A stretch of DNA of 64,000 bases from a virus (taxonomy: Duplodnaviria; Caudoviricetes): the IMG/VR virus record IMGVR_UViG_3300049742_000009, positions 1,927 to 65,926 of that record; one strand, 5' to 3'. Shown here one piece after another: positions 1 through 64,000 of the stretch (within the stretch, counting starts at the first letter, position 1; the number at the start of each line of letters is the position of its first letter). The notes beneath the pieces are model-generated. The model saw only the letters and a list, made by a program, of their open reading frames with translations. It searched no databases and was not told where the DNA came from. Position numbers and translations under genes: made by a program.

Positions 1-131
1 AAACCTATTGGTAGAAGTAGTCCGAGTATGAAACCTAGCCACCACGCGTGCACCCGGGAGTAGTGGTATATAAGCTCCGCCACGCCGAGCCCGACCAGCC
101 ATGCGGCGAACGAGACTACGAGCGCCTTCAC
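1..131 (-). CDS. membrane protein, truncated at window edge
   Basis: GTG at 131 overlaps the stop of the upstream gene; reads MKALVVSFAAWLVGLGVAELIYHYSRVHAWWLGFILGLLLPIG, with two hydrophobic stretches. Confidence 0.6.
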   Translation of the reverse strand, partial: MKALVVSFAAWLVGLGVAELIYHYSRVHAWWLGFILGLLLPIG

Positions 132-316
132 TTGAAGTCCCCCCATGACTGAGTGCGCGGTATATCGACGCGCTTGCCGTTACTGTTGGCGTAGTCCATG
201 GCTTCCTGCCATGTGAAGAACAGCCAACCCCTGTCCAGGCGTAGAGCGTGATCCTCGGGGTACGCCTCCCATATCCCCGTGGGGCGCCGCTTGACCACCC
301 ATCGCCGCTCAGCCAT
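128..316 (-). CDS. hypothetical protein (MAERRWVVKRR...)
   Basis: Start moved to ATG 316, giving an 8 bp ATGGCTGA overlap with the upstream stop. Confidence 0.65.
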   Translation of the reverse strand: MAERRWVVKRRPTGIWEAYPEDHALRLDRGWLFFTWQEAMDYANSNGKRVDIPRTQSWGDFK

Positions 317-599
317 GGTGGTCCGGGTGGTGCGGCTCGTCGGCCCCGTGGCTGTGTCCTGCGCCGTGGTCATGCCCCTTGTGATTCAGCATGTCCTCTA
401 TCTCCTGACGGCTGGTGTCCTTGCCGATGGCCACGAATCCCTTGAGGCCGCAGAAGTCCTTGAGTGCCCCCGTTAGATCCGCAACCTTCTGCGGGTCTAT
501 GAAGGTCTCAACCCCTATGCTGTGCAGGTCCACTGCTACGAGCATGTCCCCCGGCCGTACGATGACGACGCGCGGGTCTGCCTTACGACGCTTGAACAT
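309..599 (-). CDS. hypothetical protein with His-rich C-terminal tail
   Basis: 96 aa ORF in the tightly packed operon; ends HKGHDHGAGHSHGADEPHHPDHHG. Confidence 0.65.
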   Translation of the reverse strand: MFKRRKADPRVVIVRPGDMLVAVDLHSIGVETFIDPQKVADLTGALKDFCGLKGFVAIGKDTSRQEIEDMLNHKGHDHGAGHSHGADEPHHPDHHG

Positions 600-897
600 C
601 GGTACCTGCCTCGTACTCGGCGGCCCACGCTGCCAGGTCGAACGGAGCTTCCGGTGTGTACTCGCCGACGTTGGCGATGCCCTCGATGATCATCCCTAGG
701 GCGCCCTTGATGCCGACGAACAGCGGTTGATCCCATGCGAGTTGAGGACCATGCTCGTCCACGACGGCGGAGGCGTACAGCGGGAGCGGCCACGTCACGC
801 GGTAGGCGTTGCCCGCTGTGTCCTGCGGGGCGCCCAGCACTGTCCAGCCGCCGCCGGGCTTGCGAGCCAGCATCCATTCATCTGCCTTGTAGCTCAC
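583..897 (-). CDS. hypothetical protein
   Basis: 104 aa; overlaps both neighbours in the operon. Confidence 0.65.
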   Translation of the reverse strand: MSYKADEWMLARKPGGGWTVLGAPQDTAGNAYRVTWPLPLYASAVVDEHGPQLAWDQPLFVGIKGALGMIIEGIANVGEYTPEAPFDLAAWAAEYEAGTDVQAS

Positions 898-1889
898 AGG
901 CCCTTTTCCTTCCGGTAGTCCTTAACCGCGTTGCTGCATACGAACTTTGATGCGTTGTGCCTGTAGAGCTTCACCGTCTCCCGGCAGAAGTCACAGTACG
1001 CGGTAAGTGCCAGTTTGTCCAGACTTGAGAGCGCATGAGTTCGCCGCTCCTCTCTCCTGAGGTACTGGGCGTACTGGGAGTACAAGTCCTTGTCTATGCC
1101 CAGGAGTTGGGCCGACTCGACGTGCGACTTGCCCAGCTTGTGCACTCCATACAGCTTGTAGATGTCCACCACGTTCCGAGGATTGTCGGCACGGGCCTGA
1201 CACGCGGCGCAGAGCGGCTGTCCCTCGCGCAGATGGATCAGGGCACCGGTCAGCCTCCCACACAGCCCCGTGGCGTCAGGCAGAGCGTCTGCGCGGTGCA
1301 CGGTGTCAAGGTCCCATGCTCCGATGTCGATCCAGCCCTGCGCTCTGGCCTTCCCCCTGATGACGTTCGGCCCCTTGCCGGGGATAAGGTCGTGAGGGTC
1401 TTGCGTTTCCAGCTTGCATGCCACCTTGACGAGTTCGTCGTACGTGTCAGGGCTTATGGTGTGGTGCGTCTTAGCGCCATCGCAGACGACGTTCTTGAGT
1501 GCTCCCGCCGAGATGTCCAGGCTTTCGCAAATGATCTGTGCGGTAAACCCGCGCACGGCAAGGCCCCGGTAGATACGCTGCGCGCCACGGATGCGTTCAT
1601 CCGGCGTCATGATACCGAGCGGCAGTTCATACGCCATGATGCGATCGTAGTATGTCCTATGTACCCACTTGCCCTCACCCTTGTGTTCCTTGGTGAACCA
1701 GTTCTGTATGGTGCTAATGGGTATGCCGGTGTCTTTGGCGATGCGGACGAGGGAAACGTGGCGCCTAAGCTCCTCAATGCGCTTGATTACGGGGCCCCTT
1801 GGAGCCATGACACCAAGCCCCTGCCTGCGAAGCTTGGCACCGTCGCTCTTACGCTTCCTAGTTTCAAAGGAAGTCTTGAATTCCGTCAC
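894..1889 (-). CDS. helix-turn-helix DNA-binding protein with Cys/His zinc motif
   Basis: HTH-like segments SLVRIAKDTGIPISTIQNW and AQIICESLDISAGALKN; motif GLCGRLTGALIHLREGQPLCAAC. Confidence 0.7.
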   Translation of the reverse strand: MTEFKTSFETRKRKSDGAKLRRQGLGVMAPRGPVIKRIEELRRHVSLVRIAKDTGIPISTIQNWFTKEHKGEGKWVHRTYYDRIMAYELPLGIMTPDERIRGAQRIYRGLAVRGFTAQIICESLDISAGALKNVVCDGAKTHHTISPDTYDELVKVACKLETQDPHDLIPGKGPNVIRGKARAQGWIDIGAWDLDTVHRADALPDATGLCGRLTGALIHLREGQPLCAACQARADNPRNVVDIYKLYGVHKLGKSHVESAQLLGIDKDLYSQYAQYLRREERRTHALSSLDKLALTAYCDFCRETVKLYRHNASKFVCSNAVKDYRKEKGL

Positions 1890-2047
1890 GTCTCCTCCGG
1901 CATCTCATCAGGCTTAAGTCCTGTGCCACTACATGCGCGTTGGTACCATTTGCCGTACTCAGTGTACCAGACGGTGTGCTTCGCTATGGTGCCATCTTCC
2001 GCTATGGCCACTAGTCGTTGACACGGCGCGCAGAGCCCTTCATCCAT
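1886..2047 (-). CDS. small zinc-finger protein (53 aa, not in ORF track)
   Basis: Manual translation MDEGLCAPCQRLVAIAEDGTIAKHTVWYTEYGKWYQRACSGTGLKPDEMPEET; stop overlaps GTG of the next gene. Confidence 0.6.
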   Translation of the reverse strand: MDEGLCAPCQRLVAIAEDGTIAKHTVWYTEYGKWYQRACSGTGLKPDEMPEET

Positions 2048-2160
2048 CGTCGCCTCTTCTCTTCATGGCGCTTGAACACAGCCGCACAGTAGACACAGAT
2101 CCAACGCCTGCGCCACGGCCAGAGCATCATGGGCACGCAGTTGTGGTCGCAGTCACTCAC
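2011..2160 (-). CDS. small Cys/His protein (49 aa, not in ORF track)
   Basis: MSDCDHNCVPMMLWPWRRRWICVYCAAVFKRHEEKRRRWMKGSARRVND; GTGA overlap with upstream stop. Confidence 0.5.
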   Translation of the reverse strand: MSDCDHNCVPMMLWPWRRRWICVYCAAVFKRHEEKRRRWMKGSARRVND

Positions 2161-2303
2161 CTAAGAGTCCCCCGCGTGTAGTTCTGGATTGTGTACCTAC
2201 TGACTCCGAACTCTTTAGCGAGATCAGTAGCCCGCTCACCGGCCTCGCGTCGCCGCCTGATCTCTTGTATCTGAGCCGTGCTCAGCTTCCTACCGAACGG
2301 CAT
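2157..2303 (-). CDS. small HTH DNA-binding protein (48 aa, not in ORF track)
   Basis: MPFGRKLSTAQIQEIRRRREAGERATDLAKEFGVSRYTIQNYTRGTLR; classic KL..Q..EIR / LAKEFGVSR.TI HTH pattern. Confidence 0.75.
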   Translation of the reverse strand: MPFGRKLSTAQIQEIRRRREAGERATDLAKEFGVSRYTIQNYTRGTLR

Positions 2304-2332
2304 GTGTCCATCGTTGTTTCGCCAGGGTGAAG

Positions 2333-2530
2333 TCACGGCCGCTGCCTCCCGTACTTGTCTTTGCAGTCAACGCACATCATGCGCGGCGGGTGACCAGCAG
2401 CTTCCGTCCACTGGCCGGGCCACGGGCTCTTCTTACACAGGGACTTGACCGAGCCGTCCAGGAACTCCCCGTACTTGATGATGTGGTCGAGCTTGTCTTC
2501 TGCGATGCGAACTCGCTTGTAATTGCTCAC
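2333..2530 (-). CDS. hypothetical protein (His/Cys motif)
   Basis: 65 aa ORF; H...LC...CVDC; GTGA overlap. Confidence 0.6.
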   Translation of the reverse strand: MSNYKRVRIAEDKLDHIIKYGEFLDGSVKSLCKKSPWPGQWTEAAGHPPRMMCVDCKDKYGRQRP

Positions 2531-2694
2531 GAGTTGGAGACCTCTCCGGTCAGGAAGGCCGCGACCATGAGCAGGTCGTCGGCATCGTACTCGGACACCC
2601 CCGAGTCTTTCAGTAGACTGATAGCTGCCTTGTAGGCGTCAACTCGTTCTGCCAGGAACTCACTTGCGGAGCAGTTAGAACAGTTAGCGCTCAT
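2527..2694 (-). CDS. hypothetical protein (55 aa, not in ORF track)
   Basis: MSANCSNCSASEFLAERVDAYKAAISLLKDSGVSEYDADDLLMVAAFLTGEVSNS; ATGA overlap. Confidence 0.6.
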   Translation of the reverse strand: MSANCSNCSASEFLAERVDAYKAAISLLKDSGVSEYDADDLLMVAAFLTGEVSNS

Positions 2695-2786
2695 CGCTTA
2701 AACAACGCCTTCCATATGAGAAGGACCGCAATGCAGTACATTGCGGCCGCTAGATAGATTCCGATCATGATCCCAACGATCTTCAC
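2691..2786 (-). CDS. single-pass membrane microprotein (31 aa)
   Basis: MKIVGIMIGIYLAAAMYCIAVLLIWKALFKR; 4 bp overlaps at both ends. Confidence 0.55.
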   Translation of the reverse strand: MKIVGIMIGIYLAAAMYCIAVLLIWKALFKR

Positions 2787-3190
2787 GACTTGGCACGCTT
2801 TTCTATCGTGTCTATGATCAAGCGCAGGGTGTCGTATACGTCAAGGTCCGCACTGGCGTCTTTCAGTTCCTCTACGAACTTCTCTATCCGCTCTATTGTC
2901 TCGAAACTGACGAACAGTACGTCAGGCTTAGGGCAGACGTGCTCCTCGGGCATGACTACCTCGACCGGCGGCGGCGGGGCCATCGGCCACCTTAGGTTGT
3001 GGTTCTGGTGAAGGGTACCGCCATGTCCGGTAGGTTTCAGACACGTGCGATAGTTCGGCGAGTGTGAGTTGTAGCCGTTGCCCACGCCGCATGCTTTCTT
3101 GTTCTTGAAAGCACAGTCCATGTGACGACACGTAGTGCCTAGGTCTATGAGGCAGACGTAGTTCCGGTCTATCTCGTCGTTGTAGCTCAT
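2783..3190 (-). CDS. hypothetical Cys/His-rich protein
   Basis: Start moved to ATG 3190 (MSYNDEIDRNYVCL...), ATGA overlap with upstream gene. Confidence 0.6.
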   Translation of the reverse strand: MSYNDEIDRNYVCLIDLGTTCRHMDCAFKNKKACGVGNGYNSHSPNYRTCLKPTGHGGTLHQNHNLRWPMAPPPPVEVVMPEEHVCPKPDVLFVSFETIERIEKFVEELKDASADLDVYDTLRLIIDTIEKRAKS

Positions 3191-3423
3191 TCTTCTTTCC
3201 CCATTAGACAAAGGGGGCCGTGCAGCACACACACCCCGTCGTTCTTGTGCGATGACTCAGGACACGGGCACACGATGCACCGATAGATAGCGCTCAACCC
3301 TGGTGCTATGACGCCACCCTCACCAACGGTGTGCCCGATGGTCCATAGTCCTGTCTTCTCATTGAAAGAGAAGGTTTCATCTACGATGACGTGCTCAGCA
3401 CGGGCGCCCTTGTGCTCACTCAT
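3187..3423 (-). CDS. hypothetical protein with zinc motif
   Basis: 78 aa; CIVCPCPESSH...CVLH. Confidence 0.6.
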   Translation of the reverse strand: MSEHKGARAEHVIVDETFSFNEKTGLWTIGHTVGEGGVIAPGLSAIYRCIVCPCPESSHKNDGVCVLHGPLCLMGKEE

Positions 3424-3598
3424 AAGTCATGGCTATCTGCGTCAAGTTGCGGTAGTCCTCCGCCTGTTGCAAGTACCGCTTCCGCAGCGCCCAGGCCCTT
3501 CGCTGCTGTACCCCCGGAATGTCCAGGTTCAGCGCCTCGGCCTGTCGCTCCAACTCGGCGGCGCGGGACTTGAGTTCAGCTATGGTGAGTGAGTTCAC
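3416..3598 (-). CDS. hypothetical helical protein
   Basis: Start moved to GTG 3598 (MNSLTIAELKSRAAELERQ...). Confidence 0.55.
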   Translation of the reverse strand: MNSLTIAELKSRAAELERQAEALNLDIPGVQQRRAWALRKRYLQQAEDYRNLTQIAMTYE

Positions 3599-3903
3599 GG
3601 TGCCTTGTCTTTCTTCGGATCGATCCGCCCGCCGGGGCAACGCTCGTAGTAGTAGTCGTGGCGCCCCTCGGCCGGTAGGCATCGGGTGTGGCTCTCGACT
3701 ACCCATCCCCGTACGGGACTATGGAAGCCGTAGCCAACTTCCCCACAGGCTGGGCAGTAGTATCGCGACGCCTTCCGTGCCTCACGCTGTAGGCGTGCCT
3801 CGCGTGCGCGGTCGTTCAACTCCTCGACGCTGCACCACCGTTCTTGTTCCTCCCCCCATAGTTGAGGTGAGTCCCAAGGGTCGCGCCATTCGTAATCAGA
3901 CAT
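3595..3903 (-). CDS. zinc-ribbon protein
   Basis: 102 aa; YYCPACG...SH...CPGG. Confidence 0.6.
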   Translation of the reverse strand: MSDYEWRDPWDSPQLWGEEQERWCSVEELNDRAREARLQREARKASRYYCPACGEVGYGFHSPVRGWVVESHTRCLPAEGRHDYYYERCPGGRIDPKKDKAP

Positions 3904-4111
3904 GAGTCAGGATCAGCCACGTCATCGCGAAGATGAATCCGAGGATCAAAGCGATGGCCACAACGCCCACACAGCTACGCATGGCGGAAGCATCTTCCCT
4001 GCGCCGCCCGAAGTCCGCAGGTGCACGCAGGCCCGTAGCCGACCTCTTCCGCCCAAAGCCCTGGTTCATGTCGTTCAAGATCCTCTCGAATTCGTCCAAG
4101 GGTCCACTCAT
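3896..4111 (-). CDS. membrane protein
   Basis: MSGPLDEFERIL...CVGVVAIALILGFIFAMTWLILTHV; C-terminal TM helix. Confidence 0.6.
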   Translation of the reverse strand: MSGPLDEFERILNDMNQGFGRKRSATGLRAPADFGRRREDASAMRSCVGVVAIALILGFIFAMTWLILTHV

Positions 4112-4116
4112 CGATC

Positions 4117-4362
4117 TCATTCGCTTTCTGCGTACGGGACTTGCCCATTCTCGCCACCCTTGACGATATGCCAGGCGAACCAGGCTGCGAAGCTCATCCA
4201 TCCCACTGTGAACACAGCGGCCCCTACGGGGTGGTGAGTCCGGAACCAACGTCGGGTAGTGCGCGACGCGGTACGGTCGAATTCCTTGCGCCATATGGCG
4301 TATGCTTCGTAAGTCAGCCCGGCTGCAAAGAGTGCCGCCCACGCCGCGTCTTCACCTGACAT
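4117..4362 (-). CDS. membrane protein
   Basis: 81 aa; AW..L..AG..YE...T.SR.TR.WFRTHHPVG..VF..GW pattern, two TM segments. Confidence 0.7.
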   Translation of the reverse strand: MSGEDAAWAALFAAGLTYEAYAIWRKEFDRTASRTTRRWFRTHHPVGAAVFTVGWMSFAAWFAWHIVKGGENGQVPYAESE

Positions 4363-4367
4363 AGGTT

Positions 4368-4568
4368 CTACTCCATGCTAGAGAGGTGAAGACAGAGCGC
4401 GTCCTTTATGGCCCGAGCTGCATCCGCTATGGAGATTTCTCCGCTACGGATCTGCTGAGCCACTTCGTAGCTGACCTCCAGTGACATTGCTCCACTGCCA
4501 ACGGGAAGGAAGACGTGTAGCGGTCGGTCGCCCAGTCGTTCAGTCTCGTACTCGCGAACTGCGTTAAT
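4368..4568 (-). CDS. hypothetical protein, possible ATT start or damaged start
   Basis: 66-codon open frame INAVREYETERLGDRPLHVF...HLSSME fills the gap; AGGAG lies 6 nt before ATT; alternative ATG would give 39 aa. Confidence 0.45.
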   Translation of the reverse strand: MNAVREYETERLGDRPLHVFLPVGSGAMSLEVSYEVAQQIRSGEISIADAARAIKDALCLHLSSME

Positions 4569-4923
4569 TTTTGACTCCTAGATAGCTGTTGATTGTCTCG
4601 GCGTGACGTTCGTACCAGCCGAGTTTCAGATTGCATCCGTGACACAGAATTCCGCGCTCACACTTGCCACATCTATCTTTCCAATTGGTAGTCATTGAAC
4701 AGCAGTTGTGGTCGTGATCGAAGCGCGATTGCTTTACGGTAAGCGGCTTCTTGCAGATTGCGCAAGCGTGGTCCTGTGAGTCCAGCACGGCGACACGCGC
4801 CCGGTCTTGGCGTTCTATCTCCCGAAGGTACTTGGCTCTCTTCTGACACTTCGGGTCACAGAATCGCTTGAGACCATTTTTGTCACCGGGGAAATCAGAT
4901 CCGCAGTTTTCGCAAACCATCAC
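4564..4923 (-). CDS. endonuclease VII family (His-Me finger) nuclease, likely homing-type
   Basis: CAICK...FDHDHNCC...CGKCERGILCHGCNLKLG; N-terminal CxxC...RFCDPKC finger. Confidence 0.85.
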   Translation of the reverse strand: MMVCENCGSDFPGDKNGLKRFCDPKCQKRAKYLREIERQDRARVAVLDSQDHACAICKKPLTVKQSRFDHDHNCCSMTTNWKDRCGKCERGILCHGCNLKLGWYERHAETINSYLGVKN

Positions 4924-5117
4924 CCGAGGGTGGACCCGCCAGCATCCACAGACTCAACCTTGGCGTTGGGGTATTCCTTCGCGAAGGCGTTCAGTGCTGC
5001 CGCGTTGGCTTCCCCGCGTGTCTTCTGGCCGGAGGTGACACACTGCCAGAGCTTGCCCCCGTCGTAACGTACGTCTGTCTGCCAGATGTTCATCTTGACT
5101 CTTCCTATGACTCTCAT
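4920..5117 (-). CDS. hypothetical protein
   Basis: 65 aa; ATGA overlaps at both ends. Confidence 0.55.
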   Translation of the reverse strand: MRVIGRVKMNIWQTDVRYDGGKLWQCVTSGQKTRGEANAAALNAFAKEYPNAKVESVDAGGSTLG

Positions 5118-5989
5118 GCCTTGTTTCCTTGGAGCCGATACGCTGATCGGATCGTATCCCGAGTTTCTATCTCTGTCAACCCTGCCGTACGCGCCGCTTC
5201 GCCGAGAACTTCCATTGCCTCTTCCTGCGTGGCACCGTCAGAACACATCGAACGGGCAGCCCAGAGGAGGCAGTTGTTGCGGTTGCCCTCCTGGGCGTAG
5301 GCGACTGATTCTGCGAGTCCGCCATAGTTTACGGAGCCTCCCTTCTCGTATGGAGAGGCAGCCGGTTGCGATGGTCGCGCCCTTTCCTTGCACAGTTCCA
5401 CCAGCCAGTCAGGGGCGTCCAGTACGTCAACTCCCTTGGAGCGTCGCACATATGGCCCCTTGGTGGTTTCGCTTCCCTCGCCGAGCACATAACCGCCTCG
5501 TTCGCCGCCGTTGCAGCGGATGTCCAATACGCCTTTGACGATTGAAGCTTGAGACGCTTGAAGCCAGCTCGGCCACCGGAAGTAGTAGTGAAGTCCACCG
5601 GAGCCAGTGGAAACGCAATATGTGCTCTCCACCTCTGCCCAGTCTCCCCCGTATCGGTGACACACTTCATTGAATACGGACTCGCCGTCAACCAACGGAC
5701 CGAACGCCTCGTGCATGTAGGCGAGTTTGGTTTTGGATAGGGCGTACTGCGTCTTAGGTATGTCGCAATCCACAACCAGCAGTCCAGAGGGCTTACATGC
5801 AACTCCGACGTTGGCTTCCGGCCACTGATTCCACAGACGCAACACCACGTTGAGATCGTTCGTTGCAACGTCGCTCCACTTGATCGTATACGGCGGTGTG
5901 GTGGTGTGCGGTGTCTTGCCGAAGTCCTCGACGGGGAAGATGTGGAAGCCCTTTTGAACTGCCTTCACCGCGTCAGGTAGTAGCTTCAC
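5114..5989 (-). CDS. bifunctional DNA primase/polymerase (Prim-Pol)
   Basis: GFHIFPV...GKTP, W..WPEANVGVAC..SGLLVVDCD, TGSGGLHYYF, LDIR..GGYV; C-terminal EGNRNNCL helical domain. Confidence 0.9.
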   Translation of the reverse strand: MKLLPDAVKAVQKGFHIFPVEDFGKTPHTTTPPYTIKWSDVATNDLNVVLRLWNQWPEANVGVACKPSGLLVVDCDIPKTQYALSKTKLAYMHEAFGPLVDGESVFNEVCHRYGGDWAEVESTYCVSTGSGGLHYYFRWPSWLQASQASIVKGVLDIRCNGGERGGYVLGEGSETTKGPYVRRSKGVDVLDAPDWLVELCKERARPSQPAASPYEKGGSVNYGGLAESVAYAQEGNRNNCLLWAARSMCSDGATQEEAMEVLGEAARTAGLTEIETRDTIRSAYRLQGNKA

Positions 5990-6158
5990 GGGGCCTCCAC
6001 TTTACGTACCAGATGCGATGTGAACTGCGTTCATCGCAATGCCACTTGGAGTGGCCCGCGTGCCAGTACGGCCAGGTGCAGCGGACGGGGCGCCAGCCTT
6101 TCCAGCGCCACGACAGGCAGCGGGTTGACTTGCGGTACTTGTTCAGCCAGTACAACAT
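5973..6158 (-). CDS. Trp-rich small protein
   Basis: 61 aa with 9 Trp; ATG overlaps the upstream stop (TGATG). Confidence 0.5.
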   Translation of the reverse strand: MLYWLNKYRKSTRCLSWRWKGWRPVRCTWPYWHAGHSKWHCDERSSHRIWYVKWRPREATT

Positions 6159-6331
6159 CAGTAGTGGTCCTCGTCACCGCGCCTCCATCTCACGTGCAGT
6201 CGCCCGATGTCCAGGGCGAACGCCTTACCCATCTCCGCCTCATTGGTGGTGATGTAAAGATTCACCCCCGGCCAGAACTCGACGCCTCGACTCTGCGTGA
6301 AGTTCCACGTATAGACCAGCCTGTTTCTCAC
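6158..6331 (-). CDS. hypothetical protein (57 aa, not in ORF track)
   Basis: MRNRLVYTWNFTQSRGVEFWPGVNLYITTNEAEMGKAFALDIGRLHVRWRRGDEDHY; overlaps at both ends. Confidence 0.6.
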   Translation of the reverse strand: MRNRLVYTWNFTQSRGVEFWPGVNLYITTNEAEMGKAFALDIGRLHVRWRRGDEDHY

Positions 6332-6462
6332 CGGCGAGTCCTAAAGAAGTGGGGCAGCGACAGGAACGCTGCGATGAGTACGGAGATCATCCATGAGTTC
6401 CACGGCTCTACCTGCGGAGTGCCGTAGCAGAGCCAGACGATAAGCCAGATTACGAGTGCCAC
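6328..6462 (-). CDS. two-TM membrane microprotein (44 aa)
   Basis: MALVIWLIVWLCYGTPQVEPWNSWMISVLIAAFLSLPHFFRTRR; TAGTG and GTGA junctions. Confidence 0.6.
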   Translation of the reverse strand: MALVIWLIVWLCYGTPQVEPWNSWMISVLIAAFLSLPHFFRTRR

Positions 6463-6659
6463 TAGGACTCAACCCTCCACGTAAGATTGCCGATATCTTC
6501 CACCCGAGCCTGTATGCCGTACTTGCCCTCAAGGGCGAGTCCGTCCCTAGCCGTGTATACGATTAGTCCGTGTTCTTCGCTGCTGTCTATCTCGGTTAGC
6601 AGGTCGGCGAGCCGCTGTGCGTAGCCCATAGCTAGCTCGCGTTCTTCCTGGGGTGTCAC
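6462..6659 (-). CDS. hypothetical protein
   Basis: 65 aa ORF in the operon. Confidence 0.6.
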   Translation of the reverse strand: MTPQEERELAMGYAQRLADLLTEIDSSEEHGLIVYTARDGLALEGKYGIQARVEDIGNLTWRVES

Positions 6660-6662
6660 TCG

Positions 6663-7715
6663 TCAATGCCCCTTCACGTAAACCAAGTTGGACTTCTTGA
6701 GTCGGAGTGGAACTAGAATCAGCTCAGTCACTATGGCCTTGAAGTCGTAGTAGGCGTTGAACGCCTTAAGGATATAGAAGGATGGCCAGCAGCGAAGCAC
6801 TCGCCACACACTTAGCTTACGTTTACGGATCGCATAAGCCAAGCTAGGGCCGAAGAGAAGTACCTCACTAGAAGCCATCCATGCGGCCACTACTAGCGGG
6901 GAGCCACCGTCCGCCATCCACCACACGGGCAGTGCCACCATGAGCGGTGAAAGTAGTATCTCTACAAGGGAGATGGCCACCCATAGCGCGAGCATGGGCT
7001 TACGTCGGACCATGTTCCAGCCATGCTGTCGGACGTTCTGGAAGTAGCCGGTCTTCCAGCGGTTGAGCTGGGCGCACATGAAGTGGCGTGAGGTCGGCTC
7101 GGCGGCGTAAGCCACCGCGTCGGCGACGTACGCCGCGCCGTGTCCGGCTATCTGCTGAGACCAGGTGTAGTCGATGTCCTCGACCAGTGTACGGTCGGGG
7201 AACCCCCCGAACTCGCGCAGCGCGTCGAGCCGGAAGGCAGAGCAGCAGCCAGAGCATACCAGCGGCGCCCCGTAGTGGTCCTGGACGGGCCGGAACCAGT
7301 GGAAGCCAGAAAGGTACTCCATCTGCCGCGCCCGCTCCCACAGCGTGTCCTGAAACCGCGTGAGCACGCAACCGGCCGCGATGACCGTGCGGGGATCTGA
7401 GAACGGCCCCTTGATCAACTCCACGTAGTCAGGCGCCAGAACGGTGTCTGCATCGACCGGAAGTACCAGGTCCGTTGAGCAGTGGTCTAGCGCGAAGTTC
7501 TGCGCCTTGGCTTTGCTGCCCAGGTTGACCCCGGGACTGAGTACGGTCACACGCTCAAAGCCTCGGGCCACGTTCGCCGTGCCGTCTGTGGAGCCGTCGT
7601 CAACGACGATGATGGCTTCGGGTGGGGTGCTCTGCGTGACCAGGGCAGCTAGCGTTTCGCCTATCCCCTCAACTTCGTTGTAAGCGGGGATGATTACCGT
7701 AAGACTAGCTGTCAC
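6663..7715 (-). CDS. processive membrane glycosyltransferase family 2 (IcaA/PgaC/cellulose-synthase-like)
   Basis: IPAYNE, VVDDGSTD, VDAD, QMEY, LVEDID and QLNRW (QxxRW), followed by about three TM helices. Confidence 0.9.
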   Translation of the reverse strand: MTASLTVIIPAYNEVEGIGETLAALVTQSTPPEAIIVVDDGSTDGTANVARGFERVTVLSPGVNLGSKAKAQNFALDHCSTDLVLPVDADTVLAPDYVELIKGPFSDPRTVIAAGCVLTRFQDTLWERARQMEYLSGFHWFRPVQDHYGAPLVCSGCCSAFRLDALREFGGFPDRTLVEDIDYTWSQQIAGHGAAYVADAVAYAAEPTSRHFMCAQLNRWKTGYFQNVRQHGWNMVRRKPMLALWVAISLVEILLSPLMVALPVWWMADGGSPLVVAAWMASSEVLLFGPSLAYAIRKRKLSVWRVLRCWPSFYILKAFNAYYDFKAIVTELILVPLRLKKSNLVYVKGH

Positions 7716-7821
7716 GGTTGCGCCTTGCCTTGATCTTCACGAGGATGCCGGATACCAGTGCCAGCAGGGCAAGCACACCGTAGATGATGAACGAGAAACC
7801 GGTGTGTGCTAGCATATACAT
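7705..7821 (-). CDS. 38 aa peptide consisting of a LAXTG sortase-type sorting signal (not in ORF track)
   Basis: MYMLAHTGFSFIIYGVLALLALVSGILVKIKARRNRDS: LAHTG, about 20 hydrophobic residues, basic tail; overlaps the GT2 start. Confidence 0.7.
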   Translation of the reverse strand: MYMLAHTGFSFIIYGVLALLALVSGILVKIKARRNRDS

Positions 7822-7822
7822 T

Positions 7823-8245
7823 TTATAGGAGACTTTCTCTTAGATCGCGTGAGGCTTCATTGTGCCAACGTTCGATGCAATCAAGGCACTTGTTTTGTGA
7901 CATGTGAGTTACCTTGGCCTTGCATCCGTAGCACGCATGGGTGTCGTGCTGGCACTCTAGACAGTACAGGTAACGGCGCGCGTCTGCATCGGACTTGAGG
8001 CGGCCGAGGTCGTTCTTGAGTAGGATCATGGGCTGGTCGTGGCTAGGGCCACCTGACCGATCTCGGGCCATTCTCCCCTGGACTCGGACGATTTGTGCGG
8101 CAGGCTCTAGGTCGTCAACACTCTCTCCGGGGTTGGCGGTTGGATCGTACATGGGAAGCGTCTTGTAGACCCATGTGTCGTACTCAGCTTCCACGGCCAG
8201 AACGGCGGGGTTGACGTGGTGTGTGCAGCGCGTCCCCTCGCACAT
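7823..8245 (-). CDS. Cys/His-rich hypothetical protein
   Basis: 140 aa; CLECQHDTHACYGC...CLDC. Confidence 0.6.
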   Translation of the reverse strand: MCEGTRCTHHVNPAVLAVEAEYDTWVYKTLPMYDPTANPGESVDDLEPAAQIVRVQGRMARDRSGGPSHDQPMILLKNDLGRLKSDADARRYLYCLECQHDTHACYGCKAKVTHMSQNKCLDCIERWHNEASRDLRESLL

Positions 8246-8530
8246 CTACTCCCCCTCATCTTCCAAGTGCCATAGAGTGCTGAACACTTCACTCAGCTTG
8301 TCGGCATCGGCCCACTCGTCCCTGCCGCTGTAGTCGTACGGCAGGATCTTGCGGAGCTTGGCTATGAGTCCCCTGTCTAGGGTCCTGATACCAAGCGTGC
8401 AGTTGTGGGAACCCGACCAGCCGCAGGCGCAGTTGACTTGAACGTGTGTGAGTGCCACTAGAGTTTCCTTATGATCAGGTAGGACACTATGATGATGGCT
8501 ACCGCCAAGATGAAATCCTCTGCGAACCAC
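8246..8530 (-). CDS. hypothetical zinc-finger protein
   Basis: 94 aa; H...VNCACGWSGSHNC. Confidence 0.55.
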   Translation of the reverse strand: MVRRGFHLGGSHHHSVLPDHKETLVALTHVQVNCACGWSGSHNCTLGIRTLDRGLIAKLRKILPYDYSGRDEWADADKLSEVFSTLWHLEDEGE

Positions 8531-8752
8531 TTAGCCATCTTCACACTCACACATTGCGGGGAACACCTTGTTACCGGGGCACTGGCAGTCGGGTGGGCAT
8601 GCACCGCACCCGCAGTGGCAACCGATGGGATCTTCGTTACCTACAAGGTAGGCAGCTTCAAGGACGCGCGCGTATCGCCTGTCACAGTAGGCGCATTCGC
8701 CTTCCTTCTGGTGGGCGACCGTCAGGCGCCGCAGGTCAGTGGCGGCGCTCAT
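8531..8752 (-). CDS. metallothionein-like Cys-rich protein
   Basis: CAYC...GCHCGCGACPPDCQCPG...CECEDG; 10 Cys in 73 aa. Confidence 0.55.
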   Translation of the reverse strand: MSAATDLRRLTVAHQKEGECAYCDRRYARVLEAAYLVGNEDPIGCHCGCGACPPDCQCPGNKVFPAMCECEDG

Positions 8753-8954
8753 CCCTGCCCCCCTGGACGTAGCCGCGACCGTAACTCGCCTTGCCGTAGC
8801 CGTCGATGAGATCCAGCATCTTCGCGTACTGGATCTTGCCGATTACAGGAAGGACGTTCTCCTGTATGAACTCGTCAAGCTGGATCTCCAGTCCACTGCG
8901 GTCGGACTCTTCTACGATGCCCTCAGGCTTAGCCAAGTTACGGCCGCGACCCAT
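8736..8954 (-). CDS. hypothetical protein
   Basis: 72 aa; YGKASYGRGYVQG tail typical of small phage proteins. Confidence 0.6.
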   Translation of the reverse strand: MGRGRNLAKPEGIVEESDRSGLEIQLDEFIQENVLPVIGKIQYAKMLDLIDGYGKASYGRGYVQGGRDERRH

Positions 8955-8957
8955 GTT

Positions 8958-9116
8958 TTACTCCTCGCGATAGTTGAACTGGCAGCAGGGGGCCGCCATT
9001 ACGATATGGAGCGCCTGGTGTTCGGTAAACCCTTCGGCCACGAGTGAGGCGTACAGCTCGTGCATGAGCGCTGCCTGTTCCTGTAGCGTCTGCGCTTCCG
9101 GTGGTTCCCAAGTCAT
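8958..9116 (-). CDS. hypothetical protein (52 aa, not in ORF track)
   Basis: MTWEPPEAQTLQEQAALMHELYASLVAEGFTEHQALHIVMAAPCCQFNYREE. Confidence 0.65.
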   Translation of the reverse strand: MTWEPPEAQTLQEQAALMHELYASLVAEGFTEHQALHIVMAAPCCQFNYREE

Positions 9117-9164
9117 CTTAGCGTCTTCCTTGTCGGGTTTGTAGGGTTTGGGGTGTGGCGTGCG

Positions 9165-10031
9165 TCACTTAGCCCCGGCTACCTCGGCCCCGCAGGCTGC
9201 GTAACCAGCAACGTCAATCCAACTGTCTCGCTTGCCGGATGACCACATGAGCCGAGACAGCTTGAGAACGATCATGATGACAGCCACGTCGTGGTCGTCC
9301 AGGACTTCGCAGCCCGAGCCGTCGCGTCCTTCCTTGCCGAAGCCCAGCGAAGTAAGCGCCTGGGCGGCCCTGTTGAAATCCTTGCCAGGCGGGCCGTACT
9401 GGTTGTTGCGGTCGCCGCAGATCAACCGCTTGGCTTCGTCCAGAGTGGCCGCGCGCACGGAATCGGGCGGGAACGACTCGGCAGGCTTGATGGTCCCCGC
9501 GTCAGCGAACCCCTCGGCTATGCGCGTCTCTTGGAGTGTGTCGATGGGATCGTCGTTAAACACCTTGCGCCGCTTGAGGCGTTCCATGGCTTCGCGCAGG
9601 GCGGCTTCGCGCAGGGCGTCGGTGGTGGATACCTCCGGGTGCGCTTCGTTCTTGCCAGGGATGAGGCGGCAGTCGGTTTCCCAGTGTGGATCAAACACAC
9701 AGTTCAACTCGTACACAGGAAGGCCAAGTTCATGCGCTAGTGCAACCTCAAGGCAGGCCCCCGCCGAGTCGTACCAACCGTCCAGGACTGAGACCAGGCA
9801 GTCTGTACCGCTGGAGTACATGTACTTCGCAAGGCCCTGGATCTGATCCACGCTCTTGTCAATGTACGTCCAGCGGGGGCGAGTTGTATCCCCGTCGAAG
9901 TTCTCGGCAGGGTTTATGACTGAGTGCCTGGCGTCACGCAGCAGCTCAGCGGCGCTGTTGAACGCCTCGTAATTGTAGTTCGGATAGCCGGTCATCGGAC
10001 CGGCAAGATAGATACGCCTAGTCACTCTCAC
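9165..10031 (-). CDS. DUF4406 (nucleoside deoxyribosyltransferase-like) fused to DUF6378-like domain
   Basis: N-term IYLAGPMTG..NYNYEAF...VINPAEN...GW..S.GA.LE...A..LG; C-term LDEAKRLI.GDR..QYG...F...LKLSR...DSW.D.AGYAACG. Confidence 0.8.
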   Translation of the reverse strand: MRVTRRIYLAGPMTGYPNYNYEAFNSAAELLRDARHSVINPAENFDGDTTRPRWTYIDKSVDQIQGLAKYMYSSGTDCLVSVLDGWYDSAGACLEVALAHELGLPVYELNCVFDPHWETDCRLIPGKNEAHPEVSTTDALREAALREAMERLKRRKVFNDDPIDTLQETRIAEGFADAGTIKPAESFPPDSVRAATLDEAKRLICGDRNNQYGPPGKDFNRAAQALTSLGFGKEGRDGSGCEVLDDHDVAVIMIVLKLSRLMWSSGKRDSWIDVAGYAACGAEVAGAK

Positions 10032-10191
10032 ACCTTTCGTGCTCTGCGTCGGTCATGAGGTCACACTCCCATGCCTTGGTCACGATCCCATCGTCCCAAT
10101 CGACGGTCACGGTTTGCATGTCCCGCGTCTGCGCGCTGACAACGCCATGATTGTCGTCGTACCACACGCTATCGCCTACTTGGAACCTCAC
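10018..10191 (-). CDS. SH3/KOW-like small beta protein (57 aa, not in ORF track)
   Basis: MRFQVGDSVWYDDNHGVVSAQTRDMQTVTVDWDDGIVTKAWECDL... Confidence 0.6.
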   Translation of the reverse strand: MRFQVGDSVWYDDNHGVVSAQTRDMQTVTVDWDDGIVTKAWECDLMTDAEHERCESD

Positions 10192-10364
10192 GTCAACTCC
10201 GTACGCTTACATGTGCAGTTGCAGTCCCATGACACGAAATCCTTGTGTCCATCGCCATCATCCGCCCACCAGCCGGTATTGCAGCATGGCTCCCAGCATT
10301 CGCAATAGCCTTCATCGTTATCGCGGCAGGTACGGGAGAGCCAGCCAGTGCAGCGACACTTCAC
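10188..10364 (-). CDS. Cys-rich small protein (58 aa, not in ORF track)
   Basis: MKCRCTGWLSRTCRDNDEGYCECWEPCCNTGWWADDGDGHKDFVSWDCNCTCKRTELT; GTGA overlaps at both ends. Confidence 0.6.
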   Translation of the reverse strand: MKCRCTGWLSRTCRDNDEGYCECWEPCCNTGWWADDGDGHKDFVSWDCNCTCKRTELT

Positions 10365-11416
10365 GCCAACTCAACCCCATATGAGGCAGTAACACGGCCC
10401 GCCGCAGGATCGACAAACAGCAGCCATTGAGTTGGCCTCGACTGCGCCGCAAGAGTCTCGGCAGCAAATGTGTTTGTGGATTCCGTCGAACCGTTCGCCC
10501 ACGCGGAGCGATGGTTCAACGGCACACGCGCCAGGGAGTGATAGTGGCCCATCATCACGTCCTGAAAGTCGCTGTCTTGACCAAGGCCACCGGAGCCCCA
10601 TGAATGCACCTTCTTGCCGAGTCCGTACCAGGGAAAGCCCATTGACCCTCGGATCTGATCGCCATGGATCAGAAGTGCCTTGTACTCGCCGATAGTTGCT
10701 ATCTTGTACCAGGCGCGTTCCCCCACCGGGTCAGCCATGTTGAACTGGAGCCTCGGCTCATCCCTGAGCATGAGTTGGATGACTCGGTAGACCATGCGGT
10801 CCGAATTGTCTTCCGGTCCAAACATGCCCTTGCGGCCGATGCGTCCGTGATTACCCTGGACAGCTTCGACAGTGACGGTTTCGAAGTTGGCGAGCAGATA
10901 GCGAAGAAAGTCCACGACGATCCCGGGTGTTGACTCGAACACCTGCCGGTAAAGCGTAGAATCGATGAGCCACTGTTGTCCTGGGAAGATATCCACGCCT
11001 TCCACCATGTCCCCGAGCATTGGTACGACACAGTGACGAACAGGGTGGTCGGCTCGTTGCACATTGGCAATCCGTACGATCTTCTCGGCGTAGCGCATGA
11101 CGCGCGTGCGGCAAACGTCCGTGTTGTAGTCGGGAGTTATCTTGCCTGTCTGTAGGTCAGACAGAAGAGGGACGCACACCTCTTCCGGGCCGTCCCCCTT
11201 TGGCTTGAGTAGTCTGGGCGATTTCACAGGATGGATAGCTACACCGGCCAGAGCGTCCTGGACGGCCTCCCATACCGTTGACAGGTAGTCGGCCCGCTTG
11301 TGCTTCACCTCGTACAACTGGCGCTGCAAGTTGTCCCGTTGGGTCTTGAGCCTGCTGATCTCTGCCTGCATCTCGGCTTCGTTGTGCAGGTCCGCGAAGT
11401 CTCCGCCGTCATTCAT
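10361..11416 (-). CDS. calcineurin-like metallophosphoesterase with N-terminal coiled coil
   Basis: LSDLQTG, LGDMVEG, GNHG, IHGD, GHYH motifs; start moved to ATG 11416. Confidence 0.85.
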   Translation of the reverse strand: MNDGGDFADLHNEAEMQAEISRLKTQRDNLQRQLYEVKHKRADYLSTVWEAVQDALAGVAIHPVKSPRLLKPKGDGPEEVCVPLLSDLQTGKITPDYNTDVCRTRVMRYAEKIVRIANVQRADHPVRHCVVPMLGDMVEGVDIFPGQQWLIDSTLYRQVFESTPGIVVDFLRYLLANFETVTVEAVQGNHGRIGRKGMFGPEDNSDRMVYRVIQLMLRDEPRLQFNMADPVGERAWYKIATIGEYKALLIHGDQIRGSMGFPWYGLGKKVHSWGSGGLGQDSDFQDVMMGHYHSLARVPLNHRSAWANGSTESTNTFAAETLAAQSRPTQWLLFVDPAAGRVTASYGVELA

Positions 11417-11687
11417 CGTTCCGCTCCTCACAGCTACACGCGCCCTTGCGGTGCCTGCCCAGCGAATATGCGGATGGCAGGTAGTCAGGCTCCACGCGTG
11501 ACTTAAGAGCCTTATGGATGGAGGCGGTTGTAAGCCTGACGTTCCTAAAGGTGCGCACGATGCTAAGCACGGCTGCCTCGCCGTGCTCTTCGCGTACCAG
11601 TTCAAGCATTACGCCAACTCCGCATCGTGGGCCGCGACTTACAGATGCGGCCCTAGCGTCGTCCTCCAGATCGTCCCAGTCATTCAC
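11409..11687 (-). CDS. small HTH-like/zinc protein upstream of the metallophosphoesterase
   Basis: GPRCGV...SAYSLGRHRKGACSC; start moved to GTG 11687. Confidence 0.65.
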   Translation of the reverse strand: MNDWDDLEDDARAASVSRGPRCGVGVMLELVREEHGEAAVLSIVRTFRNVRLTTASIHKALKSRVEPDYLPSAYSLGRHRKGACSCEERNDE

Positions 11688-11836
11688 AGCAGTACCTTTC
11701 CACAGCGTGGGCAGTAGGAGTAGGTTACGGTAGACACCGGACTTACCTCCCACTCCTCGGCCCACCCGACATTAAGCACGAGTTGAACAAACCTCTTGGA
11801 CCAACTGTGCTTACCGCCATCGGACTTACAGCTCAT
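11684..11836 (-). CDS. small zinc-ribbon protein (50 aa, not in ORF track)
   Basis: MSCKSDGGKHSWSKRF...YSYCPRCGKVLL. Confidence 0.6.
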   Translation of the reverse strand: MSCKSDGGKHSWSKRFVQLVLNVGWAEEWEVSPVSTVTYSYCPRCGKVLL

Positions 11837-11839
11837 TGC

Positions 11840-12085
11840 CTAGCCTTTGGTGATGTTGACGACGTTGCGCTGGCAGTGATGGCAATACCTAGGGCTTGCC
11901 CCTTCGCCCTTCTTAGGTGCGTACATGAGGGGCCATAGCTCGAACGAGTGCCCACCATGCTCCGTAGTGCAGAACTTGGCTGCGCAGTAGATACACTCAT
12001 AGTCTTCGTAGAAGTGGCCGAGCGCTTCACATGGAGCGTCCACGGGCTCAGGCTCCCTTCCTAGTGGAATGAAGATATTCCACAT
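11840..12085 (-). CDS. Cys/His-rich hypothetical protein
   Basis: 81 aa, two C-x4-H...CxxC units; RBS AGGAG upstream. Confidence 0.65.
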   Translation of the reverse strand: MWNIFIPLGREPEPVDAPCEALGHFYEDYECIYCAAKFCTTEHGGHSFELWPLMYAPKKGEGASPRYCHHCQRNVVNITKG

Positions 12086-12237
12086 GATCTCTCCTAAGTA
12101 CGGGGTACCACTCCCGCTCCCGAACTACGTCCGCAATGCTGACTGTTACCCGACCCGCTTTCTTCACGGCTGCTACGTACGCGCATGGTGGGTACGCTGT
12201 CGTCCGCTTAGGCTAAGTCGTTCGGCCCAACTCATGA

Positions 12238-12279
12238 CGAACGGGTGACCGTGCTGTCAGGTCAACGGCCACCCGTTCG
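12238..12279 (-). terminator. stem-loop, putative terminator or processing site
   Basis: CGAACGGGTG...CACCCGTTCG inverted repeat immediately after the 12284 stop. Confidence 0.55.
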
Positions 12280-12283
12280 CGTC

Positions 12284-12634
12284 TTACTGGTCCGCCCCGT
12301 CGCCCTCGGCGTCGTTGGTGCGGTTGAGAAGAGCGGTGAGCCGCGCCAGAGCCTCGGCCTCGGCCGCCTCGTTCGCCTCAAGGGCGTCGATCTGCGGACG
12401 GTACCGGGCAGCCGCCTTACGCGACTTCTCGGCAGCCTTGTGCGCCTTCTCGTAGTCACGAGTCGCCTTGACCAGCGGGGAGCCGGGACGGCTCTTCTTT
12501 ACGGGGGCCTCGGTCGTCTCTTCCTGCACGTCAGTCACGGGGACTCCATCCCAGTCGTCATCGTCATCGAACGGTTCTGCGTTGATCTCTACAAGGTCTT
12601 CCGCCGGGGGCGGTGTTGCCTTCTTACGAGGCAC
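12284..12634 (-). CDS. hypothetical protein (acidic N-terminus, helical C-terminus)
   Basis: 116 aa; GGAAGGAAG RBS. Confidence 0.65.
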   Translation of the reverse strand: MPRKKATPPPAEDLVEINAEPFDDDDDWDGVPVTDVQEETTEAPVKKSRPGSPLVKATRDYEKAHKAAEKSRKAAARYRPQIDALEANEAAEAEALARLTALLNRTNDAEGDGADQ

Positions 12635-12854
12635 TAGCTTCCTTCCTTATTCCTTTGGGGCAAACTCCGTTGGGGTGATGCCCATGGCAAGCGTCCGTAG
12701 CGCGATGCTTGGGCAACAGGCCAGGGAGTTCTACCACTTTGGCTATCTCACGCAAGTCATAACCTGACTGCCATAGCCAAAGAGCAGCCTGCGCCTTGTT
12801 CATGAGGATATGAGATTGGGTCAAGGGTGAAAGGAAATCCTCGGCCTTAGTCAT
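12624..12854 (-). CDS. hypothetical protein
   Basis: Start moved to ATG 12854 (MTKAEDFL...), AAGGA RBS upstream. Confidence 0.5.
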   Translation of the reverse strand: MTKAEDFLSPLTQSHILMNKAQAALWLWQSGYDLREIAKVVELPGLLPKHRATDACHGHHPNGVCPKGIRKEASAS

Positions 12855-12864
12855 CTTCCGTTCC

Positions 12865-13548
12865 TTACTGGAGAGTTGCGGCGATCTGACGCGCCTGCGC
12901 CTCGTCCATACCCTCTGTGTTGATACCACGTGAGGTCAGGAACTCGCGCAGCCCGTCAGGCCACGGTGCGGGCGGAGGCGGTGCAGCAGCAGCCGGGGGC
13001 GGCCCCCACTGGTTCGCAGGCGGCGCGGCAGGCTGTGCGCCCCCCCACTGCCCGGCGAACTGGCTCTGCGCTGGCGCACTCTGGGCCGGGGGGCCTGCCT
13101 GCCACTGCTGGGCGGGCGGAGGCTGATTGCCCGAGCCGCTGTCGTACTGCGCGCGCGGGAACGCTGCCTCGTACTGCTCAGCGGTCTGTACGTCCTGCGG
13201 CGAGAAATCGGCCAGGAAGTAGGCGCCGGACTTCTGACCCTGCGCCGGGGTCTGGTTCAGCCTGCCCAGAACCTTCTTACCGATCTTCTTTTTGAGCTGC
13301 GGAACGAGGGCAGATCCCCCGATTCGCGCACCCTGTAGGAAGGTTGGCTTACCCTGGTTCTGAGGGTCCGGCAGGTCGATAATGGCAACGTCAGCCGTTA
13401 CCATGTCTGTAGGGTCCAGAGTCCCGTCAGGACGATTGAAGTTCACAGTCTCCACTGACTCCGGGAAGATGAGGAACAGCTTCCCCAGCCACTCGGGATG
13501 ATCGCGCGGCGTGAACTTAGCCCCGTGATCGGGCTGATCGTAGCTCAC
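12865..13548 (-). CDS. probable single-stranded DNA-binding protein
   Basis: Beta-rich N-terminal domain plus Q/P/A-rich tail; sits next to the exonuclease. Confidence 0.55.
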   Translation of the reverse strand: MSYDQPDHGAKFTPRDHPEWLGKLFLIFPESVETVNFNRPDGTLDPTDMVTADVAIIDLPDPQNQGKPTFLQGARIGGSALVPQLKKKIGKKVLGRLNQTPAQGQKSGAYFLADFSPQDVQTAEQYEAAFPRAQYDSGSGNQPPPAQQWQAGPPAQSAPAQSQFAGQWGGAQPAAPPANQWGPPPAAAAPPPPAPWPDGLREFLTSRGINTEGMDEAQARQIAATLQ

Positions 13549-13730
13549 TTACTCCCCTTCGGGTTGATAAGGGCTTCTACTTCGGAAGCCTTGAACCTGC
13601 GGTGTCCGCCGAGCGTCTTGAACGATGACAGCTTACCTGCGTTTGCCCAACGGGTCACGGTCTTAGGGTCAACCTTGAAACGTCGAGCTACCTCGCTTGG
13701 AGTCAACAGGTCGTCTTGTTCATCACTCAA
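13545..13730 (-). CDS. bldC: BldC-like MerR-family DNA-binding protein
   Basis: LLTPSEVARRFKVDPKTVTRWANAGKLSSFKTLGGHRRF closely matches Streptomyces BldC as recalled; TTG start 8 nt after GGAGG. Confidence 0.9.
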   Translation of the reverse strand: MSDEQDDLLTPSEVARRFKVDPKTVTRWANAGKLSSFKTLGGHRRFKASEVEALINPKGSK

Positions 13731-13747
13731 CTCTGACACCTCCCTTC

Positions 13748-15088
13748 TTAGACACGCCCGTTGCAGAACCCGTTGGACAAGTCCTTTGCGTCCGGCATGT
13801 AATAGGGGCAGTAGCGGCAATCATCCGAAAACGCTGCCGCCGCTGCCGTCTCCTGCACTGACTTCCCCTCGGCGATCTGTGAGTCAGCCCACGCCTTAAG
13901 GTCGTCAACTCGCTGTAGAGCATTGCGAGCTATCTGCGGGTCATATGGTTCTGACCACACATACAGATCATCTAGATTGGATTTGTCGCGCGGCCAACTG
14001 ATCAAGGCCACACGTTCGATGCGTTCGCCCTTTTGGCGTGCACCCATACCATATACGTGGAGTTGGGTACGATACAAGTCCCCTGGGCCAGATGTCCGAA
14101 GTTTGTCGGCGGCCCACTGGCCCTGCACCTTGTGATCATCGATCATGAACAGCGTACGGTCGATGAGGTCGGCGGTGCCCCGAGGCACGAGACCGGACGG
14201 GAACTGTAGCCGCTGCTCCACGGCAAACCGTCCCTGGCCCGCGTCGGCCCACTTGAACATCTCCTCAAGGCCCTTGTGGACCTGCGTGCCCACCCATGCC
14301 GCCCAGCCGTCGCCGCCAGGGTTGACGCGCGGTGCGCCCAGAAGGTGCATGACGAGACGCCGATCACACGGGGTGCCAACCTGACTCGGCCCCAGGTGCG
14401 TCTGCTGAGAACGCCTCGACCTGTTGGTGTATTGGTAGAAGATCTCTTTCAGCATAACCGCGATGCCGTTTTCGAACTCATCCATGGGACGCGCGGCCTT
14501 GACTGCACGGTTCAGCTTCGCAGGCTGGTCATAGCCTGGCGGTGCCTCGCTAGGCATAGGGTCGGGCTGTTCATAACTCACCAAAGCGTGCCTTGCCTCG
14601 CATCCTTGGCACTGTTCGTTGTTCGGTTCGCAGGTGAAGTCGCAGGCTTGGAATCCCGTTCCGATGCGAAAATAGGGCCTACCCTCACCCTCGACCACCT
14701 TCCCCTTGTATGCTTCCAGCTGACGCTTAGCTAGGTCAGTTGCATACTCGTCAGAGCCCGGAATAGCCTCGGTAGTCGTCTGGCTTGAATCCGAGGTGAT
14801 CGGGGTTGTGTCCGTCGTCGGGGTGGTGCCCGAGTCCGAGCTTGTCGTAGAGGTCGCAGATCTTACAGGGGCCGTCGCATCGTTCAAGCTCGGGTTCGTC
14901 TCGGGGGATGCTTCCTTCTGACATGGGGGCGCCTCCGGCGGTAGTGGCTTCTGTAGTTCCGCCGGAATGAAACAGCCAGACATCTCGCACGGCTCATCCC
15001 TAGGGCCGTGCTGCCTGAACTTACCGGCTACGGTGAGCTTTTGGGTCTTGCCGCACGAAGGGCACTTGACCTCATTCGCAAGGGTCAT
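13748..15088 (-). CDS. PD-(D/E)xK (RecB/Cas4-like) exonuclease with N-terminal zinc finger
   Basis: LGPSQVGTPCDR...GTQVH...GTADLID...DDHKV...QLHVYG...C-terminal CRYCPY...C. Confidence 0.85.
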   Translation of the reverse strand: MTLANEVKCPSCGKTQKLTVAGKFRQHGPRDEPCEMSGCFIPAELQKPLPPEAPPCQKEASPETNPSLNDATAPVRSATSTTSSDSGTTPTTDTTPITSDSSQTTTEAIPGSDEYATDLAKRQLEAYKGKVVEGEGRPYFRIGTGFQACDFTCEPNNEQCQGCEARHALVSYEQPDPMPSEAPPGYDQPAKLNRAVKAARPMDEFENGIAVMLKEIFYQYTNRSRRSQQTHLGPSQVGTPCDRRLVMHLLGAPRVNPGGDGWAAWVGTQVHKGLEEMFKWADAGQGRFAVEQRLQFPSGLVPRGTADLIDRTLFMIDDHKVQGQWAADKLRTSGPGDLYRTQLHVYGMGARQKGERIERVALISWPRDKSNLDDLYVWSEPYDPQIARNALQRVDDLKAWADSQIAEGKSVQETAAAAAFSDDCRYCPYYMPDAKDLSNGFCNGRV

Positions 15089-15230
15089 GCGCCCCGTCCC
15101 CACTGACGCGCTGTAGCTTGTAACCGCGCTTGCGGAACTCCGCCGCCTTCTCGTCGGTGAGCGGAGCGGCGCCCAGGAACTTCATCCAGTTCCGGGAGTA
15201 GACCCAATACCTTCGCTTAGTCTCACTCAT
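15072..15230 (-). CDS. hypothetical protein (52 aa, not in ORF track)
   Basis: MSETKRRYWVYSRNWMKFLGAAPLTDEKAAEFRKRGYKLQRV... Confidence 0.55.
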   Translation of the reverse strand: MSETKRRYWVYSRNWMKFLGAAPLTDEKAAEFRKRGYKLQRVSGDGAHDPCE

Positions 15231-15669
15231 CGTAGGGTCGTCCTTCCTTGTATCGCTTGTAAGGTGGATCGCCTAGGTACGCTATGCCGCGTCGGAAGAA
15301 CGCTATAGCGTCTCGTGCGTGGCCGAGAAGCGTGTTACAAGGGCGACACAAGAGGCCGCGTACCTCGCCCGTCGCATGGTCATGGTCCACAGAGAGGCGG
15401 CGGGTTGCCCCGGTTGCCCTACGGCAGATAGCGCATGTTCCGCCCTGGAATTCGTAGAGCTGGGCATACTCACCCTCGCCGAGTCCATAGGTTCGCTGCA
15501 CTGCACGTTCATGGTTCGCTTCACGCCTGCGTTTCTTCTCTATGCGCCAATGCGTGGCGCACCGGCCGCCTGACTTCTCAACGATCGGGCGCCACACCTT
15601 CGGGGGTCCAAGGTGCGGAAGGTCCTCAAGGGCTTTCACGCAATCCTTGCACCGCTTCTCATCCGTCAA
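15223..15669 (-). CDS. recombination endonuclease VII (Holliday junction resolvase)
   Basis: YGL...EY..L...QGGTCAIC...LSVDHDHATGEVRGLLCRPCN..LG. Confidence 0.9.
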   Translation of the reverse strand: MTDEKRCKDCVKALEDLPHLGPPKVWRPIVEKSGGRCATHWRIEKKRRREANHERAVQRTYGLGEGEYAQLYEFQGGTCAICRRATGATRRLSVDHDHATGEVRGLLCRPCNTLLGHARDAIAFFRRGIAYLGDPPYKRYKEGRPYDE

Positions 15670-15850
15670 CTCCCCACCGCCCCCTAGCGATGTAAGCCTC
15701 TACCCGTTCGGTGAACTGCTGGAACGCAGGGGACGGTATGACCCTGTAGCCAGAGTCGGTATCAACGGTGTTCCAGGCTTCTCGCCCGAGCGCCTGTGCG
15801 GCTGCCTGGACGGCAGCGGCGCGGACCTCTTCATTCTCGTACAGACTCAT
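15659..15850 (-). CDS. hypothetical protein
   Basis: MSLYENEEVRAAAVQAAA...; ATGA overlap. Confidence 0.6.
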   Translation of the reverse strand: MSLYENEEVRAAAVQAAAQALGREAWNTVDTDSGYRVIPSPAFQQFTERVEAYIARGRWGVDG

Positions 15851-15999
15851 GGGCGTGCCCATGCCTCCCTGTCACTGGAGTTGGCACGCTCGAAACGCCA
15901 ACCCCTCTGCTCGTAACGCCTCTTGGCTTCATGCGTCAGCTCTACCAGCTTGTGCGGTCCACCGTCCGGCGGATAGGCGCGGTACTTACTTGTGATCAA
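15847..15999 (-). CDS. hypothetical protein (50 aa, not in ORF track)
   Basis: TTG start; MITSKYRAYPPDGGPHKLVELTHEAKRRYEQRGWRFER... Confidence 0.5.
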   Translation of the reverse strand: MITSKYRAYPPDGGPHKLVELTHEAKRRYEQRGWRFERANSSDREAWARP

Positions 16000-16234
16000 G
16001 TCTCTTCCCTTCCCCAACTGCCTTCATGAAGGCTTTCAGTGCATCGTCAATGCCCTCTAGTTCTTCGGTGGTTGCGACGCGCCCTACCGGCCATACGATC
16101 TCGAAGCTGTATTCCTTCGGGGTGCCACGGCTGCGCAGGCGCCTGTATATCCACTTGCCCAGCTCGTACGCCAGCGAACCGATGAGCAGCCCGGAGACGA
16201 GACCCCAAAGGGTGGTGTGTATCTCGGGGTTCAC
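15986..16234 (-). CDS. membrane protein
   Basis: 82 aa with N-terminal TM helix LWGLVSGLLIGSLAY. Confidence 0.6.
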   Translation of the reverse strand: MNPEIHTTLWGLVSGLLIGSLAYELGKWIYRRLRSRGTPKEYSFEIVWPVGRVATTEELEGIDDALKAFMKAVGEGKRLDHK

Positions 16235-16566
16235 TTGGCACCGAGCCTTATCAGCGCTTCCGCGTGAAACTGCTTGTACTGTTCGTACGTGTACTTCGTT
16301 GTCTTCGGCTTCTTACCCGCGTTCGCCACCGTGAGCCCGGCAAGTTCCTTGAGGGCGCGACCGAGCGCCAGATCAAAGCCAGTTTGCAGGTCGAAGTCAT
16401 CCGCAGCGTTGCGCTTGGCAACCCCAACTCCGGTGTAGCGCTCACCGCTTACGACCACAACGGTATACGTCTCGGTGGGGTCTACGTACACCTGGGCGTC
16501 AAACTCCATCTTCTGGTACTTGGAGAGCCCGTGCTTACCGGCGAGCTTCTTATAGAATTCGATCAC
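16231..16566 (-). CDS. dsRBD-fold (DUF1876-like) protein
   Basis: GVGVAKRNAADDFDLQTGFDLALGRAL matches the G.G.A.R.P.D......G..LA..RAL pattern. Confidence 0.6.
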   Translation of the reverse strand: MIEFYKKLAGKHGLSKYQKMEFDAQVYVDPTETYTVVVVSGERYTGVGVAKRNAADDFDLQTGFDLALGRALKELAGLTVANAGKKPKTTKYTYEQYKQFHAEALIRLGAK

Positions 16567-16733
16567 TTGTAAACTTCCTGTGTGGGGTCTTCGTAACCGG
16601 GCCTAGGTTGGCCACAGTTAATGCACCAGTCGTACGTTACCACCTTCATGCGTGGCGGTATATCGCTGTTCCAGAAGTGGCGCCCCGTTACTTGGCTTCG
16701 CTTGCATCCTTGATGCTGATCGGATACGTCCAC
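16563..16733 (-). CDS. small zinc-ribbon protein (tentative)
   Basis: C...GRHFW...WCINCGQPR; start uncertain, overlaps the upstream gene by 46 bp. Confidence 0.4.
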   Translation of the reverse strand: MDVSDQHQGCKRSQVTGRHFWNSDIPPRMKVVTYDWCINCGQPRPGYEDPTQEVYK

Positions 16734-17020
16734 TTCTCACACTCCGCGTAGACATCAGGGTGCTTCGCTCGGAGGTACTTGATGTCAAGTCCCTTGCGGC
16801 TGCCGACCCTTACGGAGAACAGCGGTTCCCCTGTCTCCTCATCCACCGCGTCAAGCCCAACAGGCTTGGGGTCGTCAGGGTCATAGCCTAGGTCTTTCAT
16901 GAGAGCTTCCTTGGCTGCCTTCTCCTCAGCCGTCCAACGAGACTTAGCTTCCTTGGCTCGCTTGTAGCGCTCCCATTTATCGCGGGTCTCGGGGCTGACC
17001 TCCCGCTCGTCCTCAGCCAT
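16688..17020 (-). CDS. hypothetical protein (charged helix plus beta C-terminus)
   Basis: 110 aa; GGAGG RBS. Confidence 0.7.
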   Translation of the reverse strand: MAEDEREVSPETRDKWERYKRAKEAKSRWTAEEKAAKEALMKDLGYDPDDPKPVGLDAVDEETGEPLFSVRVGSRKGLDIKYLRAKHPDVYAECEKWTYPISIKDASEAK

Positions 17021-17366
17021 CCTCCGCCTCCCTCTTGCCGGTCACCATCAGGTAAGGATCTCCGCCGAACGTCGAATCAGGCACTTCGAGTTGAACTATG
17101 AACCGAGACTCCAGGACTGTCTTCAAGCCCCTGACCCTCTCGCAGACAAAGGATCTTTTCCAATCCTCGCTCTCATTTCGAACCTCATCGCCTAGCATCC
17201 ACGAAACGCGCACCGCCGGACGATGGTTGAAGTCGGCGAAATCCTCGCACTTGTAGCCGCTGCTCTGATGTCCCCAGCCCCGCACCTGGGCGGAGGGAGT
17301 CCACTCGGCGCGAGTAAGTCCCTTCCCGCCCAGATAGCGGCTGACGGACGATGCCTTGAGACTCAC
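17013..17366 (-). CDS. hypothetical protein
   Basis: Start moved to GTG 17366 (GTGA overlap). Confidence 0.6.
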   Translation of the reverse strand: MSLKASSVSRYLGGKGLTRAEWTPSAQVRGWGHQSSGYKCEDFADFNHRPAVRVSWMLGDEVRNESEDWKRSFVCERVRGLKTVLESRFIVQLEVPDSTFGGDPYLMVTGKREAEDG

Positions 17367-17533
17367 GCCGTGGCCCCGCAGTCCGGGCACTCGCCCAGCT
17401 TCTCAAGGGCCACGCGATGACGCTTGGTCCGCTCGTGCAGGGCGTCACCCTGCCGCGCCTGGGCGCGCTCGCGCTTCGCCTCCCTGACCAGGCGTGCGGC
17501 ACCCTTGCCCATCTTGCCGTGCCAGTTGCTCAT
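17363..17533 (-). CDS. basic hypothetical protein (56 aa, not in ORF track)
   Basis: MSNWHGKMGKGAARLVREAKRERAQARQ...ECPDCGATA; GGAGG RBS. Confidence 0.65.
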   Translation of the reverse strand: MSNWHGKMGKGAARLVREAKRERAQARQGDALHERTKRHRVALEKLGECPDCGATA

Positions 17534-17534
17534 G

Positions 17535-17753
17535 TCAGTCCTCCACGAGTGTTATGAGTAGAGCGCCGTTGTGGCCCCTGCGGAACCTGATCTCGAATCC
17601 GTCCCCTAGTACGTCGTACGTGGCGACCAAGGGATCATCGTTGAGAAAACGCTTCATCAGATCCACCCAATGGCGTTTCAGGTGCGCGTCGTACTGCTTG
17701 CGTCGTACGGGGGTCGGAAGGGCGCGGGCAGTGTGCTTACAGGGTTTGCTCAC
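17535..17753 (-). CDS. hypothetical protein
   Basis: 72 aa; GTGA overlap. Confidence 0.6.
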   Translation of the reverse strand: MSKPCKHTARALPTPVRRKQYDAHLKRHWVDLMKRFLNDDPLVATYDVLGDGFEIRFRRGHNGALLITLVED

Positions 17754-17851
17754 GCGGGCACCTCTTCCGGAGTCTTGGCGGGCTCGGCCGGAACCTCTTC
17801 GGGGAACGGCTCGAACTCGATTTCCTTTTCGATCTCTCCGATGTCTGCCAT
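17750..17851 (-). CDS. acidic Pro/Glu-rich peptide (33 aa, not in ORF track)
   Basis: MADIGEIEKEIEFEPFPEEVPAEPAKTPEEVPA; AGGAG RBS. Confidence 0.7.
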   Translation of the reverse strand: MADIGEIEKEIEFEPFPEEVPAEPAKTPEEVPA

Positions 17852-17852
17852 G

Positions 17853-18647
17853 TCAACTCTCCTGATTCTTGAGCAGGTTGGACAGGTCGGGCTGCGGGAA
17901 TGCCTCTACCATGGATGATATGTACGAGAACACCGGGACGCCGTAGTTCTTGCCTATGCGGTCAAGATCGATTGTGCCCCAGTTCAGAGCGTTAGAGAAG
18001 TGCGAGTGTTCGTAGTCGAACGCCAGCGCCTTGACCTCCATGCGCTCCGACCTAACTCCCTTGCTCCCCATGAGGACTCGGCCGCTCGCCTCGACCACAG
18101 CGAAGATAGGCGGTAGGTCGTAGTTCCTATACAGACCGTCGGTGAATCGATGAACACCGTTCAGCCTATCCCTCTGTGCCTCACATAGCTGCCGCTCGAA
18201 GAAATTCGTCTCTGGGCTGTACGACGCATAGAAGCCGCAATTGCATTCTACGTTGGGGGACTTGCACTCTTCCGTGACGCAAGGGCAGTGATCTTCTACC
18301 AGGCGATAGTCGCTTAGGTAGGACTCGAACGAGCCCTCTAGAAACGACTTGTAGTCTACGTAGTCTATCGACTGCGGGGCGCGTCGCACAATCCTGCCCG
18401 TGCCGCCGCAGTCTGAACACGCCGCCCTAGGGATGCGATACCTTGTGCCGGGGCCATAGAAGTTGTACCTATAGCCACGGTAACCCGCATAACAGGAAGC
18501 CGCGTTGACGCCAGGCTCGAACGGGCCCGAGGAAATAACAGTCGGCGCCAGCATGCCATCTTGCGTGACCTTGAAGTGCCGGTAGACGCGCAGCCCCGAG
18601 GGGACTAGTTCGCTGCGGCCCCTGCCGTAGTCGTCTGCGTTGCTCAC
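17853..18647 (-). CDS. hypothetical protein with CxCGFYA motif and CxxCxGxG insert
   Basis: RVYRHF...AASC...CSDCGGTG...ECNCGFYA...VEASGRV..G.KGVRSE; start moved to GTG 18647. Confidence 0.7.
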   Translation of the reverse strand: MSNADDYGRGRSELVPSGLRVYRHFKVTQDGMLAPTVISSGPFEPGVNAASCYAGYRGYRYNFYGPGTRYRIPRAACSDCGGTGRIVRRAPQSIDYVDYKSFLEGSFESYLSDYRLVEDHCPCVTEECKSPNVECNCGFYASYSPETNFFERQLCEAQRDRLNGVHRFTDGLYRNYDLPPIFAVVEASGRVLMGSKGVRSERMEVKALAFDYEHSHFSNALNWGTIDLDRIGKNYGVPVFSYISSMVEAFPQPDLSNLLKNQES

Positions 18648-18853
18648 TCGTTCCACTCCAGGATGGTGTTCTCCCACAGCCACGGGTCGTAGATCTCCCT
18701 GCGCCGCTCGGCCCTCTTCCGCTTTATGCGTTCCTTCGCGTCCGCCGGGCAGTAGTCAGGGTGGCGCCCCGGGCCTTTGACGGTGTAGGGGAACTCGCTT
18801 CCGCACTCAAGGCACGTGCGGACGATGGTGGTTCCAGCGCGAACGTGGCTCAT
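18644..18853 (-). CDS. small zinc-finger protein
   Basis: TCLECGSEF...GPGRHPDYC; start moved to ATG 18853. Confidence 0.6.
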   Translation of the reverse strand: MSHVRAGTTIVRTCLECGSEFPYTVKGPGRHPDYCPADAKERIKRKRAERRREIYDPWLWENTILEWNE

Positions 18854-19017
18854 GCTTCCGACTCCTGAGCGTTGACGATTCGTACGGCATTCTTCGGCCG
18901 CTGTTCCCGGTACTTGGTCACGAGCGCTTCGGCGGCGGGACGAGTGAGCACGCCCAGGTGCGCGGGCACCCAAGCCTTGCCAACCTTGACCTGGACCTTC
19001 GCCTTCTTTGTTGCCAT
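18850..19017 (-). CDS. basic hypothetical protein (55 aa, not in ORF track)
   Basis: MATKKAKVQVKVGKAWVPAHLGVLTRPAAEALVTKYREQRPKNAVRIV... Confidence 0.6.
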   Translation of the reverse strand: MATKKAKVQVKVGKAWVPAHLGVLTRPAAEALVTKYREQRPKNAVRIVNAQESEA

Positions 19018-19235
19018 CAGATCTCATCTTTCGTCAGGTACACAATGCGGGCTTCCGCATCCGGATACATGAGCTTGTGTCGGTTGGACTCAAGCCAGTT
19101 GAACGCATCCGCTTCTGTCTTGAACGGCCCAGCCTCGGGGGTCCATGGGGTACCCCAGCGGGTAGACGTACGCGCGTCGGTTTCGATGAAGTAGCCCTCA
19201 TCTGCGCTGTATTCGCCGCTCAATGTTCGCTCCAC
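19017..19235 (-). CDS. hypothetical protein
   Basis: 72 aa; WTPEAGPFKTEADA motif. Confidence 0.6.
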   Translation of the reverse strand: MERTLSGEYSADEGYFIETDARTSTRWGTPWTPEAGPFKTEADAFNWLESNRHKLMYPDAEARIVYLTKDEI

Positions 19236-19444
19236 TTCCTTCGTACGTACGCCTCATCAGTGTACGCAAGCGGGATGACGGGCGGTATGTCATCTATGCC
19301 ACAGTGGTCAGCTTGTACGCACTCGTCCGAGCAGTACGACGCCGAGGTGACCGGCGGGGCTACCTCAACGCCGCACCACACGCACCCGCTGTGCGTCTTG
19401 GATCTCAAGTTGCGCCTATAGTCGCGCCTTTGGGGAGGCGTCAC
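19220..19444 (-). CDS. small zinc-finger protein
   Basis: GCVWCG...YCSDEC...H. Confidence 0.6.
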   Translation of the reverse strand: MTPPQRRDYRRNLRSKTHSGCVWCGVEVAPPVTSASYCSDECVQADHCGIDDIPPVIPLAYTDEAYVRRKWSEH

Positions 19445-19602
19445 GGCAGTTGCGCAAGGGCCGTCAGAAGCTCAGCAGACGCCCTGAGAAGCCCTTCCCG
19501 CTCAGGGTGGTAGCCATCCATGGTGGCGCCGCTCCTACGCAGGCACGGGAAGCCTGCGCTCGCCTTGCACTCTGGGCAGGCTACGGCCTTTGGGTTGTTC
19601 AT
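19441..19602 (-). CDS. phage zinc-finger protein (53 aa, not in ORF track)
   Basis: AVACPECKASAGFPCLRRSG....YHPER matches the CPxCxAxxGxPC...HxxR motif. Confidence 0.7.
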   Translation of the reverse strand: MNNPKAVACPECKASAGFPCLRRSGATMDGYHPEREGLLRASAELLTALAQLP

Positions 19603-19606
19603 GATC

Positions 19607-19690
19607 TCACTTCCCAAACACAGAGATGATCGTTACGACCACCAGCGTTACGCAGATGATCAGTGCGTAGATGTGACCTTTGGTCAACAT
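19607..19690 (-). CDS. membrane microprotein (27 aa)
   Basis: MLTKGHIYALIICVTLVVVTIISVFGK; GGAG RBS. Confidence 0.5.
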   Translation of the reverse strand: MLTKGHIYALIICVTLVVVTIISVFGK

Positions 19691-19694
19691 CGGT

Positions 19695-19844
19695 TCAGCT
19701 CCCTTGTGCTTCACGGGTCCTGGACACCTCTAGGATCAGGGCGCGACGTTCGATCTGTCGGAGCAGGGCTTCCGGCCACCTGGCGGCAGGGTTCTCACGC
19801 TGGGCTCGCATGAATCGGTCGTGTACCTCTTCAAAGTGAACCAT
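19695..19844 (-). CDS. hypothetical protein (49 aa)
   Basis: MVHFEEVHDRFMRAQRENPAARWPEALLRQIERRAL...; GAGGA RBS. Confidence 0.55.
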   Translation of the reverse strand: MVHFEEVHDRFMRAQRENPAARWPEALLRQIERRALILEVSRTREAQGS

Positions 19845-19867
19845 GGCGTATGTGTCCTCTTCTCTGT

Positions 19868-20053
19868 TCATCGGATCGGCAGCTTCCTGCGTGCCTCTTC
19901 GTACGTGTTGGCTCGGATCATGTAGACCGGCAGTCCCTCACGCCCGTTGAGCATCTTGATAGCACGCGACCGCGCGCCCAGTTCGTCGGGATGGTACGGC
20001 CCCAGCACCTTGCCTCGGGGGGTGCCGTAGAAGATCAGTGGGGTGTCCGTCAC
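19868..20053 (-). CDS. hypothetical protein
   Basis: 61 aa; GTGA overlap. Confidence 0.6.
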   Translation of the reverse strand: MTDTPLIFYGTPRGKVLGPYHPDELGARSRAIKMLNGREGLPVYMIRANTYEEARRKLPIR

Positions 20054-20202
20054 TGCGTGCGCTCCTCGTTCATCTCGTACACCAGCGCGGGGAGAACGTG
20101 CCGCTCGGCGGCAGCCTGCGCCTTGTCGTCACCCAGCACCTCGACCAGATGCTCAAGCTCGGTTTCTTCCTTGACAGCTTCGATAGCGTCATTGATCGAC
20201 AT
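20050..20202 (-). CDS. acidic hypothetical protein (50 aa)
   Basis: MSINDAIEAVKEETELEHLVEVLGDDKAQAAAERHVLPALVYEM... Confidence 0.6.
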   Translation of the reverse strand: MSINDAIEAVKEETELEHLVEVLGDDKAQAAAERHVLPALVYEMNEERTQ

Positions 20203-20244
20203 TGTTCCTGGCACCCTTCCGTGCGTGTGTGTTTGATGAGAGGA

Positions 20245-20625
20245 GGGACGGGGCGGGCCGAGTTGTCCAGCTCCGGCAGTGTTGCCGTAAGCCCGGCCCC
20301 GTCCTATTCAATTGTGAGTCCCCCGGGGGAAGCGAGTCGGCGGGAGTCAAAGCCACACGGGTCTAGGCTCTTTGCCACCCGCGTATTACGCGTCGTCCCT
20401 TGGTCGCGTGTCCCCCGGGAGTTTGGGGGGTGCATGCCTCAAAGCCCTATCGCATGCTTGCCAAGTCCCTATGTTCGTAACTTGGTTTCCCACGTCCTCA
20501 AGGTCCGTCCCACCTTGAGGGTTCCCCCGCCGTACGCGGCACCACAACGCCTACGGCGGGGAGCTAGGCCCCTGTCGAGTCATTAGCGGTCGGACCGTGA
20601 AAGGGTCGGCCCTACTCGACAGGGG
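20245..20625 (-). other. non-coding array of at least seven inverted repeats
   Basis: Stems at 20246-20304, 20355-20384, 20432-20457, 20461-20485, 20496-20520, 20525-20561 and 20569-20625. Confidence 0.7.
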
Positions 20626-20630
20626 AGCAC

Positions 20631-21650
20631 TTACCGGCGGGCGAGCTTGCGGATGCGGGTAACGATCTCTTCATCCGCCTTCTCAACCTGGCCGGTGACG
20701 GTACGGATCATGTTCCGCTCTACGCGGTTACCGCCCTTGATCGGACCCTCATGGTGCCCGTACGTGTTGAACGCCTGCCAGGCACCAAAGGCGGTGCCTC
20801 GCCACGTCACGACACGTTCGTCCGACGCCCACAGGTCATGCAGCTTGTCACGCTTGCGCATGGCCATCGTTTCGCCCCGGCTGCTCTTAGCATCCGGATC
20901 GTACGGCGTCATGTCCTCGACCAGCTTCGCGAACTTCTGGTCAGTAAAGTCCAGTTCACACAGTTCCTTGACTTCCTGTGCGAAGTCGTCGGCGATGCTG
21001 TGAACGATGCCCAGCGCGGCGCGAGCGTCCATCAGACGGCCCATGCTGTGACGGGTGGACTTGACCTTGAACTCCTGTCCCTGCTCTCGCAGACCGGCAT
21101 TCATGGTGTTGTCACAGACGACGGCTGTAGCGACGCGCTTGTATGTGGTCGCCAGCGTTCCATCGAACGAGGATACGGCCAACAGGTTGGGTCGGAACTC
21201 GACACCCTCAGGGGTGGTGATGGTGTCGGGCACCTCCACGCTCACCCAAGCCTGACGACCACCCTTGAGCAGTCCCGCCGACCCAATGGACAAGTCATCG
21301 TCCAGGATGCTGGCAACGTTCTTGAGCAGCCATTCTCCGTACTGATGAGGGACGTACCCGTCACCGAAGATGCCTAGCACATCGCCCGTGTCAGACCGCG
21401 TGATGGCCTTGAAACCGGGCACCTCACCATAGACAGTGCGACCAACGCAGACTTCCTGCGGCTTGTTCGCCACGTACAGCGGGTGTTCCTCGGCCGTCCA
21501 GTTGAACAGGCGCCGCTTCACGTCCTCCATGGGGACGGCCCCGGCATAGTGATTGTTGGCACCCTCGCGGTAGTGCCATGCGTGGCCGCGCTTGTCAGTG
21601 AAGCCAATGAGGGTGTTGTTGTTCAGCCATTCGAGCGTTTCGCGCGACAT
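20631..21650 (-). CDS. DUF932 / phage-plasmid TIGR03299-like protein
   Basis: MSRET..W...IG...RG.AWH; G...Y.P.Q; SAG.L.GGR; VVCDNT; RGTAFGAWQA.N. Confidence 0.85.
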   Translation of the reverse strand: MSRETLEWLNNNTLIGFTDKRGHAWHYREGANNHYAGAVPMEDVKRRLFNWTAEEHPLYVANKPQEVCVGRTVYGEVPGFKAITRSDTGDVLGIFGDGYVPHQYGEWLLKNVASILDDDLSIGSAGLLKGGRQAWVSVEVPDTITTPEGVEFRPNLLAVSSFDGTLATTYKRVATAVVCDNTMNAGLREQGQEFKVKSTRHSMGRLMDARAALGIVHSIADDFAQEVKELCELDFTDQKFAKLVEDMTPYDPDAKSSRGETMAMRKRDKLHDLWASDERVVTWRGTAFGAWQAFNTYGHHEGPIKGGNRVERNMIRTVTGQVEKADEEIVTRIRKLARR

Positions 21651-21757
21651 GTGGTGCCTACCTTTCCGAAGGTGTCGGACAGTTGAGAACCGTAAGGTTC
21701 AGCCATGGCACCCCCTAGGTCAAGGGGGAACGGGGGTGCCATGGAGTACCCGGCGGA

Positions 21758-21883
21758 TCAAGCGGCTTTGCACTCGCCGCTATTGGGGTCGCACCCTGCG
21801 TCTTCGCACTCCGCACATAGGGGACCATCACCATAGGTAACCCACATGCAGTAGAGACAAGCGCAGGGCTTGACGCCAGACAT
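21758..21883 (-). CDS. Cys-rich microprotein (41 aa, not in ORF track)
   Basis: MSGVKPCACLYCMWVTYGDGPLCAECEDAGCDPNSGECKAA; 7 Cys. Confidence 0.6.
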   Translation of the reverse strand: MSGVKPCACLYCMWVTYGDGPLCAECEDAGCDPNSGECKAA

Positions 21884-21885
21884 GA

Positions 21886-22044
21886 TCACTTTCCCTTGCG
21901 ACGCTTGAGCAGCGCCTTACGCGCGGCGCGCGCCTCGGGGCTTTCCGGCCACTGAGTACGACGGTTGTTCCAGAAGCGCTCTTCCGCTTCCAGCTCATCC
22001 GGGGCGCCGTACGAGAGGGCAGCTTCCTTGCGGTGCGTAGTCAT
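21886..22044 (-). CDS. hypothetical protein (52 aa, not in ORF track)
   Basis: MTTHRKEAALSYGAPDELEAEERFWNNRRTQWPES...; ATGA overlap. Confidence 0.6.
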   Translation of the reverse strand: MTTHRKEAALSYGAPDELEAEERFWNNRRTQWPESPEARAARKALLKRRKGK

Positions 22045-22235
22045 GAGATCACCCATCCTTGTGCCAGCAGCGCGGGGCCGTGCTGGGCCGAGTGGTGGCC
22101 GCAGAACAGAAGCTCTGAGCGGTCCTTGTACGGCCTCTCGGCGCGAACCTGGGCAGCTGCACCACAGGCGTCACAGCGGTCGGCCAGAGACAGCGGAGCG
22201 GACGATTCGGGGACAGTTTCGACGGGAGTAGCCAT
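22041..22235 (-). CDS. actinobacterial small zinc protein (DRCDxCG...LLFCGHH family)
   Basis: LSLADRCDACGAAAQVRA...LLFCGHH..QH..AL. Confidence 0.75.
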   Translation of the reverse strand: MATPVETVPESSAPLSLADRCDACGAAAQVRAERPYKDRSELLFCGHHSAQHGPALLAQGWVIS

Positions 22236-22260
22236 GGTGAGTCACCGTTCCTTGATCAAG

Positions 22261-22431
22261 TTAGTGAGCCGAAGCGGCAGCCGGGGCCATCTCAACGCCC
22301 GGACGGTAGTACCGCGCGGCTACGGGGGTGGTGTCGTAGACCGGAGCGTGATCCTTCATCCACTGCTCATCGGCGGCGCGGTCGGCGGCGCGGTCGGCGG
22401 CGGACTTCTCTTCGTAAGGGACGTAGGCCAT
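22261..22431 (-). CDS. first ORF of the leftward early operon (56 aa, not in ORF track)
   Basis: MAYVPYEEKSAADRAADRAADEQWMKDHAPVY... Confidence 0.55.
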   Translation of the reverse strand: MAYVPYEEKSAADRAADRAADEQWMKDHAPVYDTTPVAARYYRPGVEMAPAAASAH

Positions 22432-22561
22432 GGCTAGATCATCTTCTCTGATGACTTAGGGGGGACGGGTGGACAAGCGTTCCGTGAGTTTCTGGTTACT
22501 CTCGGGCAGATCCCGCGCGGCTTTAGTATCCGCTGTGAGCAGGGGCAGTCTCGAAACGCAG

Positions 22562-22629
22562 TGCCAGCTACGGGAGTCGAACCCGTACGCGGTCATGATG
22601 CCGATGCCACCGGCTGTGTATTGCTGGCA
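22562..22629 (-). ncRNA. tRNA-like element (acceptor stem plus T-arm, no canonical D-arm)
   Basis: UGCCAGC...GCUGGCA stem stacked on UACGGG-UUCGACU-CCCGUA. Confidence 0.55.
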
Positions 22630-22913
22630 TGTGTGGGGGCGACGTGCGCCCCCGGTTTTCCTTGTGCGCTCTCTGTGGAGTTCTGAACGATCATTCAGTC
22701 ACAATGGGCAGAAGAGCCGCTACACTCTGTAGAGATCATAACCTCGTACCTCAAGATCAACGATCTTGCCGGAAGCTCCCTAGAACGAGGTCAAGTTCGG
22801 AACTCCGTAACGGAGTTGGGAGCGTTGGGCGCGGTGGTCCAACTAGCCGGAACCTCTATGGGATCGGAACCGTAGTCCCTGTCCTCTCTGCCCTGTTTTG
22901 TTCTGATGCCTCA

Positions 22914-22942
22914 AGACTGGCTCTTTCTTGCGTGCGTGTCAA
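22914..22942 (-). promoter_or_regulatory. putative leftward housekeeping-sigma promoter
   Basis: TTGACA-N17-CAGTCT on the minus strand, facing the early operon. Confidence 0.5.
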
Positions 22943-23207
22943 CCGTCACACCAAGAAAATCCGGACGATCTTCGCATCTGTACGCCCAGGGATGGGCGAA
23001 CTCGACCTAGGCTAACCGAAGTTGAGGTCTTTCGGGTGCGTCAAGAAAATCTTGGAGCACGATGGGTGATGTCGCAATGCGTAGGGGCGCGAGTGCGGTC
23101 CGTGTCCATATGCGCCGCTCGGGGCTTGCGAAGAGCTTGAGATCCACGCATCGCAACGCATGCACGGCAGTTCAGTGTTGCGGGCCACTCAATCGCGCCT
23201 AGTGGCT

Positions 23208-23237
23208 TTGACCTCGCAAGGTTGCACCCGTAAGACT
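23208..23237 (+). promoter_or_regulatory. putative rightward promoter of the repressor
   Basis: TTGACC-N17-TAAGACT about 60 bp before the repressor ATG. Confidence 0.4.
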
Positions 23238-23295
23238 TGTGAGTGTCAGGAAGGAACGCGACGCACCACGACTCGGGAGGCAGTGAAGACATAAG

Positions 23296-23679
23296 ATGAC
23301 TACTAGCGGACAAGACCGGTTCGCACAGTGGCTAAACATGACGATGGAGAACAGAGGCATACGCGCAACAGAGCTAGCCAAGAAGCTCAAGGTCACGGAC
23401 TCGGCGGTAAGCCGTTGGAGGTCTGGCGCAGGACTGCCCAGCATGGACGCGTGCCTGCGTATGGCTAAGGTACTCCGCGTGGAAGATCCCATGAGGCTAG
23501 CCGTAACGGCCGGGCTTGTGGACGGGGACTTGATCGGCAAGGCCCCCCTGCCTCTGCCAGAGCCGACCGCTAGGCGTAACCGAGTAAAGGATCAGTTGGC
23601 CAACATCAAGGGCCTTACTGCAAAGGAACGTCAACACCTGTTGGACGCTTACGACGAGAGGATTGAAGAGGCATCATGA
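23296..23679 (+). CDS. XRE-family HTH repressor (putative immunity repressor)
   Basis: ELAKKLKVTDSAVSRWRSGAGLPS; divergent from the early operon. Confidence 0.85.
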   Translation: MTTSGQDRFAQWLNMTMENRGIRATELAKKLKVTDSAVSRWRSGAGLPSMDACLRMAKVLRVEDPMRLAVTAGLVDGDLIGKAPLPLPEPTARRNRVKDQLANIKGLTAKERQHLLDAYDERIEEAS

Positions 23680-24032
23680 ACGAGACTGTTCGACGCGTCA
23701 TCCTGTGGATCGTCTCCCTAGGCGGTTGGAGTTGGGCCATAGGCGCGGCCACTTGGGCGGTACTCGAATTCGATCCGTCCGAAGGGCACTTCGCACCTCA
23801 GTGGCTGTCCCTGTCGGTCTTCCTGTCCATGGGGTTCGCTATCGCCGCTGGCGTCACCATAGGACGCCTCAACAGTGTTCGCACCCTGTCTGACATCTTC
23901 CGGGCTGGCACCCTCAGTGAGCGAATCGAGCGCAACACGAAGATGATCGATGAGCTGTATGACGGCCAACGGGACAAGATCGAACGCAACACTAAGTCGA
24001 TCGAAACCCTCAAGGAAGAGATCAAGAAGTGA
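23676..24032 (+). CDS. two-TM membrane protein with coiled-coil tail
   Basis: Two hydrophobic helices, then a repeated KIERNTK; ATGA overlap with the repressor. Confidence 0.75.
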   Translation: MNETVRRVILWIVSLGGWSWAIGAATWAVLEFDPSEGHFAPQWLSLSVFLSMGFAIAAGVTIGRLNSVRTLSDIFRAGTLSERIERNTKMIDELYDGQRDKIERNTKSIETLKEEIKK

Positions 24033-24208
24033 ACTCCTGTCTACTGCACCACACTTACCATGAGTTCGCCCGGGAGTGTTGGACGTACCACCTGACTTGG
24101 ATGCGTGAGCGCACGCACATCCCTGACAAGTGGCGGGCCGAGTTCTACGAACAGGCAGTAGAATCCGCAATCCTGGGCGATACATGGGAGGTTAGGCATG
24201 GACATTGA
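24029..24208 (+). CDS. hypothetical protein (59 aa, not in ORF track)
   Basis: MNSCLLHHTYHEFARECWTYH...; GTGA overlap. Confidence 0.55.
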   Translation: MNSCLLHHTYHEFARECWTYHLTWMRERTHIPDKWRAEFYEQAVESAILGDTWEVRHGH

Positions 24209-24368
24209 CCCCTACAACCCTGTAGAAGTACACGACTCGCGTCGCGCTGCTGATAGCCGCGCACTGCACATCTACGGGAAGCACGCTAAGGCATTGGGGT
24301 ACACTGTAACTGTTCGCCGAACGCCCGGACGGAAGGGCTTCGGGATCTACCTAGTTAGGAAGTCATGA
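24198..24368 (+). CDS. hypothetical protein (56 aa, not in ORF track)
   Basis: MDIDPYNPVEVHDSRRAADSRALHIYGKHAKALGY...; GGGAGG RBS, ATGA overlap. Confidence 0.6.
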   Translation: MDIDPYNPVEVHDSRRAADSRALHIYGKHAKALGYTVTVRRTPGRKGFGIYLVRKS

Positions 24369-24706
24369 CTGTCCAGGAACGGGAAAGCACATGGGGCCAG
24401 GAGTGGCGGCAGCAGCGCATCGCTCGCCCTCGATACGGCGTGCTGGACTTTGACGCATGGCGCCCGTACTTTGTGACGCCACGCATGATCGCCTACATGA
24501 ATCGCCCTAGGGCGCGGCGCACTTGGGTCGTGTTCGGTGGCTTCTGGTTCATGCTCCTCGCGTTCTTTGCGTGGGCCATAGGCTTCTGGATGGTGCTCAC
24601 GATGGCTGCTACGTGGGACTTCCTTCTGCTCTCGGTGTTCGCCATGGTGTGGACCGTTGGGACCGTGGTGCAGAGGCTTCGAGCCCGGCGGCGTGCCCGC
24701 CACTGA
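24365..24706 (+). CDS. membrane protein
   Basis: Hydrophobic C-terminal half (2 TM) with basic tail. Confidence 0.7.
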   Translation: MTVQERESTWGQEWRQQRIARPRYGVLDFDAWRPYFVTPRMIAYMNRPRARRTWVVFGGFWFMLLAFFAWAIGFWMVLTMAATWDFLLLSVFAMVWTVGTVVQRLRARRRARH

Positions 24707-24709
24707 AAC

Positions 24710-24760
24710 AAAAAAGCGCCCCCCTCTCGGTACAGGGCAGTACCGGGAGGGGGGTCTTTT
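24710..24760. terminator. bidirectional intrinsic terminator
   Basis: AAAAAA-GCGCCCCCCTCTCGGTAC-loop-GTACCGGGAGGGGGGT-CTTTT between convergent genes. Confidence 0.85.
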
Positions 24761-24761
24761 G

Positions 24762-24965
24762 TCATGCGGCGTGCTTATCGTCCGAAGCCTTGTTTGGAAC
24801 GACGTAGGTCACGCCGAGCGCGCCCAGCACCGCGAGGACGACGGAAACCGCGTCCCCCGTGTTGAAGCCACCGTCAGCGATCGCCACGCCGAGCGCAGTG
24901 CCACCAGCCGCAAGACCGGCCGCCACTGCCTTGGCGTACACAGAGACCTTACCGAGTACGTTCAT
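24762..24965 (-). CDS. holin
   Basis: 67 aa, 2 TM; YAKAVAA...LGALGVTYVVPN pattern, directly after the endolysin. Confidence 0.75.
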   Translation of the reverse strand: MNVLGKVSVYAKAVAAGLAAGGTALGVAIADGGFNTGDAVSVVLAVLGALGVTYVVPNKASDDKHAA

Positions 24966-25010
24966 TTTCGTTGCCTTTCAACGGAGTTGCCCGGCTGGTT
25001 CGTCGGGACA

Positions 25011-26039
25011 TCAGGGGGCCGGGATGAGAAGCCCGGTCTTGCTTGCGAGAAGGTTCAGCACGTCGAAGTTGGGCGTACCCGTACCCGCCCAGCCCTGGAG
25101 CTGCTGGAACTTCTTACATGCGGCCGTAGTTGCCGGACCGTAGATCCCGGGGCCGCTGCTGTAGTCGAGCCCGACGACGCGGGCTAGCGCCTTCTGGAAC
25201 GCCAGCACGTCGGATCGATGCGCGCCCGGGTGAGCCTTCGCGTACTGGAGATTGAACAGGGACACGTACGGCGGCGGCGGGACCGGTGTGGGCGTCGGAG
25301 CGGGCGCGGGCGCCGGGGCTGGCTCGTCCGGCGCCTGGTCGGTCGCCGCAGGAACGTTGATCACCTGGCCGACATCGATCTCGTCAGGGTTGGTGATCTG
25401 AGGGTTCACGGCCAGCAGCGCGTCAAGGGACACGCCCAGGCTGCGCGCAATGGCAGACAGGGTGTCGCCCGCCTTGACGGTGTACGTGTCCGTACCGGCC
25501 GCAGGCGGCGTCGGCGTGGTGTCCGGCGGGGGCGGCGCGGATGCGGTACTGTACTTCGGCCGACCGTAGCCTACGATGTAGTTCGAGTGCCGAACCATGC
25601 GCTTGCATACGTTGTCGATGTTGCCTTCGATGGTGTGCACGTCGGAACCTGATACGCTCTCAACTATACCCACGTGGTCGATAGCTGAGATGGAATTGGT
25701 ACCGTTCCAGTCGAAGAACACGATGTCTCCGCGCTGGATTCCGGCGGTGTCCGTGTGCCACTGGCCACGGCTCTGGAACCACTGTGCGTGATTCACGGTG
25801 TAGTCACGCTTCGTACCACCACACACGTTCTGCGAGTTACCGGAGTGCCAAGCCGCGTATGTGATGGTCATGTTGCACCACGGCTCACCATCCTCGCCGT
25901 ACCAGTGCGTGATGAAGTTGACGTTGTTGCCGTTCGTCTCGTCCGCGCCGATACAATAGATCATCCATGCGATCATGGAGTCCACCGATCCGTTAGCCGG
26001 AACGGACGGCTTAGGAAGCGGCTCAACTGTGCTGCTCAT
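25011..26039 (-). CDS. endolysin (CHAP + LysM + peptidoglycan-binding domain)
   Basis: PWCNM...GDIVFFDW...HVGIVE...TIEGN; YTVKAGDTLSAIA...NPQI; QKAL...GIYGPAT..A.KKFQ. Confidence 0.9.
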   Translation of the reverse strand: MSSTVEPLPKPSVPANGSVDSMIAWMIYCIGADETNGNNVNFITHWYGEDGEPWCNMTITYAAWHSGNSQNVCGGTKRDYTVNHAQWFQSRGQWHTDTAGIQRGDIVFFDWNGTNSISAIDHVGIVESVSGSDVHTIEGNIDNVCKRMVRHSNYIVGYGRPKYSTASAPPPPDTTPTPPAAGTDTYTVKAGDTLSAIARSLGVSLDALLAVNPQITNPDEIDVGQVINVPAATDQAPDEPAPAPAPAPTPTPVPPPPYVSLFNLQYAKAHPGAHRSDVLAFQKALARVVGLDYSSGPGIYGPATTAACKKFQQLQGWAGTGTPNFDVLNLLASKTGLLIPAP

Positions 26040-26283
26040 AAGGCGAGCTACCTTTCGTCCAAGTGCGGGGAGGCTCTATAGATGCGCCTCGGATTATGGC
26101 CCTATACGCCTGATCACGAGTAACCGGAAGGTCGCTGTTGACGCCACCCCTGTCTATGTAATAGACAGGTTCGCCGATATAGGCTGTGTGAATCCATCCA
26201 CACAACACCTCACAGTCGCAGGGAACTATCTTAGTCTCCCTGACAACTCTTACAGTAAAGGGCGATTCCTGATACTCAGTCAC
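26023..26283 (-). CDS. hypothetical protein
   Basis: 86 aa between the NlpC/P60 gene and the endolysin; overlaps both. Confidence 0.55.
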   Translation of the reverse strand: MTEYQESPFTVRVVRETKIVPCDCEVLCGWIHTAYIGEPVYYIDRGGVNSDLPVTRDQAYRAIIRGASIEPPRTWTKGSSPYEQHS

Positions 26284-26969
26284 AACACTCTCCGAGCGAA
26301 GTTGGGTCGGTAGTAACTCATGGACACCTGCACAACTCCCGAGCTGGGGTTCTGTGCTGCGATGTACTGCCCGTTGCCTACGTAGATAGCAACGTGGTAA
26401 GCCGCGCCGGGCAGACCCCAGAAGAGCAGGTCGCCAACTTCCAAGTGGGACAGGCTCACAGACCTACCCTGTAGCGACTGCATCTCAGATGTACGATGCA
26501 GGGTTATGCCGATCTTGGCATATGCCGCCTTGGTCAGGCCCGAACAGTCGTATGCGGAAGGTCCGTTACCGCCCCATGAGTAGCGCTTCCCAAGCTGGGC
26601 GCGCAGGAAGGCCACCAGAACCGATGTCGGCTTAGTGGGCTTGGGTGCGGGGTGGACCTTCTTAACCTCAGCCTTGGGCTTAGGCTTTGACTTGTGCTCC
26701 TCGACCTTCTTAGGTGGCTTCGGCGGCGAATCGTGCTGCGTGTTACCAGGCACGGCCGCCATCGGCCAGGTAGGGAACTCGTGTCCCTCGAAGATGGGAG
26801 CGGGAGCTATGAACTCATCCTCGTCGTCGTCGTGTTCGCGAGGCTCACCGACAGAGCCCCCGGTCGTGAAGGGTATCCACGCACCGGCTGTCACAACAGA
26901 GACAGTCAGCGCTAGGGCCTTTCTCCACGACCGGAGGCCAGCAACGGCCGCGCCGTGCTTACCTGTCAT
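26280..26969 (-). CDS. secreted or membrane-anchored NlpC/P60 peptidoglycan endopeptidase
   Basis: N-terminal basic plus hydrophobic leader, K/P linker, QLGKRYSWGGNGPSAYDCSGL...GDLLFW...HVAIY. Confidence 0.9.
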   Translation of the reverse strand: MTGKHGAAVAGLRSWRKALALTVSVVTAGAWIPFTTGGSVGEPREHDDDEDEFIAPAPIFEGHEFPTWPMAAVPGNTQHDSPPKPPKKVEEHKSKPKPKAEVKKVHPAPKPTKPTSVLVAFLRAQLGKRYSWGGNGPSAYDCSGLTKAAYAKIGITLHRTSEMQSLQGRSVSLSHLEVGDLLFWGLPGAAYHVAIYVGNGQYIAAQNPSSGVVQVSMSYYRPNFARRVL

Positions 26970-27502
26970 GCCGCAGGATCTCCAAGCTGTGCGAGTGCGG
27001 ACTTGAGCTTGTTCACAGCCTCGGCGTGCGTCGCAGTCAAGGCGTCCACCTTACTCTGCAACTCGCTTCGCTTGACCTCAAGTTCGCCGACGATCTCGTT
27101 CCGCTTGGTGTTCCCGTCTGCGATCACCTGCGCCGCCTTGGAGTTGGCGTCCGCGATGATCTGGTCACCAGCCGCGTGAGCATTGGCGATCACCTTGTCA
27201 GCAGCGGCCTTTGCCTCGGCGGCCTGCTGATCTGCGGCCTGCTGAGCAACGGCCAGGAGACGCGCAACGTCGCCAATCGGGTTGCTAGGCGCAGGCGGTG
27301 CAGCGGGAACCGGAGGGAGCTGCGCTGTCACGGCACCGCTCCGGTAGCGCGACAGATCGCCGTTAGCGGCTGCGAGCTGCGTAAGAGCGCTGCTGTAGTC
27401 AGCGACGATCCGGTCTAGGAAGTCGTCAACCTCGTGCGGATCGTAGCCCCGTAGCGACTTGACCGTAAATGTCTTCTTAGTGATGTCGTCAGGGGTCAGC
27501 AT
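26966..27502 (-). CDS. divIVA: DivIVA/Wag31-like protein
   Basis: MLTPDDITKKTF...LRGYDPHEVDDFLD signature, Pro linker, then LL..AQQ.AD...A coiled coil. Confidence 0.9.
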   Translation of the reverse strand: MLTPDDITKKTFTVKSLRGYDPHEVDDFLDRIVADYSSALTQLAAANGDLSRYRSGAVTAQLPPVPAAPPAPSNPIGDVARLLAVAQQAADQQAAEAKAAADKVIANAHAAGDQIIADANSKAAQVIADGNTKRNEIVGELEVKRSELQSKVDALTATHAEAVNKLKSALAQLGDPAA

Positions 27503-27514
27503 GAGTCACCTCGT

Positions 27515-28501
27515 TTAGTACGGGCTTCCGGGGACTATCCCGAAGTACCCGTGCGCCTCATCATTCTGGATATAGTTCAGTGCCGCAGCGACGTTCGCCA
27601 ACGGGTCGTAAATGTTCAACGATGTTCCGGCAACGTGATAGTAGTCGAACGTTGCCTTGATCGTCTGCATTAGGCCCCGACTGGGATCGCCATTCGCTGC
27701 GTTAGAGTCATCCAAGTTTATTGCGTTCGGATCGCCGGAAGACTCTGCCTGTATTAGGGCGAGTATCTGGTCTATCTGCGGCCCTCCAGAGAGTGGCACC
27801 AACTGCTCAGCCTGCTGGATGATGGGTATCCAGAACGATACGTCAGAATGCTGACAATATCCAGATACCGTCCCTGGGCAATCCGGCGCGATGGCCGGTG
27901 TGATCAGGCTGCCATCGCTGGGCGGCGTGACGACCGGCGGGGGATTGTCCACGGGCGGCGTCACGACCGGCGGAGCGGGCGGCCACGGCCCCTCACACGC
28001 CTTCCCGTCGCCGTCCATGTCCAGGGCGTGCCGGTAGCCCGGCTGGCCCCTGTGCAGCCCGGCAGGCGCGTCCGTGCAGTCTCGATACCAGACCCTGACG
28101 TGGTGTCCGTGGCCGCCATCGTGACGGCCGACCGGCGGGACCGGTACGGTGCCAGCGGGGGTGCAGTGGCCATCCGGCAGGTGGACGTGTCCGCCTCGGA
28201 AGATGAGGCTGTAGTCGTCCGGCCGGTCGCCCGCGATGATGCCAGGGTTGATGGCCTCAAGGTCTGCCAGCGCCACGCCGTAACGCGCCGCGATGGTCGA
28301 GAGGTTATCGCCACGGTTGACGATGTAGTCCTCACACGCGGTAGGAGTAGCAGGAGTCGTTACATCGCCACCAGCGGGCGCAGTAGTAGGGGCAGCGTTC
28401 GCCGGGCCAGCGAACACAATCGGAATAGAACCGGTGGTGCCAACTGCCAGTGCGGCAGCGGCAATCCTCTTCTTGTTCGGACTCGGCTTTGCGTGCTTCA
28501 T
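27515..28501 (-). CDS. secreted lytic transglycosylase (signal peptide, LysM, excalibur, SLT)
   Basis: Leader ending PANA/AP; YIVNRGDNLSTIA; YRDCTDA...GQPGY...LDMDGDGKACE; AESSGDPNAIN...GLMQTI..TF. Confidence 0.88.
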   Translation of the reverse strand: MKHAKPSPNKKRIAAAALAVGTTGSIPIVFAGPANAAPTTAPAGGDVTTPATPTACEDYIVNRGDNLSTIAARYGVALADLEAINPGIIAGDRPDDYSLIFRGGHVHLPDGHCTPAGTVPVPPVGRHDGGHGHHVRVWYRDCTDAPAGLHRGQPGYRHALDMDGDGKACEGPWPPAPPVVTPPVDNPPPVVTPPSDGSLITPAIAPDCPGTVSGYCQHSDVSFWIPIIQQAEQLVPLSGGPQIDQILALIQAESSGDPNAINLDDSNAANGDPSRGLMQTIKATFDYYHVAGTSLNIYDPLANVAAALNYIQNDEAHGYFGIVPGSPY

Positions 28502-28517
28502 CCTTGATCATCTCCAC

Positions 28518-28754
28518 TCAGTGGGTATCTGCCCATACAGCTACTACTGCCACTACGAGCGACAATATCGCTATAATCGTTGCTACTTGCTGCATCGGGA
28601 AGCGTCGCTCCTCCGAAGCACGCAAGCGCTGTTCATGATCCTTGTCGTGCTCTTCCAGGTCCTCAACTCGCGAGTGCAGTTCTATGTTTGACTCGCTAAG
28701 GCGCCTGATCTCGGACCAAATAGCCTTCTCTCGACCGCCGTTGTCTATGGGCAT
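28518..28754 (-). CDS. coiled-coil membrane protein (lysis-associated)
   Basis: Heptad N-terminus and C-terminal TM VATIIAILSLVVAVVAVW. Confidence 0.7.
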   Translation of the reverse strand: MPIDNGGREKAIWSEIRRLSESNIELHSRVEDLEEHDKDHEQRLRASEERRFPMQQVATIIAILSLVVAVVAVWADTH

Positions 28755-28763
28755 GGCGGGCTC

Positions 28764-29687
28764 CTATACGAAGTATTCAATCCCATTGAAGCTGATCCAA
28801 GTTGGGTCAGCGACGGCGCCCGTCGGCGTGAAGGTGTGCGTATGGCTTCCCATGGTGTGAGTGTGGTTACCCACCACCGTAGTGTTGTGCGCGTGACACA
28901 GGTCGGAACCGGCCTGCGACAGATAACCACAGATCTGATAGTCACTGAGGTCAGTCGCGTTAATGCTAGTAGCTCCGGTGCTACCGCCTGAGGCCGTGCC
29001 CGTGTTACCGCCGTTGACGTTACCGAACGTTGTAGGACCGACCAGGACTACGGAGCCATCCGTATTGAACTGGAGTCCTACGGCGGTTGATCCACCAGTG
29101 ATGTCACGAGCCGTAAGAAGATTGCGAGTTGACGTAGGGCGGTACGGTGCCGGTACCTGGGCCGCTGCGAAGATCGCAGTATTGGTACCCGTGTGCGCCA
29201 CTGAGCCCTTCCACTGGATCTTCAAATCGCCATGATCTACGACGAGTCGATAGGCAGGGTTGCCACCACCGTTGCCGTTGTTGGTGAACCCGCTACTCGG
29301 CGTCGGAGTCTGCCAGCCACCGTTAGCGCCTAGGCTGCCGTCGTGGATCTGGCCGAGTACCACAATGTCCGTGCCCTGTTTGACTATCAGCACCGTGTCG
29401 CCGACCACGGGCGAGTAGCTGTCCAGGTAACGCACAGCGGATATGGTCGTAGTGTCATCGCCCGAGATCGTCAGATCCACGCTGGGCGGATCGGCTGTCG
29501 GGTTGTATGCGGTGATGGTTCCCTTGCGAATCGTCGCAGGATCGAACGGCAGCGGGGGCGCGGCGAGCTGATCGACCAGGGCTGCTACCTCGGTAGACTG
29601 CTGGCCTGTTGCTACCTGGGCCACCTGAGCGGAAGCCGTAGGCGCACCCTCGGCGGGTGGCGGCGGAGACGATGCGGGTGTGGTCAT
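28764..29687 (-). CDS. minor tail protein
   Basis: GT.T...V...G......RYL.SY.P.VGD.V OB-like N-terminus; G/T-rich C-terminus; position after the tail hub. Confidence 0.75.
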   Translation of the reverse strand: MTTPASSPPPPAEGAPTASAQVAQVATGQQSTEVAALVDQLAAPPLPFDPATIRKGTITAYNPTADPPSVDLTISGDDTTTISAVRYLDSYSPVVGDTVLIVKQGTDIVVLGQIHDGSLGANGGWQTPTPSSGFTNNGNGGGNPAYRLVVDHGDLKIQWKGSVAHTGTNTAIFAAAQVPAPYRPTSTRNLLTARDITGGSTAVGLQFNTDGSVVLVGPTTFGNVNGGNTGTASGGSTGATSINATDLSDYQICGYLSQAGSDLCHAHNTTVVGNHTHTMGSHTHTFTPTGAVADPTWISFNGIEYFV

Positions 29688-30808
29688 TAGCCAACGCTCC
29701 TATTCTCGCGAAGGGTTAGCTGCTGAGTTCCAGTGGCCAGCAACGGGACATTGAACGAGTCCAGGACGTAGAGCCCAGACACGTGCGACCTAGACCGCTC
29801 CACCTGGATAACGTCGTTGGCTTCGTACGCCGAGTTGACACCGGCGGTGATGGTGAGCTGCGACGAGAAGCCAAGCTGCGCGTTCAGCAGTGAAGTTGCC
29901 ATCGCCGTGGCGTCATCTTCGCTCGTAACAACCTGATCCGTTACGAACATCGGCACCTGGCCATATGGTCCGTATCGGTACGTCGGAGACGACGGCTCCA
30001 TGTCCCACGCCTCGCCGCGCACAGGCGGCAGCTCATCCCCTGGAGACTCGCCCGTCACGATGACGCCGTTATACCCGGGCTCGTCCGTGAAGACGCGGGA
30101 CAGGCTCATCATGGTGCAGCCGTGACCCTCTATGTAGGTGAACTCGGGGCTTGGCAGCGCGGCCAGGTCGGGGGGCGGTGCGATCACCAGCACGCCATGT
30201 GCGTCGAAATACGCCTGGCAGCCGAGCGATGAAGCAAGCGTGGTGATCGCATCCCATGGGTTACTTGAGATGTCGTACACCTGAGGCGAGCTTGTAGTGA
30301 TGCTAGTTGAGATAGTGTCGTAGTCAACGTCTGGCAGAGTCAGTGCAACTATGCCCTTGATGGCGTCAATTACGTTGGTGTCAGCGTCAACCGTATAGAC
30401 GCTGGTGAAACTGTTCCGTCCTATGGTGCGGGACAGGTCAGACGCTTCTATGCTGATAGCGGGGGAGCCGCCTACAGAGTCGTCAACGGTTGTCTTTGAC
30501 AGGCGGAAGACGCCGAGCGGGTAAACCTCATAGGTGCCATCGTCATAGACGACACCCCGGTAAGGGCGCAGCTCCGTCCCGAACGGGGTAAGGATGCTAG
30601 CCGCATTCTTCGGCGTCAACTCTCCTGTTGGGTCAACGCACTTGACGGTAAGCGCACGACGAGTAGCAGACTTACCGTCAACGCTGACCTCACCATCTAT
30701 CGCAGTGAGCCGGAACTGCTCCTGAGTGGGCCCCGTGATATCGATGTAAGAGATCGAACGGTGCGACCGCTTGATCTCGTTTATGTACCTATCAGTACCA
30801 CGGGGCAT
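29687..30808 (-). CDS. minor tail protein (DUF5047-like hub)
   Basis: PFGTEL..YRGV...PLGVFR; position downstream of the TMP. Confidence 0.75.
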   Translation of the reverse strand: MPRGTDRYINEIKRSHRSISYIDITGPTQEQFRLTAIDGEVSVDGKSATRRALTVKCVDPTGELTPKNAASILTPFGTELRPYRGVVYDDGTYEVYPLGVFRLSKTTVDDSVGGSPAISIEASDLSRTIGRNSFTSVYTVDADTNVIDAIKGIVALTLPDVDYDTISTSITTSSPQVYDISSNPWDAITTLASSLGCQAYFDAHGVLVIAPPPDLAALPSPEFTYIEGHGCTMMSLSRVFTDEPGYNGVIVTGESPGDELPPVRGEAWDMEPSSPTYRYGPYGQVPMFVTDQVVTSEDDATAMATSLLNAQLGFSSQLTITAGVNSAYEANDVIQVERSRSHVSGLYVLDSFNVPLLATGTQQLTLRENRSVG

Positions 30809-30817
30809 GTCAACTCC

Positions 30818-33800
30818 CTAGACTTCCGGCTTGACTTGAGCGAACGTGACCTTGAAGAACCTAAGCGGATTCACCTTGCGCCTACCGGTCGGCAGGAGAT
30901 CGGCGTCCAAGTCGCTGACTGCCCGAACCCACCAGGCATTGTCAACGTCGGTTTGCAGGTACAGAGTCCGCCCGTTGTTGAGCAGGGCACGCAAGTCCGC
31001 GTACTCGTTCTTATCCACAACGAACGTGAGAGTGAACGTGTCGCCCTTGAATCCCTCGGTCACCACATACGGAAAGTCCTCGCCAAGCGGCTGGAACACC
31101 GTAGCTGTGTTGGTAGTCGTGACATCCATCTCTGGGCGCACGCGAAGGATCATGTTGTTTTCAGGGTGGCCAATGTCCTTGATCCACCAGTTGGCAGCGG
31201 ACAGACCGACCTCCTCGCTGGCCGGGCCGTAACCCGAAACGAACACATCGCCCGCCAAGCCGTAGCTTACGGTCTGAATGCGATAACGTCGCTTCACCAG
31301 AGGGATAATGGTCTGATCCACGTAGACACACGCACCGCTCAGCGGGTCGTATGACGGTGGATTAAATCCCTGCCCAGGGAGGTCGATCCAATCGCCGTAC
31401 CCGGTACCGTCATCCTCTTGGTACTGGATCTGAGCCTTGGACCATATAGGGTGCGCGTCTCGACCGGTGCCGGGACGATACGTATCCGTGTCGCCTAGCA
31501 TGATGCCAACGTTCTTGAACGACACCGTATCGTTGATCGCCCGGTCCTTCGCGCCTAGGATGGGGCGAAGCCTGGTAATCACGGCGTCAGTTGGCATCGT
31601 GAAGGTAGCCGCCGACTTTACCCACGTGGACGAGTTGAATACCGTACCTTCGGCCACTTGACTGGATATGAGTTCATTTCCGTTGTAGAACTCCATGGTC
31701 AGGTACGGAGTGCCACTCGTGGAGCCCAGGAACGAACTCACCAACGACACCTTGCCGCCCGCTAGTTCGAGTACGGCCGGATCGATCGTAGACAGGCTGA
31801 TGGCCGATGTCAACTTGGACTCTACCGTTCCCTCGACCACAGGATCGGCGGGCTTGATGATGCCTATCCAGGACACCACCGAGTCGGCGGCCGAGCCCGA
31901 GCCCGGGGTCAGTACGCCAGTGACCGACGTGTTACCCGTACTGATGACGCCGTTCGAGTCGTACACGGCGAGCGTCTGCCACGGGTTCGAGCTGCCATTG
32001 GTGTTGTCCAGGCGCTCTGTCTCGTTCGCGCCGGGGGCCGGTGCCGTGGGCAGTGGCTTGAGCAAACCGATCCACGACGCCGCCGCGTACCAGCTCGCCG
32101 ACAGGTTCGCCGTGCGAGAGTGAGTACCGGTTGAGACAGGGCCGTTGGAGTCGTACACGGCCGCACTGAGGGCGCGTGCGCCCGAGCTGTGATAGCCGCT
32201 ACCCACATAACTCGCGTAGTCGTCTGCCCTTTCGATCACCTCAGATGAAGAGAAGTTAGGAGCAGAGTCGAGCGTCTGTCGAGAAGCCATAAACGAACAC
32301 ACGCGCCACGCACCGGAGTTGTCGTTCACCACGGAAGCCGTAGTGATAGAACTGCCGCCGGACTTTGTGGACGTGTCATCATCTATGAACTGGTTCGCCG
32401 CAGTGTCGCAGTTCCGATAAGCGACACACTCGGTCATGATCGGCAGCGACGACGACGACAGGGAACCTGTCCAGGACGTTGGCTCGGAGCTGCCAGCCGT
32501 CCTCTTGAGGATCGCCATGCGCCCGTCAATGGTTCCGTCTGTAGTGAACTGAGTAACTACAGACCATCCGGACGGTGCCGTTACTGTCGGGGAGTTGTCC
32601 GAGATCGCAACCGTAGCGATCATCAAGTCACCCGACACAACGCCCGAGGGGCGGTTGATCACATAGGAACTGGTGGACGAGCTTGTAGAAGTCCACCTAG
32701 TAGCCGTACCAACGAACGCAATGGGCGGGACGGTTGACGGCGGTGCGATGTTCGCCACCGACGTTCCACCAGAAACGTTGTCCCTGTACGCGAAGGCACA
32801 CAGACGCCACGCATTACCAACAGTGTTATTCACGGTGGCAGTTGTGTGGACGAGGTTACCGGAGGAATCAGCCTTGACGTTCTCAGCTACAAACTGAGAG
32901 TCGATGTCAGCAGCACCAGAGTACGCAACAACAACCGCACTGCGGCGAGTTGTGGCAGTGCCCAGAAAGCCGTCCGTCCAGGTAGATGGGTCGGCAGCCG
33001 CACCGTTGTGCTTGAGGACGAACAGAGATTCACCCGTAGACGTACTCACAATGGCCGAGTTGACGAGAGTCCAGTCAGCCGGGGGATGCATCACATTGGC
33101 GCCCGTGCAGGTGACGTACGCAATGAGCAGGTCACCATCAGTCGTACCAGCGGGCTTGTTAAGCGTGAAGTTCGTTCCGCTCGTCGGCGACGTGAAGACT
33201 GAACTCGTAGCCCTATATGCGATGGTGGGCGAAATGCCTATGTACTTCATCTGCGACATGCTCGAACCGTTGGCACCCGTACCCGTAACTGCCACGCGGG
33301 AATACGTGGTGGCCGAGTTAGCCGTGATCCACGGGTTGGACGAGTCGGCAGTGTCCATGTTTGACTGGGCGGCCGAGAGCAGATTACGGCTCATGTGGCC
33401 ACCATCGGACCACGCAGAGGAGTCGCCGTACATCAGGCCAACGCGGTCAATGTTGTGAACCTCAAGGCTCGCCGGTGACACAACTTCCTTTGTGACGGTG
33501 GCGAATTGAGTCCCGATCGGCGTAGTCCCTGTCGCGCTGATCTCCGTCCAGGAGTCGGTGACATCCGACCCGCTGGCGGTGATGGAGTCCAGAAGCGTGA
33601 AGGTCGAATCGTAGAAGTTGGCCGTCAAGTTCACATCGCGCCCGGTCGTAGCCGCCTTGAACTGCGCCCGTACCGTGATCGGTGTCTGCTCTGCTACCTC
33701 GACGTAGGAAGTAGTATCAGACATAGTAGCCGCGCTGGAAGCCGTGAGCTTGAGCGAAGCCTGCCCCGAGCCAAACGCAGTGCTAGCGTCGCGCGCCGCA

Positions 33801-34804
33801 CTACAGTTGACCTGAGTTGATTCCGTCGAGTCCGTCAGCGTCTCGAAGTCTGCCTGTTGCACAGAGAGCAGGTTGGACGCATCTCGGAACGTCAAGGATG
33901 CAGACGAGTTGTAAGAGTCTGGCACGACCAGGATGGTGCCCACCCCGGGGGTGCCAGACTCGCCACCGTCGTCATTGCCGGGCACGGCAGGCGCCGGACC
34001 CTGCACGGTAAACGACTTCCCAACCCACAGGCTCTTAGCGTCGAACGTAGACCAAACCCGAACGTATACTGCGTAGTTATCCGGGTTGATCGACGTAGGC
34101 AGGACCACAGAGCTAAGGTCGCCGTTCACCGTAGCAGCGTAGACCGGTGGCGCGGTGTCAGGATCAAAGCTTGCGCTAGCAGCCTGCACCGCCGTGAAGA
34201 TCCGATACTCGGACTTCTTTTGCGGGTCGCCGTCCGTCTGGCTGTAGACCCAAGAGATGGTCGGAGATGAAGTGTAGACCGTGCCAGAAGGCGCGGTCAC
34301 CTCAACTGTCGGGCGGAGCCGATAGTTGATAACACAGTAGAGCCGGTAGCACCGGATGCGGTCCGCGTGTCCGCCGTAGCAGAACGCGCGGCACATGATC
34401 TTATTCAGCCGGTGCCGATCCCACGGCCGACCCGTAGCGTCACACTGATACGTAGCGATCTCGATATCCTCGATATCCTGCGTAGGCGTGACGGTACGGG
34501 TCGTCCAACGGGACGTGTCGTCCGAACACGTAAGCTGAATCGTAATAGAATCAGGGTCACTTGTAGTGCGGTTGCACCGACACCGGATGGTGATGGACGT
34601 GATGACCGCACCATCCGGTATCGATGAGATGTCCACAGGGAACGAGACGGTACCCGCGCCCTTGCTAGCCGGACATGAGGCGTACTTAGTGTCATCCACA
34701 CTTGAGCGGCCCCAGCAATCGTGGAGCTGCTGAACGCCACTTCCGGACAACGACCAACCATCGTTGCGATACTCGCCGTTGCAGTAGTGGTTAACAGACC
34801 CCAT
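30818..34804 (-). CDS. large minor tail protein with carbohydrate-binding-like inserts
   Basis: 1328 aa right after the TMP; two P.G...GDL.IA modules; S/T-rich. Confidence 0.8.
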   Translation of the reverse strand: MGSVNHYCNGEYRNDGWSLSGSGVQQLHDCWGRSSVDDTKYASCPASKGAGTVSFPVDISSIPDGAVITSITIRCRCNRTTSDPDSITIQLTCSDDTSRWTTRTVTPTQDIEDIEIATYQCDATGRPWDRHRLNKIMCRAFCYGGHADRIRCYRLYCVINYRLRPTVEVTAPSGTVYTSSPTISWVYSQTDGDPQKKSEYRIFTAVQAASASFDPDTAPPVYAATVNGDLSSVVLPTSINPDNYAVYVRVWSTFDAKSLWVGKSFTVQGPAPAVPGNDDGGESGTPGVGTILVVPDSYNSSASLTFRDASNLLSVQQADFETLTDSTESTQVNCSAARDASTAFGSGQASLKLTASSAATMSDTTSYVEVAEQTPITVRAQFKAATTGRDVNLTANFYDSTFTLLDSITASGSDVTDSWTEISATGTTPIGTQFATVTKEVVSPASLEVHNIDRVGLMYGDSSAWSDGGHMSRNLLSAAQSNMDTADSSNPWITANSATTYSRVAVTGTGANGSSMSQMKYIGISPTIAYRATSSVFTSPTSGTNFTLNKPAGTTDGDLLIAYVTCTGANVMHPPADWTLVNSAIVSTSTGESLFVLKHNGAAADPSTWTDGFLGTATTRRSAVVVAYSGAADIDSQFVAENVKADSSGNLVHTTATVNNTVGNAWRLCAFAYRDNVSGGTSVANIAPPSTVPPIAFVGTATRWTSTSSSTSSYVINRPSGVVSGDLMIATVAISDNSPTVTAPSGWSVVTQFTTDGTIDGRMAILKRTAGSSEPTSWTGSLSSSSLPIMTECVAYRNCDTAANQFIDDDTSTKSGGSSITTASVVNDNSGAWRVCSFMASRQTLDSAPNFSSSEVIERADDYASYVGSGYHSSGARALSAAVYDSNGPVSTGTHSRTANLSASWYAAASWIGLLKPLPTAPAPGANETERLDNTNGSSNPWQTLAVYDSNGVISTGNTSVTGVLTPGSGSAADSVVSWIGIIKPADPVVEGTVESKLTSAISLSTIDPAVLELAGGKVSLVSSFLGSTSGTPYLTMEFYNGNELISSQVAEGTVFNSSTWVKSAATFTMPTDAVITRLRPILGAKDRAINDTVSFKNVGIMLGDTDTYRPGTGRDAHPIWSKAQIQYQEDDGTGYGDWIDLPGQGFNPPSYDPLSGACVYVDQTIIPLVKRRYRIQTVSYGLAGDVFVSGYGPASEEVGLSAANWWIKDIGHPENNMILRVRPEMDVTTTNTATVFQPLGEDFPYVVTEGFKGDTFTLTFVVDKNEYADLRALLNNGRTLYLQTDVDNAWWVRAVSDLDADLLPTGRRKVNPLRFFKVTFAQVKPEV

Positions 34805-37800
34805 TACTTGCCCCTCTTCTGGTTGAGCATGCGTCGGATCTTCGGAACAAGCTCACCCTCGACGCGCTGGTAAACGCCGTGATCCATGTTGCCGTGTACC
34901 GTGATCGGGATGGACAGGTTGATATCGCCGTTACCACCCTGAGTGGGAGGCAACGTGCCGTTAGGAAGAACCTCTTCGCCGCCACGGAACTTAACCCACT
35001 CGGGACCGCGCTCACCAACAGTGTGCCAACCCGACTGTGCACCGCGCGTTCCCGCGTAGTAAGGCAGGTAGCCACCGCCGGAGTTAACCGACCGGACACC
35101 AGGCACGTTGTTGATGCTGCCGTAGACAGACACGATGTAGTTAATCGCGGCTGCCACGTTAGCGATCGGGTCGAGAATATTCGTACTCGTGCCCGCAACG
35201 TGGTACGCAGAGAACGTAGGCGGAATAACCTGCGCGAGACCCTGAGAGGGCACGCCGTTCTGAGCGTTGATGTCATAGTTGTTGATCGCGTTCGGGTCCC
35301 AACCAGACTCATTCGTGATGATGAGGTTAAGGCCCGATTCCCACGCTGCCTGACTGTCGGGCGGCGGAACACCAGCCGCAGCCATAGCAGCATCGATGAT
35401 TGCCAGGTGGTTCGAGTCCGTAACAGCGGCCCCAACTGCGGCCTCAATTGACGGACGGAAGCCGTACCAGTCCTGGAACATCGGGTCATTGTAGCCACGC
35501 GCACTCGGACCGGATCGAACTGCGGGCGGAGTCGCTTCGTAGTTCGTACCGTTGAGGGTACCGGCCGTGTGGCCAACACCGACGTTGGTAATACCGATCA
35601 TGAAGGGAGCTTCCAACTCCCGCTCAAAACCTGCGGGCGCAGTGTCACCACTGAACGCGAAGGTAGTGAACCAGGGGGCAGGAGTCTCGCCCAGGATCGC
35701 GCGCGCGATACCGGACATGTACTGCGAACAGTCGAACGTGACGCCGAAGTTACCACCGAGCGCATACGGCTTACCAACCTGGGCGTCTGCCCAAGCCTGA
35801 GCCGCAGCGTCGTTGGCGCCACCCATTGTCGGAGCAACGTCGTTCGCCGTAATGTACGACGTGACCGTGCCGACCATCTGGTCAACCATGTTGTTCAACA
35901 GGGTCTTGTAACCAGAGTCGTTCGGCATAAGGGCCGCGATGGCATCCTTACCAGCCTGTCCGGCAGCTTCGATGAACGGGTTCGAAATGTCCTTGATCGA
36001 ACCGAGAGCAGCACCGGCCGCCTGCGAGATCGGATCGCCCCCCGCGCCTGCCGTCGCAGCGGCCTGCGTGGCGGACGTACCGCCCTGCGGGGCGCCGACG
36101 AGCCCGGTGGTGTCGGTGACGCCACCGCCGAGCGCAAAGTGCCCGTTGTAGCCCATCTGACGGACGCCAGCGCCACCCATGGCGGCGGACCGCATGGCAG
36201 CGACCGCGCCATGGCCACCGGCCGCCGACACCTCGGCAGCGGTCCACACGTGCTCGCCATTGGAGAGCCGCGCGGTGATGCTGTCGGAGGTTCCAGTACC
36301 GGCGCCCTGGACGGGGCCACCAGAGGCGTACGCGGGCATAGTGAAGGTGTCCAGCGTCGGGGCGTCGAACGTCCCGGCGATGGCGTTCCACATGGCCACG
36401 ATGCCCTGATTGAACACCACGTCAACAACGGCCGCCACAGGCTCGCGTACCGCAGTCTTGAGGTTTGTCCATCCGGTGCTGATGGCGGTTACCGACGCGT
36501 TGAACGCGTTCGGCAGGTCGGTGTCCATCATGGTCGTAACGGGAGCGACGAGCCCCGTTTGCATGTCCGTGACACCCTGCGTGTACTGGGCCTTAGTGTC
36601 AGACCAATACTTAGTTGTGTCGGCAGTCGCAGTTGTAAGAGTGTTCTTCCAACTCGTCCCTACTTCCGTACCCATGTCGGTGTAGGTCTTCTGTAGGTCC
36701 GTGCTGAACTGCGCTGCCTGCACCTTCTGGTCCGTCCAGGTCTTCTGAGTGAAGTCCTTGTTTTCGGTCCAGTCGGTGGCCCACTTGGTCTGAATGGCGT
36801 TACCGGTGTCGGCGAACGTCTTCTGTAGGTCGGTGTTGTAGTTAACAGCAGCAGCCCTCTGGGAACTCCACGCGTTCGAAGAGGTAGAAGTCGCACTAGA
36901 CCACGTGTTCTTGGTACTGCTGATGATGGCATTGCCCGAATCGCTGATGGCCTTAGCAAGTCCACTTGCGAACGGAACGACGGACGACTGCATACCGGAC
37001 CAACTGGTGTTGGCGGTGTCGCTAACGTCCTTCCATGCAGTATCAGACGTAGTCTGAATGGTCTTCATGTACTGCTTCCATAGGGCAGCGTTCTGCGCAA
37101 GCTTCTGCTGATCTATGGGGTTAGCTGCGGTCGTTGGGTCCTTACCGGCCCCCATCATGGCGGCCGTATCCTTGGCGTTCTTAACCTCTTCGCCACCGCC
37201 GAACAGAACCATTTCAGGCCCGTTCTCACCGACGAGGTGAACACCGGGTGTGGCGCTGGGAGTTCCGGACGCGTAAGGCGAACCGGGCACGTGCCCATAG
37301 CGAGCCTGAATGTAGTTAATGGCTGCGGCGATGTTGGCAATTGGGTCAAGGATGTTGTTCGACGTACCCGGCTGATGGTAAGCGGTGAACGTCGGACCAA
37401 TGACCTGCATAAGACCCATGGACGGGTGACCGGCGGCAGCGTTGGAGTCCCAACCGTTAACTGCGTTCGGGTTACCGCCCGACTCGTGAGCCATCAGGGA
37501 CAGGATGCCCGGAAGCCACGATGCCGGGGCACCGGCCAAGGCAAGGGCCTGGAGAACCACTGGCGCCCATGCCTGGACTGACTGGGCGCCAGCGACAGAC
37601 ATGGCCATGTAGTTCTGGTGGGCCTTGTTGTCCTCATCAATGAGCCGTTGCTTAAGGCCGTCAAGGATCTTGTGGACACCGGCATCCATAACGTTACCGA
37701 CGTTGCCGAACTTGCCCTTAAGTCCCTTGTCTGCGAAGTCCTCAAGGATCTTGAAGCCCGCACTAATGGCCTTCTCGCCGATGAAGCCCAGGACCGTACC

Positions 37801-40800
37801 GGCAGCGCCACCGCCCAGGAAGCCGAGCGCCGCATGGGCAATGCCTCCGACGATCTTGCCGAGGGTGCTGTCCTTTCCGCCGGGTATGGCGATGCCAAGA
37901 GCGTTGGCGATAAGCTCACCAATGCTCTTACTGGACCCCTTGCCCATCATCGCGTTCTGCGAATCAACGGACGTACCGGCAGCCGGACTGCTGGCAGTAC
38001 CAACACTGTTAGGATCAACGGGCTTTACGGGCTTACCGCCGTTGCCGAAGAACTGGACATTGCCCAACACTCCGCCGTTGGCAAACTGGGGCATAGGTAC
38101 CGCAGGCGTAGAGCCCGGGAACATGCCAGACTTCCCGCCTCGACCACCACTGAACTCGTTGTTAGCCCAGTGAATCCAATCGGAGCCACCAAGGGCGCGC
38201 ACGGCCTCGGGGACCAATACGCCCTCGCCAGGCGACAGCATGGCGGGAACGGTGTCCCTGCCGGGCTTGTATCCGCCCAGCGCTCCGCCGCCGGTCATGT
38301 CACCGAAGATCGGTCGCCCGCCTGTGAGTTGGTTATTGCGAGCAGCGAACGTCTTGGTTACGCCGCCGTCCTCGTAGTTCACCGGAACGACAATGCCACC
38401 GCCTGCGAACTTAGGAACACTCACGTGACCAACGGTGCCGAGGTGAAGGCTCTTAAGGCCAACGGCGTCAACAACTGCGTTCCACGCCTTGATGATTCCG
38501 TTGACGACGGTAATACAGGCGTTGACACCATCGCCGATGATTCCAGCGATGCCGTTCCAGATGGACTTAGCGGTGTTCTTGATGCCGTTCCAGACCGTGG
38601 ACCAAGCCTTACTCAGCGCGTCGCCAGCCGTATTCCAGGCAGAGCGAAGGGCGTTGAGAACAGCAGACCAGGTTGACTTGAGTGCATCCCAGACCGCATA
38701 GGCTCCGTTCTTCATGGCCAGCCAGACGGCCGACCATGCTGCCGACAGGGCAGAGCTGACCGTGTTCCAAATCGAGTGCATGGCGTTGCCCCACGCCTGC
38801 CAGGCAGCCTTAAGGGCGTCCCATACGGCGTAGGCACCGTTCTTCATGGCGAGCCAGACAGCGGACCAGGCGGCCGAGAGGGCAGAGCTGACCGTGTTCC
38901 AGATCGAGTGAAGCGCGTTGAGGAACGCCTGCCATGCGGCCTGCATGGCGTTCCAAACTGCCTCAGCGGCAGTCTTCATGGCGTTCCACACGGCATTCCA
39001 CGCAGCAGACAGAGCGCCAGAAACAGCGTTCCACGCAGTAACAAACGCCTGGCATACGGCGTTCCACGCAGCCTGCATTGCGGACCAAATGGCCTGCGCC
39101 GCAGTGGACATGGCGTTCCACACAGCATTCCACGCCGTGGTGAGCGCAGCGGAGACCGTATTCCACACCAGGGCAAGGCCGTTGACGAACGCGTTCCAGG
39201 CAACGGTAAGAGCGTTCCATATCGCCTGCGCAGCAACGGACAGGCCGTTCCACACGGCATTCCACGCAGTAACTAGCGCACCAGAAACGGCAGTCCACGC
39301 GATACTAAGACCCGTGACAAACGCCTGCCAGGCAACCTGGAGAGCTGCCCAAATCACCCTGACCGCAGTGGACATACCGTTCCAGACGGCATTCCACGCC
39401 ACAACGAGCGCACCGGAGACAGCGTTCCAGGCGATCGTCAGGCCATTAACGGTAGCCGTCCAGGCTGCCTGTAGACCGGTCCAAATCGCCCTCACTGCAA
39501 TGGACATGCCATTCCAGACGGCATTCCATGCAACGACAAGGGCAGCAGAAATGGCAGTCCATGCAATCCTCATGCCATCAAGGAAGGCGCGCCACGCTAT
39601 ACCAAGTGCGGTCCAGATTGGGCCACTTCCCTGCATGAACTGCATCCACGCCTTCCAGCCAATCTCAAGGAACTGGAGGACGGTGACGACACCTCGGAGG
39701 ATAACCACCAGACCGAGCCAAATGACCCCGTTGATCTGAATGATCGGGACCAACAGCTGCATAACCTGGGCTATCAACTTGAGAGTTTGGATCAGGAGTT
39801 GACCGTGATCAGCCGATACGACCTGGACGATGACGCTAGCGAACGACAAGAGAACCTGGCCCGCTGCGCCCATGACCTGGTTCATGATCTGGCCGAGGCC
39901 AGGAATCCTGGCCAGCATGTTAGCTGCCTGACCGAGCGCAGAGCCCAGGAGAGTTGCGCCCTTGCCGAGCCCGTCAAACAGCGGCCCCATGGCGCGCATG
40001 GCAGAAGTGAGTCCGGGCAGCGCTGCCCCAGCCAAGTGCTCTACGACATCAAGCATGGGACGCACAAGGGATGCCGCCGCAGAGAACGCACCCTTGATCG
40101 CGGGTCCTATCAGGTGAAGCCAACCGTTAACCTGAGACAGACCGTCCTGGAGAGCCTTGATCGCTGGCATGGCCAAAGGCAGGATGGTCTTCTGGAGCTG
40201 GCCGAACGCGTCAGCGAAGGAAGACTTAAGCTTTTCGTTCGTTGCGATAAGCGCGCCAGCGGCCCCAAGGAACGCAACGGGAATGAGCGCAACTGATGCG
40301 GCCATTAGTGGTGCCGCAGCCGTGAACGCTGCCATGGCAACCGAGGCCGCAACTATGGCAGTTACGAAACCGCCCATCGAACTACCGGCGCTCGCCGCAG
40401 AACTTCCCACGTTACCTACGGCAGAAGCTCCACCACCGGCAGCGCTCGCCATTCCACCTATAGCCGACCCTGCGCCACCGGCCGCGCTACCCAACAACGC
40501 GAGATCATGCATGGAGTTGTTGCTGTCGTTGCTTAGCTGCCCAAGGTGTATATGAGCGTTGTTGACATCAACATCTGCCGTAGCGGTTACATGCGTAGCA
40601 CCGAATGCAGCCAGGCGCGCCTGTACCTCTGCCAGATTCGCAGCGTTGACATTCACGTCGGCTGTAGCCGTGGCGTGAGTCGCGGCGAACTGCGCAAGGC
40701 GAGCCTGCAAAGCCTCAAGCGCTCCGCTCTGCGCGTTGACATCAGCGGTGGCCGTGCTGTGGATCGTACCGAACTGAACGACCCTGGAGCGGATCGCATC

Positions 40801-41220
40801 AAGCTGCCCAGACTGCGCGTTGACATCAGCAGTAGCAGTCTCGTGCATCGTTCCGAACTGGTTGAGTCGCGCCTGTAGGGCCTCAAGGGCAGTCGAGTTT
40901 GTGTTCACATCTGCCGTGGCGGTGACGTGAGTTGCGGCTATCCTGTCAAGCTGAGCACTGAGCGCCGTGAGCTTCGCAGCGGCATCAGCAGTGTCAGCGT
41001 TGACCGTTATTGTGGCGGTCTGATCCGTTATCATCGCGCGAAGATTTTCAAGCTTCGCAACTGCTGCCGAATCGTCAACGTCGGCAGTGATCCTCAAGTT
41101 CGTACCGTCGATCGAAGACAACGACTTCTTGAGGGTGTCGAGTTGAGCCTGTGCCGTGCGCAGACCGGTCCCATCCCACTTGGCCGTAATGTTGAATCCC
41201 AAGCTGGTCACTGTAGCCAT
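34804..41220 (-). CDS. tape measure protein with two SLT and one NlpC/P60-like domain
   Basis: 2138 aa, 11-residue Trp-periodic repeats; HESGGNPNA...GLMQ and NESGWDPNA...GLAQ; GKPY.LGG...FDCS...GHTAG. Confidence 0.95.
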   Translation of the reverse strand: MATVTSLGFNITAKWDGTGLRTAQAQLDTLKKSLSSIDGTNLRITADVDDSAAVAKLENLRAMITDQTATITVNADTADAAAKLTALSAQLDRIAATHVTATADVNTNSTALEALQARLNQFGTMHETATADVNAQSGQLDAIRSRVVQFGTIHSTATADVNAQSGALEALQARLAQFAATHATATADVNVNAANLAEVQARLAAFGATHVTATADVDVNNAHIHLGQLSNDSNNSMHDLALLGSAAGGAGSAIGGMASAAGGGASAVGNVGSSAASAGSSMGGFVTAIVAASVAMAAFTAAAPLMAASVALIPVAFLGAAGALIATNEKLKSSFADAFGQLQKTILPLAMPAIKALQDGLSQVNGWLHLIGPAIKGAFSAAASLVRPMLDVVEHLAGAALPGLTSAMRAMGPLFDGLGKGATLLGSALGQAANMLARIPGLGQIMNQVMGAAGQVLLSFASVIVQVVSADHGQLLIQTLKLIAQVMQLLVPIIQINGVIWLGLVVILRGVVTVLQFLEIGWKAWMQFMQGSGPIWTALGIAWRAFLDGMRIAWTAISAALVVAWNAVWNGMSIAVRAIWTGLQAAWTATVNGLTIAWNAVSGALVVAWNAVWNGMSTAVRVIWAALQVAWQAFVTGLSIAWTAVSGALVTAWNAVWNGLSVAAQAIWNALTVAWNAFVNGLALVWNTVSAALTTAWNAVWNAMSTAAQAIWSAMQAAWNAVCQAFVTAWNAVSGALSAAWNAVWNAMKTAAEAVWNAMQAAWQAFLNALHSIWNTVSSALSAAWSAVWLAMKNGAYAVWDALKAAWQAWGNAMHSIWNTVSSALSAAWSAVWLAMKNGAYAVWDALKSTWSAVLNALRSAWNTAGDALSKAWSTVWNGIKNTAKSIWNGIAGIIGDGVNACITVVNGIIKAWNAVVDAVGLKSLHLGTVGHVSVPKFAGGGIVVPVNYEDGGVTKTFAARNNQLTGGRPIFGDMTGGGALGGYKPGRDTVPAMLSPGEGVLVPEAVRALGGSDWIHWANNEFSGGRGGKSGMFPGSTPAVPMPQFANGGVLGNVQFFGNGGKPVKPVDPNSVGTASSPAAGTSVDSQNAMMGKGSSKSIGELIANALGIAIPGGKDSTLGKIVGGIAHAALGFLGGGAAGTVLGFIGEKAISAGFKILEDFADKGLKGKFGNVGNVMDAGVHKILDGLKQRLIDEDNKAHQNYMAMSVAGAQSVQAWAPVVLQALALAGAPASWLPGILSLMAHESGGNPNAVNGWDSNAAAGHPSMGLMQVIGPTFTAYHQPGTSNNILDPIANIAAAINYIQARYGHVPGSPYASGTPSATPGVHLVGENGPEMVLFGGGEEVKNAKDTAAMMGAGKDPTTAANPIDQQKLAQNAALWKQYMKTIQTTSDTAWKDVSDTANTSWSGMQSSVVPFASGLAKAISDSGNAIISSTKNTWSSATSTSSNAWSSQRAAAVNYNTDLQKTFADTGNAIQTKWATDWTENKDFTQKTWTDQKVQAAQFSTDLQKTYTDMGTEVGTSWKNTLTTATADTTKYWSDTKAQYTQGVTDMQTGLVAPVTTMMDTDLPNAFNASVTAISTGWTNLKTAVREPVAAVVDVVFNQGIVAMWNAIAGTFDAPTLDTFTMPAYASGGPVQGAGTGTSDSITARLSNGEHVWTAAEVSAAGGHGAVAAMRSAAMGGAGVRQMGYNGHFALGGGVTDTTGLVGAPQGGTSATQAAATAGAGGDPISQAAGAALGSIKDISNPFIEAAGQAGKDAIAALMPNDSGYKTLLNNMVDQMVGTVTSYITANDVAPTMGGANDAAAQAWADAQVGKPYALGGNFGVTFDCSQYMSGIARAILGETPAPWFTTFAFSGDTAPAGFERELEAPFMIGITNVGVGHTAGTLNGTNYEATPPAVRSGPSARGYNDPMFQDWYGFRPSIEAAVGAAVTDSNHLAIIDAAMAAAGVPPPDSQAAWESGLNLIITNESGWDPNAINNYDINAQNGVPSQGLAQVIPPTFSAYHVAGTSTNILDPIANVAAAINYIVSVYGSINNVPGVRSVNSGGGYLPYYAGTRGAQSGWHTVGERGPEWVKFRGGEEVLPNGTLPPTQGGNGDINLSIPITVHGNMDHGVYQRVEGELVPKIRRMLNQKRGK

Positions 41221-41235
41221 TGGGACAACCCTCCG

Positions 41236-41712
41236 TTACGCGCGCCCGGCATTATCGATTCGCTCAGCGGCATTCTCAAGCTGCTGTTCCAGCCCGTTAC
41301 CCACGAGGTCTTCACCTTCCTGCATGGTGTCCATGAACCATGAGAAGTCCGTGATTCCCTCGACCACCCAAGTACCCTTGTTTCCGAACACCGGGTGCCG
41401 CCATCCATGTTGGTCCATACCGCGAGGGATGGCGGCTTCATTGACATTGGGCATAGACGTTGTGATGCGGTAGCCATCAGGGAGTTCCTGTAGTCCAACT
41501 CCCTTAGCAACTCGGGCCCTTAGGCCAGTGTGCTTAAGGCCGTGCGTTGGCTCAAGTATCACGCGGAGGGACGCCCGATCCCCGAGCGTCCCAGCCGAAT
41601 CCTTGATTGAGTTTTTGAGTTCCTTTGGGATGTCCTCGTTCTCAATGGCCATCGCACGTGTGATGTCGTCAAGTTTGCCTATGCCACTGACACTTATGTC
41701 AATCCCGGGCAT
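41236..41712 (-). CDS. HK97 gp10-like tail completion protein
   Basis: I.V.G...L......L; TG.LR; WRHPVFGN..W motif. Confidence 0.6.
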   Translation of the reverse strand: MPGIDISVSGIGKLDDITRAMAIENEDIPKELKNSIKDSAGTLGDRASLRVILEPTHGLKHTGLRARVAKGVGLQELPDGYRITTSMPNVNEAAIPRGMDQHGWRHPVFGNKGTWVVEGITDFSWFMDTMQEGEDLVGNGLEQQLENAAERIDNAGRA

Positions 41713-42007
41713 TTTCCTTCGCCACCTTAGCCGCCTCGGTCATCTCCCAAGGGAAGGGCATTTTACTAGGCTCGGGTATGGGGTTCTCGATGCCCTCTTC
41801 TTCGTCAGTGAAGTTAGCGGCACCGAACATGTAATTGAGGGTTTGAAGTTGATAGTGGATCTCGTTCAGGAGAATGCGCTCATACGTGCTGTCGATGGGA
41901 CCGTGCGCAGTCTCGAACGCCACCCATTCGGCCAGATCCTCAGAGCTGATCCGGTCTAGCACCTCGCGTGGAGTGCACCCCCACGCGAGGGCTAGCCGGA
42001 ACACCAT
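41699..42007 (-). CDS. tail assembly chaperone, frameshift extension (GT part)
   Basis: FRLALAWGCTP.E.L.RISS..LAEW.AF...GP; in the -1 frame of the upstream chaperone. Confidence 0.85.
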   Translation of the reverse strand: MVFRLALAWGCTPREVLDRISSEDLAEWVAFETAHGPIDSTYERILLNEIHYQLQTLNYMFGAANFTDEEEGIENPIPEPSKMPFPWEMTEAAKVAKENARD

Positions 42008-42405
42008 TACTCGGTCTGGCCGTCCTCGAAACCCTCGGTCAGCTCCTCAACGTCCTGCTGAGTCATGCCGTTGAGCTTCTGGGCCGCAGTGAACAGCCGG
42101 TCCAGGACGGACGCGGACTTGCTGCCCAGGAGAGTGACTTCCTTGTCTCCGAACATCCGCTGCCCGCTCTCGTCCACGGCGCACAGGGCGACGAGCCGCG
42201 CGCGCAGGTTGACGAGGTTCATCTTGTTGGACTTGCCGCGCTGGTCGATCATGTCCGACTCGAACTTGTCGCGCTCCCCACCCGTCAGAGTGCGGAGGCG
42301 AACAGACGCGACTTCCTGACCTTCCGGAGTCCATTCCGGAACCTCGACGTCGATGGTCTTCATGTCGTCGGCGGCGAGGATAAGGTCTCGGTTGAGAATA
42401 GCCAT
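42007..42405 (-). CDS. tail assembly chaperone (G)
   Basis: ILNRD.IL.ADD...V.VPEW...V.LR.LTG.ERD.FE; between the major tail and TMP genes. Confidence 0.88.
   Translation of the reverse strand: MAILNRDLILAADDMKTIDVEVPEWTPEGQEVASVRLRTLTGGERDKFESDMIDQRGKSNKMNLVNLRARLVALCAVDESGQRMFGDKEVTLLGSKSASVLDRLFTAAQKLNGMTQQDVEELTEGFEDGQTE
42028..42034 (-). other. programmed -1 frameshift slippery site G GGT TTC
   Basis: X XXY YYZ heptamer; the -1 frame reads FRGRPDRVMVFRL with no stop into the 41699-42007 ORF. Confidence 0.85.
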
Positions 42406-42502
42406 GGTGTGTCAGTTTCCTTTTCTCGATGCGCGGTTCGATGCGGTTAGAACCGGACGAGCGACCCCGCATCGTAAGTCGCTCGCCCGGCTGCTAGTTG
42501 GG

Positions 42503-42928
42503 TCAGGAAGTGGTGGAGCGGGTAACGCCATCCCGCTGCGTCACGAACTTGACCTTCGTGTCGGACAGCTTACCGACAGCACCGTCAAGCGGGCTGTACT
42601 CCAACAGAAGGCAGGTGGCGGAGTAGGACGGGTTGTCCGCTCCGACAGGCTTGCTCTGCGTCGGGAGGATGTAGACGTAGAACTCAACCTCCGTGTCGTA
42701 CAGGGGGAACAGAACGGAGTCCACCGAGGCAGCGTTGAAGTCCTGCTGCATCGTGACCTCGAACTGGTCGTCCTTGAGGCCATGCTGGTGCTCACGGCCA
42801 CCGCCAGAGAAGTTGGTGGTGTCGATGTCGTCCTTGGACAGAGTGACGGTGACTGCGGAAACGTGCGAGGACAGGTCCACGCCGTTCACCTCGATGTAGC
42901 AGTCACGCAGAATAAGCTTCTTGGACAC
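42503..42928 (-). CDS. major tail protein
   Basis: 141 aa; NGVDLSSHV..VT...D.TTNF..GG.E...GLKD; upstream of the chaperones. Confidence 0.85.
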   Translation of the reverse strand: MSKKLILRDCYIEVNGVDLSSHVSAVTVTLSKDDIDTTNFSGGGREHQHGLKDDQFEVTMQQDFNAASVDSVLFPLYDTEVEFYVYILPTQSKPVGADNPSYSATCLLLEYSPLDGAVGKLSDTKVKFVTQRDGVTRSTTS

Positions 42929-43221
42929 TAGAACTCATCCCTTCGGGGGTTATCGGTAGGCGCCTCTTCCGGTGCCTCACTTGGCGCATCCTCTGACACG
43001 CTAGGTTCTGCCGGGAGCGATACCGTAGCCTCAAATGCCGAAGTAAACCCCGACAGTTGAGCGCCGATGGTGACGCTCGGTTCTACTGGGAGGGGAGCAC
43101 GGACTATGAATCCGCCCCCGATGAGATGGCGCTCTTGCGCCTCGGGAAGATTACGCTCGAAGAACTCTCCATGCGACTTCCCGAATACTCGGTGGTTCTT
43201 ACCTACTACCTGATAGCGCAT
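42928..43221 (-). CDS. hypothetical virion-region protein
   Basis: 97 aa between the tail terminator and major tail genes. Confidence 0.65.
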   Translation of the reverse strand: MRYQVVGKNHRVFGKSHGEFFERNLPEAQERHLIGGGFIVRAPLPVEPSVTIGAQLSGFTSAFEATVSLPAEPSVSEDAPSEAPEEAPTDNPRRDEF

Positions 43222-43652
43222 CAGGGATCAGCCTCCACTTTCACTCTGAGGATGGCCCCCACATGCTGGATCTGAGCCGTCGTGTACTGACCGCCGTATC
43301 CATCCATGCCCGTGCACAGAGCCGTCACTGCACCATCAAGTCCCAGTTCCATATTGCCGTTTATTGCAGTAGGAATGCTGTTGGGACCGTAGTGGCTCAC
43401 CAGTTCGTCTAGGTCATCCTGCGCTACGCCAGTTTCGCGACGAGATGTCAAGACGTAGACCTGGAAATTGTATGTGGCGTCATCGCCCATGTTGACAACG
43501 TAGTTGGCGCTCATGGGCCTTACCACCACGGCGGGAAGCTGAGCAACGTCAGGCACGTTGGCGTACTCGAAGATCTCAACTTCCACATTCGCCTTGATGG
43601 TCTCAACCAGAGCCGTCCTGATCTCGGCTAGAGTGGGAGTCGTCATAGTCAC
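43221..43652 (-). CDS. tail terminator
   Basis: IR.AL...I...PD....P.VVV...AQ..LD; synteny. Confidence 0.7.
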   Translation of the reverse strand: MTMTTPTLAEIRTALVETIKANVEVEIFEYANVPDVAQLPAVVVRPMSANYVVNMGDDATYNFQVYVLTSRRETGVAQDDLDELVSHYGPNSIPTAINGNMELGLDGAVTALCTGMDGYGGQYTTAQIQHVGAILRVKVEADP

Positions 43653-44254
43653 CCCACCAGGAATCTGTCACGCACATAGGGCCCCAACTTGCTTACCGCT
43701 ATGGCGTTGTCGCGGACCCTCATGGGTGAGCCAAAGGCGTCCATGCCGGTTATGCCAAACGGCGAGTCCTTGAGCTGGAACGTCTCCGCTGCCATAATCA
43801 GGCAGGCTTGCTTAATGGGCGCGGGAACATCGTTCCATCCCCAACGAGCAGTCACAGTGAGCGGTGCGCCGTTCTGGTTGTCCCACTTGGGGAAGCACCT
43901 GCCACCGAGTAGCTTGACCTTCCAGAACGGCCAGCCGGGGCGGTTGTCAACTATCCCGTCAAGTGGCTGTAGTTCAAAGTCGGTGCCCTCGGTAAGCGTG
44001 GTGCCCTTCCACGTGACTACGAGATCTTCCGTAGTGTAGAAGTCGTGCACCTTTGCCATGTAGCGCGTGGTCGGGTAATAGGACCTCTGAGATGCCGAAG
44101 TCGCCTTGTTGAACTGACGGTTGCACCTTCCCTCTATCTCCATGGTTACGGAGTTGAGGGCATCTTGCAGGGCATCGTCATAAGAAGCCTTGCCGGTCAT
44201 CTTGAGGTATTCCTTGAGTTCATCAAGGCTGACGTACGGATCTCCGATCGCCAT
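43649..44254 (-). CDS. head-to-tail adaptor
   Basis: Y..LDELK.YL...D..L..AL......I...CNR.F; VTARWGW..VP..IKQAC. Confidence 0.85.
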   Translation of the reverse strand: MAIGDPYVSLDELKEYLKMTGKASYDDALQDALNSVTMEIEGRCNRQFNKATSASQRSYYPTTRYMAKVHDFYTTEDLVVTWKGTTLTEGTDFELQPLDGIVDNRPGWPFWKVKLLGGRCFPKWDNQNGAPLTVTARWGWNDVPAPIKQACLIMAAETFQLKDSPFGITGMDAFGSPMRVRDNAIAVSKLGPYVRDRFLVG

Positions 44255-44526
44255 TACTCCTCCTCAGCGGCGGGCTCCGGTGTCGCATCTGCCTTTGCGG
44301 AAGCGGTCTTTGCCTGAGCGACCTTCGCGGGTGCAGGGGCAGGCGCAGGGGCCACGGGCGGCCTCGGCCTCTCGCACTCGAAGTGGACGTGGAGCCGCTT
44401 GAACAGATGCTCGCGACCCTCCATAATGGCGTGACCCCCACGGACGATCGTCTCGTCCTTGATGATCTTCACTCGCTTTCCGGCGTGCTCTATGAACGCC
44501 GTCTGAGCAGCTACGAACAGACTCAT
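44254..44526 (-). CDS. small head-associated hypothetical protein
   Basis: 90 aa; ET.V..GH.I....E.LF with an A/P-rich tail. Confidence 0.65.
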   Translation of the reverse strand: MSLFVAAQTAFIEHAGKRVKIIKDETIVRGGHAIMEGREHLFKRLHVHFECERPRPPVAPAPAPAPAKVAQAKTASAKADATPEPAAEEE

Positions 44527-45203
44527 TTGCTCTCAACTCCCTCTCCGACGAGCGCTCTCATAGCGGGTCGGTTGTGGTTTGCGCGCCTGTATCGTTCCCA
44601 CAGTGCGCGACTTTCCTTAGATCCGACAACGCGATTATCACGCTTCATCGGCGGATGCCATAGGTGCCACAGAGGATCAACTCCCCTCCATGGCAACCCG
44701 TACAGTGTCGTCCAGGCCATGTCTGCCGACTGGTCCTCCTGCCCCCATCCACGGAACCTGCGGTCCAACGGAGCAGCCTCGTACAGCTCTCGGCGCATGA
44801 CGAACATGCCACCCGCAGGCACCCCCTCGTACGGAGGCTCGTCAAGGTCTTCTATCCATACGTGTGCATGCACCTTGAATAGCGCGGTACCCTCTGGGGT
44901 TAGCCTGTGAACTGCAAGATGGGGGATCGCCCATGGCTTGCCGTGATCGACCCTCAGAACAGCCTCTTCCACGGCCGCCGATGAACACCACACGTCGGCG
45001 TCTGCCATGACGATGATGTCGCCGCTTGCGCGACTTAGAGCGTCCGCTATCGCGTCAGCCTTGATCCATTCATCCGACGAGCAATCACCCGTGACGAGTT
45101 CCCAGTTAGGGAAGTTCCTGCGCCATCCATCTTGCAGGACACGCCAGTTATCTTCACGCTCCGCACCGTCTGGGCGGTAAGGAACTACGACTGAGACAGT
45201 CAC
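44523..45203 (-). CDS. glycosyltransferase (GT-A, GT2/GT7-like)
   Basis: VSVVVPYR, MADAD, F.GWGQED, HLWH. Confidence 0.88.
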   Translation of the reverse strand: MTVSVVVPYRPDGAEREDNWRVLQDGWRRNFPNWELVTGDCSSDEWIKADAIADALSRASGDIIVMADADVWCSSAAVEEAVLRVDHGKPWAIPHLAVHRLTPEGTALFKVHAHVWIEDLDEPPYEGVPAGGMFVMRRELYEAAPLDRRFRGWGQEDQSADMAWTTLYGLPWRGVDPLWHLWHPPMKRDNRVVGSKESRALWERYRRANHNRPAMRALVGEGVESK

Positions 45204-45865
45204 CTGTAACCCTTCGTTGCCGGATGCCGTTCAAAGTCTTCCGGGTAGTCGATGTCATCCGTCCAGTCGTTGATCTGAGTGAAGTAACGAGGCTTGACTA
45301 TGTGCCGGTCTAGCGGGTCACCCTGGAAGCTGCGCAGTAGCATCCATCCATGAGGACGCAAGATACCTTGTGCGCGAGCCTGTTCGACGTGGGCTAGATG
45401 CTGCTCTATCTCGTGGATATGCTCGGGCCACCAGGTGTGTGCGAACAGCTCACCGTATGGGGTGTGAGTTATATTCGATCCACCATGGCGACCAAACGCC
45501 CTGTACTCTCGGCCCGCCGTGGGGGTAAGTATCTTGCGCATGGCCAGATCGCTAAAGTACACATCCCCGAGCAAAAGCACGGTTCGTTCACTTCTACTCC
45601 ACAGGCTACGAGTTGAGTCAAACTCACTCTTTCCCTCGCCGGTGCAGACCGTCACGCCGCCGATCCAGTATCTACCATCGCCAGCGGGTGCCGTTAGTAC
45701 AACCTCTTCGCGTGTTGTGTACCTAGCGACCTGACGGAGTGTCCTATGCAGCAGAGGTTCCCGCTCGTCCGAATCATCCAAGCGAACTGGTGCGAAGTGA
45801 CTAGGTATCCCAAGATAGTTGTTCCACTTAACCTGAGGACCCGCGCATGCGATTATGACTCGCAT
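45200..45865 (-). CDS. sugar nucleotidyltransferase-like (NTP transferase, GT-A fold) protein
   Basis: RVIIACAG...W.NY.G.P.H..P...EPLL.RT..Q; LLGDVYF; DDID; start moved to ATG 45865. Confidence 0.7.
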   Translation of the reverse strand: MRVIIACAGPQVKWNNYLGIPSHFAPVRLDDSDEREPLLHRTLRQVARYTTREEVVLTAPAGDGRYWIGGVTVCTGEGKSEFDSTRSLWSRSERTVLLLGDVYFSDLAMRKILTPTAGREYRAFGRHGGSNITHTPYGELFAHTWWPEHIHEIEQHLAHVEQARAQGILRPHGWMLLRSFQGDPLDRHIVKPRYFTQINDWTDDIDYPEDFERHPATKGYR

Positions 45866-45866
45866 T

Positions 45867-46868
45867 TCACCACCTCCCGCACCAACAGCCACCTAGGCGA
45901 CGCTTACCACTTCGCCGACAGAGGCAGTTTCCGTCCGACGTGACGATATCCTGTAGCTCTTGCATGCGTTGCTTCCAGGTGTGGCGCTCTCGAACCAACT
46001 CGTATGCAGCTTGCCTTCGTTGCTCCATCTCGGAGTGCGTTAGTGAGTCGATCTTCTCGCCGAGCGTCGCCAGATCCCCACGTGGGTAGGTGATCATGAC
46101 TTCATCGGTGAAGCCGTTCTCGGCCATCCCCTCAACTTCCGGATGGGACATCAATGCGCCGCGTCCCAGGGTGCAGGGGATGCGATCCGACCAGTAGCGG
46201 GGGGAAGGTGCCGAGTCGCCGAGAACGAACCCCGTGCGGGCGTACAGCGCGTTCAGCCTGTGGCCGTAGAGCTGTCCCCTCGACCCCTCTCCGCGCCCGT
46301 ACAGCGCGAAGCCTTCATCCCAGCGCTCACGCCCGTACTGGACAAGCGCGGCGCGGTCAGGCCCGTGGATTCCGGGCACATAGCCACCGACGAACACTGC
46401 TGCATGAGTGCCGTCATATGACCTCTCGGCACGGTAGTTGTACTGAGAGCCGATGGCGGGAGGCATCCAAAAGTGATTGACTCCGCGCATAAAAAACTCA
46501 CGCTGGTGTCCGCCATCAGCCGTGAAGACATACTGGCAAGTCCACCAGGGGTGACGACCTATCTTGCGCTCACGAGCCTGGATTCCCCAGTAAAGATCCA
46601 TGTGTAGCGCAACCGTTCGGGTGCCACCAGCTTCTATCTGACGCAGCATGCCCTCTACGCTGGACGGTGGCTTAGGCATATGCCCGTGAGTCATCGCCCA
46701 GAGGAGGATGTCTGCACCTTTGCAGAGCCGGATGACCTCGGCTGGGAGAATTCCCTTGGCTGCTACGTGCGTTACGTCCCAACCAAGGGATTCCCCATCC
46801 TCGCACATGTCGTCTTTCCAGCGGTTGTCACCCGGCGGCAGCGGTATCCCCAGAACAACAACCTTCAC
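45867..46868 (-). CDS. GT-B glycosyltransferase (CgeB/Glyco_trans_1_2-like)
   Basis: YWSDR...LG.G...; RQAAYELVRERHTWKQR; start moved to GTG 46868. Confidence 0.8.
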   Translation of the reverse strand: MKVVVLGIPLPPGDNRWKDDMCEDGESLGWDVTHVAAKGILPAEVIRLCKGADILLWAMTHGHMPKPPSSVEGMLRQIEAGGTRTVALHMDLYWGIQARERKIGRHPWWTCQYVFTADGGHQREFFMRGVNHFWMPPAIGSQYNYRAERSYDGTHAAVFVGGYVPGIHGPDRAALVQYGRERWDEGFALYGRGEGSRGQLYGHRLNALYARTGFVLGDSAPSPRYWSDRIPCTLGRGALMSHPEVEGMAENGFTDEVMITYPRGDLATLGEKIDSLTHSEMEQRRQAAYELVRERHTWKQRMQELQDIVTSDGNCLCRRSGKRRLGGCWCGRW

Positions 46869-47508
46869 CGCAGCACCCTTCGTTGACGGGCACATAGGCG
46901 ATGTCGAACCAGATCGCCTTGGGTCCGTGTGGCCAGACGTAAACCTCACGCCAGCCGATGGAATCCATGTACTCCGACACGGCCTTCCTCATAGGCTGGC
47001 CGTGATACTTTGCGCGCGTACCGACCTCGACCACGATCAGGTCTAGGTATCGCCGATCGCACCCCTTGATGACATCGATCTCGGAGCCCTGTACGTCAAC
47101 TACAAGAACGTTTACCGGGCTTCTGAACTTACTGCCCGGAATAACGTCCCGCAGGCGCACCATTGGGACCTCAATCTTCTGAGTGGCGCCCAACTCGATA
47201 GGCTCAAGCGTCGAGTTGTACTGCGAGTCTCGCAGCACTCGGTAGAACTCTACGCATCCGCGCTCCGCGCCAGCAGCCACGGGAAGCACCGTAACTCCGT
47301 TGGTGTGACCGTACCTACTCTCAAGGTCCGCAGCTAGATTCGGATCGGCTTCTACTAGGTAGATGTTGTCGAATCTCAATTCGATGTAGAGCGGAACCTC
47401 TTGACCCTCATGCGCCCCCACGTGACAGACCCCGCGCGGCTCTATGTTGTTGTCTGCGAGCAGGCGGGGCCAGTCCATTTGGTCCAACGTGTAGTGATGC
47501 GCCATCAC
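46828..47508 (-). CDS. FkbM-family SAM methyltransferase
   Basis: HVGAHEGQE...VEADP; VVDVQGSE.DVIKG; VEV. Confidence 0.9.
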   Translation of the reverse strand: MMAHHYTLDQMDWPRLLADNNIEPRGVCHVGAHEGQEVPLYIELRFDNIYLVEADPNLAADLESRYGHTNGVTVLPVAAGAERGCVEFYRVLRDSQYNSTLEPIELGATQKIEVPMVRLRDVIPGSKFRSPVNVLVVDVQGSEIDVIKGCDRRYLDLIVVEVGTRAKYHGQPMRKAVSEYMDSIGWREVYVWPHGPKAIWFDIAYVPVNEGCCGEGCCSGDTAAAG

Positions 47509-47804
47509 TTACCCTTCTTGGGGGCCGCCTTCTTCTTAGGCAGCGGGCCCTTTCCCGGCATAGGCTTCTGGCCGGGCTTCTGACCGGGAACCGGAGGCTT
47601 ACCCGGAGCGGGCTTCGCGGGCGCGCCCTTCTTTCCGGGGACGGGCTTGCCGGTCGGCTTCGCGGCAGGCTTGCCGCCGGGCTTCGCGCCGGGCTTACTC
47701 GAACCACCCTGGTTGGGCGCCTTCTTGGCAGGCGCCGCCCCCTTCTTGGGCGCAGGCTTCGCAACCGGCTTCGCGGCGGGCTTTTTCTTTGGTGCAGCAG
47801 CCAT
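47505..47804 (-). CDS. Lys/Pro/Ala/Gly-rich histone H1-like protein
   Basis: 99 aa low-complexity AKP/PGK/KK repeats, no acidic residues; GAGGAG RBS, ATGA overlap with the methyltransferase. Confidence 0.65.
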   Translation of the reverse strand: MAAAPKKKPAAKPVAKPAPKKGAAPAKKAPNQGGSSKPGAKPGGKPAAKPTGKPVPGKKGAPAKPAPGKPPVPGQKPGQKPMPGKGPLPKKKAAPKKGK

Positions 47805-47838
47805 GAGGACTCCTCAGCTAGTATTTGTTCAACTTTCG

Positions 47839-47912
47839 TGGCGGGGGTGGGATTTGAACCCACGACCTTCGGGCTATGAACCCGCTGCGCTACCGAACTG
47901 CGCTACCCCGCT
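47839..47912 (-). tRNA. tRNA-fMet (CAT), CCA not encoded
   Basis: Cloverleaf; 1:72 mismatch, GGG/CCC in the anticodon stem, T-loop TTCAAAT. Confidence 0.92.
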
Positions 47913-47953
47913 AGGTCCCCGGTTACATGACACCCTATGCCCTTCACCGGGGC

Positions 47954-47999
47954 GGAAGTTGTGCGGCCTAGGTTACAGGAACCGTACCGCACAACTTCC
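47954..47999 (-). terminator. stem-loop after the capsid gene
   Basis: GGAAGTTGTGCGG...CCGCACAACTTCC, 13 bp perfect stem. Confidence 0.65.
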
Positions 48000-48068
48000 A
48001 TTCCATCTCTCAACTCACATTAGCCCACCCGTACCCCTGGCACGGGTCGCAAGCTAAGTGAGCCAGGA

Positions 48069-50717
48069 TCAGGAAGCCGTACCCTGCTTGAGGTACTTGA
48101 ACGCGTCGTCCACCAGAACCTTGGACGAGTTGCGCCAGATCGCGAGCAGACCACGCTGACCGGTCGGCGTAGGAACGCTGGCGGTCGGGTTGAACAGGTG
48201 CGGGACCAGCTCAACGTTCATGCCCACGCGGTCAACGATGAGGAACTGCGAGAAGTCACCGAAGAGCAGGTAGCGAGCGCCACTGTCGTCGGAAGCACCC
48301 ATGGTGCTGATCTCGCGAGCGTCGTAGCCGATAAGCTGCGACGGGTTCCGGTCGGCCAGGCGCACCCACAGGTCCGCACCGTCAGTGGTGCCGAGCTGTC
48401 GGATGTCGTTGTAGACCGACTTGTTGCCGAGGAACTGAGCACGCGCGCGCCAGCGCGGGGCAAGAGCCTCTTCCAGTGCGTACACGTCGGCAGTGGTCAG
48501 GCTGCCACCGTCCGGCACGGCGCCGTAGTGCGAGAGCGTCGCGACGACACCGCCGGGGTTGTTGCCGGTCCCGTCGCCGTTGACGAACGAGCTTGCCTCT
48601 TCGGTGTCCTTCGCGTCCTGGAGGAGACGAGTAACCTCAGAGCGCATCGCGGTCCAGTCGGCGTCGATCTCGACGGAGAACGGGATAAAGCCCGTCACAC
48701 GGGTCGGGCGAACGGTCGGCTGCTCAAGGGTCGGCGAAACGACGTTGACGTTCGCGGCCTCAGAGGAGCGGGTGACCGAGATACCGGCGGAGGTGACACC
48801 CTGCCATTCCTTGCCAGTGATCTGAACGACGCGCGCCATGGAGCGGAGCGGGTTGATCACACCGTCAGAAGTCAGGATGACGGTGGGGTCAAGCTGGAAC
48901 GGAACGGCGTAGCCACCGTCAGCGTTCGAACCGAGGGAGAGCGCACGCGCCTCCTCGGCCGTAAGGCCGTTGGTGGAGAGGGCGCGCATGGCCTTGCCGA
49001 ACGCACGCTCGTAGACCGGGGAGCCGGTCGTGAGGATGCGACGAGCCAGCGTACCGGCAGCGTCGTCGTTCTCCTGGAGCAGACGCTCCACGTTCTCCTG
49101 CGCGGCTTCCTTGCGGACGCCGCCACCGAAGCGACCCTGTTCGATCGCGCGCATGGCATTGTCGCGGCAGAGGGCGCCCATCTCGTCCAGGCTGCGGGCC
49201 TGGTTACGCAGGTTCGAGATGTCGTAGATGTCGGACGGGCGGCGGATGTGGTTCGGCGCGGTGCCGCGCTCGACCTGACGGCCGTTGCCCTGGGCGTTGT
49301 CCTCGGCGAGAGCACGAAGCTGCTCAGCGCGCTTGGTGGCCGCGTCGATGGCGCGGTCATGCTCGCTGAACTCGACGTTGAGGCCGTCCCACTCGCGCTG
49401 CGTGTCCTCGGGGAGAGTACCGCCGCTGTACTCGGTGTCGATCTCGGAGAGACGCGCCTTGATCTCGCTCTGGCGAGCAACGCGCTCTTCCACGGTCATC
49501 GGTTCCATGTCACTTTCCTTTCGAACCGTTTTGTTCCTTACGGGAGTTACTGCTTCCGGGGTGACCGTGGGGTCGGCGCCGGATTCCTCTGGGGTGGATG
49601 ATACGTCATCAGCCGCCTTGGCCTCAACGTCCACACCAAACTTCTTGAGTGCTGCCTGGATCTTGTTCTTGATCTCGGCAAGCTGTTCCGCTGTGTACTC
49701 TGACGCATTGCCAGCCTGGTTGATATAAGACCAGGCGGCCTTAGCGTGCTCTTCGGTGTCGATCGGGTAACGCTTCTTACCGTCCTTCTGGTAACCAGGG
49801 TCGGCGTAAGTCACGTCACCGTAGGGCTTGTTGTCGCCGCTGCTCTTGTCCTTAGCCTTTGGCTTGGCGACGTTGGGCGTGCCCTGAGTGGTCAACGCGC
49901 GCTCATGAAGCTCCGGGTGCTCGCAGCCCTCTTCGGCGTCTTCCTTGCCCCGGCATCGGCCCTCGACATGCACTTCGAGAAGCGGGAGGTCGTCAGACTC
50001 GACCGCGCGGGCGACCGACTCCGGCGTGAAGCCAGCCTCGACAAGCTCTGGGCCGTGTTCGCCGACAAGCTCCCCCTCGACCTCTTCGGTCATCGACCGC
50101 GCGTACTCGTCAATGAGAGCCTGTCGGTCCTCATCTGAGATCTCGTCCAGGGAACGAACGGCGACCGAAGTCTGCTCGTACGCAGGGAACACCACAGGAC
50201 CAGCCTCAAAGAGCTGAACTTCCTTCAAGGTGCGCTTGAGTGGCCCGCGCGAGCCAGCGTTGTAAAGCATCTCACCGAGCTGACCGGGCTTGATGACGTT
50301 ATCCTCGCCGTCGCGCCACTCGTCGCGAACGGCGCGGAAGCGGAAGGACATCCCGCTGATGGCGCCGCCCTCGATAGCCTGTCGGATAGGCTCAACGACC
50401 GGATTGTCAAAGAGCCTTGCCTTCACGTAAAGACCCTGCGGATCTTCGCGCATCTCGACAATCTTGCCGATCGGCACGCTTCCCGTACGGACATCCTTGC
50501 CGTGATCGAACTGCAAGACAGGCTTGCGCTCACTGATGGTCTTCCGGAAGGCTCCCGGTGCGATCTCCTCTGAGAAGCGGCCCTCGAAAGAGTCAATCTC
50601 AGTAGGCGCGTTGAAGACTGCGGCATAACCCTCAAGGGTTCGGCCGTCGTTGTTCTCTCCGGTGTCTGCAACGCGAAACTCAACAGACCGCAGACAGAGC
50701 TTAGATGGACTGGTCAT
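48069..50717 (-). CDS. HK97-type major capsid protein fused to prohead protease and scaffold
   Basis: LEGYAAVFN...QFDH...GMSFRF...L.EAGPV.FPAY protease; coiled-coil scaffold; GGYAVP..LDPTVI capsid core. Confidence 0.93.
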   Translation of the reverse strand: MTSPSKLCLRSVEFRVADTGENNDGRTLEGYAAVFNAPTEIDSFEGRFSEEIAPGAFRKTISERKPVLQFDHGKDVRTGSVPIGKIVEMREDPQGLYVKARLFDNPVVEPIRQAIEGGAISGMSFRFRAVRDEWRDGEDNVIKPGQLGEMLYNAGSRGPLKRTLKEVQLFEAGPVVFPAYEQTSVAVRSLDEISDEDRQALIDEYARSMTEEVEGELVGEHGPELVEAGFTPESVARAVESDDLPLLEVHVEGRCRGKEDAEEGCEHPELHERALTTQGTPNVAKPKAKDKSSGDNKPYGDVTYADPGYQKDGKKRYPIDTEEHAKAAWSYINQAGNASEYTAEQLAEIKNKIQAALKKFGVDVEAKAADDVSSTPEESGADPTVTPEAVTPVRNKTVRKESDMEPMTVEERVARQSEIKARLSEIDTEYSGGTLPEDTQREWDGLNVEFSEHDRAIDAATKRAEQLRALAEDNAQGNGRQVERGTAPNHIRRPSDIYDISNLRNQARSLDEMGALCRDNAMRAIEQGRFGGGVRKEAAQENVERLLQENDDAAGTLARRILTTGSPVYERAFGKAMRALSTNGLTAEEARALSLGSNADGGYAVPFQLDPTVILTSDGVINPLRSMARVVQITGKEWQGVTSAGISVTRSSEAANVNVVSPTLEQPTVRPTRVTGFIPFSVEIDADWTAMRSEVTRLLQDAKDTEEASSFVNGDGTGNNPGGVVATLSHYGAVPDGGSLTTADVYALEEALAPRWRARAQFLGNKSVYNDIRQLGTTDGADLWVRLADRNPSQLIGYDAREISTMGASDDSGARYLLFGDFSQFLIVDRVGMNVELVPHLFNPTASVPTPTGQRGLLAIWRNSSKVLVDDAFKYLKQGTAS

Positions 50718-50742
50718 TTACTAACCTCCTCTGCGGAGTTGA

Positions 50743-52476
50743 TTAACCGGGACCGTCGCCCTTCTTATGGGCGAGCTTCATATACCCGGGTAGGACATGG
50801 TTGATGATATTGGTCGTGAGACCCTTAGCTTCATGTGCGGGTACGCCGTGCGACACCAGCAGCGCATGCAAGGTTGTCCACTTATGCTCTGCGCCGATCC
50901 ATTCAGCCGCCCCCTTGCCGTGCGTCCAGTAGTCCCAGAGAGCATGACCCTTGCCTATCTGGAGCTTGGATACGTCACGCCCCGGGGCTGGGGCTTTTGG
51001 GGCGGCAGGCTTCGCAGGGTTCTTGTTACCCGACGAGCCAGGCTGTGGCTGAGGACTCGGCCTAGGCGTCCCGGTCGGCGCAGCCTTCTGCGTGCCACCA
51101 CCGCCACTCGGCGTAGCAGGCGGATTCGGGATGTCCGAGTTGGCGCCAGCCTGTGCCTTCTGGAGAGTGCCAGGCGGTTGCAACTGCACAGAGAACAGAC
51201 CGGTGTGCTTCAACAGGTCCCAGTCCTCTTGCTTGATGGCCTTGACTATTGAGTCAGGCTCATATCCGGACTGGATTAGCACAGAGATCGTACCAGCCTC
51301 AGTCTTGCGCAGCTCGGCAATCGTGTTGCGGTCATCGCGCAGGAAGGCAATGTCCCTGTCGTCGTACCAGAGACGAGCGTCCTTCGGCATGCCCTTAAGA
51401 AGCGGCTGATACGCAGCGCAGATCGAACGCCACAGTGGACGCATGGTCGAGTCGCCGAACATGTGCTTAGCGGCAACGAAGTTGCCAGCGTTCAGCGACG
51501 AGCCCTGCATGCCTTCGGAGAGGCCGACGAACACCGGAGGGATACGAGCGGCAGCGGCGATTCGCGTTTCACCGGCGCCCTGAGTGGCCTTGAAGTCCAA
51601 CTGCCGTAGGTCCGTACCGACTACGGTCACGTCAGCACCGCCACCGAGGTACAGAGTCTCGTACGCGTGCTCAACTCCACCCTTGGCAGCGTCCATCGTC
51701 TCCATGAACTCCTGGAACTGCTCATTGGTGACGGTTTCCTTGAAGGACACCGCAAGGTTGGGGGTCGCGGCATTCTCGAAGAACTTGGCCTTGTGGATCG
51801 TCGCAGCCTTGTCTGCCTGTATCTCGCGAATAACAGGCGACAGCCAAGACATGCCACGGTAGAGAGCGTCGGGGTCCGGGATGGGCGACCAGTGAGAGAC
51901 TACGCCGTTGCTGCCATCGATCGGGTAAATCTCCCAGTTGTCCGGATTCGAGCCCCGACCTCCCGGCATGTAGACGTACCCGGCAACGTCGGAGTCAACA
52001 GCCTTGTCCGGAGGGGCCGTCAGGATGATGTCCACCCAGTCTGGACGGAGCCTACGGAGCCTGTTTCCTTCGCGCACCACGTAGTGATTACCACCAAGGT
52101 CGGCGTCCTGGATCGCGCGCGACAGAAGCTCACCAGTCGTAGCGTTCGGCCATGGGTTCTCGAAGATGCTCAAGTCCTGGATACCGAAAAGGTCCCCGGG
52201 GCGCCCCTGCCTGATGCGCTGTAGCTGGAACCGAGCCTCAGTGAAGACGAGCTGACGAGCGTACATACAAGCAAATACAATGCCGTCTGACTTGTAGCAG
52301 TTGTAGATGTTGTACTGGAACTCCTCGTCATACTCCTTGTCTTCGTTGTAGCCAGACCTGTTGATGAACCCCATGGGGAAGTTCATCGGGTTGGCAAGGT
52401 TCAGATAGTCATCGATCGTCAGACTGCGCTGTTCTGACTTACCTCGGAGTCGAGACCAGAGAGACGCCATGATCAC
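50743..52476 (-). CDS. portal protein with C-terminal extension
   Basis: GNHYV, H....PDP...YRGMSWL, FENAATP, ETRIAAAARIPP. Confidence 0.9.
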   Translation of the reverse strand: MIMASLWSRLRGKSEQRSLTIDDYLNLANPMNFPMGFINRSGYNEDKEYDEEFQYNIYNCYKSDGIVFACMYARQLVFTEARFQLQRIRQGRPGDLFGIQDLSIFENPWPNATTGELLSRAIQDADLGGNHYVVREGNRLRRLRPDWVDIILTAPPDKAVDSDVAGYVYMPGGRGSNPDNWEIYPIDGSNGVVSHWSPIPDPDALYRGMSWLSPVIREIQADKAATIHKAKFFENAATPNLAVSFKETVTNEQFQEFMETMDAAKGGVEHAYETLYLGGGADVTVVGTDLRQLDFKATQGAGETRIAAAARIPPVFVGLSEGMQGSSLNAGNFVAAKHMFGDSTMRPLWRSICAAYQPLLKGMPKDARLWYDDRDIAFLRDDRNTIAELRKTEAGTISVLIQSGYEPDSIVKAIKQEDWDLLKHTGLFSVQLQPPGTLQKAQAGANSDIPNPPATPSGGGGTQKAAPTGTPRPSPQPQPGSSGNKNPAKPAAPKAPAPGRDVSKLQIGKGHALWDYWTHGKGAAEWIGAEHKWTTLHALLVSHGVPAHEAKGLTTNIINHVLPGYMKLAHKKGDGPG

Positions 52477-52634
52477 TCCTCCTTATCTGTCTTGTCAGTG
52501 TCAACGAACAGCAGCAGAACGAGCGCAACGGCACTCGAACCCATGAGACCGTAGTCTCCAAACTTCCACGTCAGCCCGGCAGTTAGCATCAGGTAACACG
52601 CGACCGCCAGGGCGAGCGCTTCATGCCTTTTCAT
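52473..52634 (-). CDS. small membrane protein between terminase and portal (53 aa, not in ORF track)
   Basis: MKRHEALALAVACYLMLTAGLTWKFGDYGLMGSSAVALVLLLFVD... Confidence 0.65.
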   Translation of the reverse strand: MKRHEALALAVACYLMLTAGLTWKFGDYGLMGSSAVALVLLLFVDTDKTDKEE

Positions 52635-52641
52635 ATCGCCC

Positions 52642-54201
52642 CTATCGACGTGCCATCCAAGGCGCGGAGTTTTTCTTCTCGTTCGCTATCTTCTTATATC
52701 CCCATGTCGCCAACGTGCAAGCGACGAGCGGTGAGATGTCAACGGAAGACGTACGCCTCGACCACGCCCAGCAGTCGGCGAGATCGCGCGTATCCGCACC
52801 AGCAACCGCCGAGTTGAGCGGCCTTTGATTGATGTGTGTAACGTTGGGCACGTTCCCCCTACGGGGAACTACGCCCGTGTAAAACTCACCACAGGATTGA
52901 GCAAACTCTGCGGCCGTAGGGTGTATCAACTTCACACCGGCCGCCTCAAGTTCTTCTATGAACATGCCTGCCTGACTGCGCTTGTCGATTACGACTCCTA
53001 CGGGGCGCTGAGCCTTCCATATCTCAAGTACCCGATCAACAACCCACGATGTACCAGGACGGCAGTCGTAGGTCTCGTAGCCGGTGATCTCAACGTGTAC
53101 GGCACCCTCGTCATTACGACCCGCTGCCGCAATGGAAGTAGTGGGGTTGAGTCCCGGCGATGTGTCAACCGCGAGTACGAACGGGTCCAAAAGATACGAC
53201 GTTTCATCAGAGCGTCGCATCCAAGACTCTTCGCTGATTACCGACCACGAGTCCTCTTCGACGGGCCAGTCACCGACCCCGAGCCGTTCCTGGAGAAACG
53301 TCTCCGGGTCCATCGATCGACGCTCCGATTCGACATGCTCCACCGAAATGCGAATGCCCAATCCGGGATTCGCTTTGGCATATGACTCAACGGTGTCCGT
53401 CTGATCATGTTCGTCACAGTCCTTCGGGCAGAAGTCCGAGCAACCATCAATAGACCACTCGGCGTAGAACAGCCTGGGGTCGCCGCCCTTGATTGCACGC
53501 GCGCGTACACGCCCGAGCTGCGTTGACTCCTGGTCACCCGCAGAACCGGTGTACCAAATCTGCGGACCACCTGGGGTCACCTCAGTACGAGCGGACAGCG
53601 TTGGCATCAGGGCACCAACTTGCTGCGATCCAAGGTACATTGCCTCGTCCAGAATGAGGCAGTCACAGGAGAAACCACGCCCGCCACCCTTGGTCCGAGT
53701 ACGAAACCGCAGGCGGTTTCCGTTCTTAAGCTCGATACCCTCTTCACCGTGCGAACGAGATACCCGAGCAACTTCCGCGTCTAGGTCGGGAGTTTGCTCT
53801 ATGAGCATCAGGATGCGGCCGAACGCTTCCTTGGAAGTGTCGAACTGGTGAGCAGAGTGGATGATCAGCTTCTCGTCCAACAGATACAGACCGGCAAGCT
53901 CCCGAGCCTCAAGGATCGACCCCTTGCCGTTCTGCCTACTGACCACCAACCCCACTTCAAACGCTGCCCACTTACCGTCCTCGCGTTTGGCCATGGCCTG
54001 CTCCATGGTCCAAATCTGCCAGGGGTCCAAGTCCAGCCCCGCTAGACTTGATAGATCGGCTACCTCGCGCCCCAAGCTACCGACGCTAGGCGGAAGATGC
54101 TGGATTCGGGGGCGTTGACTTCCGCGTACCGCTAGGGTGGCGGCCACCCTGCTGTCGAGTGACTGCCCGGGGTGTTCCGGCTCGATTACGTATCTTTTCA
54201 A
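52642..54201 (-). CDS. terL: terminase large subunit
   Basis: LDPWQ, Walker A SRQNGKG, GRGFSCDCLILDEA, ANPGLG, ERLG, DISPLVA; exact start uncertain. Confidence 0.95.
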   Translation of the reverse strand: MKRYVIEPEHPGQSLDSRVAATLAVRGSQRPRIQHLPPSVGSLGREVADLSSLAGLDLDPWQIWTMEQAMAKREDGKWAAFEVGLVVSRQNGKGSILEARELAGLYLLDEKLIIHSAHQFDTSKEAFGRILMLIEQTPDLDAEVARVSRSHGEEGIELKNGNRLRFRTRTKGGGRGFSCDCLILDEAMYLGSQQVGALMPTLSARTEVTPGGPQIWYTGSAGDQESTQLGRVRARAIKGGDPRLFYAEWSIDGCSDFCPKDCDEHDQTDTVESYAKANPGLGIRISVEHVESERRSMDPETFLQERLGVGDWPVEEDSWSVISEESWMRRSDETSYLLDPFVLAVDTSPGLNPTTSIAAAGRNDEGAVHVEITGYETYDCRPGTSWVVDRVLEIWKAQRPVGVVIDKRSQAGMFIEELEAAGVKLIHPTAAEFAQSCGEFYTGVVPRRGNVPNVTHINQRPLNSAVAGADTRDLADCWAWSRRTSSVDISPLVACTLATWGYKKIANEKKNSAPWMARR

Positions 54202-54430
54202 GATCGGACACCTCCGCGTCGTATACCGGGATCTTCTCTATCTGCTCCAGTACGGTTTGCAGACGGAGGATCAATGAAGCCTGATCTCCGGTACGTAGGC
54301 GCGAGTTCAGGCACGTGTTACACAGGTTGGCCTCAAGTTGATGTGCAATGTAGTCGCGGATCGCTTCCAACGACTCCCGCATGTTCTCCTCTTGGACAAC
54401 TTCGGTTAGCTTCTTACGATTTGCTGTCAT
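54086..54430 (-). CDS. terminase small subunit (probable)
   Basis: LEA.RD.IA..L...ASL...L...L..I...VSDLEKIR pattern; directly upstream of terL; start moved to ATG 54430. Confidence 0.7.
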   Translation of the reverse strand: MTANRKKLTEVVQEENMRESLEAIRDYIAHQLEANLCNTCLNSRLRTGDQASLILRLQTVLEQIEKIPVYDAEVSDLEKIRNRAGTPRAVTRQQGGRHPSGTRKSTPPNPASSA

Positions 54431-55383
54431 CGTGGCCCCGGATTCAACGGCTCGTCGGGCGGTACTCGCCACGTTCGGTAGGGGGGTGCTCCGTAGTAGA
54501 CGTGGGCAACACGTTCATTCACGACTGCGGCAGCCGCACTGGGGTGAGCCCTGCGTCCAACGTCCTTGATACTCACGCTCACGTTGGCAACACCGGGCTT
54601 AGCCAACTGCCCATACAACACTGTTGGGTTCTTAGCCGATGCGGTAGCGGTTGCCTTGCCAGCACTAGGGCCAATTCCGTATACAGCGGCAGCGTTGTTA
54701 GCTACGACCGCCGTGTCCCCAGCGAAACCAGCGGCAGCGTTTACGATTCCGCCACCTGCCTGATTTAGCAGGACGATGGCCGTTGCACCGCCAGATGCAG
54801 CACTTGATCGCGTCTGCGTCCTGGAGAACGAGCCAGCCGATAGCGTACCGGCTGAGTCGGTCACAGCGCAGTTGGTGTTGTCCGGACTACCTGAGTTAGA
54901 TACCGAGAAATCCGCCCGCTCTGTGCCTGATCCCTCTGTCCAAGTGCGAGTTGACGAACTTCCATACTCGTAAGCCATGGCAAACGACAAGCCCCACTGC
55001 GTTGTGGCTGCCGTCACCGATGCCGTGTTGAAGTTAGAGCTTGCACCAACAGGCGATATATCGAAATGAGCAGTATCTACAGGGATCGTACTACTAACAC
55101 CCCGATAGGACACGATCGAAGCGCACGCTATGGAAGACTGAATGCTGAATGTGTAGCTTGATCCCTCGCCCGATGCAACCTTCCTGAACACGCGAACCGT
55201 GCGCAGGGAGTTGGTGCCAGAGTCAGCACTACCGAGAAGCGTCCAACCCGAGGGCGTGGAGGGTGTACCGCCGCAGATAGCGATCATCACATCGCCATCT
55301 ACCGTGCCACTGGGCTTACTTACGGAGATCGACGTGGTGTAGTTGGCCGTGCCATGAGCTTCGGCGACGAACGAGATAGCCAT
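54427..55383 (-). CDS. fibre-like virion protein (binding module plus about 4 Ala-rich repeats)
   Basis: KPSGTVDGDVMIA module; AG.A.A.A repeats. Confidence 0.7.
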   Translation of the reverse strand: MAISFVAEAHGTANYTTSISVSKPSGTVDGDVMIAICGGTPSTPSGWTLLGSADSGTNSLRTVRVFRKVASGEGSSYTFSIQSSIACASIVSYRGVSSTIPVDTAHFDISPVGASSNFNTASVTAATTQWGLSFAMAYEYGSSSTRTWTEGSGTERADFSVSNSGSPDNTNCAVTDSAGTLSAGSFSRTQTRSSAASGGATAIVLLNQAGGGIVNAAAGFAGDTAVVANNAAAVYGIGPSAGKATATASAKNPTVLYGQLAKPGVANVSVSIKDVGRRAHPSAAAAVVNERVAHVYYGAPPYRTWRVPPDEPLNPGPR

Positions 55384-55397
55384 GTCGTCTCCTCAAC

Positions 55398-55676
55398 TCA
55401 CCTACTGGTTACGCGAATCGTCATGGAGCGGTCAACGGTACGGTCTTGGTTGGTGACTATTCGATGAGTCACTGTATAGGGCGAACCAGCAACGCCACCT
55501 GAGAGCCAAGTCGTAGTCACCGTAGTGGTGTTCGACGTTGAATCAATGGTGATACCGGGCGTCGCAATGGCAGTAAAGCTTACAATCTGCTCATTGGTGG
55601 TCAGCCAATCCGACCAGTCGAACGAGTAGTCAAGGACATCATCGGGGTCCTTGAGAAAATCAGGGGATGATGTCAT
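55398..55676 (-). CDS. fibre-adaptor-like protein, paralogue 2
   Basis: KDPDDVLDYSFDWSDWL...WLSGG..G..Y.VT..I.T...RT..RS..IRV. Confidence 0.75.
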   Translation of the reverse strand: MTSSPDFLKDPDDVLDYSFDWSDWLTTNEQIVSFTAIATPGITIDSTSNTTTVTTTWLSGGVAGSPYTVTHRIVTNQDRTVDRSMTIRVTSR

Positions 55677-55677
55677 A

Positions 55678-57498
55678 TCAACTCTCCTCAACCATCAGGG
55701 TCCGCTCTTCCCAAGGTACAAATATGAAGCGATCTTCAAAACCGACCTTGATGGTTCGACTCGATCCAAAGTACGAAACAACAGGGTGAACCATAGCGAA
55801 GGCACTAGCCACACCGATGGACATAGCCAGGCCCGGAGCGGCGGTCTTTCCAGAGGCGTTCACCTGGGCTGTGCCAGCCGGTACGGCAAATCCAATCGCC
55901 GGTCCGTAGGCTGCTGCGGTTGAAAATGCAGTACCAGCGCGGTTTCCCACAGACTCGGAAAGCAGCCATGCGGCGGCAGTTGCGGCCGCCTTCCCTGCGG
56001 GCGCGTACTGCATGCGAGTCTGTTTAACCGATACGACCACAGTCGCTATACCGGCGGGCGCGTTATTGAATGGCGTTGTGGCTACGTCAACTTGCTTAAC
56101 GGAGGCAGAGGCTGTTGCACAGCCCGCCTGCGCACCAACTGCCGCAACTGGCGTCTTTGCGCTAGCTGTTGACGCTACTACATCTGGCGCGGGACTCAAC
56201 TCAAGGTCAGGTGCAGGCGAGTTTCCTGCGGCCGTTGCCGTGGCTACGCCAGCGTTCGCATTGACGGCTACGATCAACGTCCGAAGCGCGACGGTCGTAA
56301 CGATGGAGTCCGTCATACTCGTCGTGCTGTTTGCGGTGATCGAAGTGCCTGAAATAGAGCCGGGGTCAGTCTCAACTCCCGCGTCATACATGGCAGCAGA
56401 GTAGCTTGTACTAGCGCCGTGGTTCCCGCCCTCGAACCGCTCGTGCGCAACCCCAGAGGTGAAAGTATTAAAGCTGGTCGTAGTCCTACGTGTCGCACGG
56501 TGCGAAAGCACCATACTTGAATGTGTAGTTGTAACAGAAGGAGTCGTATGAGAAGTAGCGCTGCCAGACGCGGAAGATCCTGAGGCGTCTATCGGGTTGC
56601 TCGTATTGACGCCACGGTAGGCCGAGATGGTCGCCCAGAAGGGTGAGCTAGAGTCCCCGTTGTTCCATACATAGCTAGAGGCCGCCACGTCCGTAGATGT
56701 CGCGACCCTGTACCAAACCTCAACCCGGAACAAGTTACCCGTACTTGAATCCTGCGAAAGAACCCTGGTCCAAGCGCTCCCGGATGGCTGCGACATGCCA
56801 GCTTCGTTACCAACCAGGTATGCGATCATCACATCACCAACAGCAAGCCCCGCTGGCTTAGCGACGGTTGACGTTGACGTGTTGGAACCTGTAGGCGTTC
56901 CCTCGCTGGTGGCAATATGAGTGATGTTGCCGGAGCCACCACCACCTGCGCCCGACGACGTAACCGAAACGTCTACCCAATAGTTAGACCCGAGCGTGCT
57001 AGTCGGAAACGCAGCGGTAGCGGAAGGTTCGTTATACGCGCACTGCGCGCCGTTGAGGGCGGTTGACGTACCGGGCGCAGTGATCGGCCCAGCAGTGATC
57101 CCCGAGGCGCCGCCGCCGCTACTCCAGTAATTCGCAGACGATACATACGAGTTGGCGCTACCGGAGTAGTGAACAACGGCAACGTAGCTCGTACCATTGG
57201 TCAGCGACACAGGAGTCGTCAACGCCTGGTAGTTCCAAGCGTTTTGAGTCAGGTCAACGGCTAGGTTTACCGTAGTACCTGAGATCAGCGTACCCGTAGT
57301 TCCGTTGGTTGTACTGTAGAGGCGAAACGAGTATTTCGTGTGGTCAGTATCGAAGGTTCCGCTAGGCGCCCAGAAGTAGAAGCCGTTGAAGGTTACCCCA
57401 TCTTCATTGACCTTGAACTGAACGCCTAGATCGTGACTGAATCCACCGCTCGTAGTTCCGCTACCGTTGGTTGATGGCCACAGCCGATAGTCCGTCAT
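55678..57498 (-). CDS. fibre-like virion protein (DUF4082-like domain, binding module, about 8 Ala-rich repeats)
   Basis: DLGVQFKV...F..FYFW..LTQNAWN..LTTPV.L...YVAVV; KPAGLAVGDVMIA; start moved to ATG 57498. Confidence 0.7.
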   Translation of the reverse strand: MTDYRLWPSTNGSGTTSGGFSHDLGVQFKVNEDGVTFNGFYFWAPSGTFDTDHTKYSFRLYSTTNGTTGTLISGTTVNLAVDLTQNAWNYQALTTPVSLTNGTSYVAVVHYSGSANSYVSSANYWSSGGGASGITAGPITAPGTSTALNGAQCAYNEPSATAAFPTSTLGSNYWVDVSVTSSGAGGGGSGNITHIATSEGTPTGSNTSTSTVAKPAGLAVGDVMIAYLVGNEAGMSQPSGSAWTRVLSQDSSTGNLFRVEVWYRVATSTDVAASSYVWNNGDSSSPFWATISAYRGVNTSNPIDASGSSASGSATSHTTPSVTTTHSSMVLSHRATRRTTTSFNTFTSGVAHERFEGGNHGASTSYSAAMYDAGVETDPGSISGTSITANSTTSMTDSIVTTVALRTLIVAVNANAGVATATAAGNSPAPDLELSPAPDVVASTASAKTPVAAVGAQAGCATASASVKQVDVATTPFNNAPAGIATVVVSVKQTRMQYAPAGKAAATAAAWLLSESVGNRAGTAFSTAAAYGPAIGFAVPAGTAQVNASGKTAAPGLAMSIGVASAFAMVHPVVSYFGSSRTIKVGFEDRFIFVPWEERTLMVEES

Positions 57499-57514
57499 GC
57501 GTGGCCACCACCCT

Positions 57515-57790
57515 CTAGCGCTCCGTAACCCGTATATTGATCGAACGATCGTCCGTACGAGCCGCACTCGTAACTATGTGACACGTAACTCGGTACACAC
57601 TCCCGGCAGTTCCACCGGATACCCAAATAGTCGCAACGGTGTCATCATGACCCGTTGAGGTCACCGTCAGCCCGTCGTCAACAGTGAAGGTGGCGGTTGA
57701 GATCGTCTCACCAACCGCCAACCAGTCTTCCCAGTTGAACTGCCAGTCTAGATCCGCGTTAGGGTCCTTGATGAAGTTGAACCTAGCCAT
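57515..57790 (-). CDS. fibre-adaptor-like protein, paralogue 1
   Basis: KDPNADLDWQFNWEDWL...WVSGG..G..Y.VT..I.T...RT..RS..IRV. Confidence 0.75.
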   Translation of the reverse strand: MARFNFIKDPNADLDWQFNWEDWLAVGETISTATFTVDDGLTVTSTGHDDTVATIWVSGGTAGSVYRVTCHIVTSAARTDDRSINIRVTER

Positions 57791-60700
57791 TACGACCCTC
57801 CGTTGCTCACAACGTACGCAAACACCTCGCGAACCTCAGGGTCGATCGGATCAACCCGCTTTTCTTTAGCGATCGTTACGGATCGACTCTTAGCCGGGAT
57901 ATCAACAACCCGATTAAGAGCGTGGGCAGTTACGATCCTGTCCTCATGCACGATGTCAACTCGACGGCTATCGGGTGTACTTCCCTTAGTAACATCGAAT
58001 CCCATGCAGCCCGCTATCGCGCAACCCGCATGAGCGAGATGGAACACCGTCGCAGTCTCGACCCTTGGATCAAGAGCAGCAGCAACAATAACACCAGAAG
58101 CGTTGGCATCAACGTCCAACGTGCCAAATGTCGTTGCATCCTCGACCTCGACGGCAGCCGTAGCCCTACCGGCCGTGACGGAATACCCCGATATAACCTC
58201 GGGCGCATATCCACTCGCAACCGCCTCGGCCACACCAGCCGACACGCTCAGGTGAAGGCTGACCGTGGGCTTGAACGCAGCGGAAGTGACGGCAGCCCTG
58301 CCGGGTGCCGGATGACTGACTGTCGATGCCGAGACACCCTCGACCTCGACCACAGCCTCGGCCACGCCAGCCTGAGCACCTACGGCAGCAAATGCACCGT
58401 GCGCAGAGGCGGTTGTGGTTACATTTCCCGCACTCGGCTGTATCACACCCGTCGTCATTGCGCCGAGCGCTTCACCGACAGCCTGCGCAGTTCCAGGGTT
58501 GGGCCGCGTGGCGTTCGAGATCGTCGGATCGCCAGCGACACCCTCGACCTCGACGGCCCCAGCCTCAGGACTACAGGTCAACTCAAGCGCCAGGGCGCCT
58601 ACAGATGCACTGGAACTCGCAACGCCAGCATGCGCGTTGGTCATTCCGACTATCTCAACGTCGGCGCCGTAAGCCGTACCTGCGACTTCCGCAGTTCCGG
58701 CGGCGGGGCTGTCCACAAGGGCAGCCGTCGCACCGAGGGATTGCCCCGCCACCGTAGCCGACCCTGCGGTAACGGCTAGCGCCGGGGTCGGATTCTTAGT
58801 GGAAACGGTGACCGCAGCCACACCGGCATGAGCGTTTGAAGTCTCGGTAAGTGTAGGCGCGTTGGCTACAGCGGTAGCCTGCGCCAAACTAGCGCTGATG
58901 TTCGACGCTGCGGAGACCATAGCGCCCAGGGCAAGCGCCGAAACCTCGGCAGCCACCGCGTTCGGCGAGGCGCTATCGGTCACGGTCGGTCCGGCCGCCG
59001 TTGCCGTAACCGCCGCAGTACCCGCAGGCGCTTCATTGGTGGCCGAAGTCGCTACCGTAGGCGAGTAAGCCGCCGCCGTAGCTTCCGCGTTGTCTGCGGG
59101 AGAGGCCAGATCCAGATCAGGGCTGGGGCCATAGCTATCGGCGGCAACGCTCGCTGCCCCGGCATCAACGCCCAGTGTGTCAGCGATGGTTGGGCCGTAT
59201 GCGGCTGCTGATGTCGCAGCGCTTCCAGCATCAGGAAACTCAGCAGAGCTGGAAACAGGATCTTCAACTGCCGTAGCGGCAGCGGCAGATCCAGCCCGCG
59301 CGCCGATTGCAACCGTTGGATCAAGAGCAGATCCAGTGGTATCGGCAGCCCCGGCGTCGGGGGAGTCCAGCAGTGCGGTAGTTACGCCTATCGCGGCAGC
59401 GGTCGCAGTGGCTCCCCCGGCGTCCGGAGATACCGTAAGCGTAGACCCTGGACCGGCCGTTGTCACTACCGCCGTGGCAACTCCTGCCGCAGCCTCCACG
59501 TTGCTTACGACCGTGACCGAGGGATCGTACACCTCGGCCGCCCCCGTGGCCTGTGCGACCTGCACAGAGGCGCTGGACGTGACCTGAGGGGCGTCAACCC
59601 CGACGCCAGCTTCCGCAAGTCCAGCTTCCGGGGATGAAGTTACCAAAACGGACGAATTGCCAGCGGCAGCCTCGACCTCGGCCACGCCAACAACGACCTC
59701 GACGGATTCGCCTAGCGATGGAGCCGAAACGCCTACTAGCGCAGCAGCAACACCAGCTATGGGTGAACAAGTCAGCGTATCCGTAGGCGACTTACCAGAT
59801 GCAGTTGCCTGGGCAACGCCAGCTGATGCGTTGGTAGAATCGATCACACGCTTATAGGCAACGCCAAGCATGTTGGACCATACGTTACTTGTTCCGGACC
59901 ATGCGTGGAACTGGGAGACGGACGCACCTTCAGTCAGTCCCAAAACCTGATAGACAGGAGAACCAGTAGTCACCCCGCCCGTCGTTGACTTCATCTGCGC
60001 GGTGTCGAACGATGCGTAAGTTCCTACCGTACCAGTAGCGTTGTTTGTCAGCGTGTCTGTATTGCTGAAATGATCAATGTACGCAACCGCCATGTCACCG
60101 TTCTGGTTTGGAACGATAGCAGGTGATACATAAGGCGATGTCGTATCGCCGTGAATCGGCGTAGGCGCACTATCTGCCTCGGCTAGATTGCGAAACTCCT
60201 CAACCCAATAGAACGTAGGGCGAGTATGCGTCGATCCAGTGAGCGTTACCGTTATAGTATCGCTGGTCGTGAGTCGGGCTACATCCTGCCTAGTTGATGC
60301 TATGAACGCGTACTGAGAGCCTTGTATGTCCTGAGAGTCTATCGTCCAGGTGTTGCCTTGGGAATCGGTAACCGCCATGCTACGCGTACCGGTTGTGTCA
60401 GTCGTTGTGCGATACACTAGGACGAGCGTGTTGCCCAGTAGCGGGGAGGCAGTAAGTGGTATCGAAGTAGTCGCTACCCCGAAGTCCGTATTCTCACCGT
60501 TGGCAAGCTCCTTGACGTAGTGAATCAACTCCCCTACGTCAAATGCGCCTACAACATCTACTCGCGCCGAAGCAACCCCCGCATTTGCGTTCGTAGCAGG
60601 AGGGGCGTACTTCTTATAGCCACCAATGATGATGTCAGACCACGTACTGCTGCTAGTCGTCCAGGCGTGCTTCTGGCCAACTCCGTTACCAGATGAGAGG

Positions 60701-61281
60701 ATCTGATATACGGGCACCATCTTGCGAGCCGTCGTGCCAGATATCTGCGCCGTAGTGAACGACGAGTAAGTTCCCACGGTACCAGTGCCGTTGATGGTCA
60801 CCGTATCGGTAGTGGTCTGGTGGTCTTGCATGGCGATGATCAGGTCGCCGTCAGCAGTTGGAGTGTAAATTGGTGAAAGCTGCGGCGATGTGGTCTGATG
60901 GTTCGTCTGCATCGCACCATCGACGTACGACGTAACCGCTATGCCGGAGAACTCCTGCAAGCATGCAAGGAATTGCCCGCTGGTGTTAGCGGTTGTCGTA
61001 ATCGTAACGGTGTCAGATGTCGTCAGTGCGCCTACATCTTGGCGAGTTGACGCAATGATCAAGTCCTGGAAGTTTTCGTGATACTCGCCATCAATGGTCC
61101 AAGTGTTGCCCTTTGAGTCCGTAACCGTTGGGGTGGTATACGACTGCGTTGACATTGTGATGCGAGCTATAAGTATAAGCGTGTTTCCGGCTGTTGAGGC
61201 AGCAGAAACAGATAGTGCGTGCGTAGTCGAAACTGAAGCAGTTGTGAGGGTGCCGTTTTCTCGAACGTAAGCGATAGTCAC
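57790..61281 (-). CDS. long fibre-like virion protein (two tandem modules plus about 28 Ala-rich repeats)
   Basis: Two GNTL.L...VTDS.GNTWTID modules, then 22-25 aa AG.A.A.A.A..P repeats. Confidence 0.7.
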   Translation of the reverse strand: MTIAYVRENGTLTTASVSTTHALSVSAASTAGNTLILIARITMSTQSYTTPTVTDSKGNTWTIDGEYHENFQDLIIASTRQDVGALTTSDTVTITTTANTSGQFLACLQEFSGIAVTSYVDGAMQTNHQTTSPQLSPIYTPTADGDLIIAMQDHQTTTDTVTINGTGTVGTYSSFTTAQISGTTARKMVPVYQILSSGNGVGQKHAWTTSSSTWSDIIIGGYKKYAPPATNANAGVASARVDVVGAFDVGELIHYVKELANGENTDFGVATTSIPLTASPLLGNTLVLVYRTTTDTTGTRSMAVTDSQGNTWTIDSQDIQGSQYAFIASTRQDVARLTTSDTITVTLTGSTHTRPTFYWVEEFRNLAEADSAPTPIHGDTTSPYVSPAIVPNQNGDMAVAYIDHFSNTDTLTNNATGTVGTYASFDTAQMKSTTGGVTTGSPVYQVLGLTEGASVSQFHAWSGTSNVWSNMLGVAYKRVIDSTNASAGVAQATASGKSPTDTLTCSPIAGVAAALVGVSAPSLGESVEVVVGVAEVEAAAGNSSVLVTSSPEAGLAEAGVGVDAPQVTSSASVQVAQATGAAEVYDPSVTVVSNVEAAAGVATAVVTTAGPGSTLTVSPDAGGATATAAAIGVTTALLDSPDAGAADTTGSALDPTVAIGARAGSAAAATAVEDPVSSSAEFPDAGSAATSAAAYGPTIADTLGVDAGAASVAADSYGPSPDLDLASPADNAEATAAAYSPTVATSATNEAPAGTAAVTATAAGPTVTDSASPNAVAAEVSALALGAMVSAASNISASLAQATAVANAPTLTETSNAHAGVAAVTVSTKNPTPALAVTAGSATVAGQSLGATAALVDSPAAGTAEVAGTAYGADVEIVGMTNAHAGVASSSASVGALALELTCSPEAGAVEVEGVAGDPTISNATRPNPGTAQAVGEALGAMTTGVIQPSAGNVTTTASAHGAFAAVGAQAGVAEAVVEVEGVSASTVSHPAPGRAAVTSAAFKPTVSLHLSVSAGVAEAVASGYAPEVISGYSVTAGRATAAVEVEDATTFGTLDVDANASGVIVAAALDPRVETATVFHLAHAGCAIAGCMGFDVTKGSTPDSRRVDIVHEDRIVTAHALNRVVDIPAKSRSVTIAKEKRVDPIDPEVREVFAYVVSNGGS

Positions 61282-61308
61282 GGCACACCTCTCAACAGTG
61301 CCTAACCG

Positions 61309-61821
61309 TCAGACGGTTACAGTGAAGATGCCAGACGCGTTCCACACGATGGTGAACGTACCGGCGGTCACGCTCTGGCCGGAGCCGAACGAGTTGAAAC
61401 ACACGCCGAGCTTTGCGACGCCACCCGTGCCAGCAGCAATGCTGTTGTCGTACACCAGGCAGCCGTACGCGTTCGAGATCGTGACGTTACCGCCACCGGC
61501 AAGGTCCGCAGCGTCGAACGTGAAGACGTTAGACGAAACCGTTGCGGTCTTCGACGCCAACGCACGACCACCAGCAACCCAGTTGGTCGCGTCAGTGACC
61601 TCATTGGAAGTCACCCACGGACCACCGGTACCGTTGTAGGCTGCGTGTGCGGCTGTGTCAGTCTCGGACGGCGTGCCGGTGTTGTTGTAGAGCGCCACGT
61701 TGATGGTGTCGTTCACCAGGCCAGTGTACGAGTTGGGGATCTTGACGGGGGTTGTCTGATCTCCGTTACCCATGACGCCCTGCGCCCAGGTAACGAACAT
61801 CTTGCTTCCAGACCAGGTCAT
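61309..61821 (-). CDS. putative fibre shaft subunit
   Basis: DTINVALY...NEV....Y/W.AGG.AL...FDAAD...LVYD...GTFTIVW.ASGIF; AAGGAAGG RBS. Confidence 0.65.
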   Translation of the reverse strand: MTWSGSKMFVTWAQGVMGNGDQTTPVKIPNSYTGLVNDTINVALYNNTGTPSETDTAAHAAYNGTGGPWVTSNEVTDATNWVAGGRALASKTATVSSNVFTFDAADLAGGGNVTISNAYGCLVYDNSIAAGTGGVAKLGVCFNSFGSGQSVTAGTFTIVWNASGIFTVTV

Positions 61822-61873
61822 TTTAAGTCACCTTCCTTGTTACTGCGTTGACCCAAATTTCCGGGTCTGCTGA

Positions 61874-62185
61874 TCAGAACTCCATCTTCACTACGGCAGC
61901 ACCAGGGAACACAACAACATCGTTGCCATCTTCCCGGGTGACGCTGATAGCCGATACCGGCTTGCCATCCTCGTCCTTACGAACTGCCCAGTCGTAGCGA
62001 ACGTAGTCTTCCCAATCGGTCGCCTCGACCTTGCACTTGGTGCCTGCTGGCACCATCGGAGCCGTAAGGCCCTTAAGGCCAGGGCAGTTGTGCATCCTAC
62101 TCTGGCCCGGCTTCACCGAACAGACATCCTGCGTATCGCAGTTGGGGCATTCCCAGCGCGTCTCTCCGGAGAGTATCACTGTCAT
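61874..62185 (-). CDS. hypothetical zinc-binding protein in the fibre cassette
   Basis: WECPNC...MHNCPGLKGLTAPMV. Confidence 0.7.
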   Translation of the reverse strand: MTVILSGETRWECPNCDTQDVCSVKPGQSRMHNCPGLKGLTAPMVPAGTKCKVEATDWEDYVRYDWAVRKDEDGKPVSAISVTREDGNDVVVFPGAAVVKMEF

Positions 62186-63819
62186 GTTCTCTTTACCTTA
62201 ATCTCTCTTATTTCGTGGGGAATAGTATAGCTTCGGTCTGCGGTCAACGAAACGCGCAGCACGCGTACTACGTCTGACGTTCCGCCAGTAGCGTGCCCGA
62301 TGGCGTCGTAAGCGTTACCTTGTGCATTGCCGAAGCCCGATAGGCCAGCTCCGATGCGCAAGCCCGCGTTGTATGCGGTAGTAACTATCGCAGACTTAGC
62401 AACACTTGGGTTACTAGTTGAATGAATCTGCGTTAGGTACAGATCAACCGTAGCGACCGGCATTCCGTCAATTGCAGCCGTAGCTACGGGCTGCGAGTCT
62501 ACGACCCCTACATCACCCTCGACCTGTGCTGTGCCAGCGTTCGCACTTATGCCGACCTGCACAACTGCATCGAAAGCCTGCGCAGTTGAGGCGATGGGAT
62601 CAACGTAGACTATCGCCTCGGTGTCATATGCGTCCAACCTGACAACCGCTGGGATGGCGTGCGCCGTTCCAGGCTGGATCGTAATGTTCGCTATAGCGAA
62701 CATGTGGGCAACATCAGGAAAAACATTGGTATTTGATGAGCTAGAGTCAAACGCAGTCGCCGTAACGCTAGCAAGTCCCGCGCTTACGTTGGACTCTACG
62801 GATACATCTGCACCGTAAGCAATCGCCGCAGCATCCGCAGCACCAGCCGCACCCGTTACTCCGCTCGTCACCGTAGCCGAGTAGACAGCAGCAGTCGCGG
62901 CGGCCGAACCGATCGGCGCGCTGTCGGCGTCCGTGATCGTCGGACCCTGGACGGCAGCGGTCGCGGAAGCCGCACCGGCCGGGACCCCGGTCGCCACAAT
63001 CGGCGCCAGAGCGGCGGCATTTGCCTGCGCACGCCCAGGTTGGGCGGTTGCCATCGGCGCAGAGAGCGCAGCGGCAGTCGCAGCGGCCTTGCCAGCCGTA
63101 GGCGCCACGGTCTTGGTCGTGGTCGGCGTCTGGGCCGTGGCGGTTGTCATGGCCACGCCAGCAGACGCATTGACGGCCGTAGCGGCAGGCGCGAGGAACA
63201 GAAGCCCGTCGCCACCGTACCAGTTGGTGTGACCATCGGTGGCGGTGGTCGAGTAGCTCTGAGATCCAGTGGGCGCGTTCAAGCGATAGAAACTGAAGGT
63301 ACTACCTGTCGTACTGTCGTCTCCGCTTACAACAGCAACAGACATATTAGTGGGCGTACCCTGTCCGTGGCCCGCACCGCCGTTGTAGAAGTTACCTACG
63401 AACACAGCGCAAGCTGAGCTTGTGCCAGTGTTGTTGACGGAAGGGGATGTCACGGTTGCGTGACTGACTCCGCCCCACCTTGTACCGCTATGCGCTATAA
63501 CGGGGTTGCTAGTGTTTGCGCCAGTGAACACAGTAGTAGCGCCAGCGCCAAAGCAACCCGAGCCGTCGCTAGTTGCGGTGATGGAACCCTCGCCGCCGGT
63601 TGCCACCTTGTAGAAGATCCAGTGGCTACCGGTATTGCTCATTCCACCGTCAAGCTGCGTCCAACCGGAGCCAGATAGCGAAAGTGTCGTCGTCCCAAAG
63701 AATCCGCCCAGGGATACGATGATAATTGCGCCCGCAGGAATGCTAGCCGGGGTCGGAATTACCGGAGTTGAGGTACCGGAATACTGCGCCGAAGCGGAGC
63801 CGAAATACGCTATAGCCAC
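62182..63819 (-). CDS. fibre-like virion protein (binding module plus about 13-14 Ala-rich repeats)
   Basis: P.SIPAGAIIIV module; AG.A.A.A repeats; GAAGGGG RBS. Confidence 0.7.
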   Translation of the reverse strand: MAIAYFGSASAQYSGTSTPVIPTPASIPAGAIIIVSLGGFFGTTTLSLSGSGWTQLDGGMSNTGSHWIFYKVATGGEGSITATSDGSGCFGAGATTVFTGANTSNPVIAHSGTRWGGVSHATVTSPSVNNTGTSSACAVFVGNFYNGGAGHGQGTPTNMSVAVVSGDDSTTGSTFSFYRLNAPTGSQSYSTTATDGHTNWYGGDGLLFLAPAATAVNASAGVAMTTATAQTPTTTKTVAPTAGKAAATAAALSAPMATAQPGRAQANAAALAPIVATGVPAGAASATAAVQGPTITDADSAPIGSAAATAAVYSATVTSGVTGAAGAADAAAIAYGADVSVESNVSAGLASVTATAFDSSSSNTNVFPDVAHMFAIANITIQPGTAHAIPAVVRLDAYDTEAIVYVDPIASTAQAFDAVVQVGISANAGTAQVEGDVGVVDSQPVATAAIDGMPVATVDLYLTQIHSTSNPSVAKSAIVTTAYNAGLRIGAGLSGFGNAQGNAYDAIGHATGGTSDVVRVLRVSLTADRSYTIPHEIREIKVKRT

Positions 63820-64000
63820 GACTCAACCGCCCCTTCCGATGCGACCCCTCCGCCATGCTGTTACAACTCAGGTCAGTCGATAGAGACGACGTTTCCGCAG
63901 GTCAGAGGCTAAATGGGCACCGGTCGAGCCAAGCTCAATTCGCCTTAGCCGCGCGACATTTGAACTAGAGAGAGAAAACCGGACTGCGGGGTCCGTGGGC

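Follow-up and report, generated by a model that had tools for sequence, protein, structure and literature searches.

A phage-encoded minimal DivIVA with a constant place among phage lysis genes

The window, the whole stretch of 64,000 nucleotides of viral DNA analysed here, encodes a true homologue of DivIVA. Actinobacteria, among them antibiotic producers and relatives of major pathogens, depend on DivIVA as the essential organiser of their polar growth. The phage copy appears to be a cytoplasmic, minimal DivIVA. As the gene holds the same cassette place in at least 13 related phage loci, its product is probably a helper of cell bursting. Given this constant place in the late lysis block and the precedents of an engineered minimal DivIVA (DivIVAmin) and of DivIVA overexpression, the best reading is that the phage DivIVA serves as a spatial helper of lysis in polar-growing actinobacteria, a proposal we make tentatively and rate at a little under an even chance. 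The occurrence of this known scaffold family in a conserved viral lysis-block setting is new, and the lysis-helper role was found in no paper. Our literature search for phage-borne DivIVA returned no such homologue, only phage proteins that target host Wag31.

The source record, IMG/VR virus record IMGVR_UViG_3300049742_000009, is 65,926 bases long and 100% complete according to CheckV, in agreement with an earlier sequence-only reading of the gene as phage-encoded. Among the long ORFs on the minus strand of the window, packaging and head genes are followed by a 2138-aa tape measure, by minor tail proteins and then by the lysis block. There a membrane coiled-coil protein, an exported SLT hydrolase, DivIVA, an NlpC/P60 enzyme, an 86-aa ORF, the endolysin and the holin follow one another, all on the minus strand:

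28518 to 28754, minus strand: membrane protein of 78 aa (phrog_5225), coiled-coil in its N-terminal part and with a single membrane helix at the C-terminal end
27515 to 28501, minus strand: exported wall hydrolase of 328 aa, with a cleavable-looking signal peptide (MKHAKP...ANA/A), LysM, Excalibur and an SLT lytic transglycosylase domain
27506 to 27512, minus strand: Shine-Dalgarno sequence GAGGTGA, 3 nt 5' of the DivIVA ATG and inside the 12-nt gap between the two genes
26966 to 27502, minus strand: DivIVA of 178 aa, without a membrane segment, assigned by Pfam, NCBIfam, structural model and alignments
26280 to 26969, minus strand: NlpC/P60 endopeptidase of 229 aa, with a signal-anchor-like N-terminal segment
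26023 to 26283, minus strand: 86-aa ORF with low third-position GC (0.53) and no family match, absent from the closest relative (L003)
25011 to 26039, minus strand: endolysin of 342 aa, with CHAP, LysM and PG_binding_1 domains and without an export signal
24762 to 24965, minus strand: putative holin of 67 aa, with two membrane helices
24718 to 24755, no strand assigned: strong hairpin with a 16-bp stem, separating the end of the late minus-strand operon from convergent plus-strand genes

The DivIVA gene has a strong ribosome-binding site and lies 12 nt from the upstream hydrolase gene, and its stop overlaps the start of the NlpC/P60 gene by 4 bp. No terminator-like site was found from the tail genes to the hairpin 3' of the holin, and no promoter-like site was found for the DivIVA gene itself. 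DivIVA appears to be a constant part of the lysis block and to be translated from the late transcript. The window's cassette holds no LysB-type gene.

The ORF product, which starts with MLTPDDITKKTFTVKSLRGYDPHEVDDFLD, scores above the cut-offs of both Pfam DivIVA PF05103 (E 6e-15, 55.8 bits; cut-off 28) and the NCBIfam DivIVA domain TIGR03544 (59.9 bits; cut-off 22). Together with the superposition of its fold, described below, these matches confirm the full N-terminal DivIVA signature that had been noted from the letters. Against a profile of the phage family, the PDB sequences of DivIVA (2WUJ, E 4e-12), GpsB (4UG1, 1e-11) and Wag31 (6LFA, 2e-11) all match. A Wag31/DivIVA orthologue would score at least 260 bits over the whole protein and be encoded by a chromosomal gene after ftsZ-sepF-ylmG. 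The phage protein reaches 52.1 bits on the Wag31/DivIVA equivalog NF050102 (cut-off 260), and its gene sits in a lysis cassette. Nor is it assigned to GpsB, as its 43.2 bits on the GpsB equivalog NF010725 (cut-off 91) come from the N-terminal residues 2-46 only.

An AlphaFold model of the monomer, built with 67 relatives as input (pLDDT 87.6), has a helix at residues 4-9, a loop at 10-21, a helix at 22-54, a Pro-rich linker at 55-74 and one long helix of 98 residues at 75-172. The protein can accordingly be divided into an N-terminal lipid-binding domain (1-54), the linker (55-74) and a second coiled coil (75-172). Residues 1-55 of the model superpose on GpsB 6GP7 at 1.3-1.4 A and on DivIVA 2WUK at 1.7-1.9 A, where TM is 0.79-0.81 of the target. 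The resemblance to GpsB is one of the N-terminal fold (rmsd 1.3-1.5 A) and of three groove residues discussed below; unlike GpsB, the phage protein lacks the GpsB C-terminal domain and has the 98-residue DivIVA-type helix instead. The hydrophobic and basic pair L17-R18, at the predicted tip of the membrane loop, aligns with F17-R18 of Bacillus subtilis DivIVA (2WUJ), and position 17 is L, V, I or F in 91% of 63 phage-clade members; the predicted membrane-binding loop thus seems to be retained. In an alignment to Streptomyces DivIVA, the second coil is kept through the DivIVA-like self-association end, LxxKVxxL...LKSxLxQL. The phage DivIVA keeps the N-terminal domain, a short first coil, and a second coil with its self-association end, the parts by which DivIVA binds membrane and assembles with itself.

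Comparison with cellular proteins indicates which parts are missing. The window protein aligns end to end with the native Microbacterium DivIVA (197 aa) at 37% identity. Its alignment with Streptomyces DivIVA (378 aa) falls into two blocks, residues 2-50 at 50% identity in the N-terminal domain and residues 80-170 at 37% in the second coil, the latter corresponding to Streptomyces residues 185-275. The sequence-only reading had described a shortened coiled coil; instead, the second coil is complete, and it is the linker joining the two coils that is short, about 30 aa in the phage protein against about 135 in Streptomyces DivIVA. The phage-clade profile gives its top score on Streptomyces DivIVA, 146-160 bits in two pieces (about 75 for the N-terminal piece and 81-86 for the second coil), and Streptomyces residues ~80-176 and 279-378 have no phage counterpart in the profile alignment. 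Compared with Streptomyces-type DivIVA, the phage copy lacks the long stretch between the coils and also the C-terminal tail with its phosphorylation sites. In Streptomyces DivIVA the C-terminal region carries such sites, and the parts absent from the phage copy probably bind partners (PMC12585849). The earlier statement that the long host C-terminal region is lacking holds against Streptomyces-type DivIVA (370-450 aa) but not against Microbacterium DivIVA, next to which the phage protein is nearly full length.

The likeness to Streptomyces and Kitasatospora DivIVA extends to the same type of membrane loop, FT(T/V)xRLR(E)GYD in the family consensus, and to a second coil that starts alike (ARxLxxAQQxADQ) and ends alike; unlike these proteins, the phage DivIVA is phage-encoded and lies in a lysis cassette. 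The DivIVA/Wag31 proteins of Microbacteriaceae, such as those of Microbacterium and Agromyces (231 aa), are of similar length, collinear over their full length and 37-39% identical; unlike them, the phage copy falls below the Wag31 equivalog cut-off.

The phage DivIVA was likely acquired in one old capture from an actinomycete and then evolved inside phages. A phylogeny, which the sequence-only reading had suggested as a check on host capture, points to a single old event. A tree of 70 rows puts all 12 phage copies whose context was checked, and 19 further short proteins, into one clade (SH-aLRT 98), whose sister group is Streptomyces and Microbacteriaceae DivIVA plus a few others (support 89); both values were obtained by quick searches, and the alignments behind them are short and rich in coiled coil. 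Two larger trees concur at lower support with long branches set aside. Since the phage copies form a single clade that is sister to the Streptomyces and Microbacteriaceae proteins, the capture is likely old rather than recent. Among 401 sampled Actinomycetota, the closest cellular protein is 39% identical, and a pattern search of 185k species genomes gave at best ~31-34% identity over long stretches. The phage clade appears to have diverged by itself, without tracking its hosts. The genomes G005 (= L016), G007, G024, G054, G232 and G245 enter only as single rows in the trees or in the tally of 401 Actinomycetota, and none of the conclusions depends on them.

Where the surroundings of the best-scoring cellular copies were read, these copies are chromosomal and not phage; one of them, L110 (genome G053), lies in a cell-division gene cluster, and the same dnaE gene occurs near a Microbacterium copy (L108). 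A copy from an Egibacteraceae MAG (L025) grouped with the phage copies in the first tree and was dropped for its long branch and its cellular metal-ATPase context, and L100, which behaved as the same kind of long branch in the second tree, was set aside. The phage-type DivIVA was not found in 301 genomes of the genus Streptomyces, which held host DivIVA only. It was likewise not found in five Streptomyces genomes with prophage portals 50-60% identical to that of the window, which held only host DivIVA and coiled-coil paralogues.

Sequence searches recovered 17 close relatives of the phage DivIVA (53-99% identity) and, beyond them, many proteins of 150-200 aa that are 30-46% identical along their full length. 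Pattern scans of IMG/VR added only three further viral contigs; such scans underestimate the family. Gene neighbourhoods were read at 13 other loci across the family tree (L003, L006, L008-L012, L093, L094 and L112-L115). In the window and at all 13 of these, with identity falling to ~35%, DivIVA is placed after the tail genes in the late lysis block and adjoins an exported hydrolase of the Rpf type or the SLT transglycosylase type, often with added M23, NlpC/P60 or LysM domains. Downstream of DivIVA, each of the 13 other loci encodes an endolysin that has no signal peptide and is of the CHAP, GH25 or Amidase_2 type, along with a small holin-like protein, and a divergent repressor region usually comes after the cassette; homologues of the window's putative holin close the cassette in L008, L093 and L094. 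The 78-aa membrane protein is present at several related loci and absent from L006 and L011. DivIVA commonly overlaps the next gene by 4-8 bp at the related loci, and it stays constant across the 13 while gene order shifts and enzyme domains are swapped. At the start of their signal peptides the exported hydrolases have the conserved sequence (K/R)H(A/S)KP in common, although their mature domains differ. The GC content of the loci is 60-67%; one of them, L093 (IMG genome 2862561106), is a provirus, and integrases are visible at two.

By its position in the window and at all 13 other loci, and by its co-orientation and coupling, the gene has the features of a lysis-cassette component, and its constant place amid lysis genes fits a role linked to wall breakage. 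A comparable place is held by Gp1 of mycobacteriophage Ms6, an endolysin export chaperone that, as the phage DivIVA, is a small cytoplasmic accessory protein just upstream of the lysin gene in an actinophage cassette. Ms6 Gp1 has no known sequence relation to the phage DivIVA and is not known as a membrane scaffold.

We infer a localisation for the phage DivIVA, a contact with host DivIVA or the polarisome, and an effect on lysis along the following lines. Late in infection the protein, by itself or in mixture with host DivIVA, would assemble inside the cell on membrane that is curved and growing, which may be at poles, tips, septa or new foci. The sequence-only reading had likewise suggested co-polymerisation with host DivIVA, or recruitment of lysis proteins to curved membrane; of that reading, the homology, the retained loop and coil and the fit with a wall-breakage role are supported here. 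There it would disturb or redirect wall growth, and the exported phage hydrolases and the holin-released endolysin would then breach the wall at the sites so marked. Consistent with that proposal, DivIVAmin (~186 aa), which has the two-part design of the phage protein, supports growth of Kitasatospora, but the hyphae are wide and often burst at their tips (Lubbers et al. 2025, PMC12585849), and on DivIVA overexpression wall growth was started at many new sites (PMC12585849). Against it, DivIVAmin was studied as the sole DivIVA in a deletion strain and not alongside the wild-type protein (PMC12585849). Unlike DivIVAmin, the phage DivIVA is natural, has a Pro-rich linker of ~20 residues and would be expressed beside host DivIVA; as its full-length identity to cellular DivIVA is only 30-39%, mixed coiled coils with the host protein are uncertain. 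That hundreds of isolated actinophages lyse their hosts without a phage DivIVA also counts against a spatial helper. In a stronger version, which we regard as doubtful, DivIVA and the exported Rpf/SLT and NlpC/P60 enzymes would work together as one unit to create weak, tip-like spots in the wall: the scaffold would seed or take over polarisome-type foci inside the cell, the hydrolases would open the wall opposite, and holin and endolysin would burst the cell there.

The main rival is that the phage DivIVA is an adaptor that promotes or localises the export of the neighbouring signal-peptide hydrolases, via their N-termini or the host Sec machinery. We consider this unlikely. It would account for the direct adjacency of DivIVA to an exported hydrolase in the window and at all 13 other loci, often with overlapping genes, and for the signal-peptide start that those enzymes share. 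It also has published precedents: in Listeria the autolysins p60 and MurA are reported to need DivIVA for their SecA2-dependent secretion (PMC3478244, PMC13471167), DivIVA of Streptococcus suis binds the transglycosylase MltG and directs its localisation (PMC10269899), and GpsB binds the cytoplasmic tails of wall enzymes via Y25, D31 and D35 (PMC6335420). The Listeria monocytogenes protein is a host protein without phage or lysis context whose tie to exported NlpC/P60-type and LysM-type hydrolases is functional, whereas the phage tie is one of gene neighbourhood only. Residues Y20, D26 and D30 of the phage DivIVA match the GpsB groove triad and are 98-100% conserved in the phage clade; however, the same triad is common in the sampled cellular DivIVA domains and, being general to them, does not discriminate in favour of an adaptor. 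A GpsB-type SRxxR(R/K) motif was considered in the NlpC/P60 tail and rejected as evidence, as the window's LRSWRK is not kept in relatives (LCSWRK, RCPWRK). Most of the hydrolase signal peptides are cleavable-looking and would therefore leave no lasting cytoplasmic tail to be bound, and free-standing Rpf-like genes occur in isolated phages without any DivIVA.

Three other readings carry less weight. The phage DivIVA might poison or sequester host DivIVA or its partners apart from lysis, leading to a stop of growth or division or to phage exclusion, with its place in the cassette incidental. The protein is indeed a homologue of an essential host protein without the regulatory parts, but genes for takeover and exclusion are usually early or lysogen-expressed. 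Coupling to late lysis genes, the want of a promoter-like site of its own, and a position that stays constant over deep divergence while the neighbours shuffle make such a takeover quite improbable. Host DivIVA/Wag31 is a known phage target, as mycobacteriophage Fruitloop gp52 is reported to inactivate Wag31 (Ko and Hatfull 2018). The two proteins, gp52 and the phage DivIVA, are alike as phage products that bear on the actinobacterial DivIVA system; gp52 is a small, unrelated Wag31 binder expressed from the prophage for exclusion, whereas the phage DivIVA is a homologue encoded in the late lysis block. It is very unlikely that the protein regulates lysis timing, as a scaffold on the membrane by which either the holin or the small coiled-coil membrane protein would be held or organised in the manner of an antiholin or a holin raft organiser. 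The phage DivIVA is a peripheral-membrane protein by homology and shares an operon with the holin and, at many loci, with the small coiled-coil membrane protein. However, holin types vary among the loci (r1t type, 'MNVLAKVS' type and others), and as the small membrane protein is missing from two of them, there is no constant phage membrane partner. That the gene is a passenger without function for the phage is hardly credible, as the frame is intact, with no stops or frameshifts, in ~60 family members with identities down to ~30%, conservation of the N-terminal domain is strong and the gene keeps its position.

A trimmed DivIVA that has long been kept, always amid wall-cutting genes, suggests that these phages use the host polarity system to influence where or how the cell breaks. 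If the phage DivIVA does help lysis in this way, the holin-endolysin picture would gain a spatial component. It would also supply a natural set of ~60 diverged minimal DivIVAs showing which residues matter, and a small protein tool with which to perturb polar growth. Should the protein and the hydrolases further prove to act as one unit, lysis would here be spatially programmed by a system specific to actinobacteria with polar growth. Where filamentous or polar-growing hosts burst, and why, becomes a directly testable question.

Among isolated phages, actinophages included, no gene for a phage DivIVA was found by tblastn with two diverged family members against a collection of 50,697 records, and neither PHROG (for the family) nor PADLOC (for the window protein) gave a match. 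The single phage record with a gene annotated as 'DivIVA' is that of Enterococcus phage VEsP-2, and the gene was rejected as a precedent as it adjoins a piece that the depositors mark as transduced bacterial DNA. In the nearest isolates, Rhodococcus equi phages such as Shagrat, the tail genes are followed by an endolysin, a holin and a membrane protein, without DivIVA. The carrier of the phage DivIVA is itself an uncultured actinobacterial phage. Its host is plausibly a tip-growing actinomycete, polar or tip growth being taken from the phylum. The portal and minor tail proteins of the window are nearest to those of Rhodococcus equi phages (54-59% identity), the portal is also 60% identical to that of a Streptomyces prophage, and the CHAP domain of the endolysin is nearest to Streptomyces phage endolysins.

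The exported hydrolases encoded beside phage DivIVA share one type of signal peptide, as seen in alignment A3, which joins the window with eight other phage loci that carry DivIVA among lysis genes (L003, L006, L008-L012 and L094). In the window it lies as follows.

28367-28501, minus strand: signal peptide of the exported hydrolase (alignment A3)

Across this alignment the start of the signal peptide, (G)(K/R)H(A/S)KP, is conserved, as is a proline within the hydrophobic core; the mature parts of the same hydrolases vary, being of the SLT or the Rpf type and in some cases also bearing M23 or NlpC/P60. The same start is also found in actinobacterial RpfA-type proteins. A free-standing gene for an Rpf-like transglycosylase is present in the nearest isolated relatives, Rhodococcus phage Shagrat, REQ1, Madraxi and Jflix2, where it is distant from the phage's own lysis cassette and its annotation varies between lysin, minor tail protein and glycosyltransferase.

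Two small reading frames lie in the window's lysis block.

28518-28754, minus strand: 78-aa protein, phrog_5225 (a PHROG with no function assigned)
26023-26283, minus strand: 86-aa ORF between the NlpC/P60 and endolysin genes, overlapping both

The 78-aa protein is laid out as a cytoplasmic coiled coil with a single C-terminal membrane helix, and tblastn found no match to it among isolated phages. In L003, L012 and L094, relatives with a DHExRLR motif sit before the exported hydrolase; in other loci its place is taken by a coil protein whose helix is N-terminal. The 86-aa ORF has a third-position GC of 0.53 as against 0.70-0.80, is without any family match and is missing from L003, the closest relative. 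The ORF could have been inserted recently, or else be no real gene.

Directly 3' of DivIVA, six related loci encode a small acidic protein of 53-97 aa, which is not present in the window.

L093, 6488-6649: small acidic protein
L012, 7536-7703: small acidic protein
L011, 7560-7724: small acidic protein
L094, 6531-6806: small acidic protein
L113, 2639-2830: small acidic protein
L115, 4366-4659: small acidic protein

Its C-terminal end reads EELLxE(M/A)FGEPDxxG(V/I/T)YG, and the three copies searched against Pfam only (L093, L094 and L115) gave no family match.

Among isolates, the annotation 'cell division initiation protein DivIVA' is given to a gene in the record of Enterococcus phage VEsP-2 (878-1579). 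This gene adjoins a stretch that the depositors label a bacterial gene acquired by transduction; it probably belongs to host DNA and not to the phage.

Prophage portals with 50-60% identity to that of the window are held by 8 of the 301 genomes sampled from the Streptomyces genus, including G525, G583 and G686 (loci L123-L125). Most of these portal matches contain one in-frame stop, and in G583 the portal occurs in two identical copies, 41 kb apart.

Elsewhere in the window, the following genes were recorded.

5114-5989, minus strand: Prim-Pol primase/polymerase, early arm
6663-7715, minus strand: family-2 glycosyltransferase of 350 aa, early arm
20631-21650, minus strand: DUF932 protein, early arm
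47838-47912, minus strand: single tRNA-Met (CAT) gene, among structural genes

The DUF932 gene recurs in related loci together with a DUF7455 gene, their relative position unchanged.

Follow-up and report, generated by a model that had tools for sequence, protein, structure and literature searches.

Directly ahead of the terminase genes of this siphovirus-like, actinobacterial phage lies a cassette encoding four large repeat-bearing proteins, two small paralogues and a conserved small pair, z103/b170, and the locus raises the question of what structure these products might build together. We consider below whether the four large proteins could be the 'ropes', and b170 the 'bead', of chain-like virion fibres. 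All eight ORFs were found on the minus strand of the window, i.e. the whole 64,000 nt stretch of DNA that was analysed, at the coordinates given in a preliminary description of this DNA (Table 1); the true start of p629 is probably the ATG at 57498, and that of a97 is likely the ATG at 55676, which adjoins the p629 stop codon. The preliminary description had picked out b170 and the two adaptor paralogues as companions of the repeat proteins, but had missed the zinc-ribbon partner z103 (103 aa). It had also stressed a strong ribosome-binding site in front of b170; the Shine-Dalgarno sequence is indeed long (AAGGAAGGTGA), but good Shine-Dalgarno sequences also precede the other cassette genes.

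Table 1. Genes and repeat tracts of the cassette, with positions in the window.
Feature	Position	Strand	Description
p545	62182..63819	-	Candidate rope; one N-terminal beta domain, ~13 repeats, C-terminal R/V/E motif
p545 repeat tract	62320..63171	-	aa 217 to ~500
z103	61874..62185	-	CPxC...HxC zinc-ribbon and small beta domain; conserved partner of b170
b170	61309..61821	-	Conserved 170-aa beta protein; candidate bead (fibre subunit)
p1163	57790..61281	-	Candidate rope; two tandem N-terminal domains, 28 repeats, C-terminal motif
p1163 repeat tract	57973..59832	-	aa 484-1103, 28 units of 22 aa
a91	57515..57790	-	Gp77-family fibre-tail adaptor; Pfam PF23148
p629	55678..57567	-	Candidate rope; DUF4082-like domain, shared N-domain, 8 repeats, C-terminal motif
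p629 repeat tract	55768..56262	-	aa 436-600
a97	55398..55691	-	Gp77-family fibre-tail adaptor; Pfam PF23148
p318	54427..55383	-	Shortest candidate rope; one N-domain, 3-4 repeats, degenerate C-terminal motif
p318 repeat tract	54484..54741	-	aa 215 to ~300

That the four large proteins (p318, p629, p1163 and p545, of 318, 629, 1163 and 545 aa, respectively) follow one plan, as had been suggested, was borne out by homologous N-terminal beta domains, Ala-rich repeats and a C-terminal R/V/E motif common to them. The N-domains of p318 and p545 are homologous to the second domain of p629 (E 1e-21 and 8e-12, respectively), and the two N-domains of p1163, which share 44% identity with each other (E 8e-56), are weakly related to those of the other cassette proteins. 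These N-domains are diverged beta-sandwich modules with weak lectin/CBM-like fold matches. The first domain of p629 is a module distinct from the shared N-domain; its relatives, 30-63% identical over the domain, carry a precomputed match to PF13313 (DUF4082), and p629 itself gave no Pfam match at E<=0.1. The C-terminal motif, (S)R-x-V...E-x-R...RTxxVE, is clear in p629, p1163 and p545, is kept in their orthologues, and is degenerate in p318. Beyond its training proteins, an HMM of this motif found C-terminal matches exclusively in proteins from loci that carry an adaptor, with the exception of two short, spurious-looking antisense ORFs, and candidate ropes from loci without a Gp77 adaptor carry other motifs at their C-termini.

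Autocorrelation against shuffled sequences revealed a period of 22 aa in p1163 (z 8.8) and of 22-24 aa in p318, p629 and p545 (z 3.4-3.7). In-register listing resolved 28 tandem units in p1163, with the consensus x-P-x-A-G-V-A-x-A-x-A-x-A-Y-G-P-T-L-x-L-x-x, and one extra lone unit between its two N-domains; p629 contains 8 units, p318 3-4, and p545 7 clear units followed by a degenerate stretch, ~13 in total. The counts of about 4, 8, 13-14 and 28 in the preliminary description agree with this listing, whereas the repeat period, given there as 22-25 aa, is actually 20-24 aa. The doubling series read from these counts holds roughly (about 3.5, 8, 13 and 28), but is merely approximate and bears no sign of being meaningful.

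On sequence grounds the two ~91-aa paralogues, a91 and a97, can be firmly assigned to Pfam PF23148, the family of the fibre-tail adaptor gp77 of phage GP4, whose structure was reportedly described by Zheng et al. in 2023 (J Mol Biol 435:168258). With a cut-off of 27 bits, a91 scored 99 bits (E 2e-28) and a97 94 bits (E 9e-27), confirming the proposed pair of adaptor paralogues, and a91 matched GP4 gp77 (PDB 8jou_D) at E 2.3e-9; the genome carries these two PF23148 copies. In several loci, and twice in the window, an adaptor gene immediately follows a motif-bearing candidate rope, and in one relative (P0124) rope and adaptor were read as a single recorded ORF. From this adjacency, and from the co-occurrence of motif and adaptor, we infer that the rope C-terminus may dock on the adaptor.

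The AF2 model of b170 (pLDDT 78, pTM 0.80) shows a strand (residues 5-8) and a helix (residues 10-17), followed by a beta sandwich. Its top PDB match in Foldseek was GP4 fibre I (gp80, 8jou_a; E 0.08, probability 0.77, TM 0.37/0.44), to which VIA-align fitted 117/136 residues collinearly with an rmsd of 4.3 Angstrom and Z 5.5, this Z and these TM scores being in a range common for unrelated folds. The matches to the Bas63 connector entry 9mt4_L (Z 3.9) and the Sf14 neck entry 9c39_K were weaker, and BFVD yielded N-terminal domains of tail-collar fibre proteins (E 5e-6 to 1e-3). By the ESM Atlas language model, the nearest named cluster was again Gp80 (score 0.88, 181/256 features). Profile searches gave no such connection: b170 had no Pfam match and hence none to PF23140 (Gp80), which was absent from the whole virus record in a Pfam scan and, at E<=0.1, from 86 members of the b170 family (b170 and 85 relatives), hhalign against Gp80 profiles returned probabilities of 0.1-0.5%, and hmmsearch between b170 and Gp80 was not significant. 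The b170 family itself is strongly conserved, with 845 clusters (50% identity) at E<=0.001.

Gene neighbourhoods were compared in 80 related loci with b170 homologues. Large proteins with an 18-24-aa periodicity occurred within -3 to +4 genes of the b170 homologue in 38 of these loci, and accounted for 38 of the 236 ORFs near b170 as opposed to 7 of the 306 farther off. A z103 homologue was present in 77 of the 80, as a rule directly upstream of b170, and at least eight cluster representatives are z103-b170 fusions, which argues that z103 is part of the same system. The order in the window (b170, p1163, a91) recurs as bead, rope and adaptor in two further loci (L054 and L010), and the GP4-like phage RPZH6 has a matching succession of a small beta protein, ORF85 (gp80, of a family identical to 8jou_a), a protein of 20-aa periodicity, ORF84 (325 aa, z 6.0), then ORF83 (568 aa) and the Gp77 adaptor, ORF82; ORF84, a putative counterpart of the GP4 rope gene, gave no PDB sequence match. 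On the basis of the GP4-like synteny, the nearby periodic proteins, the weak gp80 fold match and the language-model lead, b170 is a candidate for a recruited fibre subunit.

As described in PMC12609058 and PMC13730344, the systems solved in GP4, Bas63 and A1002 have a rope that threads dimers of a 107-171-aa beta protein by strand complementation, a fibre length set by the number of rope sites, and, in GP4 fibre I, the Bas63 whiskers and the A1002 fibres, one rope end docked on an adaptor. GP4 is a Ralstonia podophage, whose fibre I is contained together with gp77 in PDB 8JOU (PMC11445570, PMC12609058, PMC13730344) and whose rope is a separate protein interlocked with an Ig-like collar (PMC12609058). 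The window resembles it in its separate candidate ropes, its PF23148 adaptors and its gene order, and gp80 is the best, if weak, solved-structure match of b170. It differs from this proteobacterial podophage in having four ropes instead of one, with globular N-terminal modules and up to 28 repeats as compared with five dimers, two adaptor paralogues and the additional z103, and b170 has no detectable sequence kinship with Gp80.

In the Pseudomonas podophage A1002, the nozzle-rope gp39 carries fibre dimers of gp40 and gp41, 11 of them on rope residues 243-468 at ~20.5 aa per dimer, with the C-terminal part of the rope serving as its anchor (PMC13730344). This spacing fits the 22-aa period of the window, where periodicity alone was measured, and the C-terminal anchoring fits the polarity there; in A1002, too, the end of the track away from the anchor bears a globular domain, which is Ig-like. 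The A1002 bead proteins are 147-171 aa long, close to the 170 aa of b170, and their being of two kinds is a possible parallel to z103 and b170. In contrast to the window, A1002 has a single rope type with 11 sites, which forms part of the nozzle, whereas the window ropes would be free proteins seated on Gp77 adaptors; the comparison with A1002 rests on its published description. In the Felixounavirus phages Bas63 and Sf14 an Ig-like collar bears the rope with bead-like whisker dimers (PMC12609058, PMC11821841), which in Bas63 wrap the rope 'like beads on a string' while the rope completes their incomplete sandwiches (PMC12609058). These whisker proteins consist of an N-terminal helix and an incomplete sandwich, reminiscent of the b170 model, whereas in Bas63 the collar protein itself extends N-terminally to form the rope, which accommodates just two dimers.

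Among cultured phages, the nearest b170 relatives that we found are gp6 of the satellite phage MiniFlayer (37% identity, E 2e-11), where a putative adsorption module has been described (PMC10690885), and Orf27 of the Gordonia phage GMA1 (E 5e-10). As in the window, both are near repeat-bearing proteins, gp8 and the adjoining Orf28, respectively; unlike the window ropes, gp8 (1376 aa) combines LamG domains with short P(M/L)xGSG repeats, and Orf28 has its repeats N-terminally and its globular domain C-terminally. A Gp77 adaptor was found in neither phage, MiniFlayer gp9 being without a Pfam match. The large terminases nearest to that of the window (54% identity) come from the Rhodococcus phages Shagrat, Madraxi and REQ1. 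Shagrat gp2 is a Gp77-like gene at the same pre-terminase place with 55% identity to a91, and the ropes of these phages likewise join N-domains to repeats, here of 18-20 aa, and end in the motif found in the window, but differ in repeat sequence. In place of a b170/z103 homologue they encode a ~200-aa 'minor tail protein'. As Shagrat and Madraxi thus have adaptor and ropes with no detectable b170 homologue, bead and adaptor are separable.

This separability, together with the finding that a Gp77 adaptor lies within reach in only ~10 of the 80 b170 loci, also suits a different reading, which we regard as possible but rather unlikely, namely that each of the four proteins is a fibre or decoration in its own right, whose repeats need no partner to form a beta-solenoid, thin and rich in Ala, or a homotrimeric beta shaft, the Gp77 adaptors still anchoring the fibres and b170/z103 being an unrelated neighbouring structural pair (neck, collar or head decoration). 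In MiniFlayer and two of the loci (L024 and L054) the b170 homologue indeed sits in the interval from the major head to the connector genes, a usual position for decoration or neck proteins. AF2 drew the repeat region as a beta-solenoid-like coil that matches beta-helix proteins (VIA-align, Z 8-10), and beta-solenoid coils typically repeat every 20-22 residues. This coil is unreliable because its pLDDT, from a shallow alignment of 10 sequences, is 25-33, compared with 80-90 for the N-domain, so that on their own the repeats have no confidently predicted fold. Large hydrophobic residues make up 9% of the repeats, which follow an alternating pattern dominated by Ala, Gly, Ser and Thr, and this composition argues against self-folding, as do the tight clustering of periodic proteins around b170 and a gene order shared with the GP4-like phage, whose small protein is a fibre subunit.

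It is improbable that b170 and z103 are assembly chaperones, assisting folding or attachment of the repeat proteins and absent from the mature virion. Chaperones are often encoded by small genes beside fibre genes, and the linkage to periodic proteins and the z103-b170 fusions would suit any functional partnership, but the high conservation of b170, its long Shine-Dalgarno sequence and its fold matches to virion fibre parts (GP4 fibre I and tail-collar fibre domains) speak against such a role. Highly improbable is a cassette of secreted or cell-surface-binding factors outside the virion, such as wall- or glycan-binding effectors acting during infection, for which the weak lectin/CBM-like fold matches and the DUF4082 of relatives of the first p629 domain, known on surface proteins, could be invoked, given that signal peptides were not evident in the translations as read by eye, that two Gp77 virion adaptors lie inside the cassette, that its equivalents in the related Rhodococcus phages bear the annotation minor tail protein, and that in other phages it is located within the structural operon.

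We return to chain-like virion fibres built as 'beads on a rope', like GP4 fibre I, the Bas63 collar and whiskers, and the A1002 fibres, a reading to which we give an even chance. The ruler-templated model of the preliminary description draws partial support from the adaptor family, the gene order and the linkage to periodic proteins, but sequence profiles do not join b170 to Gp80. The four large proteins would be the ropes, each with one or two distal, lectin-like N-terminal beta modules, a track of 22-aa repeats serving as strand donors without a fold of their own, and a charged C-terminal beta motif. Through that motif each rope would dock on one of the Ig-like Gp77-family adaptors (a91 or a97), and the adaptor would itself be seated on the virion. 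b170, probably with z103, would be the bead, its dimers clamping successive repeats by beta-sheet augmentation. The strand-complementation ruler is not a new mechanism, having already been solved in GP4, Bas63 and A1002, and the cassette probably resembles a multi-length version of their chain-like fibres: a single phage would display fibres of ~4, 8, 13 and 28 bead positions, predicted to be ~10 to 75 nm long at the ~27 Angstrom per dimer of A1002, with different tips that may differ in ligand specificity.

The record is 65,926 bp long and rated complete by CheckV, and the cassette lies at its end with all genes on the minus strand. In the order of transcription it comprises p545, z103, b170, p1163, a91, p629, a97 and p318, where p318, p545, p629 and p1163 are four repeat proteins named by their length in amino acids (hereafter 'ropes'), b170 is a 170-aa beta protein, z103 a 103-aa zinc-ribbon protein, and a91 and a97 are adaptors of the Gp77 family. 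Directly downstream of the cassette come a small-terminase-like ORF and the gene for the large terminase (phrog_9, E 1e-71). The closest cultured phages, as judged by the large terminase (54% identity), are the Rhodococcus phages Shagrat, REQ1 and Madraxi, siphoviruses which also carry 'minor tail protein' genes ahead of their terminase; a megablast search of the cassette DNA against cultured phages gave no match. Judging from where their homologues begin, the ORF-finder starts of p629 and a97 are probably too far upstream, and the probable true starts are listed below; that of a97 adjoins the stop codon of p629.

Coordinates of the cassette, of start codons and of features in related loci
Feature	Reference	Position	Strand	Remark
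Window	IMGVR_UViG_3300049742_000009	1927-65926		
Cassette	window	54427-63819	minus	
p629, ORF-finder start	window	57567	minus	GTG
p629, probable true start	window	57498	minus	ATG (MTDYRLWP...)
a97, ORF-finder start	window	55691	minus	TTG
a97, probable true start	window	55676	minus	ATG (MTSSPDF...)
Long repeat protein	L054	10743-15002		1419 aa
MiniFlayer gp6-gp9	L085	5186-10334		satellite phage
GMA1 Orf28	L086	8411-9670		Gordonia phage
RPZH6 ORF84	L087	2285-3262		325 aa

The preliminary description held that the four large proteins share a common plan, and this was confirmed by the homology of their N-domains, their 22-aa repeats and a C-terminal motif. The second N-domain of p629 was matched by the N-domain of p318 at E 1e-21 and by that of p545 at E 8e-12. 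Between themselves the two p1163 N-domains share 44% identity; their relationship to those of the other ropes is weaker. In p629 there is an extra first domain, DUF4082 being carried by its relatives. The Ala-rich tract which follows the N-domains has a period of 22 aa in p1163 (z 8.8 against shuffles) and of 22-24 aa in p318, p629 and p545 (z 3.4-3.7 against shuffles). In-register listing of the units gave 28 in p1163, with one stray unit between its N-domains, about 13 in p545 (7 clear units, then a degenerate stretch), 8 in p629 and 3-4 in p318. The consensus in p1163 is x-P-x-A-G-V-A-x-A-x-A-x-A-Y-G-P-T-L-x-L-x-x, in its tract Ala accounts for 26%, large hydrophobic residues for 9% and Lys plus Arg for 1%, and the protein had no match among PDB sequences. 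The 'doubling series' that had been read into these repeat numbers had to be rejected, as their ratios are about 2.3, 1.6 and 2.2; relatives of the ropes show many other repeat numbers. One metagenomic relative (P0133, 1046 aa) is made up of about five tandem N-domain copies without repeats or C-terminal motif, which makes the N-domain a module in its own right.

An AF2 model of residues 216-629 of p629, based on ten aligned sequences, gave an all-beta N-domain at pLDDT 80-90, for which Foldseek returned weak jelly-roll/lectin-like matches (best E 9e-3), and pLDDT 25-33 for the repeats and the C-terminus. The repeat region was drawn as a coil resembling beta-helices (Z 8-10), which would be in keeping with solenoid fibres that fold by themselves, but the shape means little at so low a model confidence. 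We regard such self-folding fibres as rather unlikely.

The b170 protein is highly conserved, searches yielding 1,995 relatives in one case and, in another, 845 clusters at 50% identity (E<=0.001). Its AF2 model (pLDDT 78, pTM 0.80) begins with a strand and a helix and continues as a beta sandwich. The best Foldseek match in the PDB was gp80, the subunit of fibre I of phage GP4 (8jou_a, E 0.08, probability 0.77), and the second was a chain of the connector entry of phage Bas63; alignment with 8jou_a by VIA-align was collinear over 117/136 residues with Z 5.5, a value which according to the notes of the tool lies within the range of chance fold resemblance. Matches in BFVD were stronger than those in the PDB (E 5e-6 to 1e-3); the proteins concerned were 'tail collar fiber' proteins, matched in their N-terminal domains, and a structural protein of phage 7-7-1. 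In the ESM Atlas the nearest named cluster was Gp80 (0.88, 181/256 features). None of the methods tried revealed a sequence link between b170 and Gp80: phmmer and profile searches of b170 against the PDB gave nothing meaningful, jackhmmer started from gp80 did not reach b170, and comparison of b170 with Gp80 gave a probability of <1% with hhalign and no significant result with hmmsearch. The case for b170 as the bead of a chain-like fibre is circumstantial. One b170 relative (P0209, 304 aa) combines a b170-like N-terminal half with an unrelated C-terminal extension. The strong ribosome-binding site ascribed to b170 is present as a long Shine-Dalgarno sequence, but those of the other genes are also good.

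The neighbouring z103, which the preliminary description had overlooked, carries a conserved W-x-CP-x-C...H-x-C zinc-ribbon signature. In a sample of 80 metagenomic loci with a b170 homologue, a z103 homologue was detected in 77, as a rule just upstream of that of b170, and at least eight cluster representatives (e.g. P0163, P0195 and P0197) have both proteins fused in a single chain. We count z103 as part of the system. The ESM Atlas gave only a low-score lead from z103 to DUF5979/Cna_B-like folds (0.85, 133 features), which we disregard. The pair possibly parallels the two bead proteins of phage A1002; its employment as chaperones seems to us improbable.

The two adaptor paralogues previously reported were borne out, as a91 and a97 matched the Pfam family PF23148 ('Podophage GP4 fiber-tail adaptor protein gp77') with E-values of 2e-28 and 9e-27, respectively, and a91 also matched a chain of the GP4 structure, 8jou_D (E 2.3e-9). 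Members of the family are frequent among phages of Gordonia, Mycobacterium, Rhodococcus and Ralstonia (190 records), and in many actinophages a Gp77-like gene is located among the tail-tip genes; on the virion, the adaptor could be attached at the neck or at the tail tip. The short C-terminal R/V/E motif also held up, being conserved in orthologues and degenerate in p318. It is composed of three short strands of the form (E/D)-x-R-x-x-x-V, as in SRTIKVG-FEDRFIFVP-WEERTLMVEES. Besides the training ropes, the motif HMM matched the extreme C-termini of proteins in the adaptor-bearing loci L005, L007, L010, L022, L033, L046 and L061, and the remaining matches at E<1 were only two 55-aa antisense ORFs, apparently spurious. 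The gene right after a motif-bearing rope is, in several loci, that of the adaptor. A relative of both p629 and a97 from metagenomic data (P0124) is recorded as a single 508-aa ORF reading from the rope straight into the Gp77 adaptor, which could be a natural fusion or an artefact of assembly or gene calling. The distribution of the HMM matches, the gene adjacency and this single ORF support, but do not prove, a docking of the C-terminal motif on the Gp77 adaptor. Where a locus has no Gp77 adaptor, its periodic, rope-like proteins carry other motifs at the C-terminus, such as SGREP or RPxxG repeats; C-terminal (V)SGREP or RKxIPRPxxG...RP repeats were seen in L009, L024, L026, L039 and L043 and in L014-L020 and L079. 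The SGREP-type and RPxxG-type C-termini may represent alternative anchor classes.

Chain-like fibres, with bead dimers threaded on a rope, came to light only in 2023-2026 and, to our knowledge, have so far been described for a few phages of Gram-negative hosts. In GP4, 15 copies of gp77 around the head-to-tail adaptor hold the fibres (PMC11445570), of which fibre I is built from gp80 (140 aa), five dimers of it being strung on a 'rope'; this rope is a protein of its own and interlocks with the Ig-like collar (PMC12609058). The rope of Bas63 is an extension of the collar (PMC12609058). The rope of A1002 binds 11 dimers, formed by proteins of 147-171 aa, at its residues 243-468 via an 'augmented beta-sheet'; each dimer takes up about 20.5 aa and about 27 Angstrom, and the C-terminal part of the rope serves as its anchor (PMC13730344). 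As rope-templated fibres have already been solved in GP4, Bas63 and A1002, the ruler-templated model put forward earlier describes an existing architecture, with which the polarity and repeat period of the cassette are in agreement.

The GP4-like Ralstonia phage RPZH6 encodes, in this order, gp80 (E 1e-86 to 8jou_a), a 325-aa Gly/Ala-rich protein (ORF84), a 568-aa protein and the adaptor, and the succession of gp80, periodic protein and adaptor parallels b170, p1163 and a91 in the window. ORF84 shows a 20-aa period (z 6.0) and also a 10-aa period, and we infer that it is likely the orthologue of the GP4 rope. It was matched neither by the motif HMM nor by any PDB sequence. Situated between the gp80 and gp77 orthologues, it contains a stretch, ...ERQLFVEDDSRTLVV..., which by eye is like the C-terminal motif of the window.

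Among the 80 related loci, the window repeat HMM found a match in only one; being too specific, it was replaced by a generic periodicity scan. Large proteins with an 18-24-aa period were located within -3 to +4 genes of the b170 homologue in 38/80 loci, and periodic-protein ORFs made up 38/236 near b170 versus 7/306 farther off. L010 codes for a 1543-aa repeat protein followed by two adaptors. The long repeat protein of L054 is made up nearly throughout of a 20-aa repeat (KPSAGTVTATATAYGATVAV-like) in about 65 units, is without a globular N-domain, and has a Gp77 adaptor gene directly after it. In L024, L054 and MiniFlayer the module is placed between capsid and connector genes. The closest cultured b170 relatives found were gp6 of MiniFlayer and Orf27 of GMA1, each with a repeat-bearing protein close by. 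MiniFlayer gp8, a protein of 1376 aa, combines LamG domains with P(M/L)xGSG..P units that are scattered at intervals of about 22 aa. An 'adsorption module' for binding the neck of the helper was proposed in the MiniFlayer genome by its authors (PMC10690885), and the gp6-gp9 region may be part of it. In GMA1, Orf28 adjoins Orf27 and has a reversed polarity, with N-terminal repeats and a C-terminal globular domain which by eye resembles the window N-domain. Of the 80 b170 loci, only about 10 showed an adaptor, and Shagrat and Madraxi possess the adaptor and ropes but yielded no b170 homologue, the 'minor tail proteins' of about 200 aa (Shagrat gp3 and Madraxi gp5) showing no similarity to the b170 profile or any window ORF; b170 and the Gp77 adaptor are therefore separable.

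The shared plan is thus an established observation, and its interpretation is partly supported and in principle already known. We consider the chances even that the cassette encodes ropes threaded with beads; a role outside the virion is scarcely credible. The cassette would probably be a novel form of the known chain-like fibres, with four ropes of graded length on Gp77 adaptors and a distinct bead family widespread in actinophages; any fibre lengths assigned to it are extrapolations. More tentatively, and with a probability we place below even, the cassette may exemplify a widespread actinophage construction kit, in which one strongly conserved bead pair, z103 and b170, would polymerise on interchangeable ropes, and fibre length would be programmed by the number of repeats per rope (3 to about 65); several rope paralogues with different lectin-like tips would be mounted together on one virion through exchangeable C-terminal anchors of the Gp77-docking, SGREP or RPxxG type.

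If true, such a kit would carry the rope-and-bead principle beyond three phage lineages of Gram-negative hosts, into actinobacterial siphophages and the satellite MiniFlayer, and length by template would become directly testable through repeat deletion. If the cassette works in the manner of the solved fibres, the principle would be widespread in actinobacterial phages, given the 845 clusters of the b170 family. Several ropes of programmed length and with different tips could then be present on one virion. An explanation would also be at hand for the unannotated 'hypothetical' and 'minor tail' genes beside the terminase or capsid genes of many actinophages, including the putative adsorption module of MiniFlayer. 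Fibre length and host recognition could then be manipulated in a simple way, through the addition or removal of 22-aa units.
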